The notes: generated by a model from the letters alone, not told the origin. A stretch of DNA of 64,000 bases from Carcharhinus longimanus (GCA_030264375.1 JASCQW010000032.1:41061549-41125548), one strand, 5' to 3'. Positions 1 through 64,000 are shown, counted from the stretch's first letter. Made by a program: numbers and translations.

Positions 1-26770: not shown

Positions 26771-27125
26771 AGAAGAGAAGATAAGAAGAGAAGGGATAGG
26801 ACCTATAAAAAGGTGAGGGGGGAAAGGTTTGTGTGGAACCAGAAGAAATGGCAGAGGTGCTTAACGAGTACTTCACCTCAGTATTCACAGTGGAAGCCGA
26901 TCTGGGAGATTTTGTTATGGATTTGCAGCAGATGGAAAAGATTGAGTACGTGNNNNNNNNNNNNNNNNNNNNNNNNNNNNNNNNNNNNNNNNNNNNNNNN
27001 NNNNNNNNNNNNNNNNNNNNNNNNNNNNNNNNNNNNNNNNNNNNNNNNNNNNTGGTAGGTGTTGACGTGATCGGCGCAACTCGTGGGCCGAAGGGCCTGT
27101 TTGTGCTGTAGTGTTCTATGTTCTA
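26771..27125 (+). mobile_element. Young 5'-truncated CR1, middle collapsed in a gap
   Basis: Encodes EPEEMAEVLNEYFTSVFT; tail gggccgaagggcctgtttgtgctgtagtgttctatgttcta, the same family as at 24686 and 63290. Confidence 0.85.
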
Positions 27126-27734
27126 TTAAATATTGGTTTGAAACGAGATGTCAGATAAATTTCACCTGGAGTTTTGCTTCTACATAATACAGCCAACTCA
27201 ATGGAAGGAATATCTGCCTCATTTCTACCCTGTCTTTCCAATATAAAGCAGGAGGGTAATGAGATATCTTAAAATAAATCCTTACCCAGTCCTCTCAACT
27301 GAGGTTCACATGATACAATTTCTGAGTGAGCCTCGAAATAGGTGCTAAGTAGTCATGCATCAAAGCAGGCAGAAATCTCCTTACAATATCTGAATTGTGG
27401 GTTTTATGCCAAAGTTTAGGACCGTGAAGCAACTTTGATCTTCCAGTGGGACATGTGCATGATCTGCCTGGTGGAACTCAGTGCACAACAGGAGTGTCCT
27501 TCCCAGGAGCACTGCAGACTGCTCAGAAAAACTCAAACACACTATACTCCGGATGATTATGCATCATCGCCTTGGTACCAATATCATGACCCCCATCTCC
27601 ACTTTCTAGTACTGCCTCAATCCCATGAAGAGTTGCTCCCACACACCAAAATCATCTGTCGGCATGCACCAGCAGCTCACTAAATCTAATAAGGCCCAAC
27701 CAAAAATTAGTTCTGGCCACTCGGCATTGGATCC

Positions 27735-28348
27735 ACATAATCGAAATCCCAATGCATGTTAGTCATTGTGAGAAGATGGCTCTGGTTATATCACCTGCAT
27801 GCCTCTGTCTTGGGTTCTTGTAAAGGGATGAGTAGCCATCTCTTCAAGGGATGTCCTTCATCCCAGAGGAACTTTCCACAAACTTAGCGAGTGGAGTGAA
27901 GAGATGTGGCAGCCTGAATCAGCAGAGGATGAAGTAGTCATGGCAGTGTGTACTCGGAGGACAATCTAATTTTGGTCATGGAACAGTTGAACATTGAGGC
28001 AGAGGAAGTCCTTCCTGGCAACATGGGTACAATCAATACGCTCTTCAACTTACTGTATCCAGCAGCAAAATCCACAGCCCTCTGTGTTTGTGAGGGCCCC
28101 AACCATTATGTATTGAATGTATTGCTCCCACAATCTGGGCTGTCATTAGTGAGATGCAGAGTTGTGCAGCCATTTACATGATGCCAGCAAAGCCCAAAAT
28201 GATCCTTCGAAAGAACCAAAAGTGATGAGGTTTTAAGTTTAGTGACTTTGACTTCTGTTGGCAGCATATGTTGAGTGGTGCTGCCAGCTGTGAGATTTCC
28301 CACGACCCAAACATCTGTGACCACCTGTTTGGAGAGTTGCAGTCTCAC
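27735..28348 (-). mobile_element. PIF/Harbinger (HARBI1-like) transposase fossil
   Basis: Minus-strand motifs in the expected order: RLQLSKQVVTDV, HMLPTEVKVT, FGSFEG, QRAVDFAA, IDCTHVA (28017-28037), RKDFLCLNVQL, CHDYFIL, LWDEGHPLKRWLLIPLQEPKTEACR*YNQSH. Contains deletions and frameshifts. Confidence 0.85.
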
Positions 28349-28349
28349 A

Positions 28350-29309
28350 TCACACTCCAAAGCCATTGATCATCAAGGAATGGTCCAGGTTCCACTGAAG
28401 GAATTAAGTGGAAGGCAAAAGCACTGCTCAGTTTGTGGCAACTTTAAAAAAGATGACAGAACATTGTGAGTTTGGTGAGTCAGTAGAAGGTACTCTTCCA
28501 GATCAAGTTTGTGGTCTCTGAAATGAGGCTATCCAAAGAAAACTGCTTTCTGAACATGCTTTGCATTTTCTACTGTTGTCTTGAAAGTCAGTGTCAATGG
28601 AACTAGCTGCAAAAGAGGGTTCACAATTTGGGGCAGGAATGAAGATCCACAAGTTGGGAACGGCCCATAAGAAGTCAAAACCTTAACAAGCACATCACAG
28701 CGAAGTGCCAAAATGTTCCATTTAGCGAGTGAATGCTGGAGTAAGGATAGTCACTGCAACAATTGTGGCAAAATGGGTTACATTGCAAAAGCTTTTTGGA
28801 CAAGACCAGCTTCCCAACATGAATATTCAGAAGAATAACCTAGATATCTTCAAGAACAACAAATTGCATTCTACAAAAAGAATTTACAACATAAAAGAAA
28901 GGATAGCAACTGTGAAGAGGAGAATGTCCAGAAATATGATGAAGAATTCCAACTGAACACCTTATCCATACAGGGTGAATCACATAGATTCTAGGTAATT
29001 CTGAATATGAATGGACAACCTATTAGAACGCAGGTTGATATTGGCACAGCTGTATTTTTTATTCCTGAGACTACATACCAAGAGAAGCTGATGCATCTTT
29101 CTATACAACCCGCCGATGTGATTTTAAAGACATATATGGAAGAGTTGTTCTGTTAGACGGTTACATCATGATCAACGTAGAGTTGGGTGGACACACAGCA
29201 GAGTTGCCTCTCAATGTGGTGCATGTTAAGTTTACAGGACTATCTGGAAGATCATGGTTGGAGAAGATAAAGGTTAACTGGAATGCTGTCAACAGATTGG
29301 GTGATGTTA
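28350..29309 (+). mobile_element. Decayed Ty3/Gypsy LTR retrotransposon, gag and protease segment
   Basis: Frameshifted motifs: HTPKPLIIKEWSRFH, AQFVATLKKMTEHCEFG, VCGL*NEAIQRKLL, SMELAAKEGSQF, degenerate zinc knuckle CNNCGKMGYIAKAF (about 28755), protease GQPIRTQVDIGTAV (about 29012), GRSWLEKIKVNW. 5' LTR and gag N-terminus not found. Confidence 0.85.
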
Positions 29310-32300
29310 AAGAACAAAGAACAGTACAACACAGGAACTGGCCTTTGGCTCACCAAGTCTGTGCTGACACAGATGCCTCTCTGATCTAATATTTTCTTGC
29401 CTCTGCGTGGTCTGTTTCCCTCTATTATCTGCCTATTCATATATCCATCCAGATGCCCCTTGAACATTGTTATAGAATGTGCTTTCACCATTTCCTCTGG
29501 CAGCATTGTTCCAGATATTCATCACCGTGTGTGTGAAAAACTTGCCCCTTACATCTCTTTAAAACTTTCCCCCTTTCACTTTCAATCTATATCCTCGGGT
29601 AATTGACCCTTCTACCCCAGGAAAAAGATTCTGACTAACCATTCTGTCTAAGCCTGTCATAATCTTGTAAACCTCTATCAGCTCCCCCTTCATTCTCAGA
29701 CATTCCAATGAAAACAAGTCAACTTTGTTCAACCTTTCCTCATAACCCATACCCTCCAAACCAGGCAACATCCTTTCCAACATCTTCCTGGTAGTGTGGC
29801 GAGCAGAATTGTACACAATACATGAAATGCAGCCTAACCAAAGTCTAATACAGCTGCAGCATGACTTTCCAATTCCTATACTTAACGTCCCGACTGATGA
29901 AGGCCAGCATGCCATACACCTTCTTGACCATCGTTATCCACCGGAGTTGCCACCTTCAGGGAACTGTGGATCTGCATGCCAGGATCCCTCAGTATGCTAA
30001 TATTTCTAATGGCTCTACCATTTACTGTATACTTTGCTTCTGCAGTAGACATTCCAAATTGCATCAACTCACATTTGTCTAGGTTAATTTCCAGCTGCCA
30101 TCTTTTGGCCCAGGTCTCCAGATGATTTATATCCTGTTGTGTCCTCTGACAATCCCCTTCCTATCTGCTGCTCCTACAATTTTTGTATTATCTGCAAAGT
30201 TACTAATCAGATCACCTACATTACCTCCTCCCTTTTTAATTCAACATATCCTAGAATGGCAATATCCTTCTTTCTACACTCACCATCCACCACATCCTTG
30301 TCCTTTACGAATACTGACGCAAAGTACTCGTTAAGAACCTCACCCACCTCATCTGGCTCCACACACAAATTCCCTCCACTGTCCTTGAGTGGGCCTACCC
30401 TTTCCATAGATACCCTCTTCCTCTTTATATCCATATAAAAAGCCTTGGGATTCTCCTTAATCCTGCCTGCCAAGGACAAGGAGTCTTTTGCCCTCCTAAG
30501 TCCCTGTTTAAGCACTTCCATGCTTTCTTTGTATTCCTCAAGAACTTTATCCGTTTTCAATTTCCTGAAATTTATGTATGCCTCCTCCTTTTTCACTAAG
30601 CTCACAATTTCTCTTGTCATCCAGCGTTCCTGGATCTTGCCATCTTTATCCTTAATTTTTACAGGGACATAATTGTCCTGAATTGTTAACTGACCCTTAA
30701 AAGACTCCCGCATACCAGATGTGGACTTGCCCTCAAACAGCCACCCCCAGTCTACAATCTCCAACTCCTGTCTCATATTGTCGTAGTTTTCCCCCAATTT
30801 AGTACTTTCACTCTGGGACTACTTCTAACTTCTTCTACAAGTATCTTAATACTTACAGAATTGTGATCATTGTTCCCAAAATGGTGTCCCACTGAGACAT
30901 CATTTCCCAGAACCAGGTCTAAGATAGCCCCTTCCCAAATTGGATTATCTATATGTAATCTCAAGAAGCACTCTTAGGCACACTAAACAAACTCTGCCCT
31001 ATCCAAGTCTCTGGCACTGAAAGAATTCCAGTCTATGTTGGGAAAGTTAAGATCACCTATTACAACAACCCTGTTGGTTTTATATCTTCCTATGATCTGC
31101 TGACATATCAGTTCCTCCACTTATGCTGGCTGTTGGGAAGTCTGTAGTACTACTCCAACAGTGCGATTGCACTGCTGCTGTTCCTGAGTTCTACCCATTT
31201 GGCCTTACTGCATGATCCCACCAAGGTGTCCTCTTTCTGTATAGCTGTGACATTCTCCCTAATCAGTAAAGCAACATCCCCACCTCTTTTGTCACCCTCT
31301 CATCTCGCCTGAAGCATCTAAATTGTGGAATGCTGAGCTGTCAGCCCTGCCCTATTGCATCCAAATCTCTATAATTACCACAACAACATAGTTCCATTAT
31401 CCGCCTTAGCTGTCGTACTCCTTGTGTTAAAGCAAACACATGTCAGACCATCTGTCCAGTCATGTTTAGTACACTCTCCCTGCGTTTTTATTCCTCTTAG
31501 CCCAACTGGACCCATTCACTGAGTTCTCCACACTCTCTGTACTGTGGCCCTTGTTGATTTTTGTCTTTGGTTTCTCTGCCTTTCACTTTACCCCTGGCTG
31601 TCTTTTGTTTCTCGCCCTTTTTTACTTCCCTCTGACTTCCTGCATTGGTTCCCATCACCCTGCCACATTAGTTTAAACCTTCCCCAGCAGCACCAGTAAA
31701 CACTCTGTCTTTGACATTGGTTCTAATCCTGCCCAGGGTCAGACCATACGATTTGTACTGCTCCCACCTCCCTCAGAACCGGTTCAAATGTCCCAGGAAT
31801 TTCCCAACTTGGGAAAGGGCTATCTTAGACCTGGTTCTGAGAAACGAGCCCAGACAGGTGATTGATTTATTTTGTATGAATTTCTATGAATTCGAATCCC
31901 TCCCTCTTGCACCATCTCTCAACCCACGTATTCATCTCAGCTATCCTGACATTCCTACGCTGACGAGCTGCCCTCTCAATTGCGTTGGGACGTTGCAGTC
32001 TACGCACAAATGCTACTCGTGTTATTTTCCATCCTAAGTTCCTCCTCCCTGAAGGTTTTGATGGCAGTCATGTGCGTGACCTTTCCCCTCCTCACCCTGC
32101 TGACCAATCCTGTATCAGAGTCTAGCCATTGTGCCATGAGGGCCACATGGCAAACCAGCCCTGGACCCGTCCACCATCCGATTCATAGCAGAGCTGTCTT
32201 GTGGGGCTGAATGGCCTCTTTTTCCTACATTCCTGACTTAGTCTAAGCCTCCTTGTGCTTTTCAGGAGGGTCAGTATCAGTAATGGCGTGGGGGGTTGTG
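29310..32300 (-). mobile_element. Long CR1 LINE with internal deletions (ORF1 esterase remnant, endonuclease, RT) inserted into the Gypsy element
   Basis: ORFs 30216-30797 (KENPKAFY...EVLNEYFASVF), 30773-30964 (ILDLVLGN...DHNSV) and 29559-29915. Tail ttctttgttcttt at 29310; ORF1 C-terminus-like sequence at 31660-31800. Confidence 0.88.
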
Positions 32301-32907
32301 GTTGAAATCCTCTCCTTGCTCTCCAAGTAACCNNNNNNNNNNTCGGAGCAGTTCCAGATTGAGATTGGAGTACTCAGCACAGACCAGTGATCAAATCTGA
32401 GATCTCGCAGACTTCTCACTCCAGCCTGGTATAGCTAGCCACTGAGCGAGCCATCACTTTTCAAGTTGCTTGGGACAATAACATTTGGGTTGATGATTGT
32501 CCAGTGCAGCCTCATTATACGACTTCCTGTTACAGTAAAGTTACTCAACGTTGTCCCCTCGAGGCTCCACAAGGCTGCCAGCCCTAGAAGTGTTCAAAAC
32601 TCTGCTATAATTGTTGCTTGATGTGATCTAACTCCATTTTCTCTCTCTAGTGCATCCCATGAGATGTTTCCTGAGCTGCTGCTTGTTCTGCCTGATGTCT
32701 CCTCTCCTAATCAGTGCTTCCTTTTGCAGTCTGTACTATTCCTTCTAACCACTGATTTTTCAGAACCTGAAGTGTTTGATTGCATGCTTGTTGCAATAAG
32801 TGGTCCCTGGCGGTGCCGGTTGTAGTCAGTCTGGCTCCCCGTTGAAAAGTCAGCTAGCAGATGCAGCATTCAGCCACGTTGATATCAACTGCACCTTGAA
32901 GCCCTCT

Positions 32908-33400
32908 TAGAATCCCCAGGTGCAGGAGGAGGCCATTTGGCCCATCAAATCTGCACCGACTCTCCAAAAGAGCATCTCACCCAGGCACATCCCTTATCCC
33001 TGTAACTCCATGCATTTACCATGGCCAATCCTCCTAACCTGCACATCTTTGGGCACTAAGGGGCAATTTAGCATGGCCAATCCGCCTAACGTGCACATCT
33101 TTGGGCACTAAGGGGCAATTTAGCATGGCCAATCCACCTAACGCGCACATCTTTGGACACTTTTGGGTAACATAACCTGGCTGATCCTCCTAACCTACAT
33201 ATCTTTGGACACTATGGGGCAATTTGGCTCAGCCAATCCACCTAACCCTCACATCTTTGGACAATGAAAGGGAAATTTAGCTTGGTTAATCTACGTAACC
33301 TACACATCTTTGAACACTAAGGGGTAATTTAGCGTGGCCAATTCCCCTAATCTGCACATCTTTTGAGTGTGGAAGGAAACTGGAGCTCCCAGAGGAAACC
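32908..33400 (-). mobile_element. Headless HE1-type SINE with an expanded internal tandem repeat
   Basis: About 7 copies of a roughly 52-bp unit, ctaaggggcaatttagcatggccaatccacctaacctgcacatctttggaca, at 33014-33365, followed on the minus strand by the SINE tail. Confidence 0.85.
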
Positions 33401-33619
33401 CTTCTGATTCCTATTCTTGGATAGAGGGGTAGGAGAAGAAGTAGGCTGTTTTTGTTTTTCATGTAGACCAGTGCGTGAAGGGTTGCAGCCCACTTCTCAG
33501 TTTGAAAAATGGGGCAGCTCGTGAGTAACAAGTCAACTTGTATTGAAGGCAGTTCAGAAATGATTCTTCAGGCAGAATAACGGTATCTTCTGGTTAGGTT
33601 GGATTCGCTGGAATTAAGA

Positions 33620-33990
33620 AGAATGGGAGGCAATCTTATTGAAACATTTGAGATCCTGAGAGGATGTTTTCTCCCGTGGGAGTTAGGAGACATCATTTAA
33701 TAAAAAGGGTCCTCTTATTTAAGATGGATATGAGGAGGAATTTCTTTTCTCAGATGTTCATTAGTATTTGGAATCCTTTGCCCCAATGCAGTGGGGAGGC
33801 GCTGGATCTATGAATATATTCAAGGTTGAGTTAGACAGATTTTTGGTCGACCAGGGAGTCAAGGTTTATGGGGCACAGGCAGGAAAATGGGATTATGCCC
33901 ACCATCAGATCAACCATGATCTTATCGAATGACAGAACAACCTTGATGGACTGAATGCCCCCCTCCAACTCCTGTTTCTTATAATCTTCA
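33620..33990 (+). mobile_element. CR1 3' end fragment
   Basis: Contains gaagaatgggaggcaatcttattgaaaca, atattcaaggttgagttagacagattttt and a tail ...cctgtttcttat. Confidence 0.75.
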
Positions 33991-34889
33991 ACCATTTAGA
34001 TGTGGGAGAGAANNNNNNNNNNNNNNNNNNNNNNNNNNNNNNNNNNNNNNNNNNNNNNNNNNNNNNNNNNNNNNNNNNNNNNNNNNNNNNNNNNNNNNNN
34101 NNNNNNNNNNNNTAAATTCTGGAATGCGAATCTGCCAGTCCTGCCCTAAGCAGATCTGTAGCACCTTCTGGTTAAATACAACAAGTGTATTCAAAGAGAT
34201 ACTTGGCTCAATAAAGGGCATTCAAGGGAAATTCAAGATAAAGGCTAATAGTCAACCAAAATGTTCAAAGAAAGAGCAGTGCCATAGGCAATGTGTCCCA
34301 AGGTCAAAGAGGTATTTGTATGATTGTTAACATTGGTGAGTTAGAACTGGTTACAATGAGTGACTGGGCTACCCCCATCGTTCCTGTCACGAAACCAGAT
34401 GGTTCAGTTCTTTTTTAAAACAACCATAAATCCACTGTTGTGTGCTGATCAATATCAGCTTCCTTTAATTGAAAATTTGCTCAGTTATCAAGTGAGCAGA
34501 AATTCAGCAAGATTGATCTTTCTCAAGCAATTTACAGATGAATGTAGCCACGGAATCTCAACCATTGCTTATCATTATTACTAATGTAAGGTTTTTTCAT
34601 TATAAAACATTGCCTTTTGGATTAACATTGACGCCAGCCCTATTCCAAACATCAAGGGATCAGGTTTTAAGTGGTGTCTCTGATGTACAACATTACCTGG
34701 ATGATATTCAAATTACAGAGTTCAGTGAACAAGAGCACTCAAATATTTTAGAAGCAATATTGGAACGTCTTCAAATACACGGTTTGTGTATCAAGAAAGA
34801 AAAATGTGACTTTTTCCAAACGTCAGTCCAGTATTTGAGTCACATCACTGATAGTAAAGACCTACATAAAGCATCAAAAAGGATGAACG

Positions 34890-35159
34890 GGAGCCAAGCG
34901 GCACCCCAAGGTGCTCCGCAACAATATTCAAGGCATTACCAAACCTGCCATCAGGCGTCTGGCTCGCCGCCAAGGTGTCAAGTGTATCTCCGGCTGGATC
35001 TACGATGAGGTCCGCAGGGTGCTGAAGGTGTTTTTGGAGAATGTGATCAGGGACTCGGTGACCTACACTGAATACGCCAAGCGCAAAACGGTGACCGCCA
35101 TGGATGTGGTGTGCGCGCTAAAGTGCCAGGGGCGGACCCTGTATAGCTTTGGTGGTTGA
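34890..35159 (+). pseudogene. H4: Histone H4-derived sequence (residues about 14-102 plus stop), lacking the N-terminal tail and ATG, embedded in Gypsy pol
   Basis: Translates [89 protein letters not shown]. 13 of 89 residues differ from canonical metazoan H4. No promoter and no 3' stem-loop. Confidence 0.93.
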
Positions 35160-36615
35160 GGACATCGTGAAGGGGAACAGAGACTAGAAGTACCAAGACC
35201 AACGAATGCGATGCAATTGAGGTCCTTTCGAGGACTGATAAATTCTTATGGCCAATTTGTTCCGAACTTAGCTACATTATTGAATCCAGTACGTAATTTG
35301 CTATGTGTCAAACAGTCATGGGACTGGACAACAGAATGTGAGAAAGCATACAAAGATCTCATAGATTCTTTGCAGAAATCTCAAATATTGGTCCATTTTA
35401 ATCTGTAGCTACCATTACTGTTTGCTTGCGATGCAAGGGCAGTAGTTTCACATATTATGCCTTTGGAAAAAGAGCAACTAATAGCTTTTGTTGAGTGTGC
35501 TCTGATGAGTGCTGAATCTAACTCTGCTCAGTTAGAAAAAAAGAACCGAGTATAATTTTTGGCATTCAATGGCTTCATTATTATTTATATTGTTGTCATT
35601 TCACATTATCGACTGATCATCAACCCTTAACTATTATTTTTGGCCCGTATAAAGGCATACCACTGTTAGTTGCTAGGTGATTGCAAAGATAGTCATTGAT
35701 CCTACCTGCACGCTCCTATGATGTAAAGTTTCCTCAATGTCATGCTAATGCTTTATCATGCTTACTTTTACCTATTGAGCCACAAGCTGGCTTTACTAAT
35801 ATTCTTTATTTTTTGCTAGTAGATCATTTGTCTGTGACAGCTCCTCAAGTTTAGAGACATACCAGAAATAATCCTGTGATGGGGAAATTGATGGATATAG
35901 TATTGAAGGGAATGATAGTTGGAATGCATTGTTTACATCCTGATTTGTAACTACATATGTCAAGAAAGCTCGAGTTGACTGTCCAAGGTGGATGTCTATT
36001 GTAGCGATCATTCCTCCTGGCGGTGTGAGAGAGTTCCTGAACAATTACATGAAGGATATCCTGGTGTACTTCAGATGAAAGAGTCATTTTTGGTGGCTGG
36101 GTCCGAATGCTCAGATTGAAGAAAAAGTGAGACAGTGTCAATCCTGTGCATGAATAAGAAATATGTCACTGATGTCTTCTTTACAATCTAACATGCCATG
36201 GCAACAATTGCAGATAGATTTTGCTGCTCTGTTTGAGGGTCACAAGTTTTAATCATAATTGATGTACAGTCAAAGTGGCCAGGAATTATCATGAGATCTA
36301 CCACATCTGAACAAATCATTGAAAAAGTTAACAAAATCAATGCAAGATCTGGTAAACCAGAACAGATTATTAGTGATAATGGTTCAGTTTTACTGGACAA
36401 GAGTTTGAGGATTATCTCAAAGTAAGTGACATTCAATACATAAAATCCACACCTTATATCTGTCAACCAAAGGATTAGCTAGAAGATTTGTACATTTCTT
36501 GAAACATTCTTTAGAAGTTTCAAAATTGCTTTTTGGCATCTGATAGAAACACTTCTCGTGTGAGTACCCAAAGTTCACCTGCATTACTACTCTTAAAGAG
36601 AAAGTTGAGAACTAA

Positions 36616-36882
36616 CACAGCCACCCCCACCACCCCCATAACATAAATCTTTTCTAATTTTCTTTGCACTTAGTTCTAATGAAGGGTCATCCGGACTCAA
36701 AATATTGGCTTTATTCTCTCTCCNNNNNNNNNNNNNNNNNNNNNNNNNNNNNNNNNNNNNNNNNNNNNNNNNNNNNNNNNNNNNNNNNNNNNNNNNNNNN
36801 NNNNNNNNNNNNNNNNNNNNNNNCTCTCCACAGATGCTGTCAGACTGATGAGGTTTTCCAGCATTTTCTGTTTTTGGTGTTG
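36616..36882 (+). mobile_element. Penelope-type terminal fragment inserted in the Gypsy integrase, with a 14-bp target-site duplication
   Basis: Flanked by aagttgagaactaa (36602-36615) and aagttaagaactaa (36883-36896). Contains ctaatgaagggtcatccggactcaaaa, a decayed version of the core at 3104. Confidence 0.6.
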
Positions 36883-37500
36883 AAGTTAAGAACTAAGTTT
36901 GATTTATTACTACCTCTAGAAACATCAGAGGCCATAGAACGCCAACAAGAGTCTCAGGTCGCTAGACGAGAAGGCAAAATTATACCCATTTCAACAAGGT
37001 GTTCAACTGTTAGCGTGCTATTATGCCACAAATCAGAAATGGGTGTCAACCATACTTTTAGTGAAAACAGGTCCAATTTCTTACATGGTTCAAATCAAAG
37101 ATGAACTAGTTTGGCGATGCCGTGTTGACTGATTGTTGTCATCTCAAAATGATTTCTCAGAATCATCTTCAGAAGTACCAATATCTTTGGTTCCTAGTAT
37201 TGTGATTATTACTATGGAAGACTGAGACACCTAAGGATTGTGTCTATGCTACTATACCATGCAAGAATGGTGCAGAATTAGTTCCAAGAGTAGAAGTATC
37301 TACTGAAGTTCCAAATCATATTTCTGGTGTCAAGAACAGTCAAGTTCCAGAATGTCACATACAGCAATGAGGCATACACATCCTCTGATCTAATTTCTTA
37401 CTGACTGTATGTAATGGTCAATGATGCATAATACTGCATCTAAAGTATTATTGATCTTACGTATAACATTATAGTAATTTGTTGTCATGACCACAGAAAT

Positions 37501-37712
37501 AAAGGAGGGGTATTATGTATGTAAGTGGTTACAGATTGCCTAAGAGCAGATCACAGAATTTGATGGTGATGTTATTAGGGTGTTGCACAGGCTGCTGTTT
37601 TACTTTCAGTTTGTCCTCTGTACAGGCAACAGTTCCTGCAATAAATCTGTTGTTGTTAGTTTGAATCTACATGTGCAAACCACATTTTTTCAAACCCTAA
37701 CAACTCATTATA
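37501..37712 (+). mobile_element. Polypurine tract and 3' LTR of the Gypsy element
   Basis: aaaggagggg (37501-37510) is followed by about 200 bp bounded by tattatg...cattata (decayed TG...CA inverted termini), with AATAAA at 37640-37645. Confidence 0.65.
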
Positions 37713-37714
37713 TA

Positions 37715-38290
37715 TGTAGGACACGACAATACTCTCCTTTTTTGTACACTAAGAGTTCTTATTACGATTGTTTTTGATATTACTGGATAGTTTACTCTCA
37801 TCTTTACTTTATCAACTTTTTGGTTGCCCTATATTGGTTTCTAAAACATCCTAATCCTCAGATTTGTTACTGTTTTTATAAGCTTCTTCTTTTAATCTAA
37901 TATCATTCCTAAAATCCCAGAATGAGCCATGGATTGGTCCATCCGGCTTATTTTCTTTTGTTGGACATTTTGATTAATCTCTTTAAGTGCTTCCCACTGT
38001 TCATTTACAGCCATAGCTTTTAGCCTTTTTACCCAATTTACCATAGCCAGTTCTCCCGCAATACTTCTATAATTGGATTTCTTTAAGATTCTTGTTTGTG
38101 ACTGCATATGTCACTTCAAATTTAACATGGAATTTAATTCTGATGATTATTTCTCAGTGGATCTTTTAATATAACATTAGTAATTAATCCTGCTTCTTAC
38201 ACAGTATTCGTTGCTCCAAGAAATTCCACAAAAACATTCCAAACTCATCTTCTAGACCACTCTTGCTAATCTGCTTCTCCCAACCTGCAC
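37715..38290 (-). mobile_element. Old CR1 ORF2 fragment
   Basis: ORF 37892-38107 (KSNYRSIAGELAMVNW...VNEQWEALKE) is CR1 post-endonuclease sequence. Confidence 0.65.
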
Positions 38291-52700: not shown

Positions 52701-53039
52701 TAGTGGCTCCTTGTAGTGGCTTCATGGACTGCAAATAGATATAAACACAGACAGATACTGGAATCTGGGAGTTTCCAAATGGCAGGTAGAAAAAAACTCA
52801 AAATAAAAACACCCAGCTGAGTTTAAGAATCTGCAAACTCTTACAAAAAGCCAAAAAATTGGAACATGACCTCAAGAAGTTTGTATTTGAAGGGAAACAT
52901 ACAAGTCATGCAGCAGAGATATATAGACTATAAATATTTTAGATCAAAGTCTAGTATGATTTGAGTTGAAATAAAGCACTGTACCCAAATATTTCAAAAT
53001 ATACACTGAATTGACGAGATGCACATCTGTAGTAAGTAT

Positions 53040-55424
53040 CTGAGCCAAAGCTCTTCAAGCTACAGAGTTAATGAGTTGGGGACCAAATTGCAGACAATGT
53101 GATGTAACAGGTAAGGGGGAAGTTACCTAGACACTTCGTTCCAGAAGGCAGTCACAACCCCTTCAGAAAATATCATCCGATTTGTTCACTGGTCAGGGGC
53201 TAGAGGGTGCGACTGTGAGACAGGCAGGTGAGGGATCAAGAATGTGGAGGAGCTTCAGCTCTTGCAACTCAGCTACAAGTTTGAGGTTCTTCCAGCTTTT
53301 ATGAACAAAACTAAAGGGTGGAGGGTGGATGAGGAAACTGACCATGGCACCATGGTACAGAAAACCATTCGTGGAGGAGGAGATGGGGGTGGGGCTGTAA
53401 ATGGAATAGTAGTAGGGGGCAGTCAGGGAATAGACACCATTCTCTACAGCTGAGAACAAGAAACCTGAAGGCTATTGCCTACCAAGTGCCAGGGTTCAGG
53501 ATATCTGCTCAGGATTGGATAGGAACTTGCAGCGGGAGTGGAAAGATCCAGTTGTAGGTACCAGTGACAGAAGTAAGACTAGGAAAGAGATTATGTATCG
53601 GGAATATGAGGAGCTAGGCACTGAATTGAAAAGCACAACCTCAAAGGTAATATTCTCTGATCATGCGAGCCACGTGTAAATTGGCATAGGATAAATAAGA
53701 TAAGAGAAATGCATTCCGGTTCGTGGAGCATCGGCACCAATGCTAGGGAAAGTGGGACAGACTTCACCTGGACCATACTGGGACCAGTGTTCTAGCAAAT
53801 CGTATAACTGTGAAATGACAGAAATTTACAAGATGTTTGAAAGTGATGTAATTCAATCAGATACAAGGCTCTTAAATTGAAACATATGAAGCCATGGGGG
53901 TATAAGGAGCAAATTGGCTATGGTGGATTAGGAACCTACATAAAAAAAAATGATGGAAGACAGGCGATGGCTAACATTTAAAGAAATAATACATAGTTTA
54001 AACAAAATATATTCCTTTAATAAACAAAAACTAAATAACAAAAAGTATTCAAACTGTGGCTAAAGAAATCAAGGATTATATTGGATCAAAGGAAAATATG
54101 TTACCAAAGTTACCAAAAAAAAGCCTGAGAATCAGGAACATTTTAGAATTCTGCAAGAGGAGGAACAAGAAAAAGCTTAAGGAAACTAGAATACGAGAGT
54201 AAACTAGTGAGAAACAAAATTAATCTCCATGTAAATGGGAAAGATCAGTAAAAACAAATGTAGGTCCATTACAAACAAAGTCAGGAAAATTTATAATGGA
54301 ACTAAGGAAATGGCACAGAAACTAAACAAGTACTATGTCTGTCTTTAGGGAGGAAAATTCTAAAAACATCCCAGAAATAATGGAGAATCAAGGGATCAGG
54401 GTAAATCTGTAACCCCACTATTTCAAGAGAGAGAGAGGAAACAGGGAACTACAGACCTGTTAGCCTGACAACAGTAGTGGGGAAAATGCCAGAATCTATA
54501 ATAAAGGATGTAGTAACAGGACACTTTGAATGGTAGGATTGAGCAGAATCAACATGGGATATGCAAAAGGGAAATCATGTTTAACAACCTGCTGGAGTTT
54601 TTTTTAAAAGATATAACTAGCTAAATAGGTAAGGGGGGAACCAGTGGGTGTGGTATTTAGATCTATAGAAATCTTTTGATGAGGTCCAACACAATAAACA
54701 AAATTAGAACACATGGATCGGGGTGGGAGGAATATATTGCCATGGATTGGGAACTGATAAAGTTTATTTATTAGTCAGAAGTAAGGCTTCTATTAACAAT
54801 GCAATGAAGTTACTGTGAAATTCCCCATAAATGGGCCATTTTCCAGCCAGTAGACTCTGACTAGTGGGGTACCCCAAGGATCAGTGCTTGGACCCCAGCT
54901 ATTCAAACAATATCAATAATTTGGTCGTGGGGATTAAATTTCCAAGTTGTCAGGTAACACAAAGCTACATGAAAGTGCGAGTTAAAGAGGAAGCGAAGAT
55001 GCTGCAAGGGGATTTGGAGAGGCAAAGTAAGTAAACAAAAATCTGGCAGATGGAATACAATGTGGAGAAATGCGTGGTTATCCACTTTGGTAGGAAAACA
55101 AAAATATGGAGTATTTCTTAAATAACGAGAAGCTGGGAAGTTTTGAAATTCAAAGGGTGTCCTTGTTCAAGAGTCACTGAAAGTTTACAGCTACAGCAAG
55201 CAATTAAGAAGGCAAATGATATGTTGACCTTTATTACAAAAGGAATTTGACTATAGGAGTAAAGATGTATTACTACAATTATATGAAGCCTTGGTGAGAT
55301 CACACCTGGAGTATTTTGTGCAGTTTTAGTCTCTTTCCTAAGGCGTACAAAAGGTTCAGAGAGCTAGGAGATGTTAAGGATCTAGAGGAGTATAAGGCTT
55401 GTAGAAAGGAGCTTAAAAAGGAAA
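53040..55424 (+). mobile_element. Decayed CR1 (ORF1 esterase and ORF2 RT), with a young CR1 fragment starting about 55338
   Basis: LSYKFEVL and IVVGGS (ORF1-like), GNYRPVSLTTVVGK, PQGSVLGPQLF, WQMEYNVEKC. After about 55338 it switches to KAYKRFRELGDVKDLEEYKACRKELKKE and runs into the gap. Confidence 0.85.
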
Positions 55425-55524
55425 NNNNNNNNNNNNNNNNNNNNNNNNNNNNNNNNNNNNNNNNNNNNNNNNNNNNNNNNNNNNNNNNNNNNNNNNNNNN
55501 NNNNNNNNNNNNNNNNNNNNNNNN
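55425..55524. other. Assembly gap (100 N) joining two unlike regions
   Basis: One of 12 gaps; the others are 10076-10207, 16012-16148, 20891-20904, 22084-22183, 24761-24860, 26953-27052, 32333-32342, 34013-34112, 36724-36823, 45920-46019 and 49043-49142. Confidence 0.99.
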
Positions 55525-55801
55525 TGTTGACCCCACGGGTCTGCCTGGCACTGCCAAAGGGTCGACTCGTGTGAAAGGCATTCCATCTCATCCAACCAAA
55601 TCGGTCCGGATCCTACTCCGAATGAACGAGCGTCATAATCGATGGAAACAAGAGTGCCACAATCTAACTGTTTACAAATCACTGCTCCAACATCTAAATC
55701 CAGCTTTTCAGCGCAAACTGTTCCCCAGGACCCATTATAGAACACTTCCACTCTGCCCTCACAGCGATGCTTTCCATTCACCAAACGCAGCTCTTTGTGT
55801 T
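55525..55801 (-). CDS. SRCR domain exon 5 in window, truncated by an assembly gap (e-type-like)
   Basis: Acceptor gtttggcag|AA. Translates HKELRLVNGKHRCEGRVEVFYNGSWGTVCAEKLD...TLWQCQADPWGQ, then runs into the N-run at 55425-55524. Confidence 0.9.
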
Positions 55802-56697
55802 CTGCCAAACAAATCATAAATAATCACGAGATTCAATTATCAATTCTGTATCCACGCACTATATGTCTAAGTTGCGTTCACTGTTCGCTTATTTATTGCA
55901 TAAAGGTCACATAAAAATAGATATAATCAAGAATAAGCAGCATTGCGTTTCAATTGAAACATTTGAACGATGGACCCGATTTATTTATTCGCACAGCTTG
56001 CAGCAATGGTGAAATGGGCAATGCTACAGATGCTCTGTGCACGGATTACCAACAGAGCTTCAAGAGTTTCCCGCAGTTAAAGCCCACGAATGACAATGGG
56101 GAACCGGACAATCAAGATAAAAGTGGATTAAAATAAATGTTGTAAAATTTCTCGTTACTTCAGTGGCAGAACTTTCGGTGCGACGAAAAAGAACGTCTAT
56201 TGTGGCAGCAAACTGGCTTGTATAGTCAATACTAAAGAGAACTGCAAAGTATGTATCACAGTGTTAATACATGGCAGGATACACATGCCAATGACAACTT
56301 AGTTTTCGTACTACTCAGTGGAATGGAGCGAATTTTGATGCGAAGAATAAAGTGACAGCATACTTCTTGAGAAATAAGTGTTAAATCGAATATTTTTGCA
56401 AAATAATGTAGTTATCTGGAACATTTCACACGTAAACTGATGAAATTTAAGGCTTGTGACCGTAATAGTCAGTAATATTAATTGGAAGATAAATTTATGT
56501 CAGGAAATGAGGGATAAAGAAGCATAAGGCAACACATCAAAAGTCGGATATAGAAATATTGTAACGGTAATGATGTCCAAAATAAACAACACAGACAGGG
56601 ATTTGACAGAAGAACATTCGAAAGTGCCGTCCTTCGGTATATCAGGAACATATCTTATATATGAAACTTCTAATATAACTGAAGTTGGGACAGTTAC

Positions 56698-57012
56698 CAG
56701 AACACGTGATCTTCACATCTTCTTTATGATTACAGTCGTGTTTACCCCACAATGCATGGGGACATTCCCAGAGATATGATTCATTCCTGGAGCATTCCAA
56801 CTCATCCAACCAAATTGGCTGTGAGTCATGTCCAGCCGAAGCAGGAAGAGGAAGCCGCAATGCATGCCCACAACCCAGCTGCTTGCAAACCACGTCAGCG
56901 TCAGTCAGATCCCAGGAATCATCACAAACTGAGCCCCAGATCCCATTGTGATAAATCTCCAATCGGCCCGCACATCGGCTTCCACCGCCAGAGAGTCTTA
57001 ACTGTTTGTGTT
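56698..57012 (-). CDS. Group-B SRCR domain exon 4 in window (d-type-like)
   Basis: 315 bp, phase 1-1, acceptor ttccattag|, donor |gtaact. Translates [48 protein letters not shown]...[12 protein letters not shown] with 8 Cys. Confidence 0.94.
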
Positions 57013-57902
57013 CTAATGGAATAATGAAAGAGACAGATTATATTTCTTAAACATATTCACCTCGTTGCTAAATTCACACTATGATATCACTTCCAGATCA
57101 TTTGAAGCCTGCATTTTAACAGCCGTTGATAGGGACATTAATAAACGCTCGAGAGAAAACAGTTTCTGCTGCGAGGTAAAATAAATGATGTGGCGTTTAC
57201 AAATCTCCTAGATATCCATATTTCCAACAATAACATAGTCCGACCGTTTTCTGTTCGGTTCTGACCCATTCATTATTGCCTGTTTTGCTTTACCATCAAT
57301 AATGAAATTGTGTTAATTCGTTGTTCCACACAGAATGTTTGAGGCCGACATTTGATTCTTTGCTTTTCACTACTTCATTTTGCCATGGAAACTTCATCAG
57401 ACACTTCAACAGTTCACACATATATGTCAGTACAAATCAGAAATACTGCAAACGTGTAGGTCGGCTGACAGTCGGTTGACCTTTCAGACATTGCCCTTTC
57501 TTGCGAACTTGCCAAATTCACTGCTAAAATGTTCATCAGTTCCTTGTTATTTCAAGAATGCAGATTTCAAATCAACCCCTCCAAAACACGGGAATACAAT
57601 CAAAGCGTTTCTAAACAAACCCTGCACATTCCCACTCACCAGCAGTGACCAGTGCACACACAAAACCGCACACACACACCCTCCCTTTCCAAGTTCTCCT
57701 CTTCCCCCTCACTGAGCAACAGCACCAGCGGACTTGGCTACTTGATTTGCATTGGACTCTCTTCCGTCAATACAAATAAGTTTCAAAATACCATGGTCAT
57801 GTTCAGAGATACCCATGCTCTCCACTACTGCTCACTGCTCCATCATAATCAGTCCCACTACCCCTGGAGATCATGATAATCATTTTCCATTCACTGTCCC
57901 GT

Positions 57903-58152
57903 CCGCACAGTGGTTAGCTACGCAACGTCAGGGACCCGCGTTCGATTGTGGCTGAGGTCAGGGTATCTATGGAATTTGTACATTCTCTCCGTGTCTGCAT
58001 AGGTTTTCTCTCAGTGTTCTGGTTACGTCCATATTCTGAAAGATGTGAATGCAACCGAGCAGGCGGTGGACTGTGCCGTCTCGGAGAATTTCACTGTTAC
58101 TTCATTTCAGTGTTAATATTAGTCTTATTTGTTAATAATAAATTAACTTGAA
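57903..58152 (+). mobile_element. tRNA-derived SINE in an SRCR intron
   Basis: gcacagtggttagc...gggacccgcgttcgatt...gaatttcactgttacttcatttcagtgttaat...aataataaattaactt. Confidence 0.75.
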
Positions 58153-58611
58153 CTCAGATATCGCTTTCCTTCCCATCTGACATTTATGCAGCAGACCCTT
58201 TTTCATCCTTATTCAACAGTCGTTATGTTAGTGACTGGGACACAAGATTGCAATCCCCTTTCTGAAACGTGAGCCTCTCTCCCAATGTGCTGTTGCTGAA
58301 ATCCACCCCACTGATTAGCACATTAGTCCCCATTGCCGATGCTTCTTTAGTATGTTGGTCTCAATTTACTGAGGAAAGTTACCTGGAGATTGATAAAATT
58401 GATAAATAATTTTATTGAAGTGTTATTGTCATCATATTCCAAACTATTTTTTTTTGTTCCCTTCCCAGGGTGTCCTGTCCTGCATCCAAGCCCCAGTGTG
58501 AACTATCTCAGCTGTGTGTTCCCGAGGAAGAACTGCAGTATATTCTCCAGATGACCAAGATTACATTTTTTTTCCCTTAATGTTTCAAGAAAAAGTGACC
58601 TGTTTAATCAC

Positions 58612-58926
58612 CTGAGCACAGAACCCCCACGCCGATGCTATCACTGCGATCCGGGTTCAATGAGAATGTGCTGCACTTCCGGAGATGCGATTCGTTTCCT
58701 TCACACCAGACATCATTCACCCTCACAGGCCCTTCACCCTCTCCGTACTTTGAATTGTTATAGGCGGTTACCGCTTCGCCGCAGCCCAGCTGTCTACAGG
58801 TCACATTAGCGTCATTCAGATCCCAGAGGCTGTCCTGCACTCTGCCCCAGCTGTGGTTGTAGTAAATCTCCACTCGCCCATCACACCGACTTCCCCCATT
58901 CATCAATCTCAGTGACCAGTTTTCAT
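58612..58926 (-). CDS. SRCR domain exon 3 in window (6-Cys variant)
   Basis: 315 bp, phase 1-1, acceptor cttcgcctag|, donor |gtgatt. Translates ENWSLRLMNGGSRCDGRVEIYYNHSWGRVQDSLWDLNDANVTCRQLGCG...GVGVLCS. Confidence 0.93.
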
Positions 58927-60090
58927 CTAGGCGAAGAAAGACATTTAGAGCATTGGTTACGGTGCAACAAATTAACCCGTATTGACGTCACCTTTCACCA
59001 GTACATTTCTGTTTGTTAAAAGGTGAAGGATGTTACTGAGAGGCGGTTCAGCACAGTCAGGCAGGAGGATGAACAACCAGAACTCCTGCTCTGTACCTAA
59101 AGTAAATACATTGTTGAGCAAAACGATAATATATGTTTGCAGAACTCAAGGATGGGTTAGCATTTGGGCGGACAAATGTAGAGACATCCTTATTATTCCA
59201 GCACCACGTGTTAGTGAGTGATTTACATGGGACATAATGGATGATTATCTAGCTGAGGCGATGGTGCTAGAGGTTGGACATTCATTTCCGGCAAAATGGG
59301 CGGCAATTCTGTGTAAGTTTATCTGGGCATGCTGGGATATGCTGCAACCCATCAAAGCAGGGACAGAGGGTATTCTGGCTGTGGGATTATTTGTTCGAAA
59401 TGATAACTGAACACACAAAAAGCACGTTTTAAATATGTTAACTATTTAGAACACAAGCGAAATGTTTTCAGGAAAACACGTTTCAGAAACTTCCTGGTGT
59501 TTAATGTTCGGAGAAGCCAAAGGGGATTGTTAATAATTGTAGAAAGGATCGTGTTGTACACGTAGTTTTCCAAAAAATCACTGGAAGTCCACGTTAGAGA
59601 CGTCATTGGTCAGTTTTCGTCAATGAAATGAAAGGGCAATGGATACCCAAGTGTGAAATTGGTAGGAAATAGTACTTCGGTCTGTTAATGTGGCTTCCTT
59701 AGTGGAATATGTGGAGATCTGCTGCACGTGAGAACTGTGAAAGACATTGGCTGTGGTCTGATGGGCAGGAGGAACATCTCGAAATGTGGGGCTGCTGGTA
59801 TGCACAGATAAATGGCAGGGTCTGTCGTGACTGAATTGAAATCTGCTGCAGTAAGTGGTTAGGTTTGAAAATGAATTGTGTGAGTGTATCGTGGGAGAAG
59901 AACAATCAATACTTTTTTAAAGAATAGGGCAATTGTGCGAAGGGAAAAATAATAGAAATCTGTGAGGATATGCGTGGATTGTGACTGGGTGAGGTTCATG
60001 TCCAATAATTCTGCACAGGCTCGAATGAATTTTGTGCTTACTACACCCAAGTTTTATTGTTCTCTGAATGTCTGCATTGTGAGGACTCAC

Positions 60091-60405
60091 CCGAGCAAAT
60101 GACACTGGCATCATTTTCATGTGAGCAGTTAAACTCTTCCACGGATGAAACCAGACACTCCCACAATGGGGACTCGTTCCCGCGGCAGTTGTAGTTCTCC
60201 TTCCACATTGTCCCATTTCCCTTCCCAAAGGCTGCACCTCTCGGGATTTTCTCTACCACTCCACACTGAAGATGCTCACAGACCACACTGGCGTCTTCTA
60301 AACCAAAGTAAACATCACAGAGCGTCCCCCAGTGTTCTCCATGCAGCACTTCCACCCGGCCGGAGCACCTGTCCTTTCCACCAACCAATCTCGGCCCATG
60401 GTTTT
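60091..60405 (-). CDS. Group-B SRCR domain exon 2 in window
   Basis: 315 bp, phase 1-1, acceptor gaaacag|, donor |gtgagt. Translates NHGPRLVGGKDRCSGRVEVLHGEHWGTLCD...CSHENDASVICS with 8 Cys. Confidence 0.94.
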
Positions 60406-61400
60406 CTGTTTCAGTTACAAACACAGACCCAAATGATTTTAACGTCAAAATTAGAAGACCACAAGCCACTTTTTTGTGTGTAAATGGGAAAACACAGTTT
60501 ATATCTGCATCCACAGTCATAGCCCAGTATTCTCAAATGATCACATCGAACTAATTAACATAATATGTGATACTTTTAGGAAGGTGCTTCATCCCAAAGT
60601 GAACAGTCGATCCTGAAGAGAAAAGCTAATGCGCCATTGGCAGAATATATTGTCTTTGGAGATGGTCTAGTTTTTTTTTTACATAATCTGCACGGAGTTT
60701 AAGCATTGCACTGGGGTACAATTATAAACCGATATCCTCAAGAGCAAAAAGCTGAGAAAAAAAAAATAGCAAGTGCACCACCAGATTAGACAGAATCTGG
60801 GACCGGTTAATTCAGAAAATAAATGTCGTTCGAAATATTCCTCTGTTATTCTGTAGGTTATCCGCATTACTGACACGTTCTCCATGCTTTGAAATCTCCT
60901 CCACACATTCATATAATATTCCACCTGAAAGGTGTTGAATGGATGTAAAACGCGCACTTGCAATGCTGTTACTGAGCTTACCAATTATTTTGTTTGATGT
61001 AAGATATTTGAAATATAAAACCATTTATTCTGCTGCGTCAGTATCCCCTTTGGAATGCAAGCACAGTTATGCTCTGTGATAGTCCATGCAGTGGGTTTAT
61101 GGCTTGGGATGCAGAGCACGAATATGTAACAGCTTCATAAATAATTACATCTCAAATGTTTGAGAGAAACTCATTAAATTGGCCAAGGTATAAATCAGCA
61201 ATAATAATCTGCTAATTTCAGAACATGATTTTTTTTCCGATTTTTGCAACTCTATTCCAAAATTACAACAAATGACATGAAAAATGAAGGTCTGGTTAGT
61301 TATCTCCACGTTGGAGAGAAAGAGAACTGTCATACCTACGTTGCTGCAATATTAATATGTACATGTATTTTCCCCTCTAATATTCACTTTCTGTACTCAC

Positions 61401-61715
61401 CGGAACAGGTCACACTGACATCGTTGCTGTGGGTGCACTCGGACCGATTTACAGGAACATGGGGGCAGTCCATCAGGCCTGTCTCGCTACCCTTACATTC
61501 AAATCTATCGTTCCATATAAGTCCAGTGCCCTCCCCAAAATAAGCACCACTTCTCACGGCAACGGCACCTCCACACTGCAGCTCAGCACAGATCACTGTG
61601 ACGGCATTCCAATCCAAGTCACGGTCACACACTGTACCAGATTCTATATCGTTATGGATCTCGAGTCTGCCGGAGCATGGGGAAGGCCCGGATACTAGTT
61701 TTGGAAACCTGTGGG
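61401..61715 (-). CDS. Group-B SRCR domain exon (CD163/WC1-like receptor), most 5' domain in the window
   Basis: 315 bp, phase 1-1, acceptor ttgttcag|, donor |gtgagt. Translates HRFPKLVSGPSPCSGRLEI...CAELQCG...FGEGTGLIW...CTHSNDVSVTCS with 8 Cys; resembles CD163 SRCR5 (b-type). Confidence 0.93.
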
Positions 61716-62989
61716 CTGAACAACAACAAATCACAAAACACTAATTATTATCAAAAGAAAACTCACATCTGCTTGATTAGATTCTATCATGATTTGTTCT
61801 GAAGCTGTTTCCCCTCAGTTGCCCCTTTAATCTAAAGATCAGAGGAATTATCGAGCTGGAAACGTGGGCTCCGACCAGGGTTGGATGCTCCTTCTGTGAA
61901 ACTCCGCGGGCTGAATGGCTTCTTCTGCATTAATAAATTCTATAATTATACACCTTTCATCAAGTTCAATCTATGTGAGTGTTTATCCTCTCCAGGAGAC
62001 GTGTTCAGTCTCACAGCGGTTCCTTTGGAACACTCTTCCCCGTTCCCACTTAAATTGAATCAACTGCTGGTTTATCTCAATAAATTCTGAGTAAAGCTGC
62101 CCCCTGCCGCCTGGGGATGGGGAATATCAGAATGCGCAACAAGCGGACCTGAATCAATAACAAATGGAACTATTTGCCCAGGAACTTACTAACGGCTGGA
62201 CATAAAAAAAAATCAACATTTTGAGTTGTTTTTCGGCACGGAAACTTGTTAAGAATGAACGTTCTGAAAGTATTTCAAGCAGAAATGAAACGATGCATGT
62301 CAGAATGTCGAAATGGAAATTAGCAAACAACACTCGAGCTTTACTGAGGGTCCATGTGCACAGATCAGTAAAATGTGAAGGCCTGGTGCAAAATGAAATC
62401 AAAAATCTTTAAGATTTTTGGCATTTCTATTTAGAGGGCTAGAATATGCTTCAAGTCTCAGGAACATTGTTCAGCCCATATCTGGAACTGTACCCTTGAA
62501 AGCATCTCCTGTTCTGGAAAGTCGTCCAGGGGGAGTGTCCCAGGCTACTGGTTACTGAGTCGAGACACCATCTCCTTCTATCAGTTTACACTGTGTGAAA
62601 TCTGCCTGAAGCTGCAGCAGCTTTAAATATTAAAACAACTAATCTCCCTTCATTTTATTCTGGAGAAAGTATCGACTGCCGCACATTTGTTTCAAATACA
62701 ACCTCCTGATCAAATTGATCCAGCACAATTTATTGAACAACAACGGGACACTCCACCAATAATATTTCTGTTTTCTCTCCCTGACAGACTCGAACGGTAA
62801 AGTCGACGAAAAAACAACAGGGAAAATAATAGAGGAAGAGCTGGTATTCATCAGATTCAGGGAGTGAGAGGGAGATAAGTTTCCAAATCGTGTCGAACAT
62901 TTTGAGAAGAGGATTTACATGACAGTTGTTAAAACGACACCCCTGGAGATGCAGGGGATATCCAGTCAGTCCCCTCTCACACAAAATCA

Positions 62990-63945
62990 GAAAATGTTAT
63001 AAAATGTTGAGAGGAATACATAGGGCGGATTCTCGGAGGCTGTTTCCTAGGGCTGAAATGGTCGCTACGAGAGGACACAGGTTTAAGGTGCTGGGAAGCA
63101 AGTACAGAGGAGATGTTAGGCGTAAGTTTTTCACTCAGGGCGGTGAGTGAGTGGAATCGGCTGCCATCGGTGGTGGTAGAGGCGAATTCGCTGGGTTCTT
63201 ATAAGAGACTTCTGGATGAGTACATGGGATTTAATGGGATTGGGAGTTACAGATGGTTCTATGGCCTGGTAGGTATGGATATGATCGACACAACTTGTGG
63301 GCCGAAGGGCCTGTTTGTGCTGTAGTGTTTGATGTTCTACGTTCTATGAAAGATATATTTGCATAAAGGGAATGCAAGAAAGGTTTACCAAATAATTTCT
63401 GGGGTGGAAGTATTGTTCATTGAGAACAGATTAAATTGGCTGAGCCTTTATTCTCTGGCGTTTAGGGAAATGAGAGGTAATCTCATTCAAACATACAAAA
63501 CACTTACAGGACTCGGCATGGTTAAATGCAGGTGGGGTAAATACATGGAGTGAAGGAAATAGGGTGAGGATGGCCTTAGTAGGAAGTGCTGTAGGAGAGT
63601 TGGTGTGGACTTGATGGGTTGTATGGCTTCCTTCTGCACAGTAGGGATTCTAAGGATGTTTCCCATCGCTGAGGGGTCTAAAACTAAGGGACACAGTCTC
63701 AGAATAAGGGGCAGGCCTGAGATGAGGAGGATGAATCTTTGGAATTCTCTGCCCCAGAAGGCTCTGTAGTTGAGCATGTTCAAGGCAGAGATTGATAGAT
63801 TTCTACACATTCAGAACATCAAGGGATATGGGATAGTGAAGGAAAATGGGATTGAAGTAGAAAATCAGTCATAATCTCATTGAACGGTGGCAGCACAGAC
63901 TTGAAGGGCTGAATAGCTGCTCCTGCTCCTATTTCCTATGTTTAG
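62990..63945 (+). mobile_element. Two CR1 3' fragments (young 62990-63348, older 63350-63945 containing a SINE tail at about 63520-63652)
   Basis: YKMLRGIHR...RGHRFKV...RKFF, REMRGNLIQTYK, and CR1-type tails. Confidence 0.8.
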
Positions 63946-64000
63946 TTTAAATTTCACTCAGCTGCTGTGGTGCGATTTTACTAGCCCTGTATCATTACCA

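Follow-up and report, generated by a model that had tools for sequence, protein, structure and literature searches.

A fragment of a histone H4 coding sequence interrupts a decayed Gypsy retrotransposon in the genome of Carcharhinus longimanus, within the 64,000-nucleotide stretch analysed here (GCA_030264375.1 JASCQW010000032.1:41061549-41125548; hereafter the window). It is best explained, with a probability of about 0.7, as a one-off insertion, driven by a LINE or made in the patching of a break, into a Gypsy copy that was already resident. Between these two routes, we weight an endonuclease-dependent start against an endonuclease-independent patch at about 60:40, and the insert is likely to be one of many dispersed H4 copies, and to have landed in a Gypsy by chance.

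The reverse transcriptase (RT) frame has its last pol position at 34888, on the 5' side of the insert, and pol restarts with LEVPRP at 35184/5. Positions 34890-35156 encode H4 codons 14-102 (canonical H4 chains in the PDB, E = 3e-43), and the H4 stop codon (TGA, 35157-35159) is followed by a short non-coding stretch that leads into LEVPRPTN of pol. The first-pass annotation of this DNA had described pol as interrupted by these same H4 codons and a TGA, in the same orientation as the element and out of frame with the upstream RT; the RVT_1 match, the PDB matches and the LEVPRP restart agree with that description, and the H4 frame is +1 relative to RT. It had also given the insert as about 294 bp with about 24 nt of 3' sequence, of which the anatomy stands and the lengths are revised: because sibling H4 copies from related genomes match through 35181-35185, the donor 3' part is 25-26 nt and the insert (34890-35185) 295-296 bp. 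Its two parts are:

34890-35156, plus strand: histone H4 codons 14-102, of the V54/S69 elasmobranch variant, without a start codon and with 11 amino-acid changes.
35157-35185, plus strand: H4 stop codon and 25-26 nt of donor 3' sequence, through which six sibling H4 pieces align as far as 35181-35185, without stem-loop or tail; the last base is common with pol.

The insert lies sense to Gypsy in the linker between RT and RNase H, and the first ATG within it is at 35100. Its composition (57% G+C, CpG observed/expected about 0.75) differs from that of pol (37% G+C, about 0.3).

The host has the domain order of vertebrate Ty3/Gypsy elements, with RT followed by weak RNase H and integrase zinc-binding and core matches; this copy is dead and carries three interruptions. 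Its recognizable parts are:

28348-28680, plus strand: C-terminal part of the Gypsy gag, decayed (tblastn to residues 79-190 of the relative P0128, 48% identity, E = 2e-23; no Pfam hit).
28719-29310, plus strand: zinc-knuckle/protease region of the same Gypsy, decayed (tblastn to P0249 at 28719-29135 and 29183-29296, E = 4.5e-21; domain names given by eye; no Pfam hit).
29311-34148, no strand assigned: repeats of LINE-like and SINE-like kinds, nested between protease and RT and including two assembly gaps (pieces recur elsewhere in the window; boundaries by eye).
34187-34889, plus strand: Gypsy reverse transcriptase as far as the 5' junction (RVT_1, E = 2.3e-17; one stop and five frameshifts by frameshift-aware alignment to P0128).
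35185-36615, plus strand: Gypsy connection, RNase H and integrase (RT_RNaseH E = 6e-5, Integrase_H2C2 E = 9e-4 and rve E = 3e-4, none reaching the Pfam cut-offs; six stops, 6-8 frameshifts).
36602-36896 including target-site duplication (TSD), no strand assigned: SINE-like insertion in integrase, about 36616-36882 with an assembly gap inside (14-bp TSD with one mismatch, 36602-36615 and 36883-36896).
36897-37702, plus strand: integrase tail (tblastn to P0156 at 36965-37180, E = 8e-9), polypurine-tract-like run at 37501-37510 and candidate 3' LTR at 37511-37702 (tract and LTR by eye).

Identity to the best relatives (P0128 from the teleost Serrasalmus, P0132 from the teleost Salmo, and P0135) is 47-52%, and a cluster mate of the Gypsy relatives carries the name 'Gypsy retrotransposon integrase-like'. 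Pieces of this Gypsy make up about 3.7 kb of 62.9 kb in the window. The many stops and frameshifts noted earlier in the host pol were recovered here: over about 690 codons there are 7 stops and 11-13 frameshifts. The stop-free runs on either side of the insert measure 124 codons (5') and 74 codons (3'). The gag lacks its 5' part and the element its 5' LTR, unless these have been displaced. When the 5' LTR was searched for, scores were 25-37, which is shuffle level (shuffled maximum 34, with one region shuffled), and for this reason there is no LTR-LTR date. The stretch at 27127-28347, about 1.2 kb 5' of the gag match, showed no match to Gypsy relatives or Pfam.

Besides H4, at least two insertions arrived in this copy after its integration, in keeping with our reading of H4 as a further late arrival. 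The one in integrase, which we take to be a SINE, has a TSD score of 11, above all 281 random pairs; as an internal control, it shows that a TSD can survive in this Gypsy copy. Many loose ends were seen at 36614-36720 among pieces from related genomes. As for the nest between protease and RT, whose repeats we presume to be of the CR1 and SINE kinds, a Pfam search with two of its ORFs gave no hit. It includes a tandem array at 33014-33363 (6.7 copies of a 52-bp unit, which is also found singly in repeats elsewhere in the window), a 44-nt inverted pair (30900-30943 and 31804-31847, 91%) and a 36-nt direct pair (31319-31354 and 34113-34148, 83%), the two pairs suggesting local inversion or duplication.

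Across the insert, the Gypsy is continuous to within 5-6 nt. The loss from the element amounts to 2 codons in 72 of the 77 usable relatives, aligned on both sides, out of 150 RT relatives examined; these came from a HMMER library search, a prior word-index search with the RT piece having found no longer relatives at E<=1e-20. Compared with four H4-free copies, the loss is 6, 3, 5 and 6 nt, these being the four contigs across the site among the 12 of 72 joint rows listed, all from sequencing run X21. Both measures bear out the earlier estimate that about 5 nt of the linker were lost. The overlap at the junctions is 0-1 nt, as sibling H4 pieces begin at 34890-34891 and end at 35181-35185, a value read from the ends of sibling H4 and H4-free pol pieces and carrying a signal that age can erode.

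These junctions resemble the class 2 templated insertions attributed to endonuclease-independent retrotransposition (Onozawa and Aplan 2016, PMC5110952), which in the account given there have neither TSD, tail nor poly(A) signal, accompany a microdeletion and show 0-1 nt of overlap; the 295 bp here also fall inside the 73-414 bp of the experimental insertions. This class matches the insert on every junction mark tested, its end-joining marks being a microdeletion, microhomology or untemplated bases. Its template is a distant locus that stays intact; here an intact variant protein is on record in skates, and the window has no other H4. It differs in that the insertions described there are polymorphisms of human cells with a known empty allele, whereas the one studied here is old and shared with a related species, with no empty orthologous site among the matches listed, and in that an endonuclease-like site lies 14 nt upstream of the present 5' junction.

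The first-pass annotation had leaned instead towards capture of an H4 mRNA by an LTR element, perhaps followed by amplification. One form of this idea is that a co-packaged mRNA of the H4 variant was copied when RT switched to it and returned within about 6 nt, the copy then integrating broken and leaving no progeny, which we judge unlikely. LTR-mediated retrocopies (Tan et al. 2016, PMC5131818) are alike in being partial mRNA copies that lie in sense between two parts of a single LTR element, without an L1 tail or TSD; here, likewise, both ends are truncated, and RT upstream and RNase H plus integrase downstream are colinear with single relatives. According to the same study, LTR routes account for about half of recent retrocopies in zebrafish and chicken (5 of 7 and 4 of 10 cases, respectively), and the review PMC4997597 places on record short host sequences inserted into a retroviral RT gene by recombination; both counts weigh against our preferred explanation, as does the sense orientation inside an LTR element, which is what capture predicts. 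On the other hand, the retrocopies of PMC5131818 replace part of the internal ORFs, whereas here nothing internal beyond 5-6 nt was replaced, and, according to its main text, not one of 15 Drosophila LTR-mediated cases had the appearance of foreign sequence set into a continuous element. Their junctions are mostly microsimilar (median 6 bp, at 25 of 29 junctions or 86%), against 0-1 nt here, the older mouse junctions of that study showing microsimilarity at 9 of 22 only; and a second locus was not found among the matches listed. As described there, they also have no L1 recognition site, and capture leaves the endonuclease-like site upstream of the present insert, which has no tail or TSD either, unexplained. 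They further carry both LTRs and an insert as old as the element; here a 5' LTR was not found, and the ages of insert and host could not be told apart (p = 0.19-0.68). A capture of the insertion type, with the Gypsy packaging H4-variant mRNA and two switches back within 6 nt in the absence of microsimilarity, is rather improbable; it could have left a few daughter copies among further pieces. In view of the continuous element, the 0-1 nt overlap and the absence of a paralogous junction-bearing piece among those listed, we do not follow the proposal of capture, and of the options first put forward a one-off insertion into the Gypsy gives the best fit.

The marks of canonical LINE retrotransposition were sought directly. 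Neither an A-tail nor AATAAA was found at the insert, the best repeat score around it was 6, equalled by 40 of 281 random pairs and thus at chance level, no Rfam match was obtained around it at E<=10, and the RNA fold at the insert was no better than that of shuffles (z -0.42 and +0.90). The earlier report of no poly(A), TSD or stem-loop is therefore correct. A near-repeat (34884-34892 and 35168-35176) was considered as a TSD and rejected, since it scores no better than chance and the right-hand copy is part of the donor sequence. The absence of a TSD pair and tail counts against our preferred reading, all the more as the SINE-like insertion in the same Gypsy retains its TSD. On the other hand, the missing poly(A), which had been taken as a pointer to the LTR route, is no argument for it, because tailless histone retropseudogenes, 51 of them in human and defined by TSDs, are attributed to L1 (Noll et al. 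2015, PMC5322556).

A further feature lies just upstream of the 5' junction:

34874-34880, plus strand: L1-endonuclease-like site TC/AAAAA, with the 5' junction 14 nt beyond the start of its A run.

In target-primed insertion by L1, the left flank ends with such a stretch as the first copy of the TSD (PMC5322556). Of 2073 points in this pol, 49 (2.4%, the TC/AAAAA run included) have a site of the YY/AAAA type 7-20 nt upstream, which lends support to our preferred reading, the motif having been noticed post hoc. One H4-free copy has TT and an A run at this position, and no YY/AAAA site was seen by eye at the target of the SINE-like insertion. L1-clade elements are presumed to be present in sharks. 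The tailless histone retropseudogenes of L1 (PMC5322556) resemble the insert in being 5'-truncated, tailless copies of a histone mRNA with an A-rich, nick-like site at TSD distance, and in having the 3' end inside the RNA, here 25-26 nt after the stop. They differ in being defined by a TSD pair of 8-35 nt together with complementarity at the priming site, whereas the present insert lacks the second copy and some 6 nt of its target have gone. Their target is of the TT/WAAAA type; the site here is TC/AAAAA. As the second TSD copy, the tail and about 6 nt are absent, a LINE endonuclease route needs end-trimming or an early deletion.

The insertion may thus be pictured as follows. A LINE endonuclease would have nicked the DNA at TC/AAAAA, and a cut of the second strand 14 nt downstream would have set the 5' junction; alternatively, the process would have started from a spontaneous break at the site of that junction. 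A LINE-type reverse transcriptase would then have begun to copy an H4 mRNA within the 3' UTR and stopped in codon 14. At the right-hand end, trimming ahead of priming or an early deletion would have removed the second target-site copy and about 6 nt, so that a microdeletion stands in place of a TSD.

To place the insertion in time, its decay was compared with that of the host. Relative to the closest H4 variant, 11 of 89 residues are changed, including R45C, L49W and R92C, and at least 12 nucleotide changes were counted in 198 non-synonymous sites (6.1%, interval 3.1-10.6%). The insert is a pseudogene and has decayed as neutral DNA does. A functional or recently exapted H4 was rejected on the grounds of no start codon, 11 changes in 89 residues and no stem-loop; of the marks of a functional H4 gene, the full 102 residues, the start codon and a 3' processing signal are absent at the insert. 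The insert had been singled out for having no stops or indels and many CpGs, which is true and yet no sign of youth or function: at the rate of damage in pol, a lesion-free stretch of 89 codons has P = 0.08-0.10, so the contrast between a clean insert and a damaged pol is not significant.

Simulation, in which the CpG boosts and the transition bias were assumed and the top H4 grid point was extrapolated, far from the maxima, put the background divergence of pol since its death at about 7.8% and that of the insert at 6.3%, 4.6% and 3.9% for CpG boosts of 1, 6 and 10. The point estimates (insert 4-6%, host 7.8%) lean to a younger insert, as our preferred reading predicts and a single capture does not; on the other hand, an equal age of 5-7% for both was not rejected (p = 0.68, 0.30 and 0.19 for the same boosts), which counts against the preferred reading and suits capture. 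The comparison of divergence proposed in the first-pass annotation thus gave a direction and no significant difference; as the ages of insert and Gypsy were not told apart, a single LTR capture retains some probability. At equal age, an indel-free insert has P = 0.2. Pairwise distances to sibling pieces were smaller for H4 (14.3%, n = 9) than for pol (17.6%, n = 14; Mann-Whitney, p = 0.001), the pieces being selected and non-independent and the pol set censored at 20%, with eight orthologue-level pieces and nine H4 pieces excluded from it. Overall, the direction of the estimates favours an insertion later than the integration of the Gypsy. Divergence is kept here in per cent; PMC10587355 gives a rate per generation with a tenfold interval.

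Twenty-two public runs from related genomes cover part of 34113-36723, and four of them (X1, X10, X20 and X21) were compared by matches at an identity floor of 80%. There was no RNA data set among those listed, which carries no information on expression. From 22,020 pieces, 32 were listed, the longest and some at the joints, with the orientation of records read from the table; the floor loses divergent pol, and pol paralogues near 20% divergence barely pass it. Well-covered pol sites have 30-108 contigs per site in each run. Ten of the 32 listed pieces overlap the insert, and one of these (X21 record 31, 35135-35464) crosses the 3' junction, with 51 letters to one side and 279 to the other, differing from the window at 27 of 330 positions (8%) with 2 gaps. 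Two neighbouring X21 pieces are at 6.6% and 7.5% and of similar depth (14-17), and one of them (27 differences in 408) carries the locus-specific border between repeat and pol at 34148. We read the three pieces as the orthologous locus at 7.4%. A contig across the 3' junction at orthologue distance implies that the insert predates the split, so that it is old and shared with a related species, and makes an assembly chimera unlikely. Such a fusion of a Gypsy contig with an H4 contig could be suspected from the 12 gaps in the window and from the fact that none of the 32 listed pieces bridges the 5' junction; with an independent run crossing the 3' junction and pol restarting within 6 nt of its stopping point, we regard it as barely credible.

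The other nine insert-overlapping pieces are, among the matches listed, H4 copies that differ by 12-16%, eight of them with gaps and several on long contigs of single-copy-like depth. Six run past the 5' match end with 22-1130 unlike letters, four beginning at 34890-34891, and five run past 35181-35185 with 250-3324 unlike letters; none of the nine enters pol among the matches listed. The junction-sharing loci that would mark an H4-carrying Gypsy subfamily, another proposal of the first-pass annotation, did not appear: no paralogous junction-bearing piece was present among the ten listed pieces in the four runs. According to this proposal, the locus would be one member of an amplified H4-bearing family mobilised in trans. 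Two Drosophila cases of remobilised captured retrocopies (PMC5131818) provide a precedent, and the pieces and joint rows listed (32 of 22,020 and 12 of 72) are a small part of the matches, taken above a floor that loses divergent pol. Set against this are a single junction-bridging piece in ten, at orthologue distance, unlike sequence rather than pol beyond six 5' and five 3' match ends, and four H4-free contigs out of the four listed across the site, which make a subfamily very unlikely.

Many dispersed, decayed H4 copies with a common 3' sequence are present in related genomes. At 35113 there are 20-48 H4-like contigs per run, a count that includes working H4 genes. With tens of dispersed copies per genome, and with LTR elements occupying a few percent of it, as we assume, it need cause no surprise that one copy landed in such an element in sense orientation. 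The number of H4-like contigs at 34905-35010 is 9-40 per listed site in X1, X10 and X21 and 2-7 in X20, whereas pol counts in X20 are similar to those of the other three; the low H4 count of X20 may reflect a lineage difference in copy number or an effect of contig fragmentation.

The donor was traced through two residues of the insert, V54 and S69, which in canonical H4 are T and A. Both occur together in 6 of 146 fetched H4 proteins, five of them from skates or white shark and the sixth from another record with further differences; an intact 103-residue H4 with V54/S69 is on record for Amblyraja radiata, and the white shark form has apparently decayed. From these residues, the donor is an elasmobranch H4 variant, which makes an elasmobranch origin likely for the window too, and a fungal or contaminant source of V54/S69 was rejected in favour of this variant. 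H4 variants are rare. A second protein search added no further V54/S69 carriers, its 90% clusters hiding such variants; a search of metagenome contigs with the stop-plus-UTR pattern returned at least 118 loci, none encoding H4 among the matches listed; and no other H4 was found in the window. The changes T54V and A69S, with S1T in three records, are common to three skates and the white shark (P0051, P0052, P0054, P0070 and P0271), and in all the V54/S69 copies the stop is followed by a shared purine-rich stretch, whose first 26 nt contain no stem-loop. No papers on this locus or on the variant were found in a literature that lacked most subscription papers, and the elasmobranch variant (S1T, T54V, A69S) is apparently undescribed.

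Because H4 has no introns, an RNA template is unprovable. A patch made in break repair with DNA as the template, be it an H4 gene or an older pseudogene, and with no RNA step, would agree with this intronless donor, and the microdeletion and 0-1 nt overlap suit end joining. Still, both ends of the insert lie in the transcribed region, which an abundant mRNA would explain better, and the experimental templated insertions described in PMC5110952 are rich in transcribed sequence and fewer with RT inhibitors; we find such a patch extremely improbable.

In the window as a whole, Rfam found nothing and ARAGORN no tRNA. On the minus strand, exon-sized frames with an SRCR domain follow one another at 55413-61740 (Pfam SRCR, E = 1e-25 to 1e-34 in the three tested), in a stretch whose CpG observed/expected of about 0.6 is twice the window average; this is a multi-SRCR gene that may be a recent duplicate or under-methylated. 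The minus strand also has an exon-like frame at 9636-9995, in which an acidic stretch and the beginning of a C2H2 finger can be read and which gave no Pfam hit; we presume it to resemble JAZF1.

Taken as a whole, the locus is probably an ordinary fossil insertion, with no histone-carrying mobile family behind it: a dead H4 fragment in a dead retrotransposon, of a kind known from mammals, whose use is as a shared-insertion marker among related elasmobranchs. If the capture reading were true, it would be an exception to the rule that separates LTR-made from LINE-made retrocopies by replacement or clean interruption, and an insertion-type capture would differ from the replacement-type captures described in animals. 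The locus also points to the H4 variant common to skates and the white shark. This V54/S69 form may be a non-canonical H4 that seeds retrocopies, and would then be a putative germ-line-expressed source of them; the variant and its dispersed copies are the better lead.
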